This document shows positions 1 to 64,000 of a DNA stretch of 64,000 nt, piece by piece. Position 1 is the stretch's first letter. Every line of letters begins with the position of its first letter. Below the pieces are notes generated by a model. It saw nothing but the letters and a program-made list of their open reading frames with translations. It was not told the DNA's origin and did not search any database. Origin of the DNA: Dehalococcoidia bacterium. Lineage in GTDB: Bacteria > Chloroflexota > Dehalococcoidia > DSTF01 > JACRBR01. The stretch lies in assembly GCA_021731085.1 (NCBI GenBank), contig JAKFYB010000001.1, forward strand, positions 101,266 to 165,265, read 5' to 3'. The translations under genes were made by a program, and so were the position numbers.

Positions 1-701
1 CTGCTAGCCAGGTTCTCGGCGGAGTTCAGCGCGGCTTCGGCCGATGCTACGCCTGCTTCTGCGGCAGCGATGTCTGCATCCGATGGTGTGTCACTGAGCA
101 TCTCGCGGGTTGCCTGCGCGCTCGCGAGCTGCGCCTCGGCAGCGCTGACGCCCTGCTCTGCAGCCGCGAGGTCGGCTGCCGTGCCACCTTCAACGAGCGT
201 GTCATAGTCGTTTTCTGCCTTCGTAAGCGCGGCGGAAGCCTGCGCGACGGCCTGGTCAGCCTGCGCGAACTCTGCCGCGTCGACGCCGGCGAGGAGGTCG
301 GCGAGCTTTAGCTGTGCCGCCCGAACCTGCGCCTGGGCGGACGCGACAGCGTTCCCGAGATCCTCGGAGTCGAGGGTCGCAAGCACCTGGTCGGCCGCCA
401 CGATGTCGCCGGTCTTCACGTTGACGGTTGCGACGCGTCCGGTCGACTGGAATACGAGGCTGCTGTTGAGTTCTGCGTCGGCCGCGCCCGTGATCGAGAG
501 GCTCTGGTTGATCGTGGCGCGTGTGACAGGAATCTCTTCCGTCTCGCGCGTGATGGACACGCTATCGTCGCGAACAAAGAAGTACCAGTATCCGACCGCC
601 ATCGCTGCGATGATCGCGAGCAGGACGAGTCCGGACACGATGCGTCCGCGCCAGGGATTTTCCTCTAGTTCCAAACCGTCGTCGAAATTGATAGCCGTCA
701 C
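1..701 (-). CDS. HlyD-family efflux periplasmic adaptor (membrane fusion protein), N-terminal part; partial at window edge
   Basis: Minus-strand translation gives a GTG start overlapping the TetR stop, one N-terminal TM helix, then an Ala/Gln/Glu-rich coiled-coil typical of MacA/HlyD adaptors. Not in the ORF track because it runs off the edge. Confidence 0.55.
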   Translation of the reverse strand, partial: MTAINFDDGLELEENPWRGRIVSGLVLLAIIAAMAVGYWYFFVRDDSVSITRETEEIPVTRATINQSLSITGAADAELNSSLVFQSTGRVATVNVKTGDIVAADQVLATLDSEDLGNAVASAQAQVRAAQLKLADLLAGVDAAEFAQADQAVAQASAALTKAENDYDTLVEGGTAADLAAAEQGVSAAEAQLASAQATREMLSDTPSDADIAAAEAGVASAEAALNSAENLAS

Positions 702-1369
702 CGGCCCCTCCTCCTGCTGTCGTCTACCGCCGGTGTGTGTGGGATCGCCGCGCCCAAAGAGCGAAGCGCTAACTCCGCCGTGTGTGCTGCGAATGCTGCG
801 TCGTCATGTTCGCTGGGACGGTAAGGGCCGAGCACGAACAGCAGCCCGCTTGTAATGAAGTACGAGGCGAACAGCGGATCGGTCTCATCGAACTCGCCCG
901 CCGCGACCCCGCGGGAAATGATGCCGCGCACCGCCTGTCCGAGTTTAAAAGGTAGTGATGACTCAGGGCCTTCGGGCGCCTCCGGACGTTCGCCGCGCTT
1001 GATCGTTAGTTGCCACCACAGCGCGAAGACGTCGCGGTTCTGACTGCCGACCTCGATGAACCGATGAATGAGGTTGGTGAGCGACTCTGCGGCGGGGCGT
1101 GAAACGTCATCGCCCGCCAGCACAACCTCATCCATCTCGAGACCGGCGTCGGCGAGGATGGCCGCGAGAACCGCTTCCTTATCTGTGAAGTAGCGATAGA
1201 AGGTGCCGAAGCCGAGGTCAGCTTCCTCTGCGATCGCCGCAATCGTGGTTTCCTCGAACCCGTCCCTGGTGAACAGGACGCGCGCGGATGCGAGCAGGGC
1301 GTCGCGGTTGCGCGCACGCTTCCGCTCGAGGCGGGTTTCCGATTCTGTTGTCAAACCTGATACAGCCAT
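698..1369 (-). CDS. TetR family transcriptional regulator
   Basis: N-terminal HTH with the TFYRYFTDKEAVL motif. 223 aa, directly upstream of the adaptor gene. Confidence 0.85.
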   Translation of the reverse strand: MAVSGLTTESETRLERKRARNRDALLASARVLFTRDGFEETTIAAIAEEADLGFGTFYRYFTDKEAVLAAILADAGLEMDEVVLAGDDVSRPAAESLTNLIHRFIEVGSQNRDVFALWWQLTIKRGERPEAPEGPESSLPFKLGQAVRGIISRGVAAGEFDETDPLFASYFITSGLLFVLGPYRPSEHDDAAFAAHTAELALRSLGAAIPHTPAVDDSRRRGR

Positions 1370-1593
1370 CAGGGACGAATCCTACACATCGCCTGAGCTT
1401 AATGTCCTGCGAAAGTGTTACGCCTAGCGCTTGTCAAGAATTAAGTGACATAACGGACAGGGAGGGGCCGCGTCCGGCCAGCCGATCTCGGGACAAGGCT
1501 TAAGGGCCGCCCCTTACGGGCCGAAACTATGAGAAGAAGCGATGAATGTGGGTTTGAAGCGCCCGGGCAGTCTGCTGCGGGTGAGGGGGTGCG

Positions 1594-4176
1594 ATGCGAA
1601 TCCGAATAACTGTGCTTGCCGCGATCGCCGGCGCGGCACTCGTAGCAGGTTTTGGCAGCGACCCGACCGACAAACGCGCGCAAGCGCAGGCGCCGACCGT
1701 CGAATACACGGGCGATGTGATCGTGAAATTCGACGCGGGCGTGACGCTTCCGGAAGTGGCGCAGGCGATCAGTGATGCAGATGGTTCGGCCGTGGCGACC
1801 AGCGCCGGTTCCGGCCTCGTGCTTGTCGAGCCTGCGGACGGCCAGTCACTTCAGGATGCGCTCAGTGAGTTGAAAGCGAACCCGGACGTAGCGTTCGCCG
1901 AGGCGGATACCGTCATGCGGGCCGACCTCATGCCCAACGATCCGCTTGCCAACAACGCGAGCTACAACTGGAGCTTGACCGAGATCGGCGCGCCCACCGC
2001 GTGGGACACGACGACGGGCAATGCGAACGTCATTGTGGCGGTGGTGGACACGGGCGTGGATGGCACGCCAGGCGACCTCATCGGCAAACTGACCTCCGGG
2101 GCGAACGCGGGCAAGAACTTCATCCAGATCGGCGTGAACACGTCCGTGAACGCGTCTGGTACAGCACGCATCCGGACGACGACAGCGCACCCGTATCGTT
2201 CGGGGGACTTCATCACGATCGCCGGCCACAGCGTCGCGGCCTACAACGGCTCGCGCGAGGTCTTCGTTCCCTCGACGAACATCAGCTCCGTCAGCAATTC
2301 AAGCGGTTCGGTGCTTGTCACAACATCCGCAGCCCACCAGCTTGCAACCGGCGATATGGTCAGCATCCGCAGCAACAGCGCGAACGTGACCTACCTTGCC
2401 GCGTCAACATCGATCAACCGCGAGTGGACGGTGACTGTCACGAGCACGACGCAGTTCACGCTGAACAGCGCGACCTACAACACTGCCGGCACCGGCGGGC
2501 AGGCGCGCGTCGCCTCCTACATGAATCTCGTGAGCGTGCCGTACACAAGCGCCGGGGCCGGTGGCACGGCGACCAACGACTCGCCGCGCGACGACCACAG
2601 CCACGGCACGTTCGTATCGGGCATCATCGCCGCGAATTCGAACAACGGTACAGGCATGGCGGGCGTCTGCTGGTCGTGCAAGATCATGCCGGTTAAGGTG
2701 CTGGACCACGAGGGCTATGGAAGTTCGTTCGGCGTCTCGCAAGGCATCGACTGGGCGGTCGCGAATGGCGCCGACGTTATCAACCTGAGCCTCGGCGGGG
2801 GCGGCACGGCAGGCTTGCAGACGTCGGTGAACAACGCATGGGCTGCCGGCGTGATCGTTGTCGCGGCGACGGGCAATGACAACGGGCCTGTGTCGTTCCC
2901 CGCTGCGTACTCCAACGCGATTGCCGTTGGCTCGACGCAACAAGGTGGCTCGCGGTCGTCATTCAGCAACTTCGGCCCGGAGATCGACATCGTCGCTCCC
3001 GGTAGCAGCGTGCTCGGCACATTGTGCCAGTGCAACGGTGGTGCAGGTGGCTACGGCACGGGCAGCGGCACGTCGTTCTCGACGCCATATGTCGCGGGTG
3101 CTGCGGCGCTCCTCATCGCGTCGGGGGTGACGGATAAGGCGCAGATCCGCTCGAAACTGCTGACGACGGCCACGGATCTTGGTACCGGCGGCTTCGACAA
3201 CCTCTATGGCAACGGTCGTCTCAACGTTGGCTCAGCGATCGCCACCCCAGGGACGGCCACACCAACCAACACTCCGACGAACACGGCAACGCCCACGAAC
3301 ACGGCCACGCCAACATCGACGCCGACGCCCGACACGACTGATCCTTCCGCGAACATCACAGCGCCTACGAACGGCGCCGTACTCGCGCTCGGCAATGTTG
3401 TGATAAACGCGTTTGCTGCGGATGGCGGCGGCGTGAACAAGGTTCGGTTCTGGGTGGACTCGACGTACCTGGGATTCGATAGTGCCGCTCCGTACACCAG
3501 GACCTGGGACGCGAGTAGTGCTGGACCTGGCAGCAGTCACGTAATCAAGATCGAAGCGATCGACAACTCGAACAACTCGACCATCCGAACCATCACGGTC
3601 ACGATGGCTGGTGCGGACGGAACGCCACCGACGGCGAGCATTACCTCGCCTGTGGCTGGTGCGAGCGTCTCCGGCATGGTGCCGGTCAACGCTACGGCCA
3701 GTGACGCCGGTGGCATCAACAAGGTGCGGTTCTGGGCGGGTTCGACCTATCTCGGCTTCGACGCAACAGCGCCGTACTCCAGGACGTGGGACTCTTCCCT
3801 CTCCGTATCGGGGCCAGTGACGTTGAAAATCGAAGCCATTGACAACGCGAACAACTCAACGTTCCGGACGATTGTAGTGACAAACGTGTCAACTGATGTG
3901 ACGCCGCCGACGGCGACGATCACTGTCCCTGCTGACGGCGCCACCGTCTCTGGCACGGTCGCGTTAACGGCAACGGGATCCGACGCCGGCGGTATCCAGA
4001 AGATTCGGTTCTGGGTCGACGCGACGTACCTTGGTTACGACTCTACGAGTCCGTACCAGCGTTCGTGGAACACAACTCTCGTGCCGAACGGCGTCTACGT
4101 CCTCAAGGCACAGGCTGTCGATCTGGCAAATAACGAAAGCACGATCGTCACCATCACCGTGACCGTGTCGAATTAG
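1594..4176 (+). CDS. Secreted S8 subtilisin-like serine protease with Thr/Pro linker and three C-terminal Ig-like repeats
   Basis: Catalytic triad motifs VVDTGVD, HGTFVSGIIAA and GTSFSTPYVAGAAALL. N-terminal signal peptide. About 185 aa inserted between the Asp and His motifs. GAGGGGG RBS upstream of the ATG. Confidence 0.85.
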   Translation: MRIRITVLAAIAGAALVAGFGSDPTDKRAQAQAPTVEYTGDVIVKFDAGVTLPEVAQAISDADGSAVATSAGSGLVLVEPADGQSLQDALSELKANPDVAFAEADTVMRADLMPNDPLANNASYNWSLTEIGAPTAWDTTTGNANVIVAVVDTGVDGTPGDLIGKLTSGANAGKNFIQIGVNTSVNASGTARIRTTTAHPYRSGDFITIAGHSVAAYNGSREVFVPSTNISSVSNSSGSVLVTTSAAHQLATGDMVSIRSNSANVTYLAASTSINREWTVTVTSTTQFTLNSATYNTAGTGGQARVASYMNLVSVPYTSAGAGGTATNDSPRDDHSHGTFVSGIIAANSNNGTGMAGVCWSCKIMPVKVLDHEGYGSSFGVSQGIDWAVANGADVINLSLGGGGTAGLQTSVNNAWAAGVIVVAATGNDNGPVSFPAAYSNAIAVGSTQQGGSRSSFSNFGPEIDIVAPGSSVLGTLCQCNGGAGGYGTGSGTSFSTPYVAGAAALLIASGVTDKAQIRSKLLTTATDLGTGGFDNLYGNGRLNVGSAIATPGTATPTNTPTNTATPTNTATPTSTPTPDTTDPSANITAPTNGAVLALGNVVINAFAADGGGVNKVRFWVDSTYLGFDSAAPYTRTWDASSAGPGSSHVIKIEAIDNSNNSTIRTITVTMAGADGTPPTASITSPVAGASVSGMVPVNATASDAGGINKVRFWAGSTYLGFDATAPYSRTWDSSLSVSGPVTLKIEAIDNANNSTFRTIVVTNVSTDVTPPTATITVPADGATVSGTVALTATGSDAGGIQKIRFWVDATYLGYDSTSPYQRSWNTTLVPNGVYVLKAQAVDLANNESTIVTITVTVSN
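3343..4173 (+). repeat. Three tandem ~280-nt coding repeats (~93-aa Ig-like modules) in the protease C-terminus
   Basis: The protein repeats the pattern TPPTA(T/S)IT.P..GA.VSG.V...A..SDAGGI.K(V/I)RFW...TYLG(F/Y)D...PY.R(T/S)W three times. Confidence 0.7.
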
Positions 4177-4243
4177 TGATTGGAGCAGGGTCGCACAACC
4201 CGCCACCGGATAGTGCGACCCTGCGATCTCTCCTGCTTACTTG

Positions 4244-5371
4244 TCATGCGGCTCGAGCTGCTGTGCGTTCCTCGACATTTCCGGCAATCGCTTCGATATA
4301 GCGGTCGGCCGTGCGACCCCAACCGAAGTTGTCCAGCGTGTACGACCGCATGCGGGCCCCGGCGTCCACGATCGCCTGTCGCGGCAACGAGAGGAGACCG
4401 CGAATCTCAGCGGCCCACGCAGACGCGTCTAGCGGCGGAACAAGCACGCCGTTCCCTCCGTGATGGATCGCCTCGGGGATTCCGTCGAGATTCGAAGCCA
4501 GGACGGGAAGCCCGGAAGCGGAAGCCTCAAGTGCGACCAGGCCAAAGCCCTCCATATCGCCAGTCACAGGCACGTTTGGCATGACGAAGAGATCAGACGA
4601 GGCGTAAGCCGCCGCCAGAACCGAGTCGGTGACGCTTCCCAACATTCGAATGCGGTCATGCACACCCGCGATTGCAGCGGCTCGTTCGATTTCCCCCTTC
4701 ATCGCTCCGACACCGATGATGCAGTACGTGACATCCTCGGGAAGGCGTGGTAGCACATGCTCCACAAACCATGCGACGCCCTTGCGTTCGATCAGGCGAC
4801 CGACGGTCAGAACCACTCGCTCCCCTTCCCGCACTGCGGCCAGTTTGCTGAACTGTTGTCGCGCCTCCGTGGTTGGTTCAGGCAACGGGTTTATTCCCAA
4901 CGGGATCACTTCTGACATTGGATTGGGGCCAGTCCGCTCGTGCATCGCGGCCTCGGTTGCTGCACTGATCGGCATCGCCAAATCGATGCGGCGCAGGCCG
5001 TTGGTGATCACCCGCTGATAGATTTCGTTTTCGTACGTGACATCAAGACCGCACACCGACGCGGTCACTCGAATCCCGGTTGCGGCTTTGATCGCCGCGC
5101 CGACCGGTGCGAGCAACGCGTCTGCAAGATGGACGCTAGTAAAGCCGCCGGAGCGCACCTGACGGACTGCTGCTGTCGCCGCATACGGAAGAAACAGTGG
5201 CAGCGCCTTCTTTCCCCGATGGTTGATGAGGGAAACAATCTCGACGCGTTCCTCGAGGTGATTGTGGAGCTGCAACGCAAGGTTTTCCATCCCGCCCTGG
5301 GTCGGTGGATATGCGCGGGCAATGAACAGGATCTTCAAGTCTGTCGCGCGAACGGCACTAGCGAGACGCAT
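4244..5371 (-). CDS. Glycosyltransferase family 4 (GT-B)
   Basis: EGFGLVALEASASGLPV motif and overall GT4 architecture; 375 aa. Confidence 0.8.
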   Translation of the reverse strand: MRLASAVRATDLKILFIARAYPPTQGGMENLALQLHNHLEERVEIVSLINHRGKKALPLFLPYAATAAVRQVRSGGFTSVHLADALLAPVGAAIKAATGIRVTASVCGLDVTYENEIYQRVITNGLRRIDLAMPISAATEAAMHERTGPNPMSEVIPLGINPLPEPTTEARQQFSKLAAVREGERVVLTVGRLIERKGVAWFVEHVLPRLPEDVTYCIIGVGAMKGEIERAAAIAGVHDRIRMLGSVTDSVLAAAYASSDLFVMPNVPVTGDMEGFGLVALEASASGLPVLASNLDGIPEAIHHGGNGVLVPPLDASAWAAEIRGLLSLPRQAIVDAGARMRSYTLDNFGWGRTADRYIEAIAGNVEERTAARAA

Positions 5372-7091
5372 TGGGCTCCTCCTCCAGTGTCTTCACCTCG
5401 TATAGGCGAAGGCCGTGTTCTATGTCTCGACCCCGTAGCGCCACCTTTTCATTGGTTGTCGTCATTTGGACCAGCTCGAAGTATTCGGACGGCGTGTTTA
5501 GTTGTAGAAACGACCGCATGCCATCTCTCGGCATCGCATCGACGTAAGCCCCGGGTGGATCCGAGATCAGCACGTAATCGATCCCGTATGCATTCAAAAT
5601 CTCATTCGCGCGGCGCGGCTCGCCTGTTGTGATCGCGTCGACCACCCACGCATTCCCATAGAACGTCACCCACGCCACATTGCGTTCCCATGTAAGCAGC
5701 GCCGTGTATGTCCTCGGTGTAAGGATTATGGTGTCGGGGGGAGTGTTGGCGTTAACCCACGCCCCCATCTCCGCGTATTCGGCGCCTCGAAAGTTCCGCA
5801 AATCGCGATCGCCCGTACGCAAGTACATATCCACCTCACGTGAGCTGTGAGGCGCGAGCCCGTAGAGTGCAGCGGCGATCAACGCAGCCGCCGTTGCGGC
5901 GCCAACAATGCGCAAGGCGTTGAGTTCTTCCCGAAGCCAACGGGCGCCAGCGGCGACTATCGCGTACAGGCCGAATGCGAACGCCGTGTGGAAGAGGATC
6001 TGCGAAGTGATGACGTACCGCGGATTCCCGTGAAGGAACACGAGCATCGCCGCGTCGATGGCGACTTGTGCCACGATCCAGCGCGCGAAAAAGCGGCTCG
6101 CACCTCCGCGGCCATGAAGGTACGCCACGCCTACCATCGATGTACCGATGACGAGCGCGGACATCCACTCGGGTGTCCAGCTCTCGGTGTACACCAGCGC
6201 GGTGCGGTATTTGTCTAGCCAGACGGTCGGCGATCCGTCCGGCTTGGTGATGCTGGCTATATAGGCATTTGCAGTCGGATCGATAGCCAGTGATGGGCTC
6301 ATGCCTGGCAGCCAGTTGTCCGCGTAGCCAATCGCCCCCGTGCGCATGGCAAGAAACAACAGTGCGGGGACTGAGGTCGCGAGGAGGCCCGCTACGAGCG
6401 TTGTGGTCCACGGCCATTCATGGAGGATCAGGCGTGGACGCCACGCGGCACGCTCTGCGATCCCAAACGCCACCACGAGGCTGAGCGCGAGGATGACGAA
6501 GAGGGCGTTCTGCCGCGTTGCAAGCCCCAATCCCAACAAGAGGCCGCTCAGGATCGCATAGCGTGGACGGCGCGTGTCGAATGCTACATAGGCCATCCAT
6601 GCGCCCGCGAACAAGAACGCCAGCATGACCGGTTCCATATACGGGCTTCGGTAGGGCCCTAAGACCGCAGGCGAAGACAGAAACACCAGCGAGGCAGCCG
6701 CGGCGACAATCGTTGGCGTTCCGCGTTTCGTAAACATGAACACTGAGCAAGCAACGACGCCTGCCGAAATCGCATTCAAGGCGATTACGCCTGCCAGCCC
6801 CGCAATCGTATACGCGGCTGCTCCGAGCACGTGGTACAGGGGTGGGTAGGCATAAGGGAACATCGCGACGATCTCCCCGCCTTCCTCCACGCGCGCCGGC
6901 GTGTGGGGCAGCTCAGTCGGTATGGAGCCACTCGCGGCGATGTCCTTGATAAGCCGGAGGTGCAGCGCTGGATCGCCATCGGGCGTCTCCGTGAAGTTTG
7001 CGCGAAGCAGCACGTACACAGCGGCGATGATCGCAACTCCGATGAGGATGGCGTACGCTCCGAACCACGTCGTCAGCCTCGTCCGCGTCAT
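5358..7091 (-). CDS. GT-C membrane glycosyltransferase (PMT_2/ArnT-like, GT39/GT83 family)
   Basis: At least ten predicted TM helices, the YPPLYH loop motif characteristic of ArnT/PMT-like enzymes, and a C-terminal soluble domain. Confidence 0.6.
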   Translation of the reverse strand: MTRTRLTTWFGAYAILIGVAIIAAVYVLLRANFTETPDGDPALHLRLIKDIAASGSIPTELPHTPARVEEGGEIVAMFPYAYPPLYHVLGAAAYTIAGLAGVIALNAISAGVVACSVFMFTKRGTPTIVAAAASLVFLSSPAVLGPYRSPYMEPVMLAFLFAGAWMAYVAFDTRRPRYAILSGLLLGLGLATRQNALFVILALSLVVAFGIAERAAWRPRLILHEWPWTTTLVAGLLATSVPALLFLAMRTGAIGYADNWLPGMSPSLAIDPTANAYIASITKPDGSPTVWLDKYRTALVYTESWTPEWMSALVIGTSMVGVAYLHGRGGASRFFARWIVAQVAIDAAMLVFLHGNPRYVITSQILFHTAFAFGLYAIVAAGARWLREELNALRIVGAATAAALIAAALYGLAPHSSREVDMYLRTGDRDLRNFRGAEYAEMGAWVNANTPPDTIILTPRTYTALLTWERNVAWVTFYGNAWVVDAITTGEPRRANEILNAYGIDYVLISDPPGAYVDAMPRDGMRSFLQLNTPSEYFELVQMTTTNEKVALRGRDIEHGLRLYEVKTLEEEPNASR

Positions 7092-8143
7092 GCGGACCTC
7101 CGTTCGGTCACGGCCGTGACGGGTGGCGCGCTAGCTGGTGACGGTGGGACGGTCTGCAGCGCTGCCTTGGTGCGTACCGCGTGCCACGCGACGTGTGTTC
7201 CAGCGACCACATCGATGATGAACGCGAGCACGAATAGCGCCAGGTCTGCGATCACCATCAGCAGGCGTAGCATGATGGCCGCCAGCGCGGCCACTTCCAC
7301 CGTAAAACGCGAGGCCAACAACGCTGTCAGCGCGCCGTCTCGCACGCCAAGTCCCGCTGGCACGAGTACGACGAGGATTCCAGCGACGCCCGCGAGCGAC
7401 AGCGCTCCTGTCGCGAGGAAGATGTCATCGACGGAGGCGCCGCCTACCGCGCGCAGGATGATCCACAGCGCAACGCCGTTGATTGCCTGGTTCGTGGCGA
7501 CGAAGAACGATGCGGCCATGAGCGCGCACGTAGGTGGTAGTGCGCCATCGGGCAGCGGCTCACGTCGCAGAATGCGCAGCGATGCATCGACGATGCGACG
7601 GAGGACGGACGGGTGCAACGCAGCAAGCGCGACCGAAGGCAGGAGTGCCAGCACGATGTATCGCCCGCCGCCGGCCGTCAGCCCCTGCGCGGCAACGATC
7701 ATCGTTGCACCGACCACCGTAGAGACCAGGATCTCAAGTACGTTCTGGACGGCAGTCGTCACGACAAGCGGTCGCGTGCCGTAGCCGATGCGTGTACCGA
7801 GGTACACCTTGCCGGCGAAGAACGGCAGGGTGCCAGGCACATAGCGGCCGAGCCACGAGTAAGAGAACGCCAGCATCAGACGACCGCGGCGGTGCGGCTC
7901 GGCCGCCGCTACGCTTTCGATGAGCACGATCCAGGCCGCGCCGAGGCAGAGGGTCGCCAGCATGAATAGACCGGTTGCCAGTGCAAACCACTCCGCATCG
8001 GCGACGAGGGCTGCTGTGTCCACGGATCCCGCGCCGTCGACGAGGCTGCGAGACGCGAACCACAGCATCGCTCCGAGCAGGGCGATGGCGATGGTGGCGC
8101 GCATGCCGTGCGCCCGAATCCAGCTTGAACGTGCGAGGTGCAT
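7088..8143 (-). CDS. Flippase-like membrane protein (lysylphosphatidylglycerol-synthase TM-region family)
   Basis: Polytopic membrane protein resembling the MprF TM domain. The long ORF-track N-terminus looks spurious; a start at MHLARSS (8143) is proposed. Confidence 0.5.
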   Translation of the reverse strand: MHLARSSWIRAHGMRATIAIALLGAMLWFASRSLVDGAGSVDTAALVADAEWFALATGLFMLATLCLGAAWIVLIESVAAAEPHRRGRLMLAFSYSWLGRYVPGTLPFFAGKVYLGTRIGYGTRPLVVTTAVQNVLEILVSTVVGATMIVAAQGLTAGGGRYIVLALLPSVALAALHPSVLRRIVDASLRILRREPLPDGALPPTCALMAASFFVATNQAINGVALWIILRAVGGASVDDIFLATGALSLAGVAGILVVLVPAGLGVRDGALTALLASRFTVEVAALAAIMLRLLMVIADLALFVLAFIIDVVAGTHVAWHAVRTKAALQTVPPSPASAPPVTAVTERRSA

Positions 8144-8492
8144 CGGCAATCCAGTCCGGGGTCCGGTCGCCCTGAAGCGGATCCGGCAGCAATCGGGCCG
8201 GGCGTCTTGCCCGGATCTCTGCTTCTCGCGCCCGCGTCTCTCGCGGCTTCGGCCCAGTTTCAGGGTGTGACCTCGATGAGTCAGTAGGGGGAGACCTGAG
8301 ACAGCCGGGTATGAACCCCTGCTTCCAGAATCGACCGCTGGCGATGAATCTGGATCACAGACGTTTAACAAACCGAGGCGTCTGAACCCCTCAAGTTGGG
8401 TTCGAGGTGGGCCGAACATCAGACGAGACCAGAATGGGGTTACGGGTTCGGTGGGTTGCCGTTCGACGTGCCTAAGCTAACAGGAGGACTGG

Positions 8493-8849
8493 ATGTTCAA
8501 GACAAAAGGAGCGATGTTCGGCATTGCTGCGGCGCTCGTCGTGGCCGGCCTGACCTTCGCCAGCATGGCAGTGACCACGACTTCAGGCGCGGGCACGGAC
8601 GAGGTAGAGAACACGCCGGTGGCCGCGCCGCCGCAGGCTCCGATCGAGGCGCCCGCGGACACGACGGTCGACCCGACTGGTGGCCAGCAGGGCGCTGGCA
8701 CGGGCCCTGGCGGCCTTCCCGACGCGGGCTACGGCCCGGCGGAGAACAGCGGCACGAACACGATGCTGCTTGGCCTGGCAGGAATTGTCCTGATGGCTGG
8801 TAGCGGACTGATGTTCGCGGCGAGCAAGGCCAGCGACCGAAGGTCCTAG
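8493..8849 (+). CDS. Small secreted Pro/Thr-rich protein with C-terminal cell-wall-sorting-like signal (LPDAG + TM + basic tail)
   Basis: N-terminal signal peptide and a Pro/Ala/Thr-rich body. The C-terminus reads LPDAG, a 12-aa spacer, a hydrophobic helix, then SKASDRRS. Confidence 0.45.
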   Translation: MFKTKGAMFGIAAALVVAGLTFASMAVTTTSGAGTDEVENTPVAAPPQAPIEAPADTTVDPTGGQQGAGTGPGGLPDAGYGPAENSGTNTMLLGLAGIVLMAGSGLMFAASKASDRRS

Positions 8850-9120
8850 TCTCGCGCAAACGAAAATCGAAGAGTTTGAAGGAGGCCCTGCACTGCCGCA
8901 GGGCCTCCTTCTCTATTTTCGCGCGAGTCTGACGCCGATTGACGCGCAGGTCTCGCCGCATGGTGCGATGGGGGGCGCTCTCGTAGGGTCGTTTGTGGTG
9001 TGGTTGGGGATTCGCCTGATGGTGATGGGTACGGGCGCGCGGGATGATGGCCGCATGATGGGAACCGGCGCAATCGCGTCATCTGTTGCTGTGCGCCATC
9101 CGCGCGTCCGCTGGCGCGCA

Positions 9121-11091
9121 ATGTCCTTGCCACTCGCGCTCGTCGCGGTCGCAGCGCTTTTGGCCCCGCTGTTCCTCGCCGCACCGTCGCATCTCACATC
9201 CGACGAATCGCTGTATCTGGCCGAGGCGTACAACCTCGCCGAGGGCCACGGCCTGACGTATCCCTCGGGCGAGGCAATCGTCCATCGTGCGCCGCTGTAC
9301 CCAGCCTTGCTGGCGCCAGCCGTGGCGCTTGGCGGTCCTGATGCTGCATATGGCGTCGCGAAGCTAGTTATCGCGATCAACACTGTGCTCGTGATGGCAC
9401 TGGCGTGGCGGCTCGGCGGACAAGTTGCGGGCTGGGCTGCTGGCCTCGCGGCAGCAGCATCCGCATATCTCTCGGAACTTGGCACGACGCTCTATCTCGA
9501 TCCCATGCAGTGCACGTTCTTGCTCCTGAGCTTGATCGCGCTCCATTCCGCCGTCGAGAAGCGTCGCGCGCATTGGTGGGCCGCCGCGGGATTGTCGGCT
9601 GGGCTCGCCTTCCTGGTAAAAGAATCCGCGATCCAGTGGGCACCGCTCGCCGTCGTCGTCGTGCTAACGTTGCCCTCACAACGCGACCGTATCGGTGTGC
9701 GAGGAGCTGCAATATTCACCGCTGTCTTCGTCGCGGCGATCGCGCCGTGGTGGGTGTGGGTGTATGGCCATACCGGCGATCTGTTTCTGCTCGGCGATCC
9801 GCAGCGAGTCGCCATCGAAGCCATCGCGGCGCTGGCGCTTGCACTTGGAGCTGCCTTTGTCCTGCGACGAAAGACGCTGCCCGTATCGTGGGCGATGCCT
9901 GCAGCGACCGTGATTGTCGCCGGCTGGGGCGTATTCCTCCTGTACGGACTGACCGTGTTCTCCAGCTATCCGGCTCCGAATGACTACCTCACGTCAATCC
10001 CGCGCTACCTCCTGCAGGTCGCCCCGCAGGTGCAGCCATACTTTCCGATCGTGGCCGCATGGGCATGGGTATCGTGGCGTGCGGCCCAGGGCGACGAGCG
10101 TGCGAGGCTGCTCGTCGTCGCGGCGGCGTTGTTCGTGCCTTTTGCACTGTTCGCCGCGAACCGCTGGCTGCAGTTGCGTGATGCGCTTCCGCTCGTGTAC
10201 CTGTCCTACGTCGCGCTCGGCCTCGCTGCGGCGCAGTTGTGGAACAGCGTGCGCTCCCGCGTGGAAGGAACCAACGCGCTCCCTATCGTTCTCGCAGCAA
10301 CCGGCATCGCGACTGTGGCGTTCGTCACCCACGAAGCAATGGTCTTCGACCGCACCACGGACCGTGAGGCGATCGCGCGCGATCAGGCCGGATCATGGGA
10401 CAGTCCGTACACCCGCGAAGTGGCCGCTTGGATGACGGCGAATATTCCCGCGGGGTCGGAGGTCATGACGAGTCGCCAGTACTTCTCTAGCTTGCACGTC
10501 GAGACAGAGGCCCGGTTCGAGGTCCGGCAACTGCCCACCGTGCGCGTTGCTTTCGATCCGAACTCCGATGCATTCGCGCAGGCGCGGTCGAATCTCTTCC
10601 GCTGGGAAGACGACGAGCTTCGCGAGACGCAGCCAGGTGATACGTGGCTGCATCTGCAGCAGTTTCCGAACAAGGGCTATTGGGTCGGCCTGAGCGAAAA
10701 GGAATTGTTGGCCTTCATCGCCGCGAACAACATCGAGTATGTCGTGCTCACCGGCGATGACATCGCCTTCAGTTCGTCCGCATACGCCTGGTACTTCACA
10801 GCCAACCCGGCGTTTGCGTTGTTGGGAACGGTGGAGGGCACTGGCGGCGATCGCATGTTCGCGTACGCAGTCGATCGCACACGGTTAACGTCGCTCTCAC
10901 ACTCAACGTCGATACACCCGCGCAGCATGAGCGAACTGCAGAGCCTGCTCGGCCTCGATGTGAGCGAGATCTCAGGCGCCCTCGCCACTCCACTTCACGT
11001 CACCGATGAGGATGGTGGCTTGAGCCAACGAGAGCTCGAGGCCGCGCTCGCGGGTACGGATCTCGGCATGAAGGACGAGACAGCGCCATGA
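9121..11091 (+). CDS. GT-C membrane glycosyltransferase (PMT_2/ArnT-like) with C-terminal soluble domain
   Basis: First loop carries TSDESLYLAEAYNLAEGHG (DE motif) and HRAPLYPALL (PPL-like motif). Multiple TM helices. Start chosen at MSLPLALVAV; the ORF track begins at 8968. Confidence 0.6.
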   Translation: MSLPLALVAVAALLAPLFLAAPSHLTSDESLYLAEAYNLAEGHGLTYPSGEAIVHRAPLYPALLAPAVALGGPDAAYGVAKLVIAINTVLVMALAWRLGGQVAGWAAGLAAAASAYLSELGTTLYLDPMQCTFLLLSLIALHSAVEKRRAHWWAAAGLSAGLAFLVKESAIQWAPLAVVVVLTLPSQRDRIGVRGAAIFTAVFVAAIAPWWVWVYGHTGDLFLLGDPQRVAIEAIAALALALGAAFVLRRKTLPVSWAMPAATVIVAGWGVFLLYGLTVFSSYPAPNDYLTSIPRYLLQVAPQVQPYFPIVAAWAWVSWRAAQGDERARLLVVAAALFVPFALFAANRWLQLRDALPLVYLSYVALGLAAAQLWNSVRSRVEGTNALPIVLAATGIATVAFVTHEAMVFDRTTDREAIARDQAGSWDSPYTREVAAWMTANIPAGSEVMTSRQYFSSLHVETEARFEVRQLPTVRVAFDPNSDAFAQARSNLFRWEDDELRETQPGDTWLHLQQFPNKGYWVGLSEKELLAFIAANNIEYVVLTGDDIAFSSSAYAWYFTANPAFALLGTVEGTGGDRMFAYAVDRTRLTSLSHSTSIHPRSMSELQSLLGLDVSEISGALATPLHVTDEDGGLSQRELEAALAGTDLGMKDETAP

Positions 11092-11191
11092 GCATTACGT
11101 GCAGACTGACGGCCACAACAGGGATTTCACCCACGTCGATCGATGAGGGAACTGCCGATATGTTCCAGAACAGACGGAAGGGAGTCCGCGC

Positions 11192-12226
11192 GTGAAACTG
11201 ATTGTCACTATCCCCGCGCTTAACGAAGAGCCGACGATCGCCGGCGTCATCCGCGAGATCCCCCGCCGGATACCCGGGTTCGATTCCGTCGAAGTGCTCG
11301 TCATCGACGACGGCTCGACGGACGCGACGGTGCAGCAGGCATTGCGGGCAGGCGCGGACTACGTCGTCTCAAACCGCGTCACGCGTGGCCTGGCGACCAG
11401 TTTCAAGACGGCCTTGCAGGAAGCGCTCGCGCGGGGCGCTGACATCATCGTCAACACCGACGCCGACAACCACTACGACCAGTCGCGCATTCCCGAACTC
11501 GTCGCACCGCTGCTCACCAACGAGGCCGATATAACCATCGGTAGCCGCCTCATCGACGAATTGCCGATGAAGGCCGCCAACAAGTACGGCAACAAGGTTG
11601 CAAACTACATCATGCAGCACGCGCTCGGTATCCCGGGCGTCGATGTGTCCACCGGCTTCCGTGGCTACACAGCTGAAGCGGCGATGAAGCTCAACGTCCT
11701 CTCGGACCACACGTATACACACGAGACGCTGATCAATGCGCTCGACCAGCGCATGAGGATCGTCAACGTGCCCATCGCGGCTCGCCATGTCGAGCGCCCC
11801 TCGCGCTTGATCAAGAGCATCGCCAGCCATGTGGTGCGCGCCGGCGGCGTCATCCTGCGAAGTTTCCTGCTGTACAGGCCGATGCAGGTCTACGGCACGC
11901 TCGGCGCACTGTTCTTGCTTGCGGGCGCGATTCCCTTTGCGCGCTTCGCAGTGCTCGTTGCGATCGGACAGAGCGAAGGCCACGTACAGTCGCTCGTCGT
12001 CGGCACCGCGCTGACGTTCTTCGGCGGTCAGATGATCATTACAGGCATGCTTGCCACGGCCATCTCGTGGAATCGTCGCATGATCGAGGACGTCCTCTTC
12101 CGCATGAAGTCGGAACCAATCAGCACAACGCGCGAGCGACCACGCCTGCGCATCGTACGGACACCAGGTGACGAAGAGTATGGGAGCACAACAGCAAATG
12201 GCAGCACCTCACGCAATGCCGCATAG
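11192..12226 (+). CDS. GT2 polyprenol-phosphate sugar synthase (DPM1/GtrB-like) with C-terminal TM anchor
   Basis: KLIVTIPALNEE...VLVIDDGSTD GT2 signature, DxD region, and two C-terminal TM helices. Confidence 0.8.
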   Translation: MKLIVTIPALNEEPTIAGVIREIPRRIPGFDSVEVLVIDDGSTDATVQQALRAGADYVVSNRVTRGLATSFKTALQEALARGADIIVNTDADNHYDQSRIPELVAPLLTNEADITIGSRLIDELPMKAANKYGNKVANYIMQHALGIPGVDVSTGFRGYTAEAAMKLNVLSDHTYTHETLINALDQRMRIVNVPIAARHVERPSRLIKSIASHVVRAGGVILRSFLLYRPMQVYGTLGALFLLAGAIPFARFAVLVAIGQSEGHVQSLVVGTALTFFGGQMIITGMLATAISWNRRMIEDVLFRMKSEPISTTRERPRLRIVRTPGDEEYGSTTANGSTSRNAA

Positions 12227-13076
12227 GACAGCAGCACCAATCGGTATCATCGGGGCGGGCGTCGTTGGCGGCGCCCTCCAGTCGTATCTGGAGGCGCGAG
12301 GCGCTGATGTGCGTCTCTACGACCCCCCGAAGGGCCACGCGTCGATGAGCGCGCTCAATGACGCCGAGATCGTCTTCGTCTGCGTCCCGACGCCGTATGC
12401 CCCGGGCCGGGGATTCGATGATTCGCATTTGCTATCTGCAGTATCGACTTTGGACGGCGGACGCGTCGTCATCATTAAGTCCACCGTGCTCCCGGGTACC
12501 ACACAGATGCTGCAGGAGCGAATGCCGCAGCACCGTTTCCTCTTCAACCCGGAGTTCCTGCGGGAAGCGACAGCCTACGACGACTTCATCAATCCCGACC
12601 GCCAGATCGTCGGCTGCACGTATGCAAGTCTCGGTGATGCTCATCGCATCATGGAGATACTGCCCCGCGCGCCGTTCGAGCGCATCTGCCCATCCAGCGA
12701 CGCCGAAATGGCGAAATACGTCGCGAATGCATTTCTTGCCGTGAAGGTCAGCTATGCCAACGAGGTGTACGACCTCTGCGACCGGCTGCACATCGATTAC
12801 GACTCCGTGAAGGACATCGTGGCCGCGGACGAACGCATCGGCGAGTCCCACATGAACGTGCTCGACAGTGGCTATCGGGGCTACGGCGGCAAGTGCCTAC
12901 CGAAGGACAGCAAGGCATTGCTCGATCTCGCCCGCACGCTCGGCGTCGACCTCCGCGTGCTCCGCGCAGCAGATCGCGCAAATGCGTTGTTGGTCGGCGA
13001 AGAACTCGGTGCCCGCATCACGCCGATCAAGCCCATGGCGATCGCGAAGGTCGAGGCCGAAGAGGTCGCCGCGTAA
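12198..13076 (+). CDS. UDP-glucose/GDP-mannose dehydrogenase family protein (short form)
   Basis: N-terminal GIIGAGVVGG Rossmann motif and the catalytic-Cys motif GGKCLPKD. The start overlaps the upstream gene and is uncertain (12168, 12198 or 12216). Confidence 0.6.
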   Translation: MAAPHAMPHRTAAPIGIIGAGVVGGALQSYLEARGADVRLYDPPKGHASMSALNDAEIVFVCVPTPYAPGRGFDDSHLLSAVSTLDGGRVVIIKSTVLPGTTQMLQERMPQHRFLFNPEFLREATAYDDFINPDRQIVGCTYASLGDAHRIMEILPRAPFERICPSSDAEMAKYVANAFLAVKVSYANEVYDLCDRLHIDYDSVKDIVAADERIGESHMNVLDSGYRGYGGKCLPKDSKALLDLARTLGVDLRVLRAADRANALLVGEELGARITPIKPMAIAKVEAEEVAA

Positions 13077-13110
13077 GCACGGAACGCCCTCGGACTCGAT
13101 ATTAGACAAC

Positions 13111-13150
13111 GGAGCGCGGGCCCGCCCATGGCGGCTTTCAGCCCGCGTGT
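13111..13150. repeat. REP-like GC hairpin, divergent copy (GCGGGCCCGC ... GGCGGCTTTCAGCCCGCGTGTTC)
   Basis: Shares CTTTCAGCCCGCGTGTTC with the copy at 18774, and lies ~40 bp after the stop of the dehydrogenase-like gene. Confidence 0.5.
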
Positions 13151-13243
13151 TCGCGATGGCTCCGACCGTGCGCACTTGCGCCAAGTACAGCGACGACCGT
13201 CCGCTATTCTGAGTTCGAGATCTGAATCGAGGAGGAACCACGC

Positions 13244-13720
13244 ATGGCGGCGCCGTTTGGACATGGGTTCGTGGGGATGGCGCTCGCGCGGCGCATGGGT
13301 GTGAAGTCACCTCTCGGACTGGCGGCGGCCTTCTTCGCAGCGAGCATCCCTGATGTGGATGTCCCGATCGGCGCGATCATCGGCAAGGACATCCACCGGC
13401 AGGGCACGCACACGCCGAACTTCGCGTTGACGGCAGGCATGCTTGCTGGCATGACGGGCGTGCTCGCGGCCGAGAGCGTTGAAGGCGAACGTGACCTCAT
13501 CCTCGACGCGATGACGGGCGCCGTGATCGTCGGATCCCACCTGGTGCTGGACAAGGCGCCGTACTTCCCGGACATCCCCTTCGGCCCGAAGCTGATAGGT
13601 ATGCCGGTGGCGAACTGGGTCGTGGATGCCATCCAGTGGGGCATCGTTGCCTACTTGATCTGGCCCAAGGGCGAAGTTGATGCGCTCGGTGAACCTACGC
13701 CGGAGCATGTCGTCGCCTAG
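13244..13720 (+). CDS. Membrane-bound metal-dependent hydrolase (YdjM/DUF457-like)
   Basis: Small polytopic protein with conserved His/Asp positions as in the YdjM family. Confidence 0.45.
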   Translation: MAAPFGHGFVGMALARRMGVKSPLGLAAAFFAASIPDVDVPIGAIIGKDIHRQGTHTPNFALTAGMLAGMTGVLAAESVEGERDLILDAMTGAVIVGSHLVLDKAPYFPDIPFGPKLIGMPVANWVVDAIQWGIVAYLIWPKGEVDALGEPTPEHVVA

Positions 13721-13901
13721 CCCCAAACTTGACATCCTGGCCCTGCCCCGAAGCCGCTAATCGAACCTGAGAGCGGCTTTTTCGTGTGCCCAACTGCGAA
13801 GTTGACACGCTCGCGTGTGATTGGCGTTTGGATCAGCACGCAAGGAATGCGGCCTGCCACCGGCGGTCCCGCCGGAACCAACCCCGTAAGGCAGTCCAAA
13901 G

Positions 13902-14504
13902 ATGCACCGTATTTCCGCGCCACTGCGCGGCCGCGTGATCGCGCTGGCCGTTTCGATCTCCATCGTAATCACCGCTGCTGGCTGTGGCTCGATCGGGTTC
14001 AACCAGGCGCCAGCGAATGGGTATGTTTGGGGCTCGCAACAGCCGTTGCGCATTGCCGTCATCAACCAAGCCGGGCCGGAGTGGTCTTCGTCGCTACAGT
14101 CGTCTCTGCGGCAGTACGAGGAGGGTGCTGGCGGAAACCTGCAATTCCAGAACACGCCCGACGGCGCGAATATCGTCATCACGGTGAAGACATACACCGA
14201 CACAGCACCGCCGGACCTCGAAGGCTACGACTTTCCGCAGGGCGCAGGTGGCTTCGCGACTGTGTACGACGCGCAGGGTCTCGCGTGCAACTACCCACCG
14301 TCGACGCTGCCGCTCAACTGTTCCGGCGAGATCACCCGCACGGAGATTTGGCTGAACCTCGCTATCCCCGCGGGAAGTGACATAGAAGCGCGGCGCGGCC
14401 GACTGCTGCTCCACGAACTCGGGCACGCGATGGGGCTGACACGCCACGCGCCGACGCTCGACATCGGCATGCTCGAACAACGTTACGGCTGGGAGCACCA
14501 GTAG
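13902..14504 (+). CDS. Small secreted metzincin-like zinc metalloprotease
   Basis: Signal peptide plus the HELGHAMGLTRH motif (HExxHxxGxxH). Confidence 0.6.
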   Translation: MHRISAPLRGRVIALAVSISIVITAAGCGSIGFNQAPANGYVWGSQQPLRIAVINQAGPEWSSSLQSSLRQYEEGAGGNLQFQNTPDGANIVITVKTYTDTAPPDLEGYDFPQGAGGFATVYDAQGLACNYPPSTLPLNCSGEITRTEIWLNLAIPAGSDIEARRGRLLLHELGHAMGLTRHAPTLDIGMLEQRYGWEHQ

Positions 14505-15191
14505 TCAGGTGCGCTTCTCGCCGTAGCGGTTCCAGTGCGTCACCTGTTCGGCAGGACGGCGCGGCGCTATGCCGAACTTCCCCTTCGGCCGGCCCATCGG
14601 CACGAGCGCCACGATCTCGAACGACTCCGGCACGCCGAGGATCTCGCGCACCTCGTCTTCATGCACGCGGTAGACCGTCGTGAATGCGGTGCCGATACCC
14701 AGCGCGCGGGCGGCCAGAATGAAGTTCTGCACCGCGGGAAAGACGGACGCGTGCGTCGTCCCGATAAAGATCGGCCCCTGTTCGTCGCGCATCGTCAGGT
14801 CGATCTTCGGCATCAAGAACGCGACCATCGCTGGCGCTTCGCCGATCGTGTCGGCGAGATACCGTGATGCACGTTTCATCCTGTCGCGATGCTCGGCATC
14901 CTTCTCGTTGCGCGGCAGTGGCGCGATCTTGTTGTACGTGTTCTCAAAGCGGTGGTACGACTTCCCGTACACCTCGCCGACCGCGCGCTTGGTGCCCGGG
15001 TCGGTGATGACGAGAAACTGCCACGGTTGGATATTGCCGTTGTTTGGCGCTTGCACAGCTGCGCGCAGGCATGTCGCGATCTCTTCGTCCGTGACAGGCT
15101 CGTCGGTGTACCGGCGGATTGCCCGCGTCGTCATGATGGCGTCGAGTAGCGCTTGGTCGTTAGTCGTTGAGCGTTGGGGATCGTCAGACAT
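14505..15191 (-). CDS. Nitroreductase family protein
   Basis: RAIRRYTDEPVTDEEI N-terminal motif and nitroreductase-like length. Confidence 0.75.
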   Translation of the reverse strand: MSDDPQRSTTNDQALLDAIMTTRAIRRYTDEPVTDEEIATCLRAAVQAPNNGNIQPWQFLVITDPGTKRAVGEVYGKSYHRFENTYNKIAPLPRNEKDAEHRDRMKRASRYLADTIGEAPAMVAFLMPKIDLTMRDEQGPIFIGTTHASVFPAVQNFILAARALGIGTAFTTVYRVHEDEVREILGVPESFEIVALVPMGRPKGKFGIAPRRPAEQVTHWNRYGEKRT

Positions 15192-15255
15192 GGACGTACT
15201 CCTTCGGCATGCATTCGTCGCCCAACGACCAGGCCCAACGACTAGCGACCACCGG

Positions 15256-16443
15256 CTAGACCATCGGTGTCCCAGGATCGAGGCCGAGCATCACGCGCCC
15301 CGCCAGCTCGTAGTTCGGCAGGGCATGCATGATGTGTTGCGTCGCGGCGTGCGCGTCGCGTAGGCAGCGCTGCAGCACGCTCTTCTCGTACAGCGATGTG
15401 CCGCCGCCGAGCGTGTAGGCGATGTCAGTCGCGCGAGCGCCCTCGAACGCGGCGTGTGCGCACGCCATCCGCAGCATCGCGCGATCATGCATCGTAATCT
15501 CGACGTCGCGCACGGCCTTGTCCCACAGTTCGTCCGTAAGCTCAAACAACCAAGCACGTGCCGACCGCAGGATGGCCTCCGCCTTCGCGATCTCGACCTG
15601 CGTGATCGCCTTGTCACGAAGCTTGTTGAACGAGCCCATCGGCGTCTTCGCAGAAGCCAGCGCAACCAGCTCGTCGATCGCCCGTCGCGCGATGCCCAAC
15701 GGGATCGGCGCGATTGTCAGTGCGAGGAAGCCCAGCGTCGGGAAACGATAGTTCGGGCCGTCGACGACAGCGTTGCCGCCGTACATCTTCAGCATCCGGC
15801 CCTCGGGCACGAAGACGTCCTTCACTTCGACGTCGCGGCTGCCAGTTCCACGCAGGCCTGAGACGTGCCATGTGTCGATGATCTCGACATCCTCGACTGG
15901 AAAGACCGCTGTGCGAAAGTCCGGCATGCCGTTATTGAGCGCAGGTGAGTCGCCATCCATGACGAACGTGCCGCCGACGATGATCGAACAGTGCGTGCTG
16001 CCGCTCCCGAACGGCCACCGTCCGCTGACGCGATAGCCACCTTCGACCGGCGTCGCGCGTCCGTTCGGCGCCTGTGCGCCGCCTGATACGGCGCGTGCCG
16101 TATACATCGAGCGCGCGATGTCCTCCGGCAAGAACGCCGACACAACGGCCGTACCGTTGCCGATGCCTACCACCCAGCCGACCGATGCATCGTGGATCGA
16201 GAGTTCCTCGAGTACGCGGACCAGGTTCGGGATGGCGTCTTCGAGGCCGCCGTACACCTTGGGCGTGAAGAGATCGAACATGCGGTGCTGGTGCAGGATG
16301 TCGACGAGCGCTGGCGGGCACTGGCGCGTCTGCTCGGCTTCGTCCGCGTACTGGCGAATCGTCGGGCCGAGTTCGCGTGCTGTTGCAAGCATGTCGGTCG
16401 TCGTGGGTTGGGAAGCTGTCGCAGTCATTGTCGGCTCTCGCAT
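15256..16443 (-). CDS. Acyl-CoA dehydrogenase family protein (type-2, flavin-dependent monooxygenase-like)
   Basis: ACAD fold signatures across the 395-aa length. Confidence 0.65.
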   Translation of the reverse strand: MREPTMTATASQPTTTDMLATARELGPTIRQYADEAEQTRQCPPALVDILHQHRMFDLFTPKVYGGLEDAIPNLVRVLEELSIHDASVGWVVGIGNGTAVVSAFLPEDIARSMYTARAVSGGAQAPNGRATPVEGGYRVSGRWPFGSGSTHCSIIVGGTFVMDGDSPALNNGMPDFRTAVFPVEDVEIIDTWHVSGLRGTGSRDVEVKDVFVPEGRMLKMYGGNAVVDGPNYRFPTLGFLALTIAPIPLGIARRAIDELVALASAKTPMGSFNKLRDKAITQVEIAKAEAILRSARAWLFELTDELWDKAVRDVEITMHDRAMLRMACAHAAFEGARATDIAYTLGGGTSLYEKSVLQRCLRDAHAATQHIMHALPNYELAGRVMLGLDPGTPMV

Positions 16444-16562
16444 GCTGTTGGATGTGCTGTGCCGCGAGTATATCGCCGCGAGGCGCCAACTGGCCTGCGC
16501 TCAAGCCTGAGAAACGGATTAAAAGCGCTGCTGTGTAGGGGCGGACGCCGTTCCGTTCTCCA

Positions 16563-17672
16563 TTAGTCGACCGTGATCTTGTGGACTTTGCCGTCGAGCC
16601 CGAGCCAGTACAGAACGCCGTCCGGGCCGACGTCCAGGTCCACCGGTTGGGATAGTCCTGACATGAAGGGCACAGCGGCATACGTAGGAGCATCGAGGCG
16701 CATGATGAATCCACCATACGCGTCCGCGAAGAAGTAGTCTCCATCGAACTCGCTGGGGAAATTGTCGGCCCGGTAGAACACGGCGCCGGTTATCGCGCGT
16801 CCGGCGCTATGGTCGTACTGGTGAATCGGATCGATGCGGAATCCGTTGCAAGCTCCTTCGCAGCCGGGCCACCCGTAGTTACCGCCCTTGAAGACGAGAT
16901 TGACCTCTTCCCAATCGCTGTTTCCAACGTCATTCACGAACAACGCGCCATTCGGAGGATCAAAAGCGAAACTGAAGGGGTTTCGAAGCCCCATCGCCCA
17001 TATGCTGCGGTACTTTCCCGTCGCGAACAGGCTGAACGGATTGTCCTCGGGGACGGTCCCATCGGGGTTGACGCGCAGGATTTTCCCGTGAGTGCTCGTT
17101 AATGACTGGGCAGTGGCAGCGTCAGTGGTGTCGCCGGCTCCGATGTACAGCATCCCATCCCGGCCGAACTTGATCTCACCACCGTTGTGCTGGAGCGTTG
17201 AGCCGAGATTGCCGTCGAGCTCGAACACGACGGTTTCGCTGCCGGGGATCGACACGTCGCCGTCCGCGGTCAGGCGACTGACGCGTCCATGCGGCGGGGT
17301 GCCGGGGACGGTGTAGTGGACGTAGACGTAGGGGCTGGTGGGAAATGCTGGATCGAGCGTGATTCCGATCAGCCCTGCCTCCTGAGACGAACTCTCGACG
17401 GTCAGCACGGCAAACGGATTCGGGAGACTCTTCCCATCCTTGACCACGCTGATGATGCCGGGACGATGCGCGATGAAGATGCGACCGTCGCTGGCGACCA
17501 CGAAGGAGGAGGTAGGCACGCCCGTGTCGACGATCTCACTACTGGTGAAGCTGGCCGAGGGGCAATCCTGCCCCTCGCGATCGACGCAGTTGTCGGCGCC
17601 GTCGCCAGAGCCGTCGCCGGAACCTAGTCCGCAGCTCACGAGGAGAGGCAGGAACACCACAAGCAGCAACAT
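16563..17672 (-). CDS. PQQ-dependent soluble sugar (glucose/sorbosone) dehydrogenase, lipoprotein
   Basis: Lipobox LLVSCGL plus the GLRNPFSFAFDP and GGNYGWP beta-propeller motifs. Confidence 0.75.
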   Translation of the reverse strand: MLLLVVFLPLLVSCGLGSGDGSGDGADNCVDREGQDCPSASFTSSEIVDTGVPTSSFVVASDGRIFIAHRPGIISVVKDGKSLPNPFAVLTVESSSQEAGLIGITLDPAFPTSPYVYVHYTVPGTPPHGRVSRLTADGDVSIPGSETVVFELDGNLGSTLQHNGGEIKFGRDGMLYIGAGDTTDAATAQSLTSTHGKILRVNPDGTVPEDNPFSLFATGKYRSIWAMGLRNPFSFAFDPPNGALFVNDVGNSDWEEVNLVFKGGNYGWPGCEGACNGFRIDPIHQYDHSAGRAITGAVFYRADNFPSEFDGDYFFADAYGGFIMRLDAPTYAAVPFMSGLSQPVDLDVGPDGVLYWLGLDGKVHKITVD

Positions 17673-17833
17673 CGCTACTTTGTTAATTCAGCACCTCGCT
17701 TCGTGACTTGCCTGCTCGCGTGACGCCCGTAGCGGCTTCCGCGGCATCTTAGCATCGTCCGGTGCAAACACAGGAGCGTCGGCCGCCAGAGTGTGCGGCC
17801 GGCGCCCGCTGTGCCACGGGAATCCATCCAGTT

Positions 17834-18721
17834 CTACGGCCGGACGCCGATGAGCTTCGCGACCTTGATCGCGTTGAACAGCGCGAGGGCGACGTACCAC
17901 TTCACGCGGGTGCGCGTAGCGTCCTTCGTCTCGAGGCTGCCGATCGTCTCGACCTGCAGGCCGCCGGGGGACGTCAAGCCGGCGACCGCGCCTTCGCCGA
18001 TCTGCAGCGCGTAGATGGTCGAGCAGTCGCTGCTGCTGCCGACGGTCTTCGCATCGCCGATGTAGTCGCTGATGGCGACGGGGATGCCGTCGTAGAACTG
18101 CACCATCTGGCCGAAGTCGTTGCGGTCGGCCTGCAGCAGGCTGCCCGTCGCGCGGGCGAGCGTGTTCAGCGAGCGTCGGGTGCGCTTGCTCATGAGGAGC
18201 ATGGCCGGCGGGCCGCCCTTCACTGCGTCCACCAACTCATCGAGCTTGGCGAGCGTGAGCGACGCGCCGTTTGCGCCCAGCGTCAGCGACTGGCCGCCGA
18301 CGGTGAGCTTATCGATGCCGTCGAAGGACTTCGTGTCGACGGCTGAGTCGCCGTTGAGGAACGTGTCCTCGAACTTCTGCTGCACGGCCTTCGCGCGGAG
18401 GCGAATGACGGCCGCCTGCAGGTCCTGCACGTTATTGCGCGTCGTCAGCAGGTAGTTGTCGATGTCGGCGTCGCCGCCAATGATCTTGAGCGGCGTCGTG
18501 ATCTGCGTGAACGTCGGCGTGCCCTCCGTCCATGTGTCGCCGACGTCGAAGAACGTTGCGGCGGGGTTCACGTTCTCGCGGTTGTAGGTGAGGCCGTTGC
18601 CGGTGATCTCGACGAAGGGCAGCATCTGGAGGATGGGCGACTCCTGCACGATCGTCTCGATGACGCCCTGGAGGATGATGTCGTTCGAGAGCTTCGCGCC
18701 CTCGGCCAGTGTGAGTGCCAA
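17834..18721 (-). CDS. HK97-family phage major capsid protein-like (no delta domain), TTG start
   Basis: Matches the Phage_capsid pattern: N-terminal VIETIVQESPILQMLPFVEITGNGLTY, FLNGDSAVDTKSFDGI (LNGDG motif), YDGIPVAISDYIGD (LLGRPV-like) and a C-terminal AIKVAKL. AAGGA RBS 8 nt upstream of the TTG. Confidence 0.65.
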   Translation of the reverse strand: MALTLAEGAKLSNDIILQGVIETIVQESPILQMLPFVEITGNGLTYNRENVNPAATFFDVGDTWTEGTPTFTQITTPLKIIGGDADIDNYLLTTRNNVQDLQAAVIRLRAKAVQQKFEDTFLNGDSAVDTKSFDGIDKLTVGGQSLTLGANGASLTLAKLDELVDAVKGGPPAMLLMSKRTRRSLNTLARATGSLLQADRNDFGQMVQFYDGIPVAISDYIGDAKTVGSSSDCSTIYALQIGEGAVAGLTSPGGLQVETIGSLETKDATRTRVKWYVALALFNAIKVAKLIGVRP

Positions 18722-18735
18722 TGTTGGTATCCTTG

Positions 18736-18759
18736 TGATCGGTGATCGGTGATCGGTGC
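18736..18759. repeat. Heptanucleotide tandem repeat (GTGATCG x3) in the capsid gene 5' UTR
   Basis: gtgatcggtgatcggtgatcggtg, 15 nt upstream of the capsid TTG start. Confidence 0.6.
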
Positions 18760-18773
18760 TCGTGAGCCACGTA

Positions 18774-18800
18774 GCGCGGGCTTTTCAGCCCGCGTGTTCA
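18774..18800. repeat. REP-like GC hairpin (AGCGCGGGCTTTTCAGCCCGCGTGTTC)
   Basis: 8-bp stem CGCGGGCT/AGCCCGCG with a TTTC loop, between the scaffold-like and capsid-like genes. Confidence 0.65.
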
Positions 18801-18847
18801 TCACACGCGACCAGGTTCTTGATTCTCGGTTCTCCTTCCTCGCCGGC

Positions 18848-19378
18848 CTACGACGCCCGCTGCGACAGGCCGAGGCGGATCTTCTGCTCCGGCGAGAGCG
18901 TGCTGTAGTCGGGCGCGCCGCGCGGTGGTGCGCCTGCGGGCACGCGCAACGACTGCGCCTGCGTCTCGATGTGCGTGCGGACACGGCTTACGACGTCCTT
19001 TGCGGCGCTCACGGACTGTTCTATCGTTTCGATGTCGTCGCCGCCGATCAGTTCCGCCGGCAGCTCCGGTTCCGCGCGCGCGACGAGATCGCGGTACTTC
19101 TCGGCCGCTGTTCGCAGGCGTGCCTCCGCCTGCTCGACGAACGTGCGCGCGGACTGCGCTTCGTTCGCCGATGACTCCTGCGCTTCCTGTGCCGATGCCA
19201 GTTCGTTGCGCAGCGCCGCCGCTTCGCCAATAGCCGTTGCGGCCCGTGCTTCGGCGTCTGCGGCGCCGATCTGGAGGCGTTCAACCTCCGCTCGTGATTC
19301 GGCGAGCTGTTCCTGGAGCGCCGCCAGTTCCTCGCCCGATGGGGGCGACGCGGCTTGTGAGCCGGGGTCCTTCATCAT
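18848..19378 (-). CDS. Coiled-coil protein, putative capsid scaffolding protein
   Basis: 176 aa of Ala/Glu/Gln-rich heptad-like sequence, a strong AGGAGGTG RBS, GC3-rich codons, immediately upstream of the capsid-like gene. Confidence 0.45.
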   Translation of the reverse strand: MMKDPGSQAASPPSGEELAALQEQLAESRAEVERLQIGAADAEARAATAIGEAAALRNELASAQEAQESSANEAQSARTFVEQAEARLRTAAEKYRDLVARAEPELPAELIGGDDIETIEQSVSAAKDVVSRVRTHIETQAQSLRVPAGAPPRGAPDYSTLSPEQKIRLGLSQRAS

Positions 19379-19531
19379 CCACCTCCTGTGCTATCCCTGA
19401 CCGCTAGGGCGAGAGTAGGCGGGGTGGTAAGCGTGCTCCAAGCCCCGGATGGCACTTCACGCGGAATCATCCGATTTTCCTGAACACACTTCGAGCGTTG
19501 CCCGCCTAGCTGCGGCTATCCTTCCTGACCT

Positions 19532-20584
19532 ATGGAACAATCCGCCTTTGTCTCCGGAGTCGAACTCGCTCGCCGCTACTGGCACGACGCCATCGCGCCT
19601 ATCATCGACGAGTTGCTGCCTGGCATGCCCCGTGCTGCGGCGCGAATCGGGGCGGGTTCGGACGTTCTCGGCTTCGACACCGAGCGCTCGACCGATCACG
19701 GGTGGGGCCCGCGCGTCGTCGTCTTTCTTGAAGACGACTTCGACCTGGGGCGCGAGCGGCACATAGAACTGCTCAAGGCGATCGATGCGCGCATCCCGGC
19801 AGAGTTTTCGGGATACGCGACGCGGTTCGCGGCGTATACGGGCGGTCCGGTGCGTCATCAGGTGGTGTTCACATCGGTTCGCGAGTGGTCCACATTCGCC
19901 CTGGGCTTCGACCCGCGTGAGGAGATCACGGACGCGGATTGGCTCGGTACCCCTGCGCAGCTACTGATCGAGGCTACGGGTGGCGCGGTCTTCGAGGACG
20001 CGACTGGCGAACTGACGCGGGCGCGCGAACGGCTTCGCTGGTATCCCGACGACGTGTGGCTGTACTTGCTGGGCTGCCAGTGGCGGCGCATCGACCAGGA
20101 AGAACCCTTCGTTGGGCGCACGGGCGAGGTCGGCGACGAACTCGGTTCGGCCGTGATCGCGGCGCGACTCGTGCGCGACATCATGCGGCTGTGCTTCCTG
20201 ATCGAGCGGCGGTATGCGCCCTACGCGAAATGGCTCGGCACGGCATTCGCGCAGCTCGACTGTGGCCCAACGTTGGTACCGATGTTGCGCGAAGCACTTG
20301 TGGCAAAGGACTGGCGTGCCCGCGAGGCGGCGCTTGTCCCCGCGTACGAGCACATCGCCGGGATGTTCAACGACCTCGGCGTGATCGAGCTGCAGGAACC
20401 ACACGTGCGCTTCTTTTACGACCGTCCATTCCGCGTGCTCGGCTCCGGGCGCTTTGTCGATGCGTGCTTCGAGAAGACTCCGCTCCGGAGTCTCGGCTAC
20501 AAGGGGGGCGTCGACCAGTTCGTGGACAGCACCGACGTGTTGAGCGACGCTCACACAGCCCGCCACCTCCTTAGTCAGATCTGA
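19532..20584 (+). CDS. Hypothetical protein (DUF4037-like, nucleotidyltransferase-fold)
   Basis: 350-aa ORF with good codon usage; the N-terminus resembles DUF4037 family members. Confidence 0.4.
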   Translation: MEQSAFVSGVELARRYWHDAIAPIIDELLPGMPRAAARIGAGSDVLGFDTERSTDHGWGPRVVVFLEDDFDLGRERHIELLKAIDARIPAEFSGYATRFAAYTGGPVRHQVVFTSVREWSTFALGFDPREEITDADWLGTPAQLLIEATGGAVFEDATGELTRARERLRWYPDDVWLYLLGCQWRRIDQEEPFVGRTGEVGDELGSAVIAARLVRDIMRLCFLIERRYAPYAKWLGTAFAQLDCGPTLVPMLREALVAKDWRAREAALVPAYEHIAGMFNDLGVIELQEPHVRFFYDRPFRVLGSGRFVDACFEKTPLRSLGYKGGVDQFVDSTDVLSDAHTARHLLSQI

Positions 20585-20629
20585 GCAGCTCACCGATAAC
20601 TCATCTTCATTTGGCGACGAGGGAGAATA

Positions 20630-21661
20630 GTGATGGCAAACAAACCGAAATACTGGGGCACGCTCGTGCCGCTGCCGGCGCCGGTGATAGCGGCGCAATG
20701 CCAGCAGTTCGAGGCGATGGGGCTAGAGGGAGCGTTCGCGCCGCAGGTCTCGTCGACGCCGTTCGCAGTGCTCGGGGCCGCAGCTGCCGTCTCGACGAAG
20801 ATGCGCCTCGCGTCCGGCATCGGACTGGCGTTCGTGCGCAGTCCTTTCGAGACAGCACTGCACGCGCTCGACCTCGACAAGCTCAGCGGCGGCCGCTTCA
20901 CGCTGGGTCTCGGCACGAGCGTCGAGTCGTGGACAGAGGGCTTCTATGGCATGCACTACGGCAAGCCGCTTGAGCATCTGCGCGAAGTCGTCGAGATCGT
21001 GCGGCTCGTCATCGCGAAAGGTCACACGGGCGAGCTGACGCGCTTCGAAGGCAAGTACTGGGAGCTGGACTTCAGCGAATGGCAGCCCTCTGGCCCGCCC
21101 GTGCGCGACAACATTCCGATCTGGATCGCCGCCCTCCGCACGCCGCTGATCCGCCTCGCGGCCGAAATTGGCGATGGCGTGATGGGGCACCCGATTTGGT
21201 CGCTCGACTGGGCGTCAACGAAGGTACAGGACGACCTCAAGGCCGGGCTTGCGGCGGGCGGTAAGCAGCGCAGCGACATCGACTTCAATGTTTGGCTCTG
21301 GGTCGCGCCGAACCCTGACCGAAAGCAGGCGATCGAGGACGCGCGCGGCACCGTCGCGTTCTATGCCGGCGTCGCGCAGTACGAGGAGTACTTCGCCGCG
21401 CACGGCTTTCGCGCCGAGGCCCGGGCGCTGCAAGAAGGCGTACAGCGCGGCGACTACCTCTCGGTGAAGCACCTTGTGACGGACGAGATGGCGCAGACGT
21501 TCGTCGTCTGCGGCACGCCGGACGAAGTGCGCGAGCGCGTCTCAGCGACCTGGGAGTTTGCGGATAGCGCCTGCCTCAATCCCCCCGCGTACGGGTTGGA
21601 GATGGGCGCAATGCTTCGGTATGGGGCCGCCATCGCGGACTTGTTTTACGCATCCCAGTAG
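20630..21661 (+). CDS. LLM-class F420-dependent oxidoreductase
   Basis: Luciferase-like monooxygenase TIM-barrel signatures. The window also encodes the F420 chromophore synthase genes cofG and cofH. Confidence 0.7.
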   Translation: MMANKPKYWGTLVPLPAPVIAAQCQQFEAMGLEGAFAPQVSSTPFAVLGAAAAVSTKMRLASGIGLAFVRSPFETALHALDLDKLSGGRFTLGLGTSVESWTEGFYGMHYGKPLEHLREVVEIVRLVIAKGHTGELTRFEGKYWELDFSEWQPSGPPVRDNIPIWIAALRTPLIRLAAEIGDGVMGHPIWSLDWASTKVQDDLKAGLAAGGKQRSDIDFNVWLWVAPNPDRKQAIEDARGTVAFYAGVAQYEEYFAAHGFRAEARALQEGVQRGDYLSVKHLVTDEMAQTFVVCGTPDEVRERVSATWEFADSACLNPPAYGLEMGAMLRYGAAIADLFYASQ

Positions 21662-23796
21662 CCGTGGAGCGACGCGATCTTGCCGTCGCTGTCAAGCGCG
21701 AGGACGATGACGCCGCTGAACGGGGGTGTTGTTCCATCGCGGTCCTCGACGCGCGTTGCGATTGCTGCTTCGTTTCCCGCGACGCAGATCGTCTCAATGC
21801 TCACGGAGTGGTTCGCGAACCGAATGAGCATCTGGTCGAACACCTGACCGATCGCTTCGATGCCGATCATCGGAATCATGCCTGGTGGATCCTGGCGCAT
21901 ACCGTGCTCTGACCACAGAGCGAGAAAGCTCTCGCGGTTCCCGGCGTTGATCGCGGCGACGTATGCCTCCGCCATCGCATACGGCCGCTGGTCGTCGACG
22001 TCGCGGAGCGGTCGAAACGATGTGACGGCCGAAAGCAGTCCCTCGTGTGAGGTCAGCACCTCGATGCCACGCGCCGCCGTGATGGTTCCCGGCGATTGAT
22101 CAAGATCCGTCCAGACGATGGCAACGTCGTCGCGCACGGCATACGCACTATCAAGGCGCAGGTCGTGTTGGCTGTGAGGCATTGCGTGATCCCACCACCT
22201 GGCAAGGCCGTCGATTCCGATGAACGGGGCCTCGTGATAGGGCACCTGCGCTACACAGTCTTCAGCAAACATGCCGAGAAATTCATCGCGGTCGCGCTTG
22301 TTGAGCACTTCGATGAAACGGTCGGCGAGGTTGCGCAGGCCTTCGAGCCAGGCACTTCGGTCTACATCGTCCACCTGTTCCACCCAGGGCGCCTCGTCGG
22401 ACTCCCAGTACGAATGTGCAGACGCGATCTTGCCGTCGCTATCGATACCCAGGATGTCCACGCCGACGCCTTCAGTTCGTGCGCCGTTGTCCTCGTACTT
22501 CGCACGCCACGCGATCGCGAGTTCATTCCCAGCGACGCAAACATGGTCGATGCTGAATGCGAGAGACGGATGAATGGCTGTCACGTCGTCCCACCAAGCA
22601 CGGATAGCAGCGTGCCCGATCCGCGGTGGCGTCCCGACTGGGTCCTGCTGAACGGCCTCGGGAGCAAACAGCGCGAGGAACGCCGCGCCATCACGCTCGC
22701 CAACCGCGCGAATGTACTGTGTCGCCAGATTCTGCATGGCCGGTTCTGTTGTTTTGCTCCGCGACCAGTAGGAGTGGCATGAAGCGATGAGATCGCCATC
22801 AAAGGACAGGATTTCGACACCACGCGCGTGGTGTATCTCGCCGTCTCGCTTATGCGCGATCGTCCACAAGATTGCCGCTTCCTCGCCCGTGATGTTGGAA
22901 GTTTCGAGGCGCACGTCGTATTCGTTATCGAGGGTGATTAACGCATCCCACCAGAGGCCGATCGCCTCATGGCCAATGTGGGGTGACTCGTCGATCGGAT
23001 CCTGGATGATGCCGTCCGGCGCGAAGAGTGCGATGAAGGCCGCGCGATCGCGGCGATTCAGCGTGTCCACGAACTCCTCGATGATCGCCCGCAGATCCGC
23101 CCTCCTGTTGCGCACGCTTGTGCTCGCGAATGCTGACGCGAGAGTCGCTGCCGCGGCGGTCGCATCATCGGCGCTGCACACTGCGCTGATGACGGCTGCC
23201 GCATCCGCGCCCGCGGCGATCACCTCCACGATGTTGTCGGCGTTGATGCCACCAATTGCGACGACGGGCACGTTGACGGCTGCCTTCACCGCACGGATGC
23301 GGTCGAGGTTCGCGGGGCGGGTGTCTTCCTTCGACGACGTCGGGAAGATGGCGCCGACGGCAACATAGTCCGCGCCGCCTGCCTCCGCTGCGAGCGCCTC
23401 GGCCGCGTTGTTCGTTGACACGCCGATGATGGCATCGGGGCCGAGGAGAGCGCGCGCTGCTGCAAATGGAAGGTCGTGCTGTCCCAGATGGACGCCGTGT
23501 GCGCCCGCCGCCGTCACTAGGTCAGCATGGTCGTTGATGATCAGATGCGCGCCGCGCTCACTACAGAGCTGAGCTATTGCGTGCGCATCCGCGATCTGTT
23601 CGCCTTTGTCGCGGCGTTTGTCCCGCCACTGGAGGATGTTCGCGCCGCCTTCGAGCGCGCCGCGTGCGACATCAACGGGCGAGCGATCACCGCACGCATC
23701 GGGATCGATGATGACGTAGAGTCCCTGAATTCGGTGCGGTGTCGCCATATTCGTTGCTGAGGGCTGGGTCATATATGATCTCATATTCCGGACCAA
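21646..23796 (-). CDS. thiE: Thiamine-phosphate synthase (ThiE) fused to four tandem NTF2-like (SnoaL/DUF4440-like) domains
   Basis: N-terminal ~210 aa has ThiE motifs (YVIIDPD, VSTNNAAEALAAEAGGADYVAVGAIFPTSSK). Four ~120-aa repeats follow, each beginning F(V/I)..LN.RDR..F..LFA. Confidence 0.7.
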   Translation of the reverse strand: MVRNMRSYMTQPSATNMATPHRIQGLYVIIDPDACGDRSPVDVARGALEGGANILQWRDKRRDKGEQIADAHAIAQLCSERGAHLIINDHADLVTAAGAHGVHLGQHDLPFAAARALLGPDAIIGVSTNNAAEALAAEAGGADYVAVGAIFPTSSKEDTRPANLDRIRAVKAAVNVPVVAIGGINADNIVEVIAAGADAAAVISAVCSADDATAAAATLASAFASTSVRNRRADLRAIIEEFVDTLNRRDRAAFIALFAPDGIIQDPIDESPHIGHEAIGLWWDALITLDNEYDVRLETSNITGEEAAILWTIAHKRDGEIHHARGVEILSFDGDLIASCHSYWSRSKTTEPAMQNLATQYIRAVGERDGAAFLALFAPEAVQQDPVGTPPRIGHAAIRAWWDDVTAIHPSLAFSIDHVCVAGNELAIAWRAKYEDNGARTEGVGVDILGIDSDGKIASAHSYWESDEAPWVEQVDDVDRSAWLEGLRNLADRFIEVLNKRDRDEFLGMFAEDCVAQVPYHEAPFIGIDGLARWWDHAMPHSQHDLRLDSAYAVRDDVAIVWTDLDQSPGTITAARGIEVLTSHEGLLSAVTSFRPLRDVDDQRPYAMAEAYVAAINAGNRESFLALWSEHGMRQDPPGMIPMIGIEAIGQVFDQMLIRFANHSVSIETICVAGNEAAIATRVEDRDGTTPPFSGVIVLALDSDGKIASLHGYWDA

Positions 23797-23865
23797 ATGT
23801 GGTCGTTTTCGAACCGAAAGATGTCAACTAAGGCGATTCTTGGTGTCCTCCGCGGGCTTCGGGAG

Positions 23866-24585
23866 TCAAATCGTGAGGGCCTGGGCCGCTGCCGCGTCGA
23901 GCAGCCACGTCACGCTCGGGTGCTCCTGCAGCCACGATGCCGGGGTTTCAGGCCGTATCGGACCTTCGATCGCGCTACGGATGATGTCGGCTTTATGACC
24001 GCCGGTCGCCAGCACGATGATCGTCGTCGATTCAAGAAGGTCGGCGATGCCGAGCGTCATGCCATGGGTGGGCACGCCCTCGATGCCGCCGAAACTCGCC
24101 GCGTGAGCCTGGCGCGATGTGGCGGTGAGCTCGATGACGCGCGCCGGGCTATCGCGGGCCGAGCCCGGTTCGTTGAACGCGATGTGGCCAGTCTGGCCGA
24201 TGCCGAGGACGCAAAGATCGAGGCTGCCGCCGCGCCGGATTGCCTCTGCGTATGCGCGGATGTGGAGGTCGGGTTCGGTCGCGGATGGATTCGGGCAGTA
24301 CAGCGCGCGAGTACGAAAGCGAATGTGCTCGCGATAGAACTGCGTGTTCGTGCCCGGCGTCGTTCGCCTGGCATCGCAGAACTCGTCGATCGCGTAAACG
24401 AGCACCGCGGAGGGGTCGCACGCGCCACCGGCTGCACGTAGGTTCAGTTCTTCATATAGAGGAATAGGTGTGCCGCCGGTGGGGAGCCCCAGGTTCGCCC
24501 GTGGCTTTGCGGCGACAGCCGCGCAGATGAGGTCGGCGGCATATTTGGCGACAGCGGCGGCGTCGGGGAGCACTCTTATCGCCAT
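23866..24585 (-). CDS. nagB: Glucosamine-6-phosphate deaminase
   Basis: LPTGGTP and GIGQTGHIAFNEPGS motifs. Confidence 0.8.
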   Translation of the reverse strand: MAIRVLPDAAAVAKYAADLICAAVAAKPRANLGLPTGGTPIPLYEELNLRAAGGACDPSAVLVYAIDEFCDARRTTPGTNTQFYREHIRFRTRALYCPNPSATEPDLHIRAYAEAIRRGGSLDLCVLGIGQTGHIAFNEPGSARDSPARVIELTATSRQAHAASFGGIEGVPTHGMTLGIADLLESTTIIVLATGGHKADIIRSAIEGPIRPETPASWLQEHPSVTWLLDAAAAQALTI

Positions 24586-24697
24586 AGGCGAATGCTAACA
24601 CCCGCGCGCGGCGTGGCTGCTGCGCTTCGGGGCTGCTACTGTCTCTGGCGAGAGCAACAGCACGGATCCAAGCAAACTCAACTGAGGAGACAACACG

Positions 24698-25702
24698 ATG
24701 GCGAAGCGACTGGGACTGCAGATTGGATTCACGGGCGGGCGCGAGGAGCGGCTTGAGGTCGTCGAGCGTGTGAAGATCGCCGAGGACCTGGGTGTGGAAT
24801 CCGTGTGGGTAGCGGAGGCTTGGGGGCGCGATGCCTTCAGCATCCTGACGCAGCTAGCGCTGGCGACGGAGAAGATTCAGCTTGGCACAGCGATCGTCAA
24901 CGTGTTCAGCCGTACGCCGGCGGTGCTGGCGATGACGTTCGGGACACTGGACGACCTTTCGCAGGGTCGTGCGATCGTCGGTCTTGGCAGCAGCGGGTCG
25001 AACGTGATCGAGCACTGGCACGGCGTGCCGTTCGAGAAGCCGGCCACCCGCCTGCGGGAGTACATCCAGATCATCAACACGATCATGAAGCAGGAGAAGC
25101 TGAACTACGACGGCAAAGTCTTCAAGCTGGAGCGTGGCTTCACGGCCCAGTTCCCGACATACCGCGATCACATCCCCACGTACATCGCCTCGATCACGAC
25201 GAAGAGCGTCATCCAGACGGGCGAGATCGCAGACGGCTGGATTCCGATCTACTGGTCGAAGGACAAGATCGGCGCGGGCGTGGACATGCTGATGGAGGGC
25301 GCGAAGAAGGCGGGCAGGACGCGTGCGGACATCACGGTCGCGCCGTCCACAGTCGTACAGATCACGGATGCTGGCACCGACGAGCAGGTGCGGATGCAGG
25401 CGCGCGGGCCCATCGCCTTCTACATCGGACGCATGGGCACGTACTACTACGAAATGCTGGAAAGCCACGGCTACGAAGAAGAAGTCGCGAAGGTGAAGGC
25501 AGGTTGGGCGGCGCGCGACCCGAAGGCCGCCGCGCTCGGCGTCAGCGACCGGATGCTGGAGCAGACGGCCGTCGTTGGCCCAGTCGAAAGCTGTGCGGAG
25601 CAGCTCGACGAGCGGCGTGCGCTCGGCGTCGACCTGCCCATCATCAACATGGTCGGCCGCGACGCGATGGAGATGGGCAAGATCCTCGAGAAGCTGCTCT
25701 AG
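24698..25702 (+). CDS. LLM-class flavin/F420-dependent oxidoreductase
   Basis: Luciferase-like monooxygenase signatures; 334 aa. Confidence 0.75.
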   Translation: MAKRLGLQIGFTGGREERLEVVERVKIAEDLGVESVWVAEAWGRDAFSILTQLALATEKIQLGTAIVNVFSRTPAVLAMTFGTLDDLSQGRAIVGLGSSGSNVIEHWHGVPFEKPATRLREYIQIINTIMKQEKLNYDGKVFKLERGFTAQFPTYRDHIPTYIASITTKSVIQTGEIADGWIPIYWSKDKIGAGVDMLMEGAKKAGRTRADITVAPSTVVQITDAGTDEQVRMQARGPIAFYIGRMGTYYYEMLESHGYEEEVAKVKAGWAARDPKAAALGVSDRMLEQTAVVGPVESCAEQLDERRALGVDLPIINMVGRDAMEMGKILEKLL

Positions 25703-25750
25703 CCGGGCCATACTCGGATCGAGATGACGGAGCGCGGGCTTTTCACCCCG

Positions 25751-25776
25751 CGCTTCTTCGTGTGTCGGGAGAGCTT
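25751..25776. repeat. REP-like GC hairpin, variant (AGCGCGGGCTTTTCACCCCGCGC)
   Basis: Same element with one arm substitution, ~50 bp after the LLM gene stop. Confidence 0.6.
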
Positions 25777-26190
25777 GTCCCGCAGCCGCGCGATGTGGCC
25801 CGCCGTCCCCCGGCTGTGCAGTCGTCGCCTGTCGTCCGACCCACTAGAGGTCACTACTAGTCATAACGACCGTTCCCTGGCAGAAATGCAAGGCCAGCAC
25901 GCGCGATCTGGCGCCAAATCCAACTGCTGACGCTTGTAAGCCAAACAGGTTCGGCTCACGCGGCCGATACTTCTGACGGAACACCCGCGGAAGTGAGTGC
26001 CGCAGGAGAAGTCTCGCTTACGCGTAAGAAATCCGGGCCGTAACAGGCTGTCAAGTACGGCGTTTGGATAGCTGTCAAGGGCTCAATGTCGGCTGCGATG
26101 GGGCATCGGTACGCAGACGTGAGCGGGAGTGACGTGATGGGGACTTCAGCGAACAGCCGCATCCCGCGCAAAGGGCGTCGCCGCAAGGGC

Positions 26191-26577
26191 ATGCGCCGCG
26201 GCGAGATCGGCCAGAGCCTGGTCGAGCTGGGCATGATGCTCCCGCTGATTCTGATCCTCGTCATTGGCGTGATCGAGGTGAACAGCGCACTCAACGCGTA
26301 CATCACCGTCGTGAACTCCGCCCGAGACGGGGCGCGTCTCGGCTCGAAAGGCGCCGCCACAGACGCGGAGATCCGAACCCTGGTTCGCAAGGACCTGGAG
26401 CGGCTTCCGCAGGCGACGGTCGATGGCGACATCACCATCTCGCACCCGACCGTCAACAGCGTCGCAGCCATCAAAGTCATGTCCTGTTACGACCACGAGA
26501 CGATCTTGCAAGTCGACTTGCTGATGCCAGATACGTTCCGCATCTGCTCCGACACGACGATGCCCGAATTGAATTGA
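26191..26577 (+). CDS. TadE-like pilus assembly protein (minor pseudopilin)
   Basis: N-terminal GQSLVELGMMLPLILILVIGVIE TadE-family TM segment. Start moved to MRRGE. Confidence 0.6.
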   Translation: MRRGEIGQSLVELGMMLPLILILVIGVIEVNSALNAYITVVNSARDGARLGSKGAATDAEIRTLVRKDLERLPQATVDGDITISHPTVNSVAAIKVMSCYDHETILQVDLLMPDTFRICSDTTMPELN

Positions 26578-26585
26578 GGTAGCTC

Positions 26586-27884
26586 ATGAAGAAGTTGCTC
26601 CTCCGTTTCCACCAGCAAGAAAACGCGCAGGTCCTCTGGATCTTCGCGCTGCTCGCGTTCATCCTCATCGGCCTGATGGGACTTGCGACCGACATCGGCC
26701 GCATCTATGTAGCCCGCGCCGAACTTGGACGCTCGGTCGATGCCGCGGCCTTGGCCGGCGCGAAACAGCTCCCGGACATCGTTGCTGCCGACGCGAAGGC
26801 GCGGTCGTTCATCACACAGAATGAACCAAACGCCAACGTGAACGTCGAGGTCTACCCGAACGTCCCGGCACAGCAAGTTGAGGTGCGCGCGGTCAAGACC
26901 GTCAACACCGTCTTCCTTCGCGCGCTCGGTGTCGGCAGCGTCGCCGTCCGCAACCAGGCGACCGCGGGATTCGGCGTTATTCCTGTGGACGCGTACCTGA
27001 CTATCGATGCCACTGGTTCCATGCACAACGGCTGCAACGCGGCCGAAACCAGCACAGGCGGTGTGTGTCCCATCAAGGAAGCCAAGGATGGGGCGACGGC
27101 GTTCATCAACACGTTACTCGTCACCGGCAGCACCAACACCAATACGGTTGTGGGCCTCGGCGCATTCCGTGGTTGCTACAACCTTCCACGGAACAACACG
27201 CGATGCGTTGATGCGACCGCGCCGAACTCCCTGATCACAAACCTGACCAGCAACAAGACGACGTTGACCGCCGGCGTGAGCGCTATTCATGCGATTGGTG
27301 GACCGGGACAGGACACGAGTGGTTCGGGGACGAACATCTGCCAGGCGCTGAAGAAGGCGCAAGATGTCCTCTTCAACTACGGAGGCGGCCACACAGCGTC
27401 GAACACACAGCGCGTCATCGTGATCCTTAGTGACGGTGACAACGTGTACAACGCCGACCAGGTGAACGCGAGCAGCCCGCAATCGCCCGAGAGTCCTTGC
27501 CGGCCAACAAGCCCTTCGACCAATGATGGGGATGTCGGCACGAGTTGCCTAAACAACACACAAACGCAGGAAGCGAAAGTGGACTTGATGTCGCACAACA
27601 TGGCGACGACTTTGAAGAACGCGACGAATAACGTCGAAATCTTCGTCATCGCCTGGAGCGTGTGCGGTGGAATTCAGTCGTCGTCAACGCTCTGCAACAC
27701 AACGGGTATTGGATCGACCGGGACCGGTCACCCTGACAGCACAGCCGACCACCGCCTGCTGAAGTGCATCGCGTCGTCTTCGCCTGGGACGAACGACCAC
27801 TACTTTGAGACGGCTACGGCGTCCGAGCTCCCAGGCATTTTCCAGCAGATCGCGCAGCAAGTGTCATTCAGGTTGATTAAGTGA
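26586..27884 (+). CDS. TadG-like Flp pilus-assembly protein with vWA domain
   Basis: N-terminal TadG-like TM segment (LWIFALLAFILIGLMGLATDIGRIY) and a vWA region (YLTIDATGSM ... VIVILSDGDN). Confidence 0.6.
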   Translation: MKKLLLRFHQQENAQVLWIFALLAFILIGLMGLATDIGRIYVARAELGRSVDAAALAGAKQLPDIVAADAKARSFITQNEPNANVNVEVYPNVPAQQVEVRAVKTVNTVFLRALGVGSVAVRNQATAGFGVIPVDAYLTIDATGSMHNGCNAAETSTGGVCPIKEAKDGATAFINTLLVTGSTNTNTVVGLGAFRGCYNLPRNNTRCVDATAPNSLITNLTSNKTTLTAGVSAIHAIGGPGQDTSGSGTNICQALKKAQDVLFNYGGGHTASNTQRVIVILSDGDNVYNADQVNASSPQSPESPCRPTSPSTNDGDVGTSCLNNTQTQEAKVDLMSHNMATTLKNATNNVEIFVIAWSVCGGIQSSSTLCNTTGIGSTGTGHPDSTADHRLLKCIASSSPGTNDHYFETATASELPGIFQQIAQQVSFRLIK

Positions 27885-28375
27885 TGAAGACCATGTTGAA
27901 CTGGCTCAAGGGGCGCGGAGAATACGGACAGACGCTGGCAGAGTTCGCCATGCTCATGCCCATCATCACGCTCGTCATCTTTGGTCTGGTTGACATGTCT
28001 CGCGCAATGCAGGCGTACGTCACCATCCAGGAGGCCGCGCGCGATGGCACGCGGTACGCGGTGACCGGTCGCATCGACTGCGACAACGTCGCGGTGCAGA
28101 ACAGGGCCAACTGCATTGAGGAAGCCGTGAACAATCGGACCGACCATCTCGCGAACACGGACTCGATCACTGTGTCGACGAGGCACTGGAACTTCCCGTT
28201 GTACGCCGACCCGGCCACCGAGAACGACCCTGGAACGCAGTGCGACGCCGTAGAAGTAGAAGTCCACTACACCTACGAGCCGATCACGCCGGTGTTCCGC
28301 CAGCTCGTGAAGAACAGCGTCGGCATGAGTGCGAGGGAGCGTCTTGTGAACGAACCCTACGGCACCTGCGAATAG
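27881..28375 (+). CDS. TadE/TadF-like pilus assembly protein
   Basis: GQTLAEFAMLMPIITLVIFGLVD TadE-family N-terminus; overlaps the tadG-like stop. Confidence 0.6.
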   Translation: MMKTMLNWLKGRGEYGQTLAEFAMLMPIITLVIFGLVDMSRAMQAYVTIQEAARDGTRYAVTGRIDCDNVAVQNRANCIEEAVNNRTDHLANTDSITVSTRHWNFPLYADPATENDPGTQCDAVEVEVHYTYEPITPVFRQLVKNSVGMSARERLVNEPYGTCE

Positions 28376-28467
28376 CCCTCCTGCGTACGAACACACAAAG
28401 AGGCCTGCTTTTCCGAGAAGCGGGCCTTTCTGTGCCACCGGAGCCGCCCTCCTGAAGCTGGAACGTC

Positions 28468-28496
28468 TTGACACTAGATAGGGCCGGTAGTACATT
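28468..28496 (+). promoter_or_regulatory. Candidate sigma70-type promoter for the cytochrome bc operon (TTGACA-17-TACATT)
   Basis: Perfect -35, 17-nt spacer and a 4/6 -10 hexamer, ~55 nt upstream of the first ORF of the operon. Confidence 0.4.
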
Positions 28497-28550
28497 CCCG
28501 TTTGAAACAGGATTCACAATCGGTCCGCCAACGGGCGGGCGAGGTGGACG

Positions 28551-28721
28551 ATGCCCGTTCCTCTGTTGAACTTCTTCGGCGGACTCGCGGACTACATCGA
28601 CAGTCTGTTCAACTGGCCGCCCACACCGCAGTCGGACCAGGGCGAGCTGATCTGGGTGGGCGCGACGATGGCGCTCTCGCTGGGCTTGATGGTTGTGCTC
28701 GGCCGTTGGTGGCAGAGGTAG
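28551..28721 (+). CDS. Small single-TM membrane protein, possible accessory subunit of the bc complex
   Basis: 56-aa ORF absent from the track (below the 60-aa cutoff). GAGGTG RBS 5 nt upstream and a C-terminal hydrophobic helix, directly ahead of cytochrome b. Confidence 0.3.
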   Translation: MPVPLLNFFGGLADYIDSLFNWPPTPQSDQGELIWVGATMALSLGLMVVLGRWWQR

Positions 28722-28739
28722 TCGAGGGAGGCAGGCCAG

Positions 28740-29495
28740 ATGGCGCGCACGGAACAGCCGAGGGGACCAGGGTTCGGCGACTTCCTGTACGACAAACTGT
28801 TTCATAACTATATCTGGCGGTCGATCTTCCGCTCCGGCTACCCCAACACCCCCCGCAACCAAATGCTGGCCGTCGCGACCAGCGTGTTCCTTCACCTCCA
28901 CCCGACGCGCATCCACAAGACGCACGTCAAGATTACGCACACCTACTGCCTCGGCGGGCTGAGCTTCTTCATGTTCCTGGGGCTCACCGTCACCGGCGTC
29001 ATGCTGATGTTCTACTACGTGCCGTCTGTCGACCGCGCGTACACCGACATCGCAGCGCTCGAAACGAACGTGCGCTTCGGCATGCTAATCCGCAACCTGC
29101 ACCGCTGGATGGCGCACGCGATGGTCATCACAGTGTTGCTGCACATGATGCGCGTCTTCTACATGGGCGCCTACAAGCCGCCGCGCGAGTTCAACTGGGT
29201 CGTTGGCGTCATCCTGCTCGTGCTCACGCTGCTGCTGTCATTCACGGGCTACTTGTTGCCTTGGGACCAGCTCGCGCTCTGGGCTATCACCGTCGGAAGC
29301 AACATTGCCGGCGCCGCTCCGACGCTCGGCGCGCAGACGCGCATTGTCATGCTTGGTGGCATTGAGGTCGGCCCCGGGACGCTGATCCGCTTCTACACAC
29401 TGCACGTCATCGCGCTGCCGCTGCTGGCCGCGATCTTCATGTCGGTCCACTTCTGGCGCATCCGCCGCGATGGCGGACTCGCGCGACCCCTGTAG
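28740..29495 (+). CDS. Cytochrome b6-type subunit (cytochrome b N-terminal domain) of a bc complex
   Basis: Four-helix cytochrome b core with conserved heme-ligand His positions ([11 protein letters not shown]..., [10 protein letters not shown]). Confidence 0.85.
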
Positions 29496-29519
29496 GCAAC
29501 CGGGAAAGGAAGAGGGCAC

Positions 29520-30677
29520 ATGGCCATCATCACCCGCACCCCACAGGGCTCGAAAGAGACCGTCCGCCAGAAGCGCGAGCGCGATCAGGAGCTGCTCGTC
29601 TGGCCAGACCTGGTATTCGTCGAGTTCATCTGCGCGCTGCTGTTCACCATCACGTTCGTGGTGCTGTCGGTTCTCGTCGACGCGCCGCTTCTGAACAAGG
29701 CAAACCCGAACATCACGCCGAACCCCTCGAAAGCGCCGTGGTATCTCCTGAACCTGCAGGAATTGCTGCTGCACATGGAGGCCGGTCTCGCCGGCGTCGT
29801 CGTGCCGACCATCGCGCTCGTCGTGCTCATCGCCATGCCATACATCGACCGCAGCAACGAAGGTCAAGGTGTGTGGTTCGGCACAAAGAACGCCGTCCGC
29901 ATCACGCTCTTCGCGTTCACGTTTGCTTCCCTCTACATCACAGCCTGCATCCTCTGGGATGATGGCGCTCATGTGAGAGTCTACGAACAGGCATCCGTCA
30001 CCTTCGGGTTTAGAGAAGAGGGTGACGAGTGGACATGGCCGGGTGAAATAAATCCGTTCCGCGAAGACGATCCCGACGACGGAGCGTTGTCCTTCCTGAA
30101 CCCTGCCGAAGGCGCGCTGCTTCCGATCTGGGACTTCATCTTCTTCGAGAACCGCGTTGCCATCCGGGAGACGTGGACGTGGAGTATGCCTGTACCCATT
30201 CAGCCCGGTGATGGCGACCACGACGGCCGGCTGGACTGGCCGCAAGACTTCGCGAACGTTCCGATTCCACTGAACGGCACTTGGATTATCACGTTCGACG
30301 AGCCGGAGTGGATGCCAGGCTGGATGCAGCGCCTGTACTGGTACGACCGGCACCTCGATGTTCCGGAGATTATGGCCATCTATGTGCTGCCGTTGACAGC
30401 GATCATCGCTGGCATCGTGATCATGCTCGTGACCCTCTTCAAGCTGGGTTGGGCGACGACGGTGCGCGACGCGTTCATCGCGATGTTCACCGGCTTCATG
30501 CTGACCTATCTTGCGCTGACCCTGATCGGCGCCGCCTTCCGTGGCAAGGGCCAGGAGTTGGTGCCGCCGACTCACGTCCCGAATCTCGAAGAATTCCCGA
30601 ACATTTCGCGCGAGGTCGAACCGCCATCGCAGTACGCACTCTTGGATGCGCAAGTTAGCGCGCGGGTAGAGGTCTAA
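29520..30677 (+). CDS. Cytochrome b C-terminal domain (subunit IV-like), unusually extended to 385 aa
   Basis: PEWY-region equivalent (KAPWYLLNLQE) and subunit-IV-like TM helices. A ~130-aa Trp/acidic-rich soluble insertion and extra C-terminal TM helices follow. Confidence 0.7.
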   Translation: MAIITRTPQGSKETVRQKRERDQELLVWPDLVFVEFICALLFTITFVVLSVLVDAPLLNKANPNITPNPSKAPWYLLNLQELLLHMEAGLAGVVVPTIALVVLIAMPYIDRSNEGQGVWFGTKNAVRITLFAFTFASLYITACILWDDGAHVRVYEQASVTFGFREEGDEWTWPGEINPFREDDPDDGALSFLNPAEGALLPIWDFIFFENRVAIRETWTWSMPVPIQPGDGDHDGRLDWPQDFANVPIPLNGTWIITFDEPEWMPGWMQRLYWYDRHLDVPEIMAIYVLPLTAIIAGIVIMLVTLFKLGWATTVRDAFIAMFTGFMLTYLALTLIGAAFRGKGQELVPPTHVPNLEEFPNISREVEPPSQYALLDAQVSARVEV

Positions 30678-30683
30678 GGCACG

Positions 30684-31406
30684 ATGGCTGACGAAGAAAC
30701 ACCAAAGGAAGAAGCGGCGTCAGAGCCTGCACCGAAGCCGGCGAAAGAAGCGGCGCCGAAGGCCGAGAAGGCCGTCGTTGCCGCATCGGATGCGGGACAG
30801 GTCGTCGCCGCGGGCGCTGGTCCGCCGGCCATTGTCGTCGTCCAGCCGCCACCGACGGGATTCACGGCGCCGGAGGTCACGCGTAGGCGTGTGCTTGCGA
30901 TTGGTTTCTGGGCGGGGCTGCTGGGTGTTCTCGGCGCGATTGGTGCGACGTTCCTCAACTTCTTCTACCCACGCGGACTAACGGGCTTCGGTACCGCCAT
31001 TGCCGTCGGCTCGCTCGATCAGCTGGCGCCGGGCGGCTTCATTCGAAGCCTGGAGGCGAAAGCATGGGTGATGCGCGTTGGCCCGCAGCAGGCGCCGCGC
31101 GAAGGCGCCCCTGACGGCTCGATCATCGCGCTGTACCACGTCTGCCCCCATCTCGGCTGCACCGTTCCCTGGCGGCCAGAGTTCCCATTCTCGGACCCAC
31201 GCAACGGCGGAGAAGTCTATACCGGCTGGTTCCGCTGCCCGTGCCACGGCTCCACGTACAGTTTTACCGGCGTGCGCGTCTTCGGTCCCGCACCGCGTTC
31301 GATGGACGTATTCGAGGTGACGATCGAAGACGGCGCGATTATCGTGAACACGGGCGCCATCACGAAGGGCACCACAGACAATCCTTCTTTGGCGATCGAG
31401 CCCTAG
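30684..31406 (+). CDS. Rieske [2Fe-2S] iron-sulfur protein
   Basis: CPHLGC and CPCHGS Rieske boxes, a TM anchor, and an Ala/Lys/Glu/Pro-rich low-complexity N-terminus. Confidence 0.85.
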   Translation: MADEETPKEEAASEPAPKPAKEAAPKAEKAVVAASDAGQVVAAGAGPPAIVVVQPPPTGFTAPEVTRRRVLAIGFWAGLLGVLGAIGATFLNFFYPRGLTGFGTAIAVGSLDQLAPGGFIRSLEAKAWVMRVGPQQAPREGAPDGSIIALYHVCPHLGCTVPWRPEFPFSDPRNGGEVYTGWFRCPCHGSTYSFTGVRVFGPAPRSMDVFEVTIEDGAIIVNTGAITKGTTDNPSLAIEP

Positions 31407-31430
31407 CAGCGACGGGGCGATGAGGAACGA

Positions 31431-32654
31431 ATGAACACCAGCAAGCAGATCATGATCATCGTGTCGCTGCTGTTCCTGTCGCTCATCGCGACTGGCGCCT
31501 ACACGATGTGGGATCCCAATCGCGCGGAGGAAGCGAAGGAGCGCCAGATCGAAACGGCCGTCTGGCGTGGTGCATTCCTCTTCTCGCAGAACTGCATCGC
31601 CTGTCACGGGGACGCTGGTGAAGGTGGCCAGCGCAGCAACCGCCTTCGCGAAGCGCCTCCCCTCAACCGGCCCGACCTCCAGGGGCGCGAAACCGAGGGT
31701 GGTGAAGTCAGCGAGCCCGCGAAGGATGCGGCGTTTGATACCGTCTTCAACACCATCAATTGCGGCCGCGTCGGCAAGGCGATGCCGACGTGGGGACTCG
31801 ATCATGGTGGCGTCCTCAACGCCGAGCAGATACGCCAGCTCACTCTTCTCATCACGGAAGGCACCGGCTGGGAGGACTCAGAACACTTCGCCATCGAAGG
31901 CTTCCCGGAAGGCGATGTCCACGGCTACGGCGAAGTGCCGTTCGAGCTCGAGGAGCCGATCGCCGAAGCCGACACGGAGATCGCCCTGAGCGACGTGTCG
32001 ACGCTGGCAGTTGGCGAGCGCCTGCAGTTCGCGGAGGAGCTGGCACTCATCACGGCCGTCGATCCTGAAGCGAACACGGTCACGGTCGAGCGCGGCCTGG
32101 GCACAACCGCTGCTGCCGATCACCCGCTCGACGTCGATCTGCTCAAGCCGCCCGTTCCGCCGGACCCGCCGCCGGTGACCGGCGCCGCGTGTGGTCAGTT
32201 CCCGCAGGAAGTCGCGACGGCCGTGCCAGACCCGCCCGGAGTTGACCTGACCATCACGTCCTCAGGCCTCGCGTGGAACAAGACTGAGCTGTATGCACTG
32301 CCTGACGTGCCGCTGACGCTCACGCATCAGAACGAGGACGCCGGCCAGCAGCACAACTGGGCCCTGTACGGGACGGAAGAGGGCGCGATCACAGGCGAAG
32401 GCCTCATTGCCGCCACCGAGATCGAAGTAGGACCGGGCGAGCAGTTCCTGAACTTCGGACCTCTGGCTGTCGGCGAGTACTACTACCAGTGCGACGTCCA
32501 CCCGCAGATGAACGGCTTCGTGATCGTCGCGCCGCCGAGCGCCGATGCTCCCGCTGCTGTACCGCCCGCGACGGATGGTGAGGCGACGGCCGTTCCCGAT
32601 GGTGCTGCGCCGCCTGCGGAAGAGGCGCCTGCGGAGGAAGCTACTGCGCCTTGA
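31431..32654 (+). CDS. Membrane-anchored mono-heme cytochrome c fused to a C-terminal cupredoxin (type-1 copper) domain
   Basis: N-terminal TM helix and CIACHGD (CxxCH) motif. The C-terminal domain has the HNWALYG and GEYYYQCDVHPQMNGFVIV blue-copper ligand pattern (His...Cys-x2-His-x2-Met). Confidence 0.7.
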   Translation: MNTSKQIMIIVSLLFLSLIATGAYTMWDPNRAEEAKERQIETAVWRGAFLFSQNCIACHGDAGEGGQRSNRLREAPPLNRPDLQGRETEGGEVSEPAKDAAFDTVFNTINCGRVGKAMPTWGLDHGGVLNAEQIRQLTLLITEGTGWEDSEHFAIEGFPEGDVHGYGEVPFELEEPIAEADTEIALSDVSTLAVGERLQFAEELALITAVDPEANTVTVERGLGTTAAADHPLDVDLLKPPVPPDPPPVTGAACGQFPQEVATAVPDPPGVDLTITSSGLAWNKTELYALPDVPLTLTHQNEDAGQQHNWALYGTEEGAITGEGLIAATEIEVGPGEQFLNFGPLAVGEYYYQCDVHPQMNGFVIVAPPSADAPAAVPPATDGEATAVPDGAAPPAEEAPAEEATAP

Positions 32655-32755
32655 CGCAGTGCATGGGCCGAATCTAGACTCTCACTCGCAGGACGCGTTT
32701 TGGATACGCGTCCTGCCTGTTTGAACGAAAACACACTCAGCGGAGGTCGACGACT

Positions 32756-33043
32756 ATGGGCGCACAGGTAGGCAAGCGGTACATCGCGGCAAGTGGCGCC
32801 GAGCTCATCGTCACGAAGGGCGGCGACGGCGCGCTGCAGGACGGCGACACGCCGCTGAACATCAAGGAAGACGGCCCGCCTGCATCCGGAAGCGACGCTG
32901 GCGAGGTGCAACTCGGCAAGCGCTACTCGTCGGCGGATGGCGCTGTCGAGGTGCTGTGCATCAAGCCGGGAAAAATCGAACTCAAGTACGAGGGCGCGGC
33001 GATGGAACTTCAGGCGCCGAAGGTGCTTCCGAGCGCTGACTAG
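32756..33043 (+). CDS. Hypothetical small protein with internal duplication
   Basis: 95 aa; VGKRYIAASGAEL is echoed by LGKRYSSADGAVEV. Confidence 0.3.
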   Translation: MGAQVGKRYIAASGAELIVTKGGDGALQDGDTPLNIKEDGPPASGSDAGEVQLGKRYSSADGAVEVLCIKPGKIELKYEGAAMELQAPKVLPSAD

Positions 33044-33123
33044 GCCCACGGATAATGTGGAAAGGGAAAACGCTCGCCCAAAAGGCGAGCGTTTTTCTTT
33101 GCCTACGGCCCTGAGCTTTTGCG

Positions 33124-33537
33124 CTACTTCGCCCGCATGCGGTTGTTCTTCGCATTGTGCTCCACCTCTGCCAGCCCCAGCGCCTCCAGCACAGGCGGCA
33201 CGTACATCCCGAAGCGCCCGCGCAAGCCCTTCTTGATTCCGTACCAGCCCTTCACGGGGTTCTTCTCCGACCGCCCCCATGCTTCGACGGTGCCCTCGGC
33301 CGCCGCCTTCTGCTCGTCCGCGCTGCCCAGCGGCATCCAGTCGCCGTGCTTCTTCAGCATCGCCTGCAGGTCGTCGATCGCGCGCAAGTGGTAGCGCAGC
33401 TGCGTCTTCCCGACCTGCACGACGAGCGCGGGCGGATCCGTTGCTTCATCCCGATGCGCTTCGTACGCCGATGTACCCGGCGGCGTGGTCAGCTGCCAAG
33501 GCGATTCCTTCGTCCCTTTTCCTTTGACGCTCGCCAT
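33124..33537 (-). CDS. Hypothetical protein
   Basis: ORF with reasonable codon usage; start assumed at MASVKGK. Confidence 0.3.
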   Translation of the reverse strand: MASVKGKGTKESPWQLTTPPGTSAYEAHRDEATDPPALVVQVGKTQLRYHLRAIDDLQAMLKKHGDWMPLGSADEQKAAAEGTVEAWGRSEKNPVKGWYGIKKGLRGRFGMYVPPVLEALGLAEVEHNAKNNRMRAK

Positions 33538-33629
33538 CGTGCCTCCCGACCGCAAGTTGGGCGGGCGCTCTGGCCCGTCGCAGAAGTGACTTCCGAATAT
33601 ATAGTGACCGGTCGCTTGCCGCCAAGTCC

Positions 33630-33657
33630 GAGCGCGGGCTTTCAGCCCGCGTCGCCG
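33630..33657. repeat. REP-like GC hairpin (GAGCGCGGGCTTTCAGCCCGCGTCGCCG)
   Basis: ~28 bp after the ABC ATPase stop on the minus strand; near-identical over ~30 nt to the copy at 56550. Confidence 0.65.
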
Positions 33658-33684
33658 TGCGAGATCGATTCGTAGCTTGGCAAT

Positions 33685-34551
33685 CTACGTAGCCGCGTGC
33701 GGCGACTCCACGTCGCCTGTCGTCGGCTCTGGGTGTTCGGCGAGCGCTTCCTGCTCTGGCGTTGCACCTTTGTGGCGGCGCGCGTACGGCATCGCGATCG
33801 TCTTGCCGGGCTGTTTCGGGTGTTCCCGGCTCGCGACCTCCACGCCGAAGACGTCACGCAGCAGTTCGGGCGTGAGCACTTCGTCCGTGGGTCCGCTGCC
33901 GACGATGCGCCCGGCGCCCATCGCCAGCACGCGGTGGGCGTACAGCGCCGCCAGCCACAGCTCGTGCATCGATAGTACGACAGTTACGCCATGCTCCTTC
34001 AGCTCCGACAGCAGATCCATGAGCTCGAACTGGTGCGCGAGGTCCAGGAAGGCCGTCGGCTCGTCGAGCAGCAACACATCCGGCCGCTGGGCGAGCGCCA
34101 TCGTCAGCCACGCGCGCCGCATCTCGCCCTGCGAGAGTTGCCGCAGTGGCCGCGCGCGAAACCCGGCCATGTTCATCGCGCCGAGCGCCCACTCGACCGC
34201 GTGCGTGTCCTCGGCAGCGTTGCGCGAGAGCAGCGACTGGTGAGGGTAGCGCCCTCGATATGCCAGCTCTTCCACCGTCAGGTCTGGGAGCCCGTCGCCG
34301 CCCTGGCCGAGAAACGCCAGTCTCTTCGCGACGGCACGGTTCGGTAGCTGGTGCAGCACTTCGCCGTCGAGCAGCACGACGCCGGTGGTTGGCTTGAGAA
34401 TGCGCGATAACACGCGTAGCAGCGTCGACTTTCCGGCGCCGTTCGGCCCGATCAGCGCCGTGATACGACGCTCCTCTATGACGAGATCGACATCCTCGAT
34501 GTGAAAGCCGTGGCCGTATCCGGCGGATAGCGCGCGTGCCTCGAGCCTCAT
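33685..34551 (-). CDS. ABC transporter ATP-binding protein (iron-siderophore/cobalamin FepC/FecE type)
   Basis: Walker A GPNGAGKST, LSQGE signature and Walker B LLLDEP, plus a ~40-aa C-terminal extension. Confidence 0.85.
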   Translation of the reverse strand: MRLEARALSAGYGHGFHIEDVDLVIEERRITALIGPNGAGKSTLLRVLSRILKPTTGVVLLDGEVLHQLPNRAVAKRLAFLGQGGDGLPDLTVEELAYRGRYPHQSLLSRNAAEDTHAVEWALGAMNMAGFRARPLRQLSQGEMRRAWLTMALAQRPDVLLLDEPTAFLDLAHQFELMDLLSELKEHGVTVVLSMHELWLAALYAHRVLAMGAGRIVGSGPTDEVLTPELLRDVFGVEVASREHPKQPGKTIAMPYARRHKGATPEQEALAEHPEPTTGDVESPHAAT

Positions 34552-35570
34552 GTCTTCGCCCTGACCAGATACAACAGGAACGGCGCGCCCACGACGGCCG
34601 TCACGATCCCGAGCGGGATCTCCGATGGCGCGACGATTACGCGCGCAAAGAGATCGGCATAGACAACGAGCGACGCACCAAGCAGCGCTGACAACGGGAT
34701 CAGCTTGCGGTGATCATCGCCGATGAACGTGCGGCAGATGTGTGGGATCACGAGACCGACGAACGCGACCATACCCGCGGCCGCAACCGACGCACCGGCC
34801 AGCAGCGCCGCCGTCGCGACGGCGAACACGCGCGTGCGCTCGACGCTCAGCCCCAATGACTGCGCTGGTTCATCGCCCAGGGCGAGGATGTTCATGTTGC
34901 GCGCGAGCAGCATGGCTGCCGTGATTCCCACGACCGCGTACGGCCATGTCACCTGTAGGTCGTCCCAGCCGCGCCCGAACAATCCGCCCGCGAGCCACGA
35001 GAGTGCACTCTGGGTACTGAGGTTCGACGTCACAAGCATCGCGTTGATGCCCGCAGTCAGCAGCGCCGCGACGGCGACGCCGGAGAGCGCGAGCCGCACC
35101 GGAGACACGCCCCCGCGCCACGACATGCCATATACAAGCGCCGCCGCAAGGAACGTGCCAAGAAACGCGATCGGCGTCAGCCACGCTGGTCCGATGTCGG
35201 CCGAGATTTTGATCGCGATGCTCACCGCAAGCGCACCGCCGGCCGTAATGCCGAGCACGGTCGGGTCGGCGAGCGGGTTGCGTGTGACGCCCTGCAGCAG
35301 CGCTCCCGCCACCGCAAGACTGGCGCCGACGACGACGGCCAGCAGCACGCGCGGCAGGCGGATCTCCCAGACGACGACGCGGTCGAGCGTCGTTCCGTTG
35401 TCGAGCAGGCCATCGATCACTTGCAACGGGGAGAGGGTCGTCGCACCGAATGACAGCGCCGCGAACACGGCCAGCACTAAGAGCAGCACCGCGAAGCCCC
35501 ACACCGCCACCTCGCGCCCGGAGTTCGAGCGCGAAGGCGTAGCGGTTGGAGTAGTGGCGTGTTGCTGCAT
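34548..35570 (-). CDS. FecCD-family ABC permease
   Basis: Nine or ten TM helices with the FecCD conserved region; overlaps the neighbouring genes. Confidence 0.85.
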   Translation of the reverse strand: MQQHATTPTATPSRSNSGREVAVWGFAVLLLVLAVFAALSFGATTLSPLQVIDGLLDNGTTLDRVVVWEIRLPRVLLAVVVGASLAVAGALLQGVTRNPLADPTVLGITAGGALAVSIAIKISADIGPAWLTPIAFLGTFLAAALVYGMSWRGGVSPVRLALSGVAVAALLTAGINAMLVTSNLSTQSALSWLAGGLFGRGWDDLQVTWPYAVVGITAAMLLARNMNILALGDEPAQSLGLSVERTRVFAVATAALLAGASVAAAGMVAFVGLVIPHICRTFIGDDHRKLIPLSALLGASLVVYADLFARVIVAPSEIPLGIVTAVVGAPFLLYLVRAKT

Positions 35571-36604
35571 CAGTTGAAGATGTCCGGGTAGAGAAGCTTC
35601 GTCAGGATGTCGAGGCCTTCGCCCGCGCGCGGCCCCGGCGCTTGCAGGAAGATCGCGGCGTCGATCTCACTCACGCGTTCGTTGGTGACCGCGGGCACGC
35701 TCGCCCACGCGGGATCGGCCGCCAGCGACTGACTGATCGTCTCGCCCGGTGCCGCCGTGATCGCCAGCACGACTTCAGGCGCCTCGCCGATGATCGTCTC
35801 CAGACTGAGCTTCGCGTAGCCGGGGAACGGCGCGTTGCTCGGCTGTCCCGCAGCAACATTGTCCGCGCCCGCAAGCCGCGCGAGGTCGCCCACGTACGAC
35901 TCCGGCAGCGCGACGAAGAAGTCAGTCGGCGTGCCGTTGAGGATGACGACCTTCGCCTTCTCCGCAGGCAGCTTGCTCTCGATATCCGCGAGCTGCGCCT
36001 CAAGTGCTGCAGCCTGCGTCTCGCCTTCGCCCGTGTTCAGCGCCTGGCCGATGAGCCGATATGCCGTCAGTACGTCCTCGAAGTTCTCTGCGCCGATGTA
36101 GAGCACCGGTATGCCGAGCGCCTCGAGCTGTCCAGCAAGCTGCACCTGCAGCACGCTGTCCGCGACGATGAGGTCGGGCGACGCGCCTGCCAGCAACTCA
36201 ACGTTCGGTTGGTACGCGGAGCCGATGTCCGTCGCCGAGAGCGCTTCCTCCGGGAAGTCCACGGACGCCGTGCGCGTCAGGCTCGTCTCGCCGACGGCGT
36301 ACACGAACTCGACCGTCGTCGGGCTGATGGCGGCGATCGCGGCCGGTTCGGCGTCGATCTTCACGCTGCGGCCAGCCATGTCGGTCACCGTCAGCGGATA
36401 CGTCGTCTCCTCGTCTGCGGCTGCCGTCGGTGAGGTCGATGCGCCCGTCGTCGCTTCGGCGGTCGCGACCGGGGTTGTGTCGTCCGCCGTATCGTCGTCG
36501 TCGCTACATGCTGCTGCCGAGATCAACAGGGCAGGCAGTGCAGCGGCGACGAGCAGGCGCTTCCAGGTCAGGGATGTCCTCATTCGGGTGATGCTCCTCC
36601 ACAT
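35570..36604 (-). CDS. ABC substrate-binding lipoprotein (class III, siderophore/cobalamin-binding)
   Basis: Lipobox LLISAAACSDD and PBP-fold length. Operon with the permease and ATPase. Confidence 0.75.
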   Translation of the reverse strand: MWRSITRMRTSLTWKRLLVAAALPALLISAAACSDDDDTADDTTPVATAEATTGASTSPTAAADEETTYPLTVTDMAGRSVKIDAEPAAIAAISPTTVEFVYAVGETSLTRTASVDFPEEALSATDIGSAYQPNVELLAGASPDLIVADSVLQVQLAGQLEALGIPVLYIGAENFEDVLTAYRLIGQALNTGEGETQAAALEAQLADIESKLPAEKAKVVILNGTPTDFFVALPESYVGDLARLAGADNVAAGQPSNAPFPGYAKLSLETIIGEAPEVVLAITAAPGETISQSLAADPAWASVPAVTNERVSEIDAAIFLQAPGPRAGEGLDILTKLLYPDIFN

Positions 36605-36784
36605 AATGAAGGCGAGGTTAAGCCTCGCCCCGCGTCACGTATGCCAACGCTTCGAGCGTATCTGCGGGCGGTCGCCTCCGGAATAGACAACGGTCCCAAA
36701 TCTGCGCAAATCTGTGCGAACGACGCGCAACCATGCCGATCGGGAGATTCGCCGCCACCCCAGAACCCAGGCGACCGCGCCTGT

Positions 36785-36814
36785 TTGACAGCTTCGTTAT
36801 GCCAGCCGTATACT
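36785..36814 (+). promoter_or_regulatory. Strong sigma70-type promoter (TTGACA-18-TATACT)
   Basis: Perfect -35, 18-nt spacer and a 5/6 -10 hexamer. It would drive a ~260-nt leader ending at the terminator at 37050-37077. Confidence 0.5.
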
Positions 36815-36819
36815 CTCGC

Positions 36820-37080
36820 CACATACAGGCGCAGACGCGCAGCAGTAGGTCTGGAAACAGCCACTAGCGAGCCGGTGATGGTGCAAGACCGGCGGCACGA
36901 CCAGATCGAACTCAGCGCCGAGCTGCCGGGGTGAATGTGGCACAGTCGTCCTCGGCTGTGAGACCTAGCCCCGACCGGGTCGCGACCGTTATCACGCTCC
37001 GAGAGTCCTTCCATGGAAGGAAAGAAGGGTGGCACCGCGGGCCTTCAACCCCGTCCCTTTATGAGGACGGGTTTTTTGTT
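36820..37080 (+). promoter_or_regulatory. Candidate T-box riboswitch leader (specifier-loop candidate GAA-CUC-A, Leu) upstream of ilvBNC-leuACD
   Basis: Exact T-box consensus AGGGUGGCACCGCG at 37026-37039, immediately before a canonical intrinsic terminator whose 5' arm (CCCU) can pair with the T-box AGGG in an antiterminator. Stem-I-like helix GGUCUGG/CCAGAUC, distal hairpin 36871-36892. No credible ORF in the interval. Confidence 0.5.
37050..37077 (+). terminator. Rho-independent terminator (CCCGTCC-ctttatga-GGACGGG + TTTTTTGTT)
   Basis: 7-bp GC-rich stem, 8-nt loop and a U6 tract, on the plus strand only. Confidence 0.7.
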
Positions 37081-37419
37081 AGCCTTCGGACTACGTGAAT
37101 GGCCCCGCTAAGGCGGAGGCAAAGGGATGTCGAAGCGGCATGGCCGATTCGATACTGAACAAGATGACGAACATCAACGCTTCTCCAACGGAGGTCACCC
37201 CGGTCGCAGCGGCCAGCCTACGGGCAATCCCCTGCGACCGCGACGTACTCCTTCCTCTTCTGCCGGTAGTGGGCGGGCTCCTTCCGCTCGTACTGCTTGG
37301 CCTCGCCCTGTAAACGTCCCCTCGGCTTGAACATTGATAGCGCGGGCGGGACGGTAAATTCCCACACAGCGAGACGCACGAGCCGCACGGATGAAGGCTC
37401 GGACGCAGGAGAAGCGAAC

Positions 37420-39132
37420 ATGGCAACCCAAGGCAAGATCAAAGGCGCCGAAATCATCATGGAATCGCTCCGCAAGGAGGGTGTCGACCTGATCTTCGGC
37501 TACCCCGGCGGCGCGAACCTTCCGATGTACGACGCGCTGCACAAGTACCCCGACATCAGGCACATTCTCGTCCGCCACGAGCAGGCCGCCGCCCACGCCG
37601 CCGACGCCTACGCTCGCGTCACTGGCAAGGCCGGCGTCTGTTGGGCGACGTCCGGTCCCGGCGCGACGAACCTCGTCACCGGCATCGCCAACGCATGGAT
37701 GGACTCCGTGCCGCTGGTGTGTATCACGGGACAGGTTGTCTCGTGGCTCCTCGGCCGGGACGGATTCCAGGAAGCGGACATCACGGGCATCACCATCCCG
37801 ATCGTCAAGCAGAACTGGCTCGTCCTCAACGTCGAGGACATCGCACCGACGATCGCCGAAGCGTTCCACGTCGCGACGACGGGACGTCCCGGCCCGGTGC
37901 TCGTCGACATTCCACGCGACGTGCAACAGCAACTGTGCGAGTTCGAGTACCCCGACAAGGTCGACATCCCCGGCTACCAGCCGACCGTGCAGGGCCACCC
38001 ACAGCAGATCAAGAAGGCGGCCGCGCTCATCGCCGAGGCCGAACGCCCGCTGATTCTCGCCGGACACGGTGTCGTTATCGCGCGCGCCGCTGAAGAACTG
38101 CAAGAGCTGGCCGAGAAGGCCGACATCCCCGTCATCACGACGCTGCTCGGGCTGGGCGGCTTCCCTGGTTCGCACGAGCTGTACCAGGGCATGCCCGGCA
38201 TGCACGGCATGTACTGGAACAACATCGCGATCCAGGAGGCTGACGTCCTCATAGCGATCGGCATGCGGTTCGATGACCGCGTCACCGGCTCGCTGAAGGA
38301 CTTCGCGCCGAAAGCGAAGATCATCCACATCGAGGTCGATCCGGCGGAGGTCGGCAAAAACGTGCCGACGGCAATCCCGATCGTCGGCGACGTGAAGGCT
38401 GTTCTGCAGCAGTTGCTGCCGCACGTTGAGCGGGCGCGTCACGACGATTGGCGCAACTGGTTCCGCGAGATGCGCCGCGACCACCCGTCGATCGCCATCC
38501 CGGAGACGGAGAAGATCCTGCCGCAGTACGTCATCAAATCGATCTACGATCGATCGCCCGGCGACGCCTACTATGCGACCGGCGTTGGCCAGCACCAGAT
38601 GTGGGCGGCGCAGTACTTCTGGGGTGACAATCCGTACTCGTTCGTCACGTCCGGCGGGCTCGGAACGATGGGATTCGAAGTGCCGGCGGCGATCGGCGTG
38701 CAGTTCGCGCGCCCGCAGAGCACCGTCTGGTCGTTCTGCGGCGATGGTGGCTTCCAGATGACAATGGAGGAGCTGGCGCTCTGCCGCGAGTACGAACTGC
38801 CGATCAAGTTCGCCATCATCAACAACCACTTTCTCGGCATGGTGCGGCAGTGGCAGGACACCTTCTACGACCACAACCTCTCGCAGGTGAAGATGTTCCA
38901 GCCGGACTTCGTGAAGCTTGCGGAGGCGATGGGCATCGAGGCGATCCGCGTCACGGACAAGGCCATGGTGCCGACGGCGATCGACGCAGCGTTGCAGCAC
39001 CCCGGCGCCGTCCTCATCGACTTCCACGTCGAGCACGTCGAGGACTGCTACCCGATGATGCCGCCTGGCGTCAGCCTCTCCGACACGATCGACCAGCCGC
39101 CGGTCGCCCAACTGCAGGAGGCGCTGCGATGA
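37420..39132 (+). CDS. ilvB: Acetolactate synthase large subunit (biosynthetic type)
   Basis: ThDP-enzyme motifs throughout and an N-terminus (MATQGKIKGAEII) typical of AHAS. AGGAGA RBS. The ORF-track start at 37297 looks like an upstream artefact. Confidence 0.9.
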   Translation: MATQGKIKGAEIIMESLRKEGVDLIFGYPGGANLPMYDALHKYPDIRHILVRHEQAAAHAADAYARVTGKAGVCWATSGPGATNLVTGIANAWMDSVPLVCITGQVVSWLLGRDGFQEADITGITIPIVKQNWLVLNVEDIAPTIAEAFHVATTGRPGPVLVDIPRDVQQQLCEFEYPDKVDIPGYQPTVQGHPQQIKKAAALIAEAERPLILAGHGVVIARAAEELQELAEKADIPVITTLLGLGGFPGSHELYQGMPGMHGMYWNNIAIQEADVLIAIGMRFDDRVTGSLKDFAPKAKIIHIEVDPAEVGKNVPTAIPIVGDVKAVLQQLLPHVERARHDDWRNWFREMRRDHPSIAIPETEKILPQYVIKSIYDRSPGDAYYATGVGQHQMWAAQYFWGDNPYSFVTSGGLGTMGFEVPAAIGVQFARPQSTVWSFCGDGGFQMTMEELALCREYELPIKFAIINNHFLGMVRQWQDTFYDHNLSQVKMFQPDFVKLAEAMGIEAIRVTDKAMVPTAIDAALQHPGAVLIDFHVEHVEDCYPMMPPGVSLSDTIDQPPVAQLQEALR

Positions 39133-39704
39133 GTGGTCGTTTGCACACGATCGTCGCGCTCGTCGAGAACCGGCCCGGCGTCCTGAACAAGATCGCCAGC
39201 AAGTGGCGCCAGCGTGGCTTCAACATCGAGAGCCTGACCGTCGGCCACAGCGAGACGCCCGGGCTGTCGCGCATGACATTCACCGTCGATGGCACCACGA
39301 ACGACATCGAGCAGGTCACGAAGCAGCTCTTCAAGGTGATCGAGGTCGTGAAGATCAGCGACGTCACCGAGCAGGAGACCGTCGCCCGCGAATTGGCGCT
39401 GATCAAAGTCTCGACGACGAAGGAGACCCGCAGCGCCATCATCGAGATCGTCGACATCTTCCGCGCGAAGATCGTCGATGTCGCAGTCGACTCGCTCGTC
39501 GTCGAGACGACCGGCACGGAGGACAAGGTCGATGCGCTGATCAGCATGCTGACCCCGTATGGGTTGAAAGAGCTGGTGCGCACAGGTCGCGTCGCGATGG
39601 TTCGCGGCGGCACCTCGACGGTAGGCGCGCCCCAACGCAACGGCCAGGAACGGCACTTCAAGCCCGCCGGCGAAGGCAAACCCAAAGTCGGGAGTCTAAT
39701 CTAG
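39129..39704 (+). CDS. ilvN: Acetolactate synthase small (regulatory) subunit
   Basis: ACT-domain N-terminus (LVENRPGVLNKIASKWRQRGFNIESL). ATGA overlap with the ilvB stop. ~25-aa C-terminal extension. Confidence 0.85.
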   Translation: MSGRLHTIVALVENRPGVLNKIASKWRQRGFNIESLTVGHSETPGLSRMTFTVDGTTNDIEQVTKQLFKVIEVVKISDVTEQETVARELALIKVSTTKETRSAIIEIVDIFRAKIVDVAVDSLVVETTGTEDKVDALISMLTPYGLKELVRTGRVAMVRGGTSTVGAPQRNGQERHFKPAGEGKPKVGSLI

Positions 39705-39717
39705 GGCACAGAGCACC

Positions 39718-39745
39718 GTAGCGTGGGCTTTTCAGCCCGCGCGGT
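39718..39745. repeat. REP-like GC hairpin, variant (GTAGCGTGGGCTTTTCAGCCCGCGCGG)
   Basis: ~15 bp after the ilvN stop. Confidence 0.6.
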
Positions 39746-39851
39746 CCTGGAAGCGAGGGACAGGTTTTTAGACTAGTCCGGTGGTGATACAGACAGAACA
39801 TCTCGCCCGCACGGAGCAGGCGTATACAAAGAAGAGGGGACTACAAACCGC

Positions 39852-40850
39852 ATGCCAACGATGTACTACGAGAAGGACGCTGACCTCGGCCTGTTGAAGG
39901 GCAAGACCGTCGGCGTGATTGGATTCGGATCGCAGGGCCACGCGCACGCCCAGAACCTGAACGACAGCGGAATCGACGTCATCGTCGGCCTCTACCCAGG
40001 GTCGAAGTCGTGGGCGAAGGTCGAGGCAGCGGGCCTGCGCGTCGGTACCGTGCGTGAGGTAGCGGAAGCCGCTGACCTCATCATGCTGACTGTGCCGGAC
40101 CAGGTCGCGAAGCAGATCTACTACGACCACATCGCCGACGGCCTCAAGCCCGGCAACATGGTGCTGTGGGCCCACGGCTTCAACGTGCACTACGGACAGG
40201 TCGAGTCGCCGGAGGACGTCGACGTGACGATGGTCGCGCCGAAGGGCCCCGGGCATCTCGTGCGCCGCGTATACACCGAGGGTGGCGGCGTGCCGGCGCT
40301 CATCGCCGTCCACCAGAACGCGACCGAGAACGCGAAGCAGATCGCGCTGGCGTACGCCAAAGGCATCGGCGCGACGCGTGGCGGCGTGCTTGAGACGACG
40401 TTCAAGGAAGAGACCGAAACAGACCTCTTCGGCGAGCAGTCCGTCCTCTGCGGCGGTACGACGCAGCTCGTGAAGAGCGCCTTCGAGACGCTCGTCGAGG
40501 CCGGCTACCAGCCGGAGGTCGCGTACTTCGAGTGCATGCACGAGCTCAAGCTCATCGTCGACCTGATGTACGAGGGCGGCATGGAGTACATGCGGTACTC
40601 GATCAGCGAGACGGCTGAGTACGGCGACTACACGCGCGGCCCAGTCGTTGTCGATGCGCATGTGAAGGACAACATGAAAAAGGTGCTAGGCCAAATCCAG
40701 GACGGCACCTTCGCGAAGGAGTGGATCCTCGAGAATCAGGCAGGGCGCCCGAGCTTCAACGCGCTGCGCCGCCAGAACGCCGCACACCAGATTGAAGAAG
40801 TCGGCGCGGAGCTGCGTGGCATGATGCAGTGGCTGAAGAAGAGCAGGTAG
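39852..40850 (+). CDS. ilvC: Ketol-acid reductoisomerase (class I)
   Basis: [13 protein letters not shown] Rossmann motif and full-length similarity to KARI. Confidence 0.9.
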
Positions 40851-40857
40851 GAGTCGC

Positions 40858-41223
40858 ATGAAGTCGCGCGTGGTGTTGCTGTTGTGTGGATTGGTTGTGG
40901 CGGCGGCGATGGCTGCTGCGTGCGGCGGCGGATCCGACGAGAACCTCGGAGGACAGGCGGCTCAGGCTGCAGCGCGATTCTTCGATCAGGAAGCCGCTGC
41001 TGGCAATCTGCCGGAAGGTACGCTCGTCCGACCACGGGGCTCGAAAGCCGTCGTCGAGCTCGACAGCGAGGATGCCGACGCCCGATTCTGTGTGGAGTTC
41101 GAGTACATCCGCGCGCAAACGCCCTTCGATCAGCACGTACGGGTGTACGTGATGACGCTGAACGATGAGGCATGGAGTTTCGAGGTGGTGAACCCGGACG
41201 GCACGTGTGAAGGTGTGGCCTAG
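40858..41223 (+). CDS. Hypothetical lipoprotein
   Basis: Signal peptide with lipobox AAACGG; 121 aa, sitting between ilvC and leuA. Confidence 0.4.
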   Translation: MKSRVVLLLCGLVVAAAMAAACGGGSDENLGGQAAQAAARFFDQEAAAGNLPEGTLVRPRGSKAVVELDSEDADARFCVEFEYIRAQTPFDQHVRVYVMTLNDEAWSFEVVNPDGTCEGVA

Positions 41224-41367
41224 GATGATGTCGCTTCGACCACCCGTGTTGCTCACACTTCCTCGGCCCTCGTCTCGCTAAATGCGGGGCGGAGGGCCGA
41301 CGCGAAGGTTTCGCGCCCTTGTGCGCGGGAAACACTCACACGCAAGCTCTCTGGAGGACAACACGTC

Positions 41368-42912
41368 ATGGTAGACAAGGTACTGATCTTCGATACGACA
41401 CTGCGGGACGGCGAGCAGTCGCCCGGCGTCGCCCTGACCGCCGCCGACAAGATGGAGATCGCGCGCCAGCTCGAGAAGCTGGGCGTGGACATCATTGAGG
41501 CCGGCTTCCCGCGCACGTCACCCGGTGACTTCTCCGCGGTCGAAGCGATAGCGAAAGAAATCAAGAACTCCCAGATCGCTGGACTCGCACACGCTAACCC
41601 CGAGGCGGTCGATGCCTGTTGGGACGCCGTGAAGGTCGGCGTCGCTCCGCGCATCCATGTCTTCCTGTCGAGCAGCGACATTCACATCATGCACCAGCTC
41701 GCCAAGGACAAGGAGACGGTGCTGGAGATGGCACGGACGATGGTCGCCCGCGCGGCAGGCTACTGCTCCGACGTCGAGTTCAGTCCGATGGACGCGACGC
41801 GCAGCGACCGCCAGTTCGTGTACTGGATGCTCGAACAGACGATCGCGGCCGGCGCGACGACAATCAACATCCCGGATACCGTCGGCTACACGGTGCCGGA
41901 GGAGTTCTACCAGTTCATCATCGACATCAAGAACAACGTCCCGAACATCGACAAGGCGCGCATCAGCGTCCACTGCCACAACGACCTCGGCCTCGCCGTC
42001 GCAAACTCGCTGTCTGCCGTGAAGGCGGGCGCGCGACAGATCGAGACGTGCATCAACGGCATCGGTGAGCGTGCAGGTAACGCCGCGCTCGAAGAAGTCG
42101 CGATGGCGATCAAAACGCGCCGCGATTACCTCGGCGTCGAGACGAACATCAAGACGGAGGAGCTGTACCGCACCAGCCGCATGGTCGCGAACCTCACCGG
42201 TATGAGCGTGCAGTCCAACAAGGCGATTGTCGGCCACAACGCCTTTCGCCATCAATCCGGCATCCACCAGGACGGCGTCCTGAAGATGCGCGAGACGTAC
42301 GAGATCATGAACGCGCAGGACATCGGCTGGCCGACATCCGGCGGCGAGATCGTGCTCGGTAAGGTGTCCGGACGCCACGGCTTCAAGTCGCGTCTGGAGG
42401 AGATGGGGTACTTCCTGTCCGAGGAGGAGCTGTCCCGCGCCTTCATGGCGTTCAAGGAGTTAGCCGACAAGAAGGCCGAGATCGACGACCGCGATCTGGA
42501 GGCGATCGTTGCCGACAAGCTGCGGACCGCGCAGGAGGTCTACCACCTCGATTTCGTACAAGTGCAGTGCGGCGACCACGCCGCGCCGACTGCGACGGTT
42601 CGCGTCATCGCGCCGGACGGCTCGATTCGCGCCGACGCCGCGCTCGGCACCGGCCCGGTGGACGCCGTCTACAAGGCGATCAACCGCATCATCCAGGTCG
42701 AGAACGAACTCACCGAGTACCACGTGAAGAGCGTGACCGAGGGCATCGACGCGCAGGGCGAAGTGACGATCCGCGTCGAGGGCGGCGGTCGCAGCTACAC
42801 GGGACGTGGCGCCGACACAGACATCATCGTCGCCTCAGCGAAGGCGTACATGAACGCCCTTAACCGCATGATTTCGGCAGAGAACCCGCAGGACGCGGAA
42901 GTAAGGGTTTGA
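41368..42912 (+). CDS. leuA: 2-isopropylmalate synthase
   Basis: [16 protein letters not shown]-terminal catalytic motif, HxH motifs, and a C-terminal LeuA regulatory domain. Confidence 0.9.
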
Positions 42913-42970
42913 GGAAGGATCCTTTACTAGCGCTAGAAAAGTAAGGTATCATCATCGATCCAAGGAGGCG

Positions 42971-43315
42971 GTGATGCCTAGGAAGAATGAAGAAAACAAG
43001 GTCCGGGAAGCAAAGCTAGAGTACACCGCTGACCGACGACCGCTGTACCCGGAGATGGCTTTCACGAAGCTGAGTTCAAAAAACCAGATCACGCTTCCGG
43101 TCGCATATGTTCGCGATCTTGGTCTTAAACCGGGGGATGAGGTCGTCCTGTGGCTGGACAAGGACCACATCACAGTGGAGCGCCGACTGTATGGCAAGGA
43201 ACTGCTCGACAGCCTGCAGGGCTCGATGAAGAGCGGCGAATGGAGCACGAGAGAGGGTACGTTGGCATGGATCAAGAACATCCGTGACGAGTGGGAGCGT
43301 GAAATACCGCTTTGA
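42971..43315 (+). CDS. vapB: AbrB/MazE/SpoVT-family antitoxin (VapB-like)
   Basis: SpoVT_AbrB swapped-hairpin motif (QITLPVAYVRDLGLKPGDEV). The gene is markedly lower in GC than its flanks. Confidence 0.6.
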   Translation: MMPRKNEENKVREAKLEYTADRRPLYPEMAFTKLSSKNQITLPVAYVRDLGLKPGDEVVLWLDKDHITVERRLYGKELLDSLQGSMKSGEWSTREGTLAWIKNIRDEWEREIPL

Positions 43316-43826
43316 CCAATTGCTTGACGACCTCAAGGCCGTGCGGTCAGCGGTGCTCGACACAAGCGCGTGCGTTTACTTCCTGAACGAAGTAGAACCT
43401 TGGGCGACACTCGTTCGCGTCGTACTGGAACGTGGTGATCGTGGGATCCTTCGCATCATCGTGCCGAGCATCGTGCATCTGGAGTTACTTGCCAAGGCAT
43501 TTCAGGAGCAAAACGAACTTGAGCGTAAGCGGGTCGGCTCCTTTGTGCGTGGCACGCACTTCATCCGTGAGGCACTCTTCGACTTCCAGACGATGCAAAC
43601 ATCGGCTGAGGTCAGGGGGAGGCTACGGTTCAAGGTGGCAGATTCTATCGTCGTCGGCACGGCGTGCGTCGCAGGTGTCGAGGCGTTGATTGGTAACGAC
43701 GGGGCGTTTCGCCGGCTCCGGATCTCGCCACCGCCATCCCTCAGCACCCTGGACATAGCGGCAGGCCTGCCGCGGTACATCCATCTCGACGAGTACATTG
43801 AAGGCGATACAACTGGATTGGACTGA
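43284..43826 (+). CDS. vapC: PIN-domain ribonuclease toxin (VapC-like)
   Basis: Acidic residues in PIN positions (VLDTSA ... IGNDGAF). Overlaps the antitoxin gene; the exact start is uncertain. Confidence 0.6.
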   Translation: MTSGSVKYRFDQLLDDLKAVRSAVLDTSACVYFLNEVEPWATLVRVVLERGDRGILRIIVPSIVHLELLAKAFQEQNELERKRVGSFVRGTHFIREALFDFQTMQTSAEVRGRLRFKVADSIVVGTACVAGVEALIGNDGAFRRLRISPPPSLSTLDIAAGLPRYIHLDEYIEGDTTGLD

Positions 43827-43829
43827 TAC

Positions 43830-45230
43830 ATGCCGAAGACACTCTCTGAAAAGATCTGGGACGCCCATCTCGTCCGGCGCGAGGACGGGAAGCCGGATCT
43901 GCTCTACATCGACCTTCATCTCGTGCATGAGGTCACGTCAGCGCAGGCGTTCGATGGACTGCGTCTCGCGAACCGCAAGGTGCGCCGGCCGGATCTCACG
44001 CTGCTGACCGTCGACCACAACGTACCGACGGCTGACCGCGACAAGCCGTGGTCGGACCCCCTGTCCGTCGCTCAGGTCGCGGCCATCAGCAACAACGCCG
44101 ATGAGTTCGGCCTGACGTACTTCGGCGTGAACGACCGCCGCCAGGGAATCGTTCACGTCGTCGGGCCGGAGCAGGGGCTCACGCAGCCCGGCATGACGAT
44201 CGTCTGCGGCGACAGCCACACATCCACCCACGGCGCGCTCGGCGCGCTCGCGTTCGGCATCGGTACGTCCGAGGTTGAGCATGTACTCGCGACGCAGACG
44301 CTTCCGCAGGGGACACCGAAGACCATGGCCGTCGAGGTCAACGGAGAACTCGCGTTCGGCGTGACCGCCAAGGACGTGATTCTTGCGATCATCCGCACGA
44401 TCGGCGTCTCCGGCGGCATCGGCAGCATCATCGAGTACCGCGGCGATGTCATTCGCGGCTTCTCGATGGAGGGCCGCATGACGGTCTGCAACATGTCAAT
44501 CGAGGGCGGCGCCCGCGCCGGTCTCATCGCGCCGGACGAGACGACGTTCGCGTACGTCGAGGGGCGCAACTACGCGCCCAAGGGCGCCGATTGGGAGAAG
44601 GCGCTCGACGACTGGCGCGCGCTCCCGACCGACGATGGGGCCGAGTTTGATCGCGTCGTCGAACTCAAGGCCGAGGAGATCGAGCCCTGCGTAACGTGGG
44701 GTACGACGCCGGCACAGAGCGTCAACATCAAGGGCCGCGTGCCCGACCCGAACGGCATGGAAGACCCGCGTGCGCGTGAACTCGCCGAGCGCTCCCTGAC
44801 GTACATGGACCTCAAGCCGGGCACCGCGATCGAAGACATCCCCCTCGACCGCATCTTCCTCGGCTCGTGCACGAACGGGCGTATCGAAGACCTTCGGGCA
44901 GCCGCCGAGATCGTGCGCGGCAAGAAGACGGCGTCGACGCTGTCGGCGATGGTGGTGCCAGGCTCAGGCCTCGTGAAGGCGCAGGCGGAGCAAGAGGGTC
45001 TCGACAGGATCTTTATCGACGCTGGCTTCGACTGGCGCGACGCCGGCTGTTCGATGTGCCTTGGCATGAACCCTGACATCCTGCTACCCGGCGAGCGTTG
45101 CGCATCGACCTCGAACCGCAACTTCGAAGGACGGCAGGGCCCAGGCGGCCGCACACACCTCGTCAGCCCGCAGATGGCCGCCGCCGCCGCCATCGCCGGC
45201 CACTTCGTCGATATCCGCGAGTGGAAGTAA
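43830..45230 (+). CDS. leuC: 3-isopropylmalate dehydratase large subunit
   Basis: Aconitase-family motifs and the Fe-S cysteine ligands ([15 protein letters not shown]). Confidence 0.9.
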
Positions 45231-45348
45231 GGTCTAGTAGCTGCGTAGCTTTAGCTGCGCCCGAGAGCGTCAGTACTAGCGGAGCTTTAGCTCCGCCGCA
45301 GAGTTCGAGCCAAGACGGGGCCTCGCCTGGCGAGTGAAAGGCAACACG

Positions 45349-45948
45349 ATGGAACCTGTACGCAAGATTCACGGCAAGGCACTGCCCCTCCCGCGCGCTG
45401 ACATCGACACGGACCAGATCATCCCCGCGAAGTACCTCAAGCGCATCGAACGCACGGGATTCGGCGAGTTCGCGTTTGACGCCTGGCGCAAGGACCCCGA
45501 TTTCGTGCTCAACGACCACCGTTACGACGGTGCGGAGATCCTCATCACCGGCCCGAACTTCGGCTGCGGCTCATCGCGCGAGCATGCGCCGTGGGCGCTG
45601 CAGCAGATGGGCCTCAAGGCGATCATCGCGCCGTCGTTCGCCGATATCTTCAAAAACAACTGCGCGAAGGTCGGACTACTGACCGTCGAACTGCCCCAGG
45701 ACAGCATCGACCGCCTGATCGCGCGCGCTGAAGACTCTCCCGGCTGGGAGATGGAGGTCGATCTTGAATCACAGACGGTGTCGCTCGGCAACGGCAAGTC
45801 GCGCGAGTTCGACATCGACCCGTTCGTGAAGCACTGCCTGCTCAACGGCCTCGACGACATCGGCCTCACCCTCGCCAACGAAGGTGACATCACCGCGTAT
45901 GAGTCATCGCGACCTGCGTACAAGCCACAAACAGCGCCCGCTGTTTAA
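45349..45948 (+). CDS. leuD: 3-isopropylmalate dehydratase small subunit
   Basis: Aconitase swivel-domain signatures (GPNFGCGSSREHA). ATG at 45349 preferred over the upstream GTG at 45334. Confidence 0.85.
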   Translation: MEPVRKIHGKALPLPRADIDTDQIIPAKYLKRIERTGFGEFAFDAWRKDPDFVLNDHRYDGAEILITGPNFGCGSSREHAPWALQQMGLKAIIAPSFADIFKNNCAKVGLLTVELPQDSIDRLIARAEDSPGWEMEVDLESQTVSLGNGKSREFDIDPFVKHCLLNGLDDIGLTLANEGDITAYESSRPAYKPQTAPAV

Positions 45949-46037
45949 CGAGGAGGACGGGTGCCCTCGCCCGTCGGTTCGCTGGCAATCGCACACGGCC
46001 AGTAGTGCTTGTCGCCACACCTTTCAGACAAGGAGAA

Positions 46038-46061
46038 GGGGAGTCGCCTAGGCGACTCCCC
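46038..46061. terminator. Perfect 10-bp GC-rich hairpin (GGGGAGTCGC-ctag-GCGACTCCCC), probably a terminator between the convergent leuD and htrA genes
   Basis: Palindrome lying ~35 bp downstream of the htrA stop on the minus strand, where it is followed by a T-rich run (TTCTCCTTGTCT). Confidence 0.45.
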
Positions 46062-46098
46062 TTCCGTGCTCCGATCCCGTTTGCGCCCTACACAAACA

Positions 46099-47238
46099 TC
46101 ATGCGGAGGAATCCCATGACTCAAGCGTCGCTGTCAGCTCGATCTGCTCGCCGTCGCGTTCGACCAGCAGCGTGACTTCATCGCCCACATCCTTCGAGTC
46201 GATGTAGTCGGCCAAATCTTCGAAGTCGTTCATCGGCTGTCCGTCGATCTCGAGAATGATGTCGCCTTCGCCCGCCGCCGACGACTCCAATCCAGCCTCG
46301 TCAGCCGCGCTGCCCGTCTCGACGCTCAGCACTGCGACGCCGTACTCGATGTTGAGATCCTCGGCCTGCGATGGCGTAATCGACCGGCCGGAGATGCCCA
46401 GGCGCGGGTGGTCGATCGTCTCGCCCGCGACGAGCTGCGTCAGGAAGCGCTTCGGCGTATTGATCGGCACTGCGTACGCCACGCCAGCGAAGCCAGCGCC
46501 GTTCGGGTTCTCGATCGCCGTGTTGATGCCGACGACCTCACCCTGCAGGTTGATAAGCGCCCCACCGGAGTTACCGGGGTTCACGGCGGTGTCCGTCTGG
46601 AGAAGACCGCGAATCGGGCGGCCATCCGCGCTCGAAGGCAGCGTCCGGTCGAGCCCACTGATCACGCCGGTCGTGAACGACCCGTCGAGCCCGAACGGAT
46701 TGCCGATGGCGGCGACGATCGAGCCGACGGCGATGCTGTCCGAATCGCCGAGCTTTGCCGGCTGGAGGACGCTCATGTCATCGAGCGTCACCTTCACGAT
46801 GGCGACGTCGTTACCGGGATCCTGGCCGACGACTTCAGCCGTACCCGTCGTGCCGTCTTCGAACGTCACCGTGACTTCGTCATAGCCGGTCACGACGTGG
46901 TAGTTCGTCATGATGTGGCCGTCAGTGTCGATCACGATGCCGGAGCCGAGGCCCTCTTGCCCGAAGTCGAACGGGCTATCCTCGACCTCGCCGGTCGTGA
47001 TGCGCACGATAGACGGCCGCACGTCCTCGAACAGTTCCGTGTAGTCCGACTGGGTGGCCGATGCGCCGTCACCGGATGAGCCGGTGTCGCTCACCGTCTC
47101 GCTGTCGTTGCTGTCGGTAACCGCCGCCGGTTGCGACGAGCCGCTGTCGTCATCGCCCAGGTCGAACGCCCAGACGGCGCCACCGACGATCGCTGCGCCG
47201 ACGACCACGCCGCCCAAGCCCGTAAGAAATCCTCTCAT
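46099..47238 (-). CDS. HtrA/DegP-family trypsin-like serine protease with PDZ domain
   Basis: N-terminal TM helix, S1C catalytic residues including GNSGGALINLQGEVVGINTAI, and a C-terminal PDZ domain. Confidence 0.85.
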   Translation of the reverse strand: MRGFLTGLGGVVVGAAIVGGAVWAFDLGDDDSGSSQPAAVTDSNDSETVSDTGSSGDGASATQSDYTELFEDVRPSIVRITTGEVEDSPFDFGQEGLGSGIVIDTDGHIMTNYHVVTGYDEVTVTFEDGTTGTAEVVGQDPGNDVAIVKVTLDDMSVLQPAKLGDSDSIAVGSIVAAIGNPFGLDGSFTTGVISGLDRTLPSSADGRPIRGLLQTDTAVNPGNSGGALINLQGEVVGINTAIENPNGAGFAGVAYAVPINTPKRFLTQLVAGETIDHPRLGISGRSITPSQAEDLNIEYGVAVLSVETGSAADEAGLESSAAGEGDIILEIDGQPMNDFEDLADYIDSKDVGDEVTLLVERDGEQIELTATLESWDSSA

Positions 47239-47760
47239 GTCCTATCGCCTCTTTCTCAACGTCTCATTTCCGCTGAAGTCAGTATGCGCACCGGTCGGGT
47301 GCGATCGTGCTTCAAACTTGTTAAGGGCGATTTGGTAGGAATGTTCAGACTGGGACGCACCCAAAATGAAGAGCCACGCTGGGCAAACGTGGCTCTTCGA
47401 AGGGATATTGGCTCACCGTCGCAGTGAGCCCCCGAGGGAGGGCGAGTTCATGGCGAGGTTACGAATCAACCGCCCGAAGGCTTTGAATCGAGCCGTTCGC
47501 CGTTCCTCATCACCCAACCGGAGAACCGGCTGGGAGTAGCTGCCTTTGCGGCGTCCGGAACACCCATTCTGGGTGCGAACCGGCTCGCCGGCTGTGTGCC
47601 ATTGATGTCGCTTGAGCAGATGCGGTACGTCCTCGCACTCACCTGTTCGAGCTTCTTCTTTGTGCTCACGAGGTCAGACTAGGTGTGGGGGATTATCAGC
47701 AGGTTAACGGCGATTATGGCCACGTAAAGCTTCGCCTGGCTTCGGGAGCCGGCTCAAGAC

Positions 47761-48874
47761 CTATTCGAACCCGATTCCCAGCTCCTCTACGGCCTCGGCG
47801 GTCCCTGCAATCAGTCCGTCGATATCCTCCGGGAATACATGGCCGATCGTGCCCACGCGGAACGTCTCCGCCTGCGAAATCTTTCCCGGATACAACACGA
47901 ATCGACGCTTCTTCATCGCGGTGTAGAACGCATCGAACGAGAACGCAGCGTTCGGATACAGGAATGACGTGATGATGGGCGACCGCAAATCCGCCGGCAG
48001 CAGCGTGCGAAACCCGATGCACTCGTACCCGGCGACCAGTCTGCGCGCGTTCTCGGTGTACCGCTCGTGCCGACGTTCAAGGCCGCCTTCGCCGTGCAAT
48101 TCCTGCAGCGCCTGCGCGAACGCCCGCACGATGTGGGTCGGCGACGTGTAGCGCCACTTCCCGCCCTTGTCCTCCATCTCCCGCCACTGGTCGTACAGAT
48201 CGAGACTCAGCGAGCGCGCTTGCCCGCCCGTCGCTTCCATCGCCGCCCGCCGCGCGATGACGAATGCGAATCCCGGCACGCCCTGGATGCACTTGTTCGC
48301 CGATGAGATCAGCCAATCAGCACCCATACCATCCATCGACATCGGTACGCCACCGAACGACGACATCGCATCCAGGGATGAAGCTCTTGTTGTACGTCCG
48401 CGCGATCTCGCCCGCCTCGGCCGCCGGGTTCAACATGCCCGTCGTCGTTTCGCAGTGCACCATCGCGACGTGTGTGATCGCGCGATCCACCTCAAGCGTC
48501 GCGACCATCTTGCGCAGATCCGTCGGCTCGGTCTCGGGCTGTGCGATCTCGGTGTGCGCGATGCCGAGGCGCGCAGCCATCTGCACCATGCGCGCGCCGT
48601 ACGCTCCGTTGTTCATGATCAGCAGATTGCCGTCGCGCGGAACACCCGTCCCCAGCGTCGCCTCGACAGCGAAACTGCCGCTGCCCTGCATCAGCACTGT
48701 GGTCAAATCCCGGCCGCCGCCTGCCAGCCGAACCAGTTCCGCGCGAATCTCCTGCACGATCGAGTGGTAGTCGTCGTCCCACGTGCAGAAGTCCTGCATC
48801 ATCACGGCTTTGACTGTCCGCGAAGTGGACAGCGGCCCCGGCGTCAGCAGCAGGTAAGGGATGTCATCGTCCAT
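47761..48874 (-). pseudogene. phnW: 2-aminoethylphosphonate:pyruvate aminotransferase (class V), interrupted by a +1 frameshift
   Basis: Two overlapping ORFs (48317-48874 and 47761-48366). The N-terminal half reads LLTPGPL..., the C-terminal half carries the PLP-lysine motif SSANKCIQG. Removing one C from the CCC run at ~48375-48377 (minus-strand sense) restores NKSFILDAMSSFGG. Confidence 0.6.
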
Positions 48875-48943
48875 GTTGAGAAGGTTACTGGTGACCGGTT
48901 ACAGGTGACAGCGCGCGGAGGGCAAAGGTGCATGGAGAATCTG

Positions 48944-49011
48944 ACCGACGACCGACGACCGACGACCGACGACCGACGACCGACGACCGACGACCGACGA
49001 CCGACGACCGA
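48944..49011. repeat. Heptanucleotide tandem repeat (GACCGAC), about 9.7 copies, between phnX and phnW
   Basis: Directly visible as gaccgacgaccgac... spanning ~68 nt in the intergenic spacer. Confidence 0.8.
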
Positions 49012-49012
49012 C

Positions 49013-49834
49013 CTACGGCCTCTCGCCGGACGAGATCCGCGCGTCGACCTCCTCGACGAGCCGCGGCACGTCGCGGATCGAATCGACGACGTCGTGTGCA
49101 CCCGCATCGAGCAGCTTGTCGCGGATCACGTCGAGCCTTCGCGATCGTTCCGCCGGGGGCATCGCCGTCAGATCCGCCGCCGACAGACCCATCTCGTTGC
49201 CCGTGGTAACGACGCCCGCGCTCCAGCAGCCCGCGCTCAGCCCTTCGCCGATGTCCGGCACGGTATCGCCAACCTTCAGCACGGCCTCCGCCGGATAGAC
49301 GCCGAGCGCCTCCATGTTGCGGTACATCATCCACGGAGCCGGGCGCGCCTGCGGGACGTCCGATGCGCACACCGCAAAGTCCGGCTTGTAGCCCTGCTTC
49401 TCGGCCGCCGCGTAACACGCCAACGCCGCCTCTTTGAAGTAGCCTGTGCTCGCGCCGACCTTGATGCCCCGCGCTCGCAGCTCCTCCGCGACGTTCGTGA
49501 TGCCCGCGATCAATCCGCTGTGCTTGGCGACACTCTCGACGGCCAGCGGGATCATGTCGAGGTAGATGCGCTCGATGTCCGACTTGGTAACAGGATTCGG
49601 GTGCGCGTCGAGCCACTGCCGCTCAGCGTCGGGCGCGGCCAGCAACGCCCGCAGATGGTCCTTCTTGTCGAGCCCCATCGGGCCGCGCGCGTCCGCATCG
49701 CTGATCGCGACACCCGCCCGCCGCAGCGCCTCAACGAACGGCGCCACCGGCGCGAAGCACCCGTGATCCACCGTCGTCCCAGCCCAGTCGAACACCACCA
49801 GTCGTATGCGCTCCGCCATCCAGACAGTATTCAC
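49013..49834 (-). CDS. phnX: Phosphonoacetaldehyde hydrolase (phosphonatase), HAD family
   Basis: HAD motif I in VVFDWAGTTVD, then the HAD core, directly upstream of phnW. Confidence 0.8.
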   Translation of the reverse strand: MNTVWMAERIRLVVFDWAGTTVDHGCFAPVAPFVEALRRAGVAISDADARGPMGLDKKDHLRALLAAPDAERQWLDAHPNPVTKSDIERIYLDMIPLAVESVAKHSGLIAGITNVAEELRARGIKVGASTGYFKEAALACYAAAEKQGYKPDFAVCASDVPQARPAPWMMYRNMEALGVYPAEAVLKVGDTVPDIGEGLSAGCWSAGVVTTGNEMGLSAADLTAMPPAERSRRLDVIRDKLLDAGAHDVVDSIRDVPRLVEEVDARISSGERP

Positions 49835-50006
49835 GGATCCGCCGCTGGCGGTAGCTCCGAGGTCCTCAAGCGACGTTGATAACCCCTAAGTGGCGTAGGG
49901 GCCGACCTGTGTGTCGGCCCGCATGCGACGGTGCTACGTCCCGTACCGGAACGTCGGTTGGCGTGCAGCGCAAGCCCCTGGCGGCCGATATCTAAGGGGT
50001 ACACCT

Positions 50007-51263
50007 ATGCGAACATGGCTGATCCTCGCTGGCCTTGCCGTATTCGGCGCATACATGAGTGCGTCCATCTTCGGATGGTGGGCACAGCCGATCGCCGCTT
50101 TCTTCGGCCGCCGCGAGTTCTGGTGGGATGCGGAAGACTTCGCCGTGTTTTACGCGGCAGGCACCCTCGTGGCGCGCGGCGACTTCGGCGACCTTTACAA
50201 CGCCAACGCCCACGCGGGGATCCAGATGCCGTTGCTCGTCGGCCATGACGAGCCGCTCGGTTTCTACAACCCTGCCTTCTTCGCGCTGCTGTTCGTCCCG
50301 TTCTCGTGGCTCCCGGCCGAAGATGCATATCGCGCATGGACCGGCGTGAACGTGCTCCTGATAGCCGTCGTCTGTGCGCTGCTCTGGCGCATCGCGGCCC
50401 CGCTCGACACGGTGTGGCGCGTCGTGCTCATCGTCGCGTTTCTCACGATGTACCCGCTGCCGTTCGGACTGCGCCTCGGACAGTTCTCACTCATCCTCGC
50501 AGCGTCGTGGGCGGGCGCCTACGTGCTCCTCCGCGAGGGCCGCGATCGAGCAGCCGGCTTCGCGCTGGCCCCGATGCTCATCAAGCCAGAGTTGCTCATT
50601 CCCATCACGATCTTCCTCGCCTGGAAGCGTCAATGGGACGTCCTTCGCACGCTCCTGCCAGTCGCCGCCGCGGCTGTCGTGATCTCCGTCGCGATGATCG
50701 GGCCCGTGGGCGTCTGGGACTACACCCTGCACATCGCTGATGCTGCGGGAGAGGGCGCCGGCAACATGTATGGCTGGAACGGCTTCCTCGCGCCGCTCTT
50801 CGCGCCCGGTGATCCGGGAAGCATGACGCCGTACGCGCTGCCGCTCGCGCTCATCACGTTCTCGGGTACGGCATTCCTCTGGCGCGGAGCCGTTTCCGCC
50901 ACGAGCAGCGCATTCCCGGTGCAGTGGCTCGCACTCACGCTCGCGACCGCGCTCTGGGACGCGCACATCTACATGCAGGACCTGATCATCATCGCCCCGG
51001 CCGCTGTGGCAGTCGTTGCGACTGCAACTGAGTGGCGGCGAACCCTCGCGGGCGCGGCGATTTTCGTTGGCTGGTTCATTATCGGCTATGGCAGCACACC
51101 GAGCGCGCAGTGGGGATTCAACCTCTTCACCGCGTACCTCGCCGCATGCCTCACGGCCATCGTCGCCTGGGAAGTGGGCGCCGCCATCCGCGCACGCACG
51201 CCGTCCGCTACGAACATCGACGCGGTTCCACCGTCGATCGCCCTCGAACGGAGGGCCGCCTGA
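50007..51263 (+). CDS. Polytopic membrane glycosyltransferase-like protein (DUF2029/GT87-like)
   Basis: About 11 TM helices and an MLIKPELLIP motif reminiscent of GT87. Start moved to MRTWLILAGL, which has an AAGGGG RBS. Confidence 0.5.
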   Translation: MRTWLILAGLAVFGAYMSASIFGWWAQPIAAFFGRREFWWDAEDFAVFYAAGTLVARGDFGDLYNANAHAGIQMPLLVGHDEPLGFYNPAFFALLFVPFSWLPAEDAYRAWTGVNVLLIAVVCALLWRIAAPLDTVWRVVLIVAFLTMYPLPFGLRLGQFSLILAASWAGAYVLLREGRDRAAGFALAPMLIKPELLIPITIFLAWKRQWDVLRTLLPVAAAAVVISVAMIGPVGVWDYTLHIADAAGEGAGNMYGWNGFLAPLFAPGDPGSMTPYALPLALITFSGTAFLWRGAVSATSSAFPVQWLALTLATALWDAHIYMQDLIIIAPAAVAVVATATEWRRTLAGAAIFVGWFIIGYGSTPSAQWGFNLFTAYLAACLTAIVAWEVGAAIRARTPSATNIDAVPPSIALERRAA

Positions 51264-52141
51264 TGCGCCTCCTCCGCAACGAAGCGCTGATGCCGCTCTT
51301 CGCCCCGCTCCAGCGGGCCCACTCCCGCCTGACATCTAAGGACTGGGATTGGAAATTCTGGGCCAAGCGGTTCGCGCTCCTGATCCCGGCCTTCTTCCTA
51401 TTCGCCTTCGCCAACCTGATTCACGCAACACTGCGGGGCTTCGCGATCGACGTTGCACCGTTCGCGCCCGTCAATGCCGCACAGTGGGATATCGCCGTCT
51501 TCCGCAGCGTTCCTTCGATGTGGATGCAAGACGTTCTTGGCACGACCGGTTTCTGGGCGGAGTTAGCGTTCTTCTACTGGTCCAGCCTTTTCTGGCTGCC
51601 CACGCTCCTCGTCGCGCTCGTCGTCGTCGCACGAGGGCGCTGGTACTTCACGCGGCTCATCCTGCTCCAGATCGCCGTCGTCCTCTCAGCCGATGTCATC
51701 TACGCCATCGTGCCGACCCGCCCGCCATGGATGGATGTCGATGTCGTGCGCATCATCGCCATAAACAGCGACAACGGAGTGCACATCGACCGCAACCAGT
51801 ACGCCGCGCTTCCCAGCTTGCACGTCGCCGTTCCGCTCGCCTTCGCCCTTTGGTTTCATGCCTTCGAGAAGTCGGAGCCGTTGCGAAAGCTGAGTCCGCT
51901 GCTGTTTGCGTGGGCGCTCGGTATGGGATGGTCTGTGATCTACACCGGCGAGCACTACGTCGTCGACGTCGTCACCGGCTACATCTGGGCGGGCCTCATC
52001 TTCTTCGCCCTCAATCGCCTCGGCGTACTTCACGCTCGCCGTGCCGTTCAAGAAGCCGAGGCTGAGCCGGCGCCCCTACCTCTGCATCCTCCCGCACTGG
52101 AGATCCCGCTTCCCGCACCAGCGAGCGAACAGGCGGCATAG
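51263..52141 (+). CDS. PAP2-superfamily membrane phosphatase/phosphotransferase
   Basis: PAP2 motifs VPTRPPW, ALPSLHVA and YTGEHYVVDVVTG. TGATG overlap with the upstream gene. Confidence 0.65.
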   Translation: MRLLRNEALMPLFAPLQRAHSRLTSKDWDWKFWAKRFALLIPAFFLFAFANLIHATLRGFAIDVAPFAPVNAAQWDIAVFRSVPSMWMQDVLGTTGFWAELAFFYWSSLFWLPTLLVALVVVARGRWYFTRLILLQIAVVLSADVIYAIVPTRPPWMDVDVVRIIAINSDNGVHIDRNQYAALPSLHVAVPLAFALWFHAFEKSEPLRKLSPLLFAWALGMGWSVIYTGEHYVVDVVTGYIWAGLIFFALNRLGVLHARRAVQEAEAEPAPLPLHPPALEIPLPAPASEQAA

Positions 52142-52153
52142 CCATGGGTTGGC

Positions 52154-53095
52154 CTAGATGCGATCCGTATTCCACCACCGCACCGGCTCCGACCGCAGCG
52201 GTTTGCCGCGCACATCCAGCGCCTGAACCATCATCGGATGCTCGACATCCATCGTCTCGACCGTCGACGCCAGCGATCGCAGCGCTGCCGCCAGCGGGTG
52301 CGCATCCGGCGCGAGGGCGATGATGCGCTCGCCGTGCGCGACAGCCCGCTGACCAACGGCCGCGAGCAGTGCGGCGATCGCACCTTCCTGACCCGGACTG
52401 CACTCCGCCTCCAGCACCGCATGCCCATACGACCGGCACCGCGACCGGATATAGCCAGAGACGACACCATCGCGCACGGCGACGAGGCATCCGCCGTCAT
52501 CCTCATCGAGCCACGCCTGCGGGTCGCGCCACGTCCGCGCAGTACGCACGATCGCGCCCGTCGAACCAGCGATCGCCCGACGATATAGGGCCACCACTCC
52601 CGGCACGTCAGCGTCGGACATCGGCCGAACATCCCACGAACCCGCGTCCGCGAGACCAGCGACCTCCCGTGCGTCAGCCGTGAACGACGGCTCTCGCACA
52701 ATCTGATACCCAACCCGCTCGTAGAAGCCGGGGATGCCGGTGAACAGAAACGACGCCGCCATTCCCGAACGGTGCATCTCCGCGATCGCGTCCTCCAGCA
52801 GCGCCGTCGCGATGCCATGCGACCGCGCATCCGGATGCGTCGCCACCGACCCGATGCCACCGACAAGGACCGGCGTGCCGGCGATCAGCATCGTCCGCGC
52901 GAAGATCCGCACATACCCGACGACGCGCCCATCGACCACCGCCACCCGTCCGTGTCGTAACCGGAACGTAGAGTCATGCTCCGTCTGCGCCGCGAACCTC
53001 ACCGGCGATCCTTCCTTGGTGGCAAAGACAAGGTTCAGGAGCTCATAGACCTGCGTAAGCTCAGCACGCCGAACGGCTCGAATCTTGGGTTCCAT
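52154..53095 (-). CDS. GNAT-family N-acetyltransferase (two-domain)
   Basis: Two GNAT-like halves, each with acetyl-CoA-binding-like segments. Confidence 0.6.
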   Translation of the reverse strand: MEPKIRAVRRAELTQVYELLNLVFATKEGSPVRFAAQTEHDSTFRLRHGRVAVVDGRVVGYVRIFARTMLIAGTPVLVGGIGSVATHPDARSHGIATALLEDAIAEMHRSGMAASFLFTGIPGFYERVGYQIVREPSFTADAREVAGLADAGSWDVRPMSDADVPGVVALYRRAIAGSTGAIVRTARTWRDPQAWLDEDDGGCLVAVRDGVVSGYIRSRCRSYGHAVLEAECSPGQEGAIAALLAAVGQRAVAHGERIIALAPDAHPLAAALRSLASTVETMDVEHPMMVQALDVRGKPLRSEPVRWWNTDRI

Positions 53096-53160
53096 GCGGG
53101 AATCGTACCGACTGCGCCTGATAGGTCTTCGCCTGGGTCACTGCGCTAAGCTTAGGCACA

Positions 53161-53634
53161 ATGCGTAGAGTGCCGAGCCACGTCACGCTAGCCCGCTGCA
53201 GCGCCAGCGCCGTTGAGCTAGTCGCACTGATTTGCACCGGCGTCTTGCTTCTGTCGCACTCTGACTCAACATCCAGGTACGCCACGGGACTCACAGTCTG
53301 CGCCGCCATGACGGGGGCGGGTTGGCTTCTCCTGCGGATGCCGTACGTTGGTGCGCCGATCTGGCTTGGTCGTGCATTTCTCGTCGTGCTTTCTCTGAGC
53401 GCCTGGAGTTGGGTCCATGAGCGCACGAGCGCAAATCCATGTGCGCGCCAGTCGGACAGTGCCTGGGAAGACTGTGTCCAGCGGGGCGAGTACGCCGCCT
53501 ACTTCTTCGGAGGGGCAGCAGTGCTCGTACAGGTCTCGTCAACCCTCGGGGTGGTCGTGGTTCCCAATCCCGGATCCCGCCAGCCACCGAAATTGTTCAA
53601 GCCCACGGAAGGCTCGGAGGCAGGGCCTACCTGA
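53161..53634 (+). CDS. Hypothetical membrane protein
   Basis: Three or four hydrophobic helices and no recognisable motifs. Confidence 0.3.
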   Translation: MRRVPSHVTLARCSASAVELVALICTGVLLLSHSDSTSRYATGLTVCAAMTGAGWLLLRMPYVGAPIWLGRAFLVVLSLSAWSWVHERTSANPCARQSDSAWEDCVQRGEYAAYFFGGAAVLVQVSSTLGVVVVPNPGSRQPPKLFKPTEGSEAGPT

Positions 53635-53858
53635 CGCTCCTTGACTCCACCCCCGCACTGTACTTATGATCGTGGGTAGAACCGAATACGACCTGGCGGT
53701 CATACCTGCTGGCGGTACAAGCCAGTCGCCGGGCCTAGAGATTGCGAGAGCGATCCCAGGGCGCCGGCCTTTTTGTTCCCATATAGAACTCCTCCCCCCT
53801 CCACGACGTGGAGAGGGGGCCGGCCGAAGGGTCGCCTTTGGAGACGAGGTGAGGTGCA

Positions 53859-55085
53859 GTGACAGCTCCATCCGCGATACCAGCGACCACAGCCCCGATC
53901 GAAGAGATCGCCGAGCGCGCTTTGGGCGGCGAAAGCCTCACTGCGGCCGACGGCTACGCCCTCATACACGCCGACGCCACCGACCTCACGCGCATGATGG
54001 CCGCCGCCTCCGAACTGCGCGACCGCCATCATGGCCGCACGATCACGTACTCCCGCAAAGTCTTCATCCCGCTCACAAACCTCTGCCGCCAGAAGTGCGG
54101 CTACTGCACCTTTGCCCGCGGCCCCCGCGACGAGATGGCGCACACGATGTCGCCCGACGAGGTGCTCGCCGTTGCCCGAGCAGGCAAGCGGCAGGGCTGC
54201 AAGGAAGCGCTCTTCTCGCTCGGCGAGCGGCCGGAGGAGACGTACGACTTCGTCCGCGACGACCTCGCCCGCTTCGGCCACAAGACGACATCCTCGTACG
54301 TGCGAGAGATGGCAGAACTCGTTCTACGTGAGACCGGCCTCCAACCGCACATCAACCAGGGCCTCATGGAGCGCGACCAGATCGTGTCGCTGCGTGAAGT
54401 CAGCGCCTCGATGGGCATGATGCTCGAGGTCGTCTCGATGCGCCTGCACGAAAAGGGCGGCGCACACTGGAACTGCCCCGGCAAGATCCCCGAGGACCGT
54501 CTCCGCACGATGCGCATCGCCGGCGAGGAGAAGGTCGCCTGGACGACGGGCATTCTCATCGGCATCGGCGAAACGCGTGAAGAGCGCGTCGACTCGTTGC
54601 TCGCCATCCGCGACCTGCACGAGGAGTACGGCAACATCCAGGAGGTCATCGTCCAGAACTTCCGCGTGAAGGACGACATCGCCATGCGCCACAAGGACGA
54701 GCCGTCCGTGTTCGAGATGATGCGCACGATCGCGACCGCGCGCATGCTGCTCGGCGGGGAGATGAACATCCAGGCGCCACCGAACCTCACGCCCGACGCG
54801 CACGGCATGTACCTGCTCGCCGGCATCAACGACTGGGGCGGCATCTCGCCCGTCACGAAAGACCACATCAACCCCGAACGCCCGTGGCCGAACATCCTCG
54901 ACCTGCGCGAGACCTGCGCCGACGCTGGCTTCACCCTCCGCGAGCGCTTCGGCATCTACCCCGAGTACATGCGCGAAGACCCCGGCTACGAAGGCTTCGT
55001 CCCAACCCGCATCCGCGAAACAATCGAATCAATGACCGACAAAGAGGGCCTAGTAAGCAAAGAAGCAGAAGCATGGACCCTGTAG
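53859..55085 (+). CDS. cofG: FO synthase subunit 1 (7,8-didemethyl-8-hydroxy-5-deazariboflavin synthase), radical SAM
   Basis: CRQKCGYCTF radical-SAM cluster motif and CofG-like length, directly upstream of cofH. Confidence 0.85.
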   Translation: MTAPSAIPATTAPIEEIAERALGGESLTAADGYALIHADATDLTRMMAAASELRDRHHGRTITYSRKVFIPLTNLCRQKCGYCTFARGPRDEMAHTMSPDEVLAVARAGKRQGCKEALFSLGERPEETYDFVRDDLARFGHKTTSSYVREMAELVLRETGLQPHINQGLMERDQIVSLREVSASMGMMLEVVSMRLHEKGGAHWNCPGKIPEDRLRTMRIAGEEKVAWTTGILIGIGETREERVDSLLAIRDLHEEYGNIQEVIVQNFRVKDDIAMRHKDEPSVFEMMRTIATARMLLGGEMNIQAPPNLTPDAHGMYLLAGINDWGGISPVTKDHINPERPWPNILDLRETCADAGFTLRERFGIYPEYMREDPGYEGFVPTRIRETIESMTDKEGLVSKEAEAWTL

Positions 55086-55196
55086 GGCGGCCCTGCGTGG
55101 CCGCCCATCGCTGAGCAGAACGAGATAGTAGGGGCGGCCCTATGTGGGCGCCCATCGTGGACAACACAGAGCGCGATAGCGAAAGCAGACAGCCGA

Positions 55197-55224
55197 TGAC
55201 CGACGACCGACGACCAACGACCGA
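55197..55224. repeat. Heptanucleotide tandem repeat (GACCGAC x4, one variant) just 5' of the cofH start
   Basis: gaccgacgaccgacgaccaacgaccgac, the same unit as the phnX/phnW spacer repeat. Confidence 0.6.
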
Positions 55225-55237
55225 CTTCGCTCTGCCG

Positions 55238-56524
55238 ATGCGCGTCGACACCGCCGTCGCTCGCATCCTCGAACGCGCCCTCGAAGGCCACGACATCACC
55301 GTCGACGAAGCCGTCACGCTGTTCGAGACCAGCGGCCCGTCGCTTACGGCGACGATCCAAGTGGCCGACGAACTACGCCGCCGCACCGTCGGCGATGTCG
55401 TCACGTACGTCATCAACCGCAACATCAACTTCACCAACGTCTGCATCAAGCACTGCGGTTTCTGCGCCTTCTCTCGCGAATACCGGGAGGAGGCCGGCTA
55501 TTTCCTCCCGCCCGAGGAGGTCATCCGCCGCTCGCAGGAAGCGTGGGATCTCGGTGCGCGCGAGATCTGCGTGCAGGCGGGTCTGCCGCCCAAGATGGAC
55601 GGCAACTACTACATCGAGCTCACGCAGGCGATCAAGCGCGCCCTCCCCGACATGCACATCCACGGCTTCTCGCCCGAGGAAGTGCTGTACGGCGCCGTCC
55701 GATCACGCTGCACCATCCCGGAGTTCGTACAGCGACTCAAAGACGCCGGCGTCGGCAGCCTCCCCGGGACCTCCGCCGAGATTCTCGACCAGGAAGTGCG
55801 CGACGTCATCGCCCCCGGTCGCATCACGAAAGATCAGTGGATCGAGGTCATCACTTCAGCCCACAAGACCGGTATGCGCACGACGTCGACCATCATGTAC
55901 GGCCACGTCGAGACCGTCCGCCACCGCGCCGAACATATCGGCCTGCTGCGCGACATCCAGAAGGAGACCGGCGGCTTCACCGAGTTCGTGCCGCTGAGCT
56001 TCATCGCCGAAGAGGCGCCGATGTTCAAGAAGGGCCTCATCGAAGGACTGAAAGGCGGCGCGACCGGCGCCGAGGTTATCAAGATGTACGCCGTCTCACG
56101 CATCATGCTCAACAACTGGATCCCAAACATTCAGGCGTCGTGGGTGAAGGAAGGCCCGAAGCTCGCGCAGATGGCTCTCGACGCCGGCTGCAACGACTTC
56201 ATGGGCACCCTCATCAACGAAAGCATCAGCACGTCGGCCGGCGCCATCTTCGGCCAGCGCATGGCTCCGCGCGAAATGCGCGCCCTCATCCGCGAGATGG
56301 GCCGCATCCCCGCCGAGCGCAACACCCTCTACGGCATCAAGAAGCAGTTCGGCACGGTCGAAGACGAACACTTCGACCCCCTCGACCTCGTCGACGGAAG
56401 CGACGAACGCTTCGGCAGCTACGTCATGCTCACCCAAGACGACCGCTTCAAGTTCGAAGACAACTACCACCGGGCCGAACTCCCCGAGAAGCCAGCGCCC
56501 GAAAAAGTTGCGACTCAGCTCTAG
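55238..56524 (+). CDS. cofH: FO synthase subunit 2, radical SAM
   Basis: CIKHCGFCAF radical-SAM motif and CofH-like sequence throughout. Start chosen at MRVDTAV after the heptamer repeat; the ORF track begins at 55142. Confidence 0.85.
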   Translation: MRVDTAVARILERALEGHDITVDEAVTLFETSGPSLTATIQVADELRRRTVGDVVTYVINRNINFTNVCIKHCGFCAFSREYREEAGYFLPPEEVIRRSQEAWDLGAREICVQAGLPPKMDGNYYIELTQAIKRALPDMHIHGFSPEEVLYGAVRSRCTIPEFVQRLKDAGVGSLPGTSAEILDQEVRDVIAPGRITKDQWIEVITSAHKTGMRTTSTIMYGHVETVRHRAEHIGLLRDIQKETGGFTEFVPLSFIAEEAPMFKKGLIEGLKGGATGAEVIKMYAVSRIMLNNWIPNIQASWVKEGPKLAQMALDAGCNDFMGTLINESISTSAGAIFGQRMAPREMRALIREMGRIPAERNTLYGIKKQFGTVEDEHFDPLDLVDGSDERFGSYVMLTQDDRFKFEDNYHRAELPEKPAPEKVATQL

Positions 56525-56549
56525 CTCCTCGTCAGCTGCCGCGGACCCG

Positions 56550-56577
56550 GAGCGCGGGCTTTCAGCCCGCGTCGCCG
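56550..56577. repeat. REP-like GC hairpin (GAGCGCGGGCTTTCAGCCCGCGTCGCCG)
   Basis: ~27 bp after the cofH stop. Confidence 0.65.
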
Positions 56578-56720
56578 AGCATGACCAGAGCCACATGCGC
56601 CAGGCGCGATCAAAGTCCGCGTTGGGGGCGCCGCTTGCCGCGCCCTCGTCGGGAGCGAAGGGGGCTCGTGCAACAAGCGCGTGAGGTCATGAGTAACGAC
56701 ATGCCGAGTTCACTCGCTGC

Positions 56721-56936
56721 TTAGACCTTCGTAACCCCATCCAATAGCCGCGCCGACGCCGCCGTTATCTCATCAACCGCAGCCTCAAAGGCCGCAGCCT
56801 TCTTTGGCGACGGCTGCCGGTAGCCCGAGATCTTCCGCACGTACTGCAGCGCCGCCTCCCGGATCGCCTCGTCCGAAGCGATCTCATCCCGCTCCCGCAA
56901 CCGCTTGATACTCCGACACATAGCAACCCCGCGCAT
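56721..56936 (-). CDS. Hypothetical small protein
   Basis: 71-aa ORF; weak evidence. Confidence 0.3.
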   Translation of the reverse strand: MRGVAMCRSIKRLRERDEIASDEAIREAALQYVRKISGYRQPSPKKAAAFEAAVDEITAASARLLDGVTKV

Positions 56937-57272
56937 GAACCCCGTCCGTCCGATAGGCCAACCCTATCACACCAAAGCTCCCCCTCTCCACGTCGTTGAG
57001 AGGGGGCCGGGGGTTGAGGTGCTCGAACCGTCACCGGCCTTCCGAGGTGTGCCAGCGCTCGCTTGGAGCCCTTGCCCGCAATCGTCGAAAATCGCCGGGC
57101 GGATCGCACGTCTATCTGTCGTCCTATGGCAGCCAACGCCCCGTACTCAACGCAGAAAGTGCGAAACGAGATGGAACCGTTGTCGAAGCCGCAAGAACCA
57201 GCGTCCGAAGCTAACAGCCGCAAGGAGCCAGATTCAACGGAGATGCTGAAACACCAAAACTGGCAAACGAAC

Positions 57273-58715
57273 TCACGGCCCGATCGGTACCACCGTCTCC
57301 CCGCGAGGGATCCGGAACTCCGGCGTCCGCGTCGCGGTCGCCGTGGCCGTCTTGGTCGATGTGTGAGTGGGCGTAGGCGTACGGGTCGGCGTAGGCGTGG
57401 CCGTCGGCATGCTGACGCCAGGCAGCGCGAGCCCACCAGCGGCGTAGTACGCCGCCGACCTCTGGTCGAAGAACCCGCCGTCGTCGTCCGCAGACAGCGA
57501 CATCAGCGTGTTGCCGTTGATCGCCGCCGGATTCGTGACGCCGTCGCCCATCCCGTCGCAGGCGCACGTTGTCCCACCAGCGCCACCACCGAACATGAAT
57601 GCAATCACGCCCGCGTTCGCGTAGTCCGCTATGTGCGTCCGCGCCGCCTCATCGAACAGCCACTCGACATGGTTGTCCTGGTAGTGGCCCCACGTGTTGT
57701 TCATCGCCCGCATCTTCGTGTTGCCCAGCGGCAACTGCCAGATCACCAGCCGCTCCTGCGCAACCGACGCGAACTTGCTCAGCATCCGTACGCTCTTCCG
57801 GTAGTCATCTGCGTCATACCAGGCCGCCGCATTCCCGTCGATGTACTGCTTGAACCCGGCATCGCGGTCGAGTTGGTCCGTGAACACGACATCGAAGTCG
57901 GCGCCGAGCGAGTTGTAGAACGTCGCCGCGCGCGTTCCCAGCGTGTCGAGCTGCGCGTCGGTGAAGTTGCCGTAGATGATGTCGAAGTTCGTGCCCCAGA
58001 CGCTCATGTGATACGCCACATCGACGTTCGGCGCGTACTGATCGCGCAGCCGCATCACCGCCTGCGCGACCCCCGCGACTGTGTTCGGCAGCCCTGCCAG
58101 CTCCGGCAGTCCCGTCGCCGCGACCTTCGCCGTCACCGTCGTCGCGTTGTCGTTGGTCGAGCGGTTTTCCATGTAGCCCCACATGTCGGGCTCGACGTGA
58201 AACACCACTTTGTTGTTCGGGAACGCGCCCGCCCGCTGCATGAACAGCTTCACGTCGTTGTACCAGGCCGTCATCGTCGCCGTGTTCTGGAGGTTGTTGT
58301 AGACGCCGTCCGGCTCGTTCTGCGACGCGCCCGGCGTCGACTGGCGGATCTGGTAGTACGGAAATACCGGCACGACGCCGTTCGCCACGGAGTCCTGAAT
58401 GTAGTACGTGACGAACGCGCCGTTCGTGTTCCAGTTCGCCCAGCCGTTCCCCGTGTTCACGCCACCAGCGAGATACTGATACCGAAACCCGTACGGCGCT
58501 GTCGCCTTCAGCGCTGCCGCCCCGCCCGGCGCATCGGCCGCGCCGATCTGCAACGTCGTCGGCCACCCATCAGGCATAGGCGGCATCGGCGAAGCCGCCT
58601 GTCCCGAGACCGACGTGATCATCGGCGGCCTCGGACGCCGACGCGCTTCAGTGCCTGTAGTGACGGTCACGGCAGCAACCGCGCCGATCAACGCAACGAG
58701 AAGAAATCGATGCAA
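57273..58715 (-). CDS. Secreted protein with Thr/Pro-rich linker, possible glycoside-hydrolase-like catalytic domain
   Basis: Signal peptide and a large domain rich in aromatic residues and Asn/Asp. A TATPTPTRTPTPTHTSTKTATATATRTPE linker resembles the one in the S8 protease. Family not resolved. Confidence 0.45.
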   Translation of the reverse strand: MHRFLLVALIGAVAAVTVTTGTEARRRPRPPMITSVSGQAASPMPPMPDGWPTTLQIGAADAPGGAAALKATAPYGFRYQYLAGGVNTGNGWANWNTNGAFVTYYIQDSVANGVVPVFPYYQIRQSTPGASQNEPDGVYNNLQNTATMTAWYNDVKLFMQRAGAFPNNKVVFHVEPDMWGYMENRSTNDNATTVTAKVAATGLPELAGLPNTVAGVAQAVMRLRDQYAPNVDVAYHMSVWGTNFDIIYGNFTDAQLDTLGTRAATFYNSLGADFDVVFTDQLDRDAGFKQYIDGNAAAWYDADDYRKSVRMLSKFASVAQERLVIWQLPLGNTKMRAMNNTWGHYQDNHVEWLFDEAARTHIADYANAGVIAFMFGGGAGGTTCACDGMGDGVTNPAAINGNTLMSLSADDDGGFFDQRSAAYYAAGGLALPGVSMPTATPTPTRTPTPTHTSTKTATATATRTPEFRIPRGETVVPIGP

Positions 58716-58904
58716 TCCCCACCCCTGGCGCCGAGATCCGACGCAGAACTGACCCTATGATCAGAATCGGATTCTGGCGGCAGATCTGTGAATCGACTGT
58801 GATATCCGACGAGGCGGTACGACGGCCGTTGTGCAATGAGTCGCGTTGCATTTGTGCATCGATGGTGCTGTTATAGTGCGCACGAAGAGCCGGAGGCCCC
58901 ACCC

Positions 58905-59525
58905 ATGCAGGCAACACGGCAAGACATCCTCGACTTCCTCCGCCGGCATCACGCCGCGTCCGTGAAAGACCTCGCGGCGCATCTCGCCCTAACACCAACG
59001 GCCGTTCGCCAGCATCTCACCATCCTCGAACGCGACGGGCTGATTGATTCGAGCGAGCAGCGCGGCCACGTCGGGCGCCCCGCGCTTGTCTACAGCCTGT
59101 CATCCAGCGGCGACAGCCTCTATCCCAAGCTGTACGACGACCTCGCCAACGCCATGATCACCGAAGCCCGCGAGCTTCTCGGCCCCGACGCCCAGCAGAA
59201 GCTGCTGAAGAACGTCGCGACCAGATTCGCCCGCCAGTATTCATCCCGCCTCGAGGGCAAATCGCCATCAGAGCGCCTGACCGAGACCGCGAAGATCGTC
59301 GGCGATCGCGGCAACGTCGTCGAAGCGGAATGGGCCGACGGCGACTACCTCGTCCGCAAGTACACATGCCCGTTCTGGAACGTCGCGAAGCAGAACAGCG
59401 CCGTCTGCGCCCTCGATGTCGAGTTTGTGCGCCAAATCGCAGGCGCCGACGCACGCCTCAGCACGAGCCTTCTGCGCGGCGACGAAGCCTGCACCTTCCG
59501 CATCCGCCCGCGTGCCGTCGGTTGA
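58905..59525 (+). CDS. Winged-helix transcriptional regulator (ArsR/MarR-like)
   Basis: N-terminal HTH ILDFLRRHHAASVKDLAAHLALTPTAVRQHLTILERDGLI. Start moved to MQATRQ. Confidence 0.5.
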   Translation: MQATRQDILDFLRRHHAASVKDLAAHLALTPTAVRQHLTILERDGLIDSSEQRGHVGRPALVYSLSSSGDSLYPKLYDDLANAMITEARELLGPDAQQKLLKNVATRFARQYSSRLEGKSPSERLTETAKIVGDRGNVVEAEWADGDYLVRKYTCPFWNVAKQNSAVCALDVEFVRQIAGADARLSTSLLRGDEACTFRIRPRAVG

Positions 59526-59629
59526 TGAGTGTGATGTGGCACAGCCGCCCCGGCTGTGACTGTGATCGTTCACAGCCGCCCGCCTGTCAGCGTGTGGTGC
59601 AGCCGCCCCCGGCTGTGAGCGAGCCAGAC

Positions 59630-60529
59630 CTACCAGTTGATGTCCGTCCACACCGCGATCGCAAACCCGAACGCGAGCAGAACGCCGAACAGCATGTGCA
59701 ACCCAGCCGTCTGCGCAAGCACCATGTTCAGCGCCCGCGACGACGTCTGCTGCATCTCGAACCGCACGAGCCGCAACGCTATGGGCAGCGTCACCAGCGT
59801 GATGAGCACCGTCCACGGCGCTGCGCCACCCACGATCATCGCGACGATCACGGCGTACGCGCCAAGCGTCAACGCAATAAATTCATAGTCGGCGAGAGGA
59901 CGGCCTGCCAGTGCGGCCAGCGTCCACTTATTGTTGCGACGATCATTCTCGATGTCGCGCACATTGTTAGCGTGCAGGATCGCTGCCACGAGCAGTCCGA
60001 TCGGAATCGACGCGATGAGCGGTTCCCACGCAAATGCTTCGACCTGCACGTAGTACGCACCCATCACGATCACCGGCCCCATGAACACGAACACAACGAC
60101 CTCGCCCAGCCCACGATACGCAAGCGAAAACGGCGATGCTGTGTAGAAGTAACCAGCAAGCACGCTAGCGATACCCAGCGCCAGCACGGGCCACCCCGTC
60201 ATCGCGGTGATCGTGAGACCGATCGCAGCGCCGATTACGAACGCAACGAGGCCGCCGACGAGCACCGCCCGTGGCGAAAGTATCCCGCGTTGAATGACGC
60301 CGCTCTGTCCGAGCGATTCGTCGTTGTCCGTGCCCTTCACGTGGTCGAAGTAGTCGTTCACGAGGTTTGTTCCCGCGTGAATCGCGACGGACCCGGCCAG
60401 CGCAAGCACGAACAACAGCCAGTTAAACGACTCCTGTGCCGCAATTGCCGTCCCGACCAGAACGGGAATCACGGATGCGGTGAACGAAACGGGCCGAAGC
60501 GCTGTAACCCAGACTTTGAGTGACTTCAT
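59630..60529 (-). CDS. menA: 1,4-dihydroxy-2-naphthoate polyprenyltransferase (UbiA superfamily)
   Basis: NDYFDHVKGTDND Asp-rich motif and eight or nine TM helices. Start at MKSLKVW; the long upstream extension in the ORF track is spurious. Confidence 0.75.
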   Translation of the reverse strand: MKSLKVWVTALRPVSFTASVIPVLVGTAIAAQESFNWLLFVLALAGSVAIHAGTNLVNDYFDHVKGTDNDESLGQSGVIQRGILSPRAVLVGGLVAFVIGAAIGLTITAMTGWPVLALGIASVLAGYFYTASPFSLAYRGLGEVVVFVFMGPVIVMGAYYVQVEAFAWEPLIASIPIGLLVAAILHANNVRDIENDRRNNKWTLAALAGRPLADYEFIALTLGAYAVIVAMIVGGAAPWTVLITLVTLPIALRLVRFEMQQTSSRALNMVLAQTAGLHMLFGVLLAFGFAIAVWTDINW

Positions 60530-60819
60530 ATGGAGCCATCGTATGGTGCGTGCAGGCGAGCGGCAATTCACACGATGCAGTGGCGGAATCAAGCGAACAG
60601 CGACATAAGTAACCCGTTCGTAGCAGGTTCGCGTACGCTTGCGCTCGATTGACCCGGTGCCGTGCGTATAATGCTCCGAACCCCAACGGGCGCCAACGCA
60701 GCATCTCCCGCGTCTCATTCGTCCGCGCATCCAGCGCACACGACGTGATCGCTCGCCGCGAGGAGCCTGAGGGAACGAAGACAGAATCCGCGCGACGGGA
60801 ATCGGCGCGCTCGGGGAGG

Positions 60820-62925
60820 GGCATGGTTGCCAGGACATGGGTAGGGCGCTTCTGCGTGGCCGACGGTCACGTTGACGAAGAAGGTCCGTGGTTAAGCTCG
60901 CTCATCAGACAACGCCCGGACGACGAGCCCGACGAACTGTATGTGCTTGTTGAACCCGCGTCTCCAGATAGTGCTCAGTACACGGCGCAGCTCGTCGAAG
61001 TGATCGCCCAGCTCTACCGCAAGGATGCGCTGTCTCTGACCGGCGCCCTCACGCGCGCCCTCCGTGCCGCGCACGAGCATTTGCTCGACTGGAACTCCAA
61101 GAGTCTGCCCGAACATCGCATCGGCGCAGGCTCTAGCTGCCTCGCGCTCAGTGGCGTCGACGCGTATCTCGCGCAAGTGGGTCCGAGTCTTGCCTACGTG
61201 CGCAAGGCCGACGGCACGTTGCGTCGTCTGCACGCGGCCGAGAATGATTTCGACAACGCGCTCGGCATGGCACCCGACTTTACACCGCACCTCACACGCA
61301 TAGCGTTCGAGCCAGGTGACCTCGCCGTGATCGCATCATCGTCGCTCGACACCGTCGCTCCGGAAGCAGTCGTCGAGCGTATTCTCTCCCGTCCGACTGA
61401 CGACATCCTTGCCGAGTTCTACCTGCTCGGCAAAGACACGCCGAACCTCGCGTTCGTCCTGCTGTCCTGCTTCGATGAGCCGCTCGATACGCCGCCGGAC
61501 TACCTCACCCACGAAGGCGCCGCGCGCGAAGCGCAGGGCGTACCGCTCGACGATCAGCAGCCGACGGAAATCGAGGGCATTCTCGTGCCTGTCGCAGCCG
61601 GCGACTCGCCCGAACTAGCAGAAGCATCGCTCGCGCACACCATCCCGGGCGACGACTGGCATCTCGCAAAGATGCCGATCAAACAGCAGGTCGACGAAAT
61701 CAAGGAATCCGCTGCTCCTCTCGCATCACCCGGCGTTTCGATCCGCGGCGGCGGCTCGAACATTCGCTACAAGAAGACCACCGGACCCGGCCTGCCCATC
61801 CCGCAGCTTCAGATTCCAAAGCTCGCAATATTCGCGGCGCTCGCGATCGCGCTCGTCGCGTTCGTCGTCTGGTGGCAACTTCCCGGTTCCGTCGCCGAAA
61901 GCCGCGAGGATCGCTTCGTCGAGCACGTGGCCGCCGCCCGCGAGTACAACGCTCGCGCTCAGGCCGCCTCGGATCCGGGCCTGAAGCGCCAGCTACTCAC
62001 GGACGCCCGCGCCAGCCTCGATGACGCCGCGAACATTCACGACGACGACCCCGACGTCGTGGCACTGCAGGCCGACATTACGGCCGCGCTCAACGTCCTC
62101 AACGCGGTCTACGAAGTGAAAGAGACCGCCGTCGTCGTGGACCTCGCGCAGATTGTGACGGGCGATCTCGGTGCGACGCAAATCGCGCTCGGTGGCGACT
62201 CTACCTACGTGCTCGATGCCGAGGGTGGGCGTGTGCTGCGTGTGCCTGTCGCGGGCGGTGTCGCCGAGACGATCTATGAACAGGGCACGATGGTAAACCT
62301 GACGACGGAAGGTCAGCCGATCGAGATCACGTGGTCCGACGCGACGGCAAGCCTGATCATCCTCGACGACCAGCGGCAGGCCTTCACGCACTTTCCCGGC
62401 CAGGGGACGCTGCCGCTCGTAGTCCGCGGCACAGAAAGCCTCGGCTCACTTGACTCGATCTCGACGTCGGCGGGTAATCTCTACGTGCTCGACCGCGGCC
62501 AGAACCAGGTCTGGCGCTACCTGCCCGGGCAGGGAGGCTACGACAGCGAGCGCACCGCCCTCCTCGATAGCGCAAATCTAACGAACGCAACCGAACTCGC
62601 CGTCGCGCAGGATGTCTACGTGCTCGACGCGCAGGCGGGCGTCCGGCGCTTCGTACTGAAAACCGAGGCGCCGTTCACGCTCGCCGGCATCGATACACCG
62701 CTCGTCGCGCCCGCCTCGATCGCGGTGCTACCGGGCTCGAACCGCGTCGTGTTCGCCGACACCGGCAACAAGCGCATCATCGTCGCTACCAGCGACGGCC
62801 GCTTCCTGCGCCAGATCGTGAGCCCCAGCTTCACCGACCTCCGCGCCGTCAGCATCGATGAAGGCACCGGCGCCATGTACATCCTCAACGGCGACACCGT
62901 CCTCCGTGCGACGTTTCCTCCGTGA
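60820..62925 (+). CDS. Membrane-anchored protein with cytoplasmic N-terminal domain and extracellular beta-propeller (NHL-like) repeats
   Basis: One central TM helix (LAIFAALAIALVAFVVWW) and C-terminal repeated YVLD/MYIL motifs typical of propeller blades. Start uncertain (60649 or 60820). Confidence 0.4.
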   Translation, partial: GMVARTWVGRFCVADGHVDEEGPWLSSLIRQRPDDEPDELYVLVEPASPDSAQYTAQLVEVIAQLYRKDALSLTGALTRALRAAHEHLLDWNSKSLPEHRIGAGSSCLALSGVDAYLAQVGPSLAYVRKADGTLRRLHAAENDFDNALGMAPDFTPHLTRIAFEPGDLAVIASSSLDTVAPEAVVERILSRPTDDILAEFYLLGKDTPNLAFVLLSCFDEPLDTPPDYLTHEGAAREAQGVPLDDQQPTEIEGILVPVAAGDSPELAEASLAHTIPGDDWHLAKMPIKQQVDEIKESAAPLASPGVSIRGGGSNIRYKKTTGPGLPIPQLQIPKLAIFAALAIALVAFVVWWQLPGSVAESREDRFVEHVAAAREYNARAQAASDPGLKRQLLTDARASLDDAANIHDDDPDVVALQADITAALNVLNAVYEVKETAVVVDLAQIVTGDLGATQIALGGDSTYVLDAEGGRVLRVPVAGGVAETIYEQGTMVNLTTEGQPIEITWSDATASLIILDDQRQAFTHFPGQGTLPLVVRGTESLGSLDSISTSAGNLYVLDRGQNQVWRYLPGQGGYDSERTALLDSANLTNATELAVAQDVYVLDAQAGVRRFVLKTEAPFTLAGIDTPLVAPASIAVLPGSNRVVFADTGNKRIIVATSDGRFLRQIVSPSFTDLRAVSIDEGTGAMYILNGDTVLRATFPP

Positions 62926-62938
62926 TACGCTCCGGCAA

Positions 62939-63232
62939 ATGAAGAAGAGTAACCATCCTGAATACGTCGTCGTTACGGCCGCTTGCGCGCGCCCATTTGT
63001 GATCGAGGCGACGTTCATCGACGGCTTCTCGCGCGAGATCGATATGTCCGAAGAACTTTGGGGAGAGGTATTCGAGCCTCTAACGGATCCTGCATTCTTC
63101 ATGCAAGGCAGGTTCGACGAAGAGGCGGGAACGATCGTGTGGCCGAACGACGCCGACCTCGCGCCGGAGTTCCTCCGTTGGGGCCGCCACGTTCCATCGG
63201 AGATCGGTGTGTGTGGCAGCGGGATGGCGTAG
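62939..63232 (+). CDS. DUF2442-like small protein
   Basis: ~98 aa with a VWPNDADLAPE motif resembling DUF2442; local GC is lower than elsewhere. Confidence 0.35.
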   Translation: MKKSNHPEYVVVTAACARPFVIEATFIDGFSREIDMSEELWGEVFEPLTDPAFFMQGRFDEEAGTIVWPNDADLAPEFLRWGRHVPSEIGVCGSGMA

Positions 63233-63865
63233 CTACCTACGCAGGCTCCTCGCCCAAGCGCGAGCGTCAGCGTCGGGCGCTTTCGAGTAGCCGTCCGTCC
63301 ATCCTACGAGGTGCCGCCTCGTGTCGCTGCATATCGTGTCCATGAACGACCAGATCTCATTGAACCGCCGATCAACCGCGATGTGTCGGTTCGAATCCCA
63401 AGACACGTCGAACCCGTCCGCTGCGAATCGAAGCAATTCGTTTGTTGCCTGACACATGCGATCGAATTCGACCGCCTCCGCTCGTGTCATCCGCGCAATG
63501 GTCTCGTCGAAGACAGTTGGATCGAACAGCCCGCGGTCCTTCACGTTCCGAAAGTCTCGCCCATGATCCCAGATCACTCGGCGGAGAACCGGCAGCTTGC
63601 GCTTCTGCACGAAATCCCTGGTGACCTCGTAGAGCGAGATGTTGTACCGAGGTTTGTCCCAGTGCCCCTCGGTTCGTTGAAATTCATGAGTTTGGATGTA
63701 CCAAGTAACGCCTGGTAGCTCAAAGTCGGGCGGATGAAGATGACAGGGACCTTTGAACCGGGCAAGCCCGATTGCTATTCGATGTGATATTCGCTTTGAG
63801 AGCGCCCTCGTGGGGGCAACGCGAAACCGCGTTTTCTTCGGACTAACGCACCCATCCGTCTTCAT
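63233..63865 (-). CDS. Hypothetical protein (lower-GC segment)
   Basis: 210-aa ORF with no motif recognised. ATGA overlap with the upstream partial gene. Confidence 0.3.
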
Positions 63866-64000
63866 GCAGATGGCCGCGTAATCGCACCCTCGCTCGCGCT
63901 CGACACGAGCGCAGCGTACTTCGCCATCACGCCCGTCGTGTAGCGCGGCGCCGGCGGCGACCAGTCGCGCAGTCGTGATGCGATCTCATCGTCCGAAAGC
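63862..64000 (-). CDS. C-terminal fragment of an unidentified protein (partial at window edge)
   Basis: Open frame ending ...[23 protein letters not shown]; translationally coupled to the downstream gene. Confidence 0.3.

Follow-up and report, generated by a model that had tools for sequence, protein, structure and literature searches.

A VapBC module between leuA and leuC

The window analysed here, a 64,000-nt stretch of a Dehalococcoidia bacterium contig, carries an ilv-leu operon in which the exact interval from the leuA stop (42912) to the leuC ATG (43830), positions 42913-43829, is occupied over its 917 nt by a vapBC gene pair. The operon order is ilvBNC-orf121-leuA-vapBC-leuCD, with no leuB, and the segment ilvB-ilvN-ilvC-orf121-leuA is also found in the relatives L084, L085, L088 and L089. 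LeuA, LeuC and LeuD were confirmed by NCBIfam and Pfam, and these family matches, combined with the ORF coordinates, bear out the initial annotation in its claim that the pair splits leuA from leuCD. The features of the locus are as follows.

36785..36814, plus strand: operon promoter-like site (TTGACA, 18 nt, TATACT), 11/12 in a consensus scan, putative function
36823..37061, plus strand: T-box leader of the ilv-leu operon (Rfam RF00230, 110.4 bits against a gathering threshold of 93)
37050-37071, plus strand: T-box terminator hairpin, then a T-run (terminator scan)
37420-39132, plus strand: ilvB, ATG start (ORF and family match)
39129-39704, plus strand: ilvN (ORF and family match)
39852-40850, plus strand: ilvC (ORF and family match)
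40858-41223, plus strand: orf121, lipoprotein-like, an ORF between ilvC and leuA
41368-42912, plus strand: leuA (ORF and family match)
42922..42941, no strand assigned: 20-nt palindrome CTTTACTAGCGCTAGAAAAG, 9/10 pairs, putative VapB operator
42923..42952, plus strand: vapBC promoter-like site (-35 TTTACT at 42923-28, 18 nt, -10 TATCAT at 42947-52)
42962..42968, plus strand: Shine-Dalgarno sequence AAGGAGG of vapB, 5 nt ahead of ATG 42974
42974..43315, plus strand: vapB, 113-aa antitoxin, ATG 42974 (alternative GTG 42971)
43299..43826, plus strand: vapC, 175-aa PIN-domain toxin, GTG start backed by homologues
43824..43832, plus strand: vapC stop TGA, 3-nt spacer and leuC ATG (sequence)
43830-45230, plus strand: leuC (NCBIfam and Pfam), downstream of vapBC
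45349-45948, plus strand: leuD (NCBIfam and Pfam), downstream of vapBC

An AbrB/MazE-type antitoxin gene overlapping a PIN gene had been proposed for this interval, and Pfam searches agree, as both products score above their model cut-offs: VapB with PF04014 MazE_antitoxin (29.4 bits, cut-off 24.7) and VapC with PF01850 PIN (29.5 bits, cut-off 23.6), the two genes overlapping by 17 nt when vapC starts at GTG 43299. With NCBIfam TIGR01439 AbrB, the vapB product falls slightly below the cut-off (27.0 against 28.3 bits). Neither protein matches a PADLOC defence-system family at E<=0.01. Residues 1-30 of VapB form a charged N-terminal extension, the AbrB/MazE swapped-hairpin domain follows (~31-70), and a putative toxin-binding region carrying W..E....W....R..W.R lies at the C-terminus; across 11 sequences, both the AbrB core and this C-terminal region are conserved (alignment A4). 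A longer, 180-aa reading of the PIN ORF from 43284 was discarded, as an exact look-up returned no match and the recorded form has 175 aa (GTG 43299).

In VapC, none of the acidic residues D21, E62, D115 and D134 varies among 10 sequences with identity down to 22% (alignments A1 and A3), and a C-terminal tail of ~35 aa ends in the motif P.Y[IV]HLD[DE]Y. The AlphaFold2 model of the protein (pLDDT 91.4) gave 32 PDB matches at E<=1e-3, mostly VapC toxins or PIN-domain proteins, the best Foldseek matches being Rickettsia felis VapC2, Shigella VapC and Mycobacterium tuberculosis VapC11 and VapC15; sequence-profile comparison likewise matches the window VapC to PDB VapC sequences. Both genes are under purifying selection, with dN/dS of 0.10-0.11 for vapC and 0.16-0.23 for vapB (0.10 and 0.16 for L088 versus L089; 0.11 and 0.23 for the window versus L091). 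Judged by its sequence, the window pair is a VapB(AbrB/MazE)-VapC(PIN) type II toxin-antitoxin (TA) module, and the invariant acidic residues, the low dN/dS values (0.10-0.23) and the predicted fold matching VapC structures make its genes look functional.

R. felis VapBC2 (PDB 3zvk), whose toxin Foldseek ranks first for the PIN model at an identity of only ~16%, likewise pairs a PIN toxin with an AbrB/MazE swapped-hairpin antitoxin in the same two-gene architecture, but the window VapB has an extra 30-aa N-terminal extension before the AbrB domain and the window VapC has its ~35-aa tail. The R. felis pair stands by itself and is not known to belong to a biosynthetic operon. From sequence features we define a VapBC subfamily in which the VapB N-terminus is extended and VapC has the tail P.Y[IV]HLDDY; the searched literature holds no description of it.

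Relatives at the junction and module loss

Homologous modules occupy the same leuA-leuC junction in L088/L100, L089/L090 (with 21 similar places), L091-94, L099, L101 and L109, and modules with one flank visible were found in L002, L003, L178, L102, L107, L108 and L111. Those at the junction share an extended VapB N-terminus and the tail motif that closes the PIN protein. Spacing to leuC is tight: 2-26 nt between vapC and leuC in L002, L003, L091, L088 and L089, an ATGA overlap in L178 and, in L099, a PIN ORF (1007-1555) that runs over the inferred leuC start (1552). Six long-type PIN clusters (P0001, P0003, P0004, P0128, P0129 and P0137), traced via PIN similarity alone and not via LeuA or LeuC, lie directly upstream of leuC, and wherever the upstream flank of a PIN-traced locus is visible (L001, L089/L090 and L091-94), leuA is there. 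Further module loci were retrieved via LeuA or LeuC similarity, which biases the sample toward a leu context. A metagenome scan (LeuA identity >=74%) placed the module after leuA in 8 of 13 informative loci.

The size of the family depends on the search used, with 4 PIN relatives in a word-indexed search, 15 in a profile search and 40 clusters at E<=1e-30 in an exhaustive HMMER search; the tiny family suggested by the first of these is an artefact of its word filter. Genomic context is known for about a dozen of the ~40 related 50%-identity clusters, and the more distant P0131, a 148-aa PIN relative, is free-standing elsewhere. All family members come from uncultured Dehalococcoidia and are known from sequence.

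The module has also been lost. It is missing from L084 and L085, the two closest LeuC relatives (91%), and the L085 spacer ends in ...IDLDDYIEEEPQKG followed by a stop, which is the PIN C-terminal tail. L103 has lost vapB and retains a 105-aa ORF that matches the C-terminal half of the L109 PIN at 49% identity (E 2e-19). The remnants in L085 and L103 indicate that the module-less state is derived. Clean loss occurred at least three times (L084, L085 and L103), so the module is dispensable and 'addiction' is no bar to losing it. Among the matches listed, LeuC relatives in genome contigs reach at most 72% identity and have uninterrupted junctions, and they serve as an outgroup.

We consider the pair to be, probably, a functional VapBC that has long resided at the leuA-leuC junction of a T-box(Leu) ilvBNC-leuA-leuCD operon in a Dehalococcoidia clade, and not a recent insertion. 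This reading draws on the gene identities, catalytic residues, predicted fold, purifying selection, fixed position across subtypes and scars, and on the promoter, palindrome and T-box motifs described below. The usual view of chromosomal TA pairs is that they are mobile and scattered and that their function is disputed; in the present case, a single VapBC lineage appears to have stayed put inside an essential tRNA-Leu-sensing operon while its proteins diverged to ~23% identity.

A second reading, which we regard as unlikely, is that homologous recombination in the conserved leuA and leuC flanks carries alleles from one relative to another, or that the junction is permissive and captures modules repeatedly, either of which implies alleles older than, or independent of, their flanks. 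PIN identity between subtypes is as low as 23-53% while the flanks are 80-96% identical, and where the flanks share 82-88% the PIN proteins share just 23-45%. Once the two closest pairs are set aside, TA distance does not follow flank distance (Spearman 0.02; Mantel p 0.45, a test made uninformative by the saturation of all deep pairs), so that strict vertical descent finds no support there and cassettes may have been exchanged. The PIN dS between the window and L091 (3.5, saturated) is far above the flank dS of 0.9, although the latter may be lowered by the strong codon bias of the flanking genes (GC3 0.85-0.95). Patchy presence among close relatives would also fit exchange, as would the unrelated TA families in leu-operon spacers elsewhere (ParE in L126, MNT-HepT in L080 and HicB in L081), but the junction alleles themselves form one family, united by the VapB extension and the PIN tail motif. 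Moreover, the two pairs of loci with the most similar flanks are the same two that have the most similar TA modules, dS between L088 and L089 is comparable for the module (PIN 1.13, vapB 0.82) and the flanks (0.76 and 0.94), and neither a recombinase nor repeats are present at the vapBC junction.

Putative regulatory sequences and a possible link to leucine supply

The operon promoter-like site adjoins the T-box leader on its upstream side, and the T-box specifier reads as CUC (Leu) in the cmscan alignment (GAA-CUC-A). Only two plus-strand promoter-like sites were detected in 36500-46300, one being that of vapBC, which matches the consensus at just 9/12 positions. Comparable -35/-10 pairs, read by eye, are present in the leuA-vapB spacers of L091, L101, L111, L088, L089, L099 and L109. 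In L102, L107 and L108, where vapB begins at the leuA stop, a TTGACA/TAAGGT candidate promoter was dropped because a conserved VapB N-terminal motif shows that the stretch is coding.

The operator-like palindrome noted upstream of vapB in the initial annotation was located at 42921-42946, and is better described as the 20-nt palindrome at 42922-42941, which overlaps the -35 hexamer of the vapBC promoter-like site and whose like would arise by chance in a 60-nt spacer with a probability of ~0.001 (a rough binomial estimate). The palindrome as first quoted has no perfect 7-mer inverted-repeat arms, because its arms differ by a one-base bulge; a mismatch is also present. Half-sites AGTAAGG, akin to the palindrome, occur at 42900-42906 and 42940-42946, inverted repeats based on AGTAAAGG/CCTTTACT are also present in L091 and L101, and L109 and L111 have other strong inverted repeats overlapping the promoter. 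In R. felis, the promoter of vapBC2 contains an imperfect palindrome to which the AbrB-type VapB2 binds (PMC3326315), and the palindrome over the -35 hexamer in the window is the putative counterpart to which VapB may bind.

No convincing plus-strand terminator was found between leuA, vapBC and leuC, in keeping with the earlier proposal that vapBC is placed to share transcripts with the leucine genes, and leuCD are probably co-transcribed with vapBC. The 17-nt vapB/vapC overlap and the 3-nt gap to leuC suggest that the three genes are probably translationally coupled, coupling from vapC to leuC being likely on this spacing. The pair is most likely a working, self-repressed VapBC that shares a transcript with the leucine genes. 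Transcription would reach it from the operon promoter, by reading through the Leu T-box, or from a sigma-70-like promoter of its own between leuA and vapB, and transcripts from the latter would also supply leuCD. An AbrB-type VapB dimer, with VapC as co-repressor, would be expected to bind the palindrome and repress. By analogy with characterised VapCs, the toxin would be a Mg-dependent PIN endoribonuclease that cuts tRNA or rRNA needed for translation, blocked by the C-terminal region of VapB. Because the operon that holds the module senses tRNA-Leu, a shortage of leucine is likeliest to change vapBC expression and the VapB:VapC balance.

Expression of other TA modules also depends on how a host operon is regulated. 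Escherichia coli relA-mazEF and Bacillus subtilis ndoAI-ndoA, upstream of the sigB operon, directly follow a housekeeping or stress gene and are co-transcribed with it, as the module here probably is, but they have a toxin of the MazF family and are not known to lie inside amino-acid operons, behind a T-box or ahead of coupled biosynthetic genes. The B. subtilis ilv-leu operon has an ilvBNC-leu cluster behind a tRNA-Leu T-box, as in the window, but is not known to carry a TA pair. To our knowledge, the VapBC modules of M. tuberculosis and enterobacteria are not fixed inside amino-acid operons, and a literature search found no precedent for a TA pair in leu, ilv or T-box operons, or for VapC in Dehalococcoidia. 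With its hard-wired T-box link, the locus offers a natural system for testing amino-acid starvation signals on TA modules.

vapBC may have a role in leucine starvation, and the coupling of amino-acid starvation to toxin activation suggested in the initial annotation would find a concrete basis in the Leu T-box upstream. A stronger proposal, and a doubtful one in our judgement, is that the module is a domesticated brake or regulator for leucine starvation, in which VapC cuts tRNA-Leu or ilv-leu mRNA, or in which VapB or the vapBC promoter sets leuCD expression independently of the T-box. A position conserved over long divergence under purifying selection, the Leu (CUC) T-box and the tight vapC-leuC junction would all suit such a role, but the module has been lost repeatedly with no other visible change in the operon. 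In Dehalococcoidia, leu spacers have been settled convergently by four TA families, though TA modules may be just as frequent in other operons of these genomes.

The possible RNA target bears on the same proposal. Known targets of VapCs are tRNAs or the 23S sarcin-ricin loop, and M. tuberculosis VapC11, among the closest structural matches of the window protein, cuts tRNA-Leu(CAG/GAG) and tRNA-Gln (PMC5175351), but the window protein is no more similar to VapC11 than to tRNA-fMet-specific VapCs, and no sequence feature indicates a particular RNA target. VapC11, VapC15 and the Shigella and Salmonella VapCs have the PIN fold and four acidic residues of the window VapC, and these M. tuberculosis and enterobacterial enzymes are tRNases, a likeness from which the target of the window VapC cannot be inferred. 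VapB and VapC contain 12% leucine, against 5.6-7.9% in LeuA and LeuC. Such a content is unremarkable for high-GC bacteria and counts against reading it as a sign of a brake. That vapBC is a selected leucine-supply brake and not a passenger, with VapC cutting ilv-leu mRNA or tRNA-Leu (e.g. the GAG isoacceptor read by the CUC T-box), seems to us improbable. If it were so, T-box transcription combined with leuC coupling would create feedback on both translation and operon read-through, and the VapBC, ParE, MNT-HepT and HicB modules in Dehalococcoidia leu spacers would reflect convergent selection for such wiring.

Base composition and the question of recent insertion

GC content is 0.547 in vapB, 0.580 in the PIN gene and 0.466 in the leuA-vapB spacer, compared with 0.632 in leuA, 0.661 in leuC and 0.635 in the whole window. 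The GC dip reported initially is therefore real, but it was put at ~52-55% and is nearer 55-58%. GC3 is likewise lower in vapB and the PIN gene (0.67 and 0.68) than in leuA and leuC (0.87 and 0.85), and the value of 0.67 falls within the low end of the other window genes. In all seven loci measured, module GC3 is below that of the flanks, which makes low GC a standing property of the module; overall GC of the L088, L089, L099, L101 and L109 modules is near that of the host.

A horizontally acquired insertion into a contiguous leuA-leuC-leuD block was the original interpretation of the locus, to be tested by whether relatives carry the same insertion. They do, five of them with near-host GC. 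In its narrow form, in which a foreign, low-GC VapBC entered a hitherto uninterrupted leuA-leuC junction in this genome or in its direct ancestor, the interpretation is largely refuted, and we give it very little credence. It would account for the contrast in GC (0.55-0.58 against 0.63-0.66 in the flanks), for the absence of the module from L084 and L085 and for the few PIN relatives returned by the word-indexed search. Against it stand the many diverged relatives with a homologous module at the same junction, the L085 and L103 remnants that make the empty state derived, and the low GC3 in every locus measured. No credible target-site duplications or flanking direct repeats were found around vapBC, searches of plasmids and phages returned no vapBC homologues, and of the marks of a mobile cassette the module shows atypical base composition alone. 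In this case, low GC and a lack of the module in the closest relatives did not amount to recent transfer, which calls for caution.

That the pair is a decaying or inactive relic in this genome is scarcely credible, since the low GC3, fast evolution and decay in L103 and L085 that might suggest it are set against two intact ORFs with a good Shine-Dalgarno sequence and overlapping starts, all four catalytic residues, dN/dS of 0.1-0.23 and a confidently predicted fold.

The vapBC pair between leuA and leuC

The interval 42913–43829, described in the initial annotation as a low-GC VapBC module splitting leuA from leuC, is the exact 917-nt gap from the leuA stop (42912) to the leuC start (43830), and NCBIfam equivalog models and Pfam agree on the identities of LeuA, LeuC and LeuD. 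Two overlapping ORFs, both on the plus strand, occupy this gap and score above the Pfam cut-offs for the antitoxin and PIN families proposed:

42974–43315, plus strand: vapB, ATG start, 113 aa; Pfam MazE_antitoxin PF04014, 29.4 bits (cut-off 24.7)
43299–43826, plus strand: vapC (pin), GTG start, 175 aa; Pfam PIN PF01850, 29.5 bits (cut-off 23.6)

The vapB product falls slightly below the cut-off of the NCBIfam AbrB domain model (27.0 bits, cut-off 28.3), and the first listed vapC start, 43284, would give a protein of 180 aa. GC is lower in vapB (0.547) and vapC (0.580) than in leuA (0.632) and leuC (0.661), as is GC3 (0.67–0.68 vs 0.85–0.87); the leuA–vapB spacer has a GC of 0.466 and the whole window 0.635. 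The palindrome reported upstream of vapB is present, more exactly as 20 nt (CTTTACTAGCGCTAGAAAAG, 42922–42941) pairing at 9 of 10 positions. With position, both genes, GC and palindrome all found, this part of the initial description is correct.

Residues D21, E62, D115 and D134 of the toxin (175-aa protein numbering) are invariant. The AlphaFold2 model of the PIN protein (ten sequences) has a mean pLDDT of 91.4 and an alternating strand/helix topology, and VapC toxins lead its Foldseek matches in the PDB (Rickettsia felis VapC2 3zvk, Shigella 3tnd and Mycobacterium tuberculosis VapC11 6a7v; target-normalised TM up to 0.79), while a profile search of PDB sequences returned VapCs only. Between two related loci, L088 and L089, dN/dS (NG86) is 0.10 for pin, 0.16 for vapB, 0.046 for leuA and 0.062 for leuC, with similar dS across the four genes (0.76–1.13); between the window and the related locus L091 it is 0.11 for pin and 0.23 for vapB, the PIN dS of 3.5 being saturated. 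These low ratios indicate that vapB and vapC are under purifying selection, 2–6 times more relaxed than that on the neighbouring genes. By every membership feature that can be tested in sequence, the pair is a VapBC system of the AbrB-antitoxin class. Characterised VapCs cleave tRNA or the 23S sarcin-ricin loop (PMC5175351), and by analogy this toxin would cleave one or the other.

Occurrence and loss at the same junction in relatives

The presence of a VapBC module in the leu operon is not restricted to the window genome. Searched by word index, the PIN protein gave only 4 relatives and a profile search 10 close clusters before falling to generic PINs of ~150 aa, whereas an exhaustive HMMER search of 1.84 billion representatives returned 40 clusters at E ≤ 1e-30 and 945 at E ≤ 1e-10, so the family is larger than the indexed search implied, with context read for a minority of clusters. 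In 6/6 long-type PIN clusters whose DNA was traced via PIN similarity alone (L001, L002, L003, L089/L090, L091–94 and L178), leuC lies directly downstream, with leuA upstream wherever the contig extends far enough; the gene layout of a seventh (P0002) is compatible with this. The next, more distant relative (cluster P0131) stands by itself amid unrelated genes, a 148-aa protein paired with a 75-aa antitoxin.

Among individual loci, the module occupies the leuA–leuC junction in L089/L090 and 21 similar places, and in L091–94 (LeuA C-terminus 5', LeuC N-terminus 3'). A separate look-up of close LeuC relatives placed it there, as MazE plus PIN, in L088, a 187-kb JGI contig whose LeuC is 88% identical. 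The PIN of locus L178 shares only ~41% identity with its nearest counterpart among the PINs compared and has a VapB C-terminus upstream. Named LeuC relatives are Dehalococcoidia or Chloroflexota MAGs; a 214-kb NCBI contig has the exact LeuC and PIN sequences on record, and the junction in the Logan contig L001 is identical to that of the window.

The module is absent from both 91% LeuC relatives (L084 and L085–87). Scanning metagenomes with the LeuA C-terminus as seed yielded 13 loci that were informative and had LeuA at ≥74% identity, eight with the module after leuA (L099, L100 (=L088), L101, L102, L107, L108, L109 and L111) and five without (L098, L103, L104, L105 and L110), and outgroup Dehalococcoidia (LeuC 65–72%) have unbroken leuA–leuC junctions of 23–187 nt. 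Two of the module-free loci retain parts of it. The 97-nt spacer of L085 ends in ...ATCGACCTGGACGACTACATTGAGGAAGAACCGCAGAAGGGCTGA (translation IDLDDYIEEEPQKG*), which lines up with the PIN gene 3' ends of the window, L002, L003 and L091; its translation is almost the same as the P0126 cluster C-terminus (...HIDDYIDEEPQKD). The 369-nt gap of L103 lacks vapB but holds a 105-aa ORF without the N-terminal catalytic residues. By its flanks L103 is nearest to L109, and this ORF shares 49% identity (E 2e-19) with the C-terminal half of the L109 PIN. The spacer of L084 is clean (25 nt). The remnants in L085 and L103 indicate that at least two lineages now without the TA pair descend from ancestors that had the module, and that it was later deleted. 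With relatives carrying the module, an outcome that the initial annotation itself had named as refuting its view, and these two keeping remnants of it, the initial view of a horizontally acquired insertion is set aside.

A further TA-less spacer (L098:4139–4288, 148 nt) has two copies of a GTCATCCTGAGCG(G/A)AGC repeat, which by its sequence resembles a short repeat of the dispersed kind and not a TA scar. In a sister group with LeuA at 76–79%, leuA of L107 is followed by vapBC and an acyl-CoA dehydrogenase-like ORF (L107:5474–7538) before an archaeal-type leuC, and in L110 and L104 leuA is followed directly by the acyl-CoA dehydrogenase-like or another unidentified ORF before the archaeal-type leuC. 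Since vapBC stays beside leuA although the next gene differs, the module is anchored to the leuA side.

Divergence, composition and descent of the module

Across eight loci (the window, L088, L089, L091, L099, L101, L109 and L108), subtypes whose flanks (last 150 aa of LeuA plus first 60 aa of LeuC) are 76–97% identical share only 35–50% identity in VapB and 23–45% in PIN. Close pairs are the window and L091 (VapB 70%, PIN 53%) and L088 and L089 (79% and 81%). The toxin thus outpaces the antitoxin between subtypes, whereas the opposite trend, with the antitoxin diverging faster, is expected of type II systems. All subtypes have full-length homology and share family-specific features: an N-terminal VapB extension with a K..EA...Y motif before the AbrB core, a VapB C-terminal region W..E.I.AW...R..W.R, and a PIN tail ending P.Y[IV]HLD[DE]Y, found in nearly all top HMMER matches.

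GC3 of the TA genes is below that of the flanks in 7/7 loci measured (by 0.03–0.20). Their overall GC is near the host's (0.63–0.68) in L088, L089, L099, L101 and L109, and uniformly 0.55–0.59 in the window subtype (window, L091, L002 and L003). Low GC is thus a lasting trait of the module or of its subtype and does not signal recent arrival. No flanking direct repeats were found around the module, tblastn against 72,556 plasmids and 50,697 phages gave no match, and PADLOC gave none for the module proteins.

Most likely, a working VapBC module was acquired once at the leuA–leuC junction, close to the root of a Dehalococcoidia clade; inheritance, fast divergence and occasional loss would have followed. 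Descent may have been strictly vertical, or related TA alleles may have been exchanged via the conserved flanks. The two locus pairs with the most similar flanks also have the most similar TA genes, but at greater depth flank and TA distances show saturation and no correlation (Mantel p 0.45).

Expression within the ilv-leu operon

The operon order is ilvB-ilvN-ilvC-orf121-leuA-vapB-vapC-leuC-leuD, with the following elements:

36785–36814, plus strand: strong promoter-like site just 5' of the T-box leader
36823–37061, plus strand: T-box leader, RF00230, 110.4 bits (gathering 93)
37050–37071, plus strand: T-box terminator hairpin and T-run at the end of the leader
40858–41223, plus strand: orf121, 121 aa, between ilvC and leuA; lipoprotein-like signal MKSRVVLLLCGLVVAAAMAAACGG; no Pfam match
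42900–42906 (within the last leuA codons) and 42940–42946: AGTAAGG half-sites
42921–42928: CCTTTACT, upstream of vapB
42922–42941: 20-nt palindrome (putative operator), covering the -35 of the vapBC promoter-like site
42923–42952, plus strand: vapBC promoter-like site (TTTACT, 18 nt, TATCAT), 5' of vapB
42947–42952: -10 TATCAT of that site
42962–42968, plus strand: Shine-Dalgarno AAGGAGG before the vapB ATG (42974)

The T-box, the sole Rfam element in the whole window, governs the entire operon, and its specifier, read by us from the cmscan alignment (GAA-CUC-A), appears to be CUC, a leucine codon. T-boxes also precede ilvB in L085, L009 and L011; in L084, L088, L101, L105 and L107 no match scored as high as the gathering threshold. 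The two promoter-like sites are the only plus-strand ones in 36500–46300, and the terminator scan gave no convincing plus-strand terminator between leuA, vapBC and leuC, only one weak match inside vapB; the scan gave 11 terminator-like sites vs a chance expectation of 6.1 ± 2.6.

By our reading, a -35/-10 pair recurs in the equivalent spacers of L091, L101, L111, L088, L089, L099 and L109, in most with a strong inverted repeat that overlaps or adjoins the pair (AGTAAAGGAA-N10-TTCCTTTACT in L101; 14-nt arms flanking the -35 in L111). Type II TA promoters under self-repression are usually arranged in this way, and self-repression is predicted here. In R. felis, VapB2, an antitoxin of the AbrB type, binds its own promoter at an imperfect palindrome (PMC3326315). 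In L102, L107 and L108 the vapB ORF, including the K..EA...Y motif, starts 0–3 nt from the leuA stop (L102:777 (TAATG), L107:5474, L108:1537) and seems translationally coupled to leuA, without a spacer promoter. Downstream, the PIN stop is 3 nt from the leuC ATG in the window, 3 in L002, 2 in L003 (LeuC N-termini matching from that ATG in both), 11 in L091, 17 in L088 and 26 in L089; the two overlap as ATGA in L178, and in L099 the PIN ORF runs into the inferred leuC start. The module would probably be transcribed by two routes, from a repressed promoter of its own and within the operon mRNA under T-box(Leu) control, and would hand ribosomes and transcripts on to leuCD.

It is unusual that the pair stays stably embedded in a T-box-regulated biosynthetic operon among subtypes whose identity falls as low as 23%, that almost no space separates it from leuC, and that its proteins carry extensions specific to the subfamily. 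Full-text literature searches turned up no report of TA pairs within leu/ilv or T-box operons, nor of VapC in Dehalococcoidia apart from a defensome survey. Loosely analogous are relA-mazEF of Escherichia coli and ndoAI-ndoA of Bacillus subtilis, the latter preceding the sigB operon. The placement may have been selected for a leucine-related function or may only be tolerated; long retention under purifying selection, together with unrelated TA families in leu-operon spacers of other Dehalococcoidia, hints that the wiring may matter. An indispensable role is disfavoured by repeated clean loss.

Several TA families recur within leu-operon spacers of Dehalococcoidia. The more distant Dehalococcoidia-like contig L126 (JGI Ga0315280_10040037; 2562–3055) has a different pair at leuA–leuC, an 80-aa ORF with an 84-aa ParE-family toxin (PF05016, E 2e-12). 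Between leuC and leuD, one Dehalococcoidia MAG carries a nucleotidyltransferase and HepT (HEPN) pair, MNT-HepT (L080:4129–4799), another a HicB-like antitoxin ORF (L081:1499–1702), and L064 an ORF that by its appearance may be of GIY-YIG type. A group with LeuA at 60–70% and an archaeal-type LeuC (33% identical) has a ~134-aa membrane ORF between leuA and leuC (L112:5532–5945, matching the Pfam MgtC family; equivalents in L115, L119, L129, L139, L157, L163, L171 and L177). The leuC–leuD spacer of a Dehalococcoidia chromosome (L011:8430–9170) holds two ORFs in tandem, partial duplicates whose C-terminal halves are identical (...AEQRA.EKGMEKG...EFNEPPPSLDDE), followed by a cytochrome-c-type-looking ORF also present in L017. 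An odd passenger for an amino-acid operon, orf121 has unannotated ORFs of 121–132 aa at its position in L084, L085, L088 and L089. The closest GTDB representative (L004) carries a c-di-AMP riboswitch (RF00379, 74 bits, 14264–14414, minus strand) ~6 kb 3' of the leu genes, unrelated to the TA finding.

Follow-up and report, generated by a model that had tools for sequence, protein, structure and literature searches.

Tandem heptanucleotides of cyanobacteria bear the family name STRR. Such repeats were described in Calothrix and Anabaena by Mazel et al. (1990; as summarized in PMC4692102). In the summaries of their work given in PMC4679880 and PMC4692102, Mrazek et al. (2007) reported heptanucleotides as the most abundant long SSR in most repeat-rich genomes and proposed polymerase slippage, possibly because 7 nt corresponds to the stretch that the polymerase holds. 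Rehm et al. (2015) described the heptameric repeats GGGAATC in Xanthomonas and GGGGAYT in Nostoc (PMC4692102). The Xanthomonas repeat is intergenic in 89-93% of cases and occurs on either strand, with convergent spacers among its locations; its mean distance is 28 nt to the upstream ORF, as against 160 nt to the next one. It occupies the same gene pairs in related species with extensive variation in length and sequence, and shows no link to pathogenicity (PMC4692102).

In marine Beggiatoaceae, TAACTGA heptamer repeats are located just 5' of start codons (MacGregor 2015, PMC4679880). This one dominant unit forms 169 sets, in forward orientation and a few nucleotides from the starts, and CspB binds heptamer repeats with one protein per heptamer (PMC4679880). 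In H. influenzae, the (ATCTTTC)n repeat of hmw1A, an adhesin gene, is a heptameric SSR in the 5'-UTR that tunes expression, which depends on RNase III and on a long hairpin in which a G-rich arm is complementary to the repeat; the repeats of hmw1A/hmw2A comprise 11-63 copies, varying between and within strains (PMC12721329). Across the literature that we searched, a preference for heptamers is described for cyanobacteria, Xanthomonas, Burkholderia, Beggiatoaceae and some Bacteroidetes, and no description of heptamer SSRs in Chloroflexota was found.

We analysed three heptamer arrays in a 64,000-nucleotide stretch of DNA from a Dehalococcoidia bacterium of the Chloroflexota, which is called the window throughout. 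It is probable that these arrays are heptanucleotide SSRs of the long SSR or STRR-like kind, born by slippage and kept where they are harmless.

Heptamer arrays of the window and their genes

Three arrays were delimited with TRF, and the raw sequence agreed in each case. Array 1 (48943-49012) comprises 10.0 copies of GACCGAC on the + strand with 100% matches; the first-pass annotation had given about 9.7 copies at 48944-49011, which was right as to the repeat and slightly short in extent and count. Array 2 (55193-55225) has 4.7 copies with 88% matches, and reads GACCGAC GACCGAC GACCAAC GACCGAC when placed in the GACCGAC register (55198-55225, + strand). Array 3 (18735-18762) consists of 4.0 copies of GTGATCG on the + strand with one mismatch. 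Perfect runs amount to 10.0, 2.57 and 3.43 copies in arrays 1, 2 and 3, respectively, and in all three the 7-nt units follow each other head to tail without spacers.

Whether such arrays arise by chance was estimated by order-2 Markov simulations at the window's composition. Period-7 arrays with at least 2.5 perfect copies were expected 0.05 times per 64 kb, whereas three were observed, and the longest simulated array reached 2.57 copies. With 15% mismatches tolerated and three copies, the window contained three regions of period 7, one of period 5, and none of periods 8, 10 or 11. No lag-7 periodicity was detected across all the intergenic DNA of the window outside the discrete arrays. Once rotations and strands are merged there are 1170 classes of heptamer, and the composition-weighted chance that one class occupies two of three arrays is about 0.4%, which bears out the earlier remark that a unit shared by two loci goes beyond chance. 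These results demonstrate that the heptamer arrays in the window are real and non-random, and that the signal is specific to tandem period-7 arrays.

A dispersed binding motif was also considered for GACCGAC. Isolated GACCGAC and GTCGGTC occurred 9 and 4 times in the window, against 11.2 and 8.7 expected. Since lone copies are not enriched but lie at or below expectation, this possibility was ruled out.

Profile matches confirmed the gene identities that had been guessed from the sequence, namely phnX, phnW, cofH and a capsid gene. Array 1 lies between the first two, both on the minus strand. The phnX gene for phosphonoacetaldehyde hydrolase (49013-49834) matches NCBIfam TIGR01422 with 312 bits against a cut-off of 220, and its stop codon TAG is at 49013-49015. 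The phnW gene for 2-aminoethylphosphonate:pyruvate transaminase (47761-48874, with its ATG at 48874) is divided into two minus-strand ORFs, 48317-48874 and 47761-48366, which match positions 3-163 and 167-360 of TIGR02326. Alignment with intact relatives places a 1-nt insertion near 48366-48376; the frameshift comes with substitutions close by, unlike a simple slip in a homopolymer. In the sense of these two minus-strand genes, array 1 is (GTCGGTC)10. Its first base directly follows the phnX TAG, 0 nt from the stop. It covers 70 of the 138 nt of the phnX-phnW spacer, leaving 68 nt from the array end to the phnW ATG, so that the array is within the spacer, as had been noted, without filling it. 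The location of array 1 beside a frameshifted phnW is compatible with relaxed constraint.

The sequence directly 5' of the phnW ATG is a degenerate heptamer/14-mer leader (48875-48911, minus strand), which reads CTGTCAC CTGTAAC CGGTCAC CAGTAAC CTTCTCAAC and in which TRF finds a period of 14 with 1.9 copies at 48883-48909. In another register this leader of about 40 nt reads GTCACCT GTAACCG GTCACCA GTAACCT, and it is kept in the related locus L005. It probably represents the decayed remains of an old heptamer array. By eye, phnW is not preceded by a recognizable Shine-Dalgarno motif in the window or in the related loci L005, L001, L131 and L132.

We inspected the phnX-phnW spacer (spacer 1) for structure and signals. 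The region 48300-50100 contains no promoter-like hexamers and no terminator-like sites. The MFE of the spacer RNA is -44 kcal/mol and that of its shuffles averages -55.8 kcal/mol (z = +2.87), the RNA folding worse than all of 200 dinucleotide shuffles; the fold of the DNA strand does not surpass that of shuffles. A hairpin or terminator at array 1 is ruled out by this RNA z value, the DNA fold and the lack of terminator-like or promoter-like sites. Rfam gave no family at any of the three array loci, its sole match in the window being an unrelated T-box, and a known RNA family was thereby ruled out as well. An ORF running through array 1 on the + strand (48928-49209), which would encode DRRPTTD repeats, is antisense to phnX and not a gene.

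Array 2 belongs to the cofG-cofH region. CofG is encoded at 53859-55085 (+ strand, by profile matches), and cofH for FO synthase subunit 2 at 55196-56524 (+ strand), with a match of 476.6 bits to NCBIfam TIGR03551 and a start that is conserved in relatives; the gene in the public record is 18 codons too long. The first G of array 2 is the G of the probable cofH start codon, the ATG at 55196. In the cofH frame the array makes up codons 2-10 (T D D R R P T T D), with a predicted N-terminus of MTDDRRPTTD. The four copies had been located 5' of the cofH start at 55197-55224, which does not hold, because the GACCGAC register begins at the G of the start codon.

Several lines of evidence bear on whether array 2 is translated. 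The sequence ATGACCGAC is conserved; it is the annotated cofH start in the related locus L001, and cofH of L132 starts with ATGACGACCGAC. The L132 array, GACGACC with 4.4 copies, differs from that of the window by CGA to AGA and CCA to CCC, both synonymous in the cofH frame, and by one further 3-nt indel, an extra ACG codon in L132. The CofH homologue P0129, 85% identical, begins MTD-FALPL as against MTD-DRRPTTD-FALPM in the window, and thus lacks exactly 7 residues, equal to three heptamer units. Within one 90%-identity cluster, CofH proteins carry unrelated N-terminal tails of very different lengths, examples being DDRRPTTD, TNHQSP..., KHQTAGGKGQTAKDKGETA and SKQQTANSK, and several of these tails are readable as translated heptanucleotide arrays. 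From the conserved start, the synonymous and 3-nt differences, the 7-residue gap and the unrelated tails, array 2 is most likely inside the cofH coding sequence and translated as a hypervariable N-terminal tail.

Array 3 precedes a gene for an HK97-fold phage major capsid protein (17834-18721, minus strand; Pfam PF05065, NCBIfam NF045672), whose TTG start at 18721 takes the place of the ATG in an alignment with related capsid genes. In the sense of this gene the array reads (CGATCAC)4. It is flanked by a GC-rich hairpin on its 5' side and by the Shine-Dalgarno-like motif AAGGA, seen by eye, on its 3' side, and ends 13 nt from the TTG. Since the array is upstream of the motif, it leaves the distance from motif to start codon unchanged. 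The repeat had been recognized before as three copies of GTGATCG at 18736-18759, 15 nt from the capsid start; copy number, extent and distance are those given here. The same spacer holds a weak heptamer array (18814-18834, minus strand; GGTTCTT GATTCTC GGTTCTC, 3.0 copies with 78% matches by TRF) just past the stop codon of the upstream gene (18848). In viral contigs whose capsid proteins are 52-72% identical, heptamer arrays of other units flank the capsid gene, such as AAGTAGC with 4.4 copies upstream in L147 and GCTATTG with 5.4 copies downstream in L152. The earlier generalization that all arrays sit just upstream of gene starts is thus not upheld, array 1 adjoining the phnX stop and array 2 being most likely within the cofH coding sequence.

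Unit turnover in relatives and recurrence in public genomes

The nearest named homologues of CofH and PhnX are in Chloroflexi/Dehalococcoidia MAGs. We compared the window with six syntenic loci (L005, L132, L126, L004, L001 and L131). The PhnX of L005 falls in a 90% cluster with that of the window, the DNA being 81% identical, and the CofH of L132 is 93% identical to that of the window; PhnX identity is 81% for L126 and L004, 80% for L001 and 75% for L131. In none of the six loci is phnX followed by (GTCGGTC)n. The closest relative, L005, has unrelated sequence after the phnX stop, and the phnX-phnW spacers of more distant relatives are 26-42 nt long. Two Logan contigs with the near-identical PhnX P0122 have, by gene coordinates, a spacer of 91 nt, too short for the 70-nt array. 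An array of ten perfect copies that none of the relatives shares points to a recent, lineage-specific expansion, and array 1 is probably a young product of slippage.

Heptamer arrays of other sequence were present at the same sites in relatives. In the phnX-phnW spacer, five of seven genomes have a period-7/14 array, with at least three unrelated units. The phnW leader is CCTAACA with 3.6 copies in L132, where it also supplies the phnX stop codon, TTGTAGT/GATTAGT with about five units in L001, and AGTTCGT with 2.7 copies in L131. No heptamer array precedes phnW in L126 or L004, and L004 has GAGGA there. At the cofH 5' end, all four genomes for which DNA is at hand have a heptamer array, made of GACCGAC in the window, GACGACC in L132, CCAACAT (4.3 copies) in L001 and ATCCAAC (3.7 copies) in L131, the last with two more arrays beside it. 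Both length and sequence of the arrays therefore vary among the four to seven relatives at these two sites. In 138 kb of sequence from the clade, period 7 accounted for seven of 13 arrays with at least three copies, and period 14 was found in a further seven arrays. This indicates that a period-7 SSR class is frequent in this Chloroflexota lineage.

Shorter distances were covered by L001, L002 and L003, which represent one related species from three independent samples with 99.97-100% identity; three heptamer arrays of four to five copies were identical among them. Exact-protein look-ups of the PhnX, CofG and P0001 of the window returned no other contig of the same genome. A metagenome scan with a 31-nt degenerate pattern of the conserved phnW leader gave no match, and a scan with the PhnX protein gave five loci only, the closest at 81% identity; these searches turned up no second assembly of the window's species.

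The distribution of GACCGAC was examined by scanning public genomes, one per species, for (GACCGAC)3, which yielded at least 120 loci. Among the matches listed, arrays of three or more copies were found at least 45 times in Chloroflexota, 24 times in Actinomycetota and 20 times in Acidobacteriota, each figure being a lower bound; these shares are conditioned on a single unit and are not an unbiased census of phyla. Victivallales, Myxococcota, Desulfobacterota, Cyanobacteria and others also appeared among the matches listed. Genomes had several loci each, and a single Chloroflexia MAG contained at least 11 (GACCGAC)n loci. The window's own genome was absent from the matches listed for (GACCGAC)3. 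The assemblies among these matches include long-read MAGs and complete genomes, and several MAG contigs terminate within heptamer arrays. The occurrence of GACCGAC at two loci of the window can be ascribed to this wide recurrence of the unit.

The 853 kb surrounding the (GACCGAC)n matches contained 76 heptamer arrays of other units with at least three perfect copies, and periods 4, 5, 6 and 8 were represented by 12, 5, 11 and 13 arrays in the same DNA. For positional statistics, genes were called with a crude GC3-based heuristic. On these calls, 77 of 118 classifiable arrays among the matches listed were intergenic (about 65%), and the spacers that they occupied were tandem in 30 cases, convergent in 18 and divergent in 11. 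In the tandem-gene spacers the upstream stop codon was the nearer gene end for 21 of the 30 arrays among the matches listed (p about 0.04). The unit in the sense orientation among these matches was GACCGAC in 19 cases and GTCGGTC in 11, and the two GACCGAC arrays of the window are themselves in opposite orientation relative to their genes. Occurrence in both orientations and in convergent spacers argues that (GACCGAC)n is linked neither to the starts of genes nor to a particular strand.

Origin of the arrays and competing readings

We infer slippage as the generator of the arrays, and their near-neutrality as the reason for their persistence. A local 7-nt word would be duplicated by slipped-strand mispairing in replication, and the resulting array would then expand, contract, mutate and decay. 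It would survive where the harm is small, that is, in intergenic DNA, chiefly past stop codons, and in protein tails of low complexity that are dispensable and would tolerate only changes that keep the frame, in steps of three units (21 nt). Array 1 would thereby have added 70 nt of unstructured RNA to the phnX-phnW spacer, modulating phnW expression at most. Array 2 would have been seeded by the cofH start ATGACCGAC and would be translated in the hypervariable tail, and array 3 would represent a spacer element between the hairpin and the ribosome-binding site of the prophage capsid gene. The description of the tracts as slippage-prone, made at first sight, fits these observations well, as the arrays look like products of replication slippage.

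The first-pass annotation had gone further and proposed contingency or phase-variation loci, in which gain or loss of units would alter the length of the phnW and capsid leaders and shift the cofH frame. By analogy with other SSRs, the ten perfect copies of array 1 make a tract of sufficient length for hypermutability. A change of one unit in array 2, if it lies in the coding sequence, would be a frameshift, the MAG contigs that end inside arrays could reflect heterogeneity in length, and the heptameric 5'-UTR SSR of hmw1A does tune expression (PMC12721329). The genes concerned, however, are housekeeping or phage structural genes, serving phosphonate catabolism, F420 biosynthesis and a phage capsid rather than the cell surface, host interaction or restriction-modification. 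Array 1 is outside any frame and separated by 68 nt from the phnW ATG; its surroundings contain no promoter-like hexamers, and it forms no hairpin of the hmw type. Array 2 has only 2.6 perfect copies, and the related sequences differ from it by in-frame changes only. The three short arrays of one related species were invariant in three samples, and (GACCGAC)n elsewhere is found in convergent spacers and in both orientations. On these grounds the proposal is unsupported, and we consider it very unlikely. An array, or its copy number, made by the assembler is extremely improbable. Repeats common to several loci do break short-read assemblies, as the contigs ending in arrays illustrate, and the adjacent frameshift in phnW could be an error. 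The 70-nt array 1, however, is shorter than an ordinary read and has unique sequence on both flanks, equivalent arrays occur at the 120 or more loci of independent assemblies, long-read MAGs and complete genomes included, and the substitutions next to the phnW frameshift do not resemble a homopolymer slip.

The persistence of heptamer arrays at both the phnX-phnW spacer and the cofH 5' end, over genomes 75-93% identical, some of them only 75-80%, and with changing units, could reflect selected leader elements instead of neutral sequence. Selected elements in cis might act as leaders or spacers, either as unstructured regions for Shine-Dalgarno-independent initiation or as S1/cold-shock-type sites with a 7-nt footprint. 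The heptamer phnW leaders that have no Shine-Dalgarno motif (those of the window, L005, L001, L131 and L132), set beside the arrayless L004 with its GAGGA, agree with this, as does the RNA of spacer 1, which is less structured than its composition predicts. MacGregor (2015) argues likewise for TAACTGA, with CspB binding (PMC4679880). The main array at 48943-49012, however, adjoins a stop codon and not a start codon, and is missing from all relatives. Nor is there an orientation rule, the unit reading GTCGGTC for phnW, GACCGAC for cofH and 19:11 elsewhere; many arrays are in convergent spacers that have no gene start; and birth and death of SSRs would also keep arrays at single sites without any function. 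As an account of the arrays in general, selected leaders are unlikely, although the older, degenerate arrays that abut starts could conceivably have a regulatory leader role in place of a Shine-Dalgarno sequence. We regard as quite unlikely the broader idea that heptamer arrays are a maintained class of element at set spacers (phnX-phnW, the cofH 5' end and the flanks of capsid genes), kept across long evolutionary distances with turnover of units and serving as unstructured, Shine-Dalgarno-independent initiation regions or 7-nt-footprint platforms, or else that they express a lineage-specific property of the replisome, which would prefer 7-nt slippage and write tails of 7-residue period like those of CofH.

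Comparison with described heptamer repeats

The window offers a clear example of the bacterial preference for tandem repeats of 7 nt in Chloroflexota as well. Comparison among the related loci shows sites of arrays that stay while the array sequence is replaced. The comparison also suggests that arrays can be translated, in which case enzymes more than 90% identical bear unrelated N-terminal tails. In practical terms, heptamer arrays break short-read assemblies and mislead the calling of start codons, as for cofH. Had the contingency reading been supported, the arrays would have been candidate phase-variable switches in an environmental, non-pathogenic bacterium.

What the H. influenzae hmw1A/hmw2A repeats have in common with the arrays here is a heptanucleotide SSR that precedes a coding sequence and is part of its transcript. 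Unlike the RNA of hmw1A, that of spacer 1 forms no repeat hairpin (z = +2.87 as given above), and the genes here are metabolic. Similarities were also found with the TAACTGA repeats of Beggiatoaceae, which are likewise intergenic direct repeats with RNA predicted to be unstructured, and in which one unit recurs at many loci and in distant phyla. Leaders that bear TAACTGA are often devoid of a canonical ribosome-binding site; here, judged by eye, phnW leaders show no Shine-Dalgarno motif and the capsid gene has AAGGA. In contrast to TAACTGA, the main array here adjoins a stop codon, orientation is mixed and the units are diverse. The start-proximal, forward, one-unit arrangement of TAACTGA leaders was accordingly not seen, array 1 lying 68 nt from the start, but distances of only 8-13 nt to the start are found for the capsid array and for the degenerate leader of phnW.

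What the arrays do show are the features of heptanucleotide long SSRs: direct units, an excess of period 7, variation among relatives and, on the heuristic gene calls, intergenic and stop-proximal positions on either strand. As in the cyanobacterial STRR, short tandem heptamers are scattered in the non-coding DNA of one lineage, with several units per genome; they differ from STRR in phylum, base composition and units, and there is no sign here of a small fixed set of units. The Xanthomonas and Nostoc repeats resemble them in that units of 7 nt follow one another head to tail, period 7 alone is in strong excess, and the position is mostly intergenic, with the end of the preceding ORF closer than the start of the following one. 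Like the Xanthomonas repeats, (GACCGAC)n is found on both strands and in convergent spacers, and has no tie to pathogenicity genes. The repeats described here depart from those of Xanthomonas and Nostoc in their phylum, Chloroflexota, in units that are not rich in G and are incapable of forming G-quadruplexes, in the coexistence of many different units within a single lineage, and in one array that is most likely translated as a protein tail.

Start and N-terminal tail of CofH

In the public record, the window's cofH, which encodes subunit 2 of FO synthase, starts at an ATG at 55142 and specifies 460 amino acids. The relatives share a conserved start 18 codons further downstream. Comparison of CofH homologues clustered at 90% identity (P0123-P0325; 55196-55240 in the window) revealed N-terminal tails that were wholly unlike one another. 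The shortest have about 13 residues; the longest reach roughly 70-100, in proteins whose conserved anchor was not found. Several of these tails, among them DDRRPTTD, TNHQSP, SKQQTANSK and KHQTAGGKGQTAK, can be read as translated heptanucleotide arrays.

In the scan of one genome per species, (GACCGAC)n was found at a contig end, or within 30 nt of one, in several metagenome-assembled genomes (L007, L043, L079, L080 and L116 among the matches listed). Such arrays are therefore break points for short-read assemblies.

Hairpins and other repeats

Two copies of a REP-like hairpin, both of the form GTAGGG-CGGCC-loop-GGCCG-CCCATCG, occupy the cofG-cofH spacer at 55082-55110, overlapping the cofG stop codon, and at 55129-55157. 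Hairpins with other stem sequences are present at the equivalent place in the related loci L001 (about 4780-4900) and L132 (about 1550-1610). Downstream of cofH in L001 (3243-3455), a 112-nt tandem duplication includes a REP-like hairpin. There is a difference of about 220 nt between L001 and L002, two samples of one species with 99.97% identity, in the stretch upstream of the duplication region; their heptamer arrays, by contrast, are identical.

In a further REP-like cluster at 59535-59621, a palindromic unit of about 29 nt with the core CACAGCCGCCCCGGCTGTG occurs three times in tandem. About 460 nt upstream of cofG, the 14-nt unit GTCGTGCATTTCTC occurs in two copies (53369-53395), and is possibly another repeat built of two heptamer blocks. 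The only Rfam match across the window was a T-box leader on the plus strand (36823-37061; RF00230, 110 bits).

Reading frame of phnW and the heptamers 5' of it

A 1-nt insertion near 48366-48376, adjoined by substitutions, breaks the phnW gene (47761-48874, minus strand) into two ORFs; the site reads TTCATCCCTGGATGCG in the window versus TTCATCCTCGACGCG in the relatives. In L005, L132 and L001, phnW is unbroken. The frameshift reflects either recent pseudogenization or an error in the assembly.

Immediately 5' of phnW, four degenerate heptamers, CTGTCAC CTGTAAC CGGTCAC CAGTAAC, lie on the minus strand (48883-48911), and among the relatives only L005 has kept them. These heptamers are similar to the Pho-box half-sites of E. 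coli (CTGTCAT), with a spacing of 7 nt in place of 11 nt. The likeness may be coincidental, but phnW is typical of the genes of phosphate starvation.
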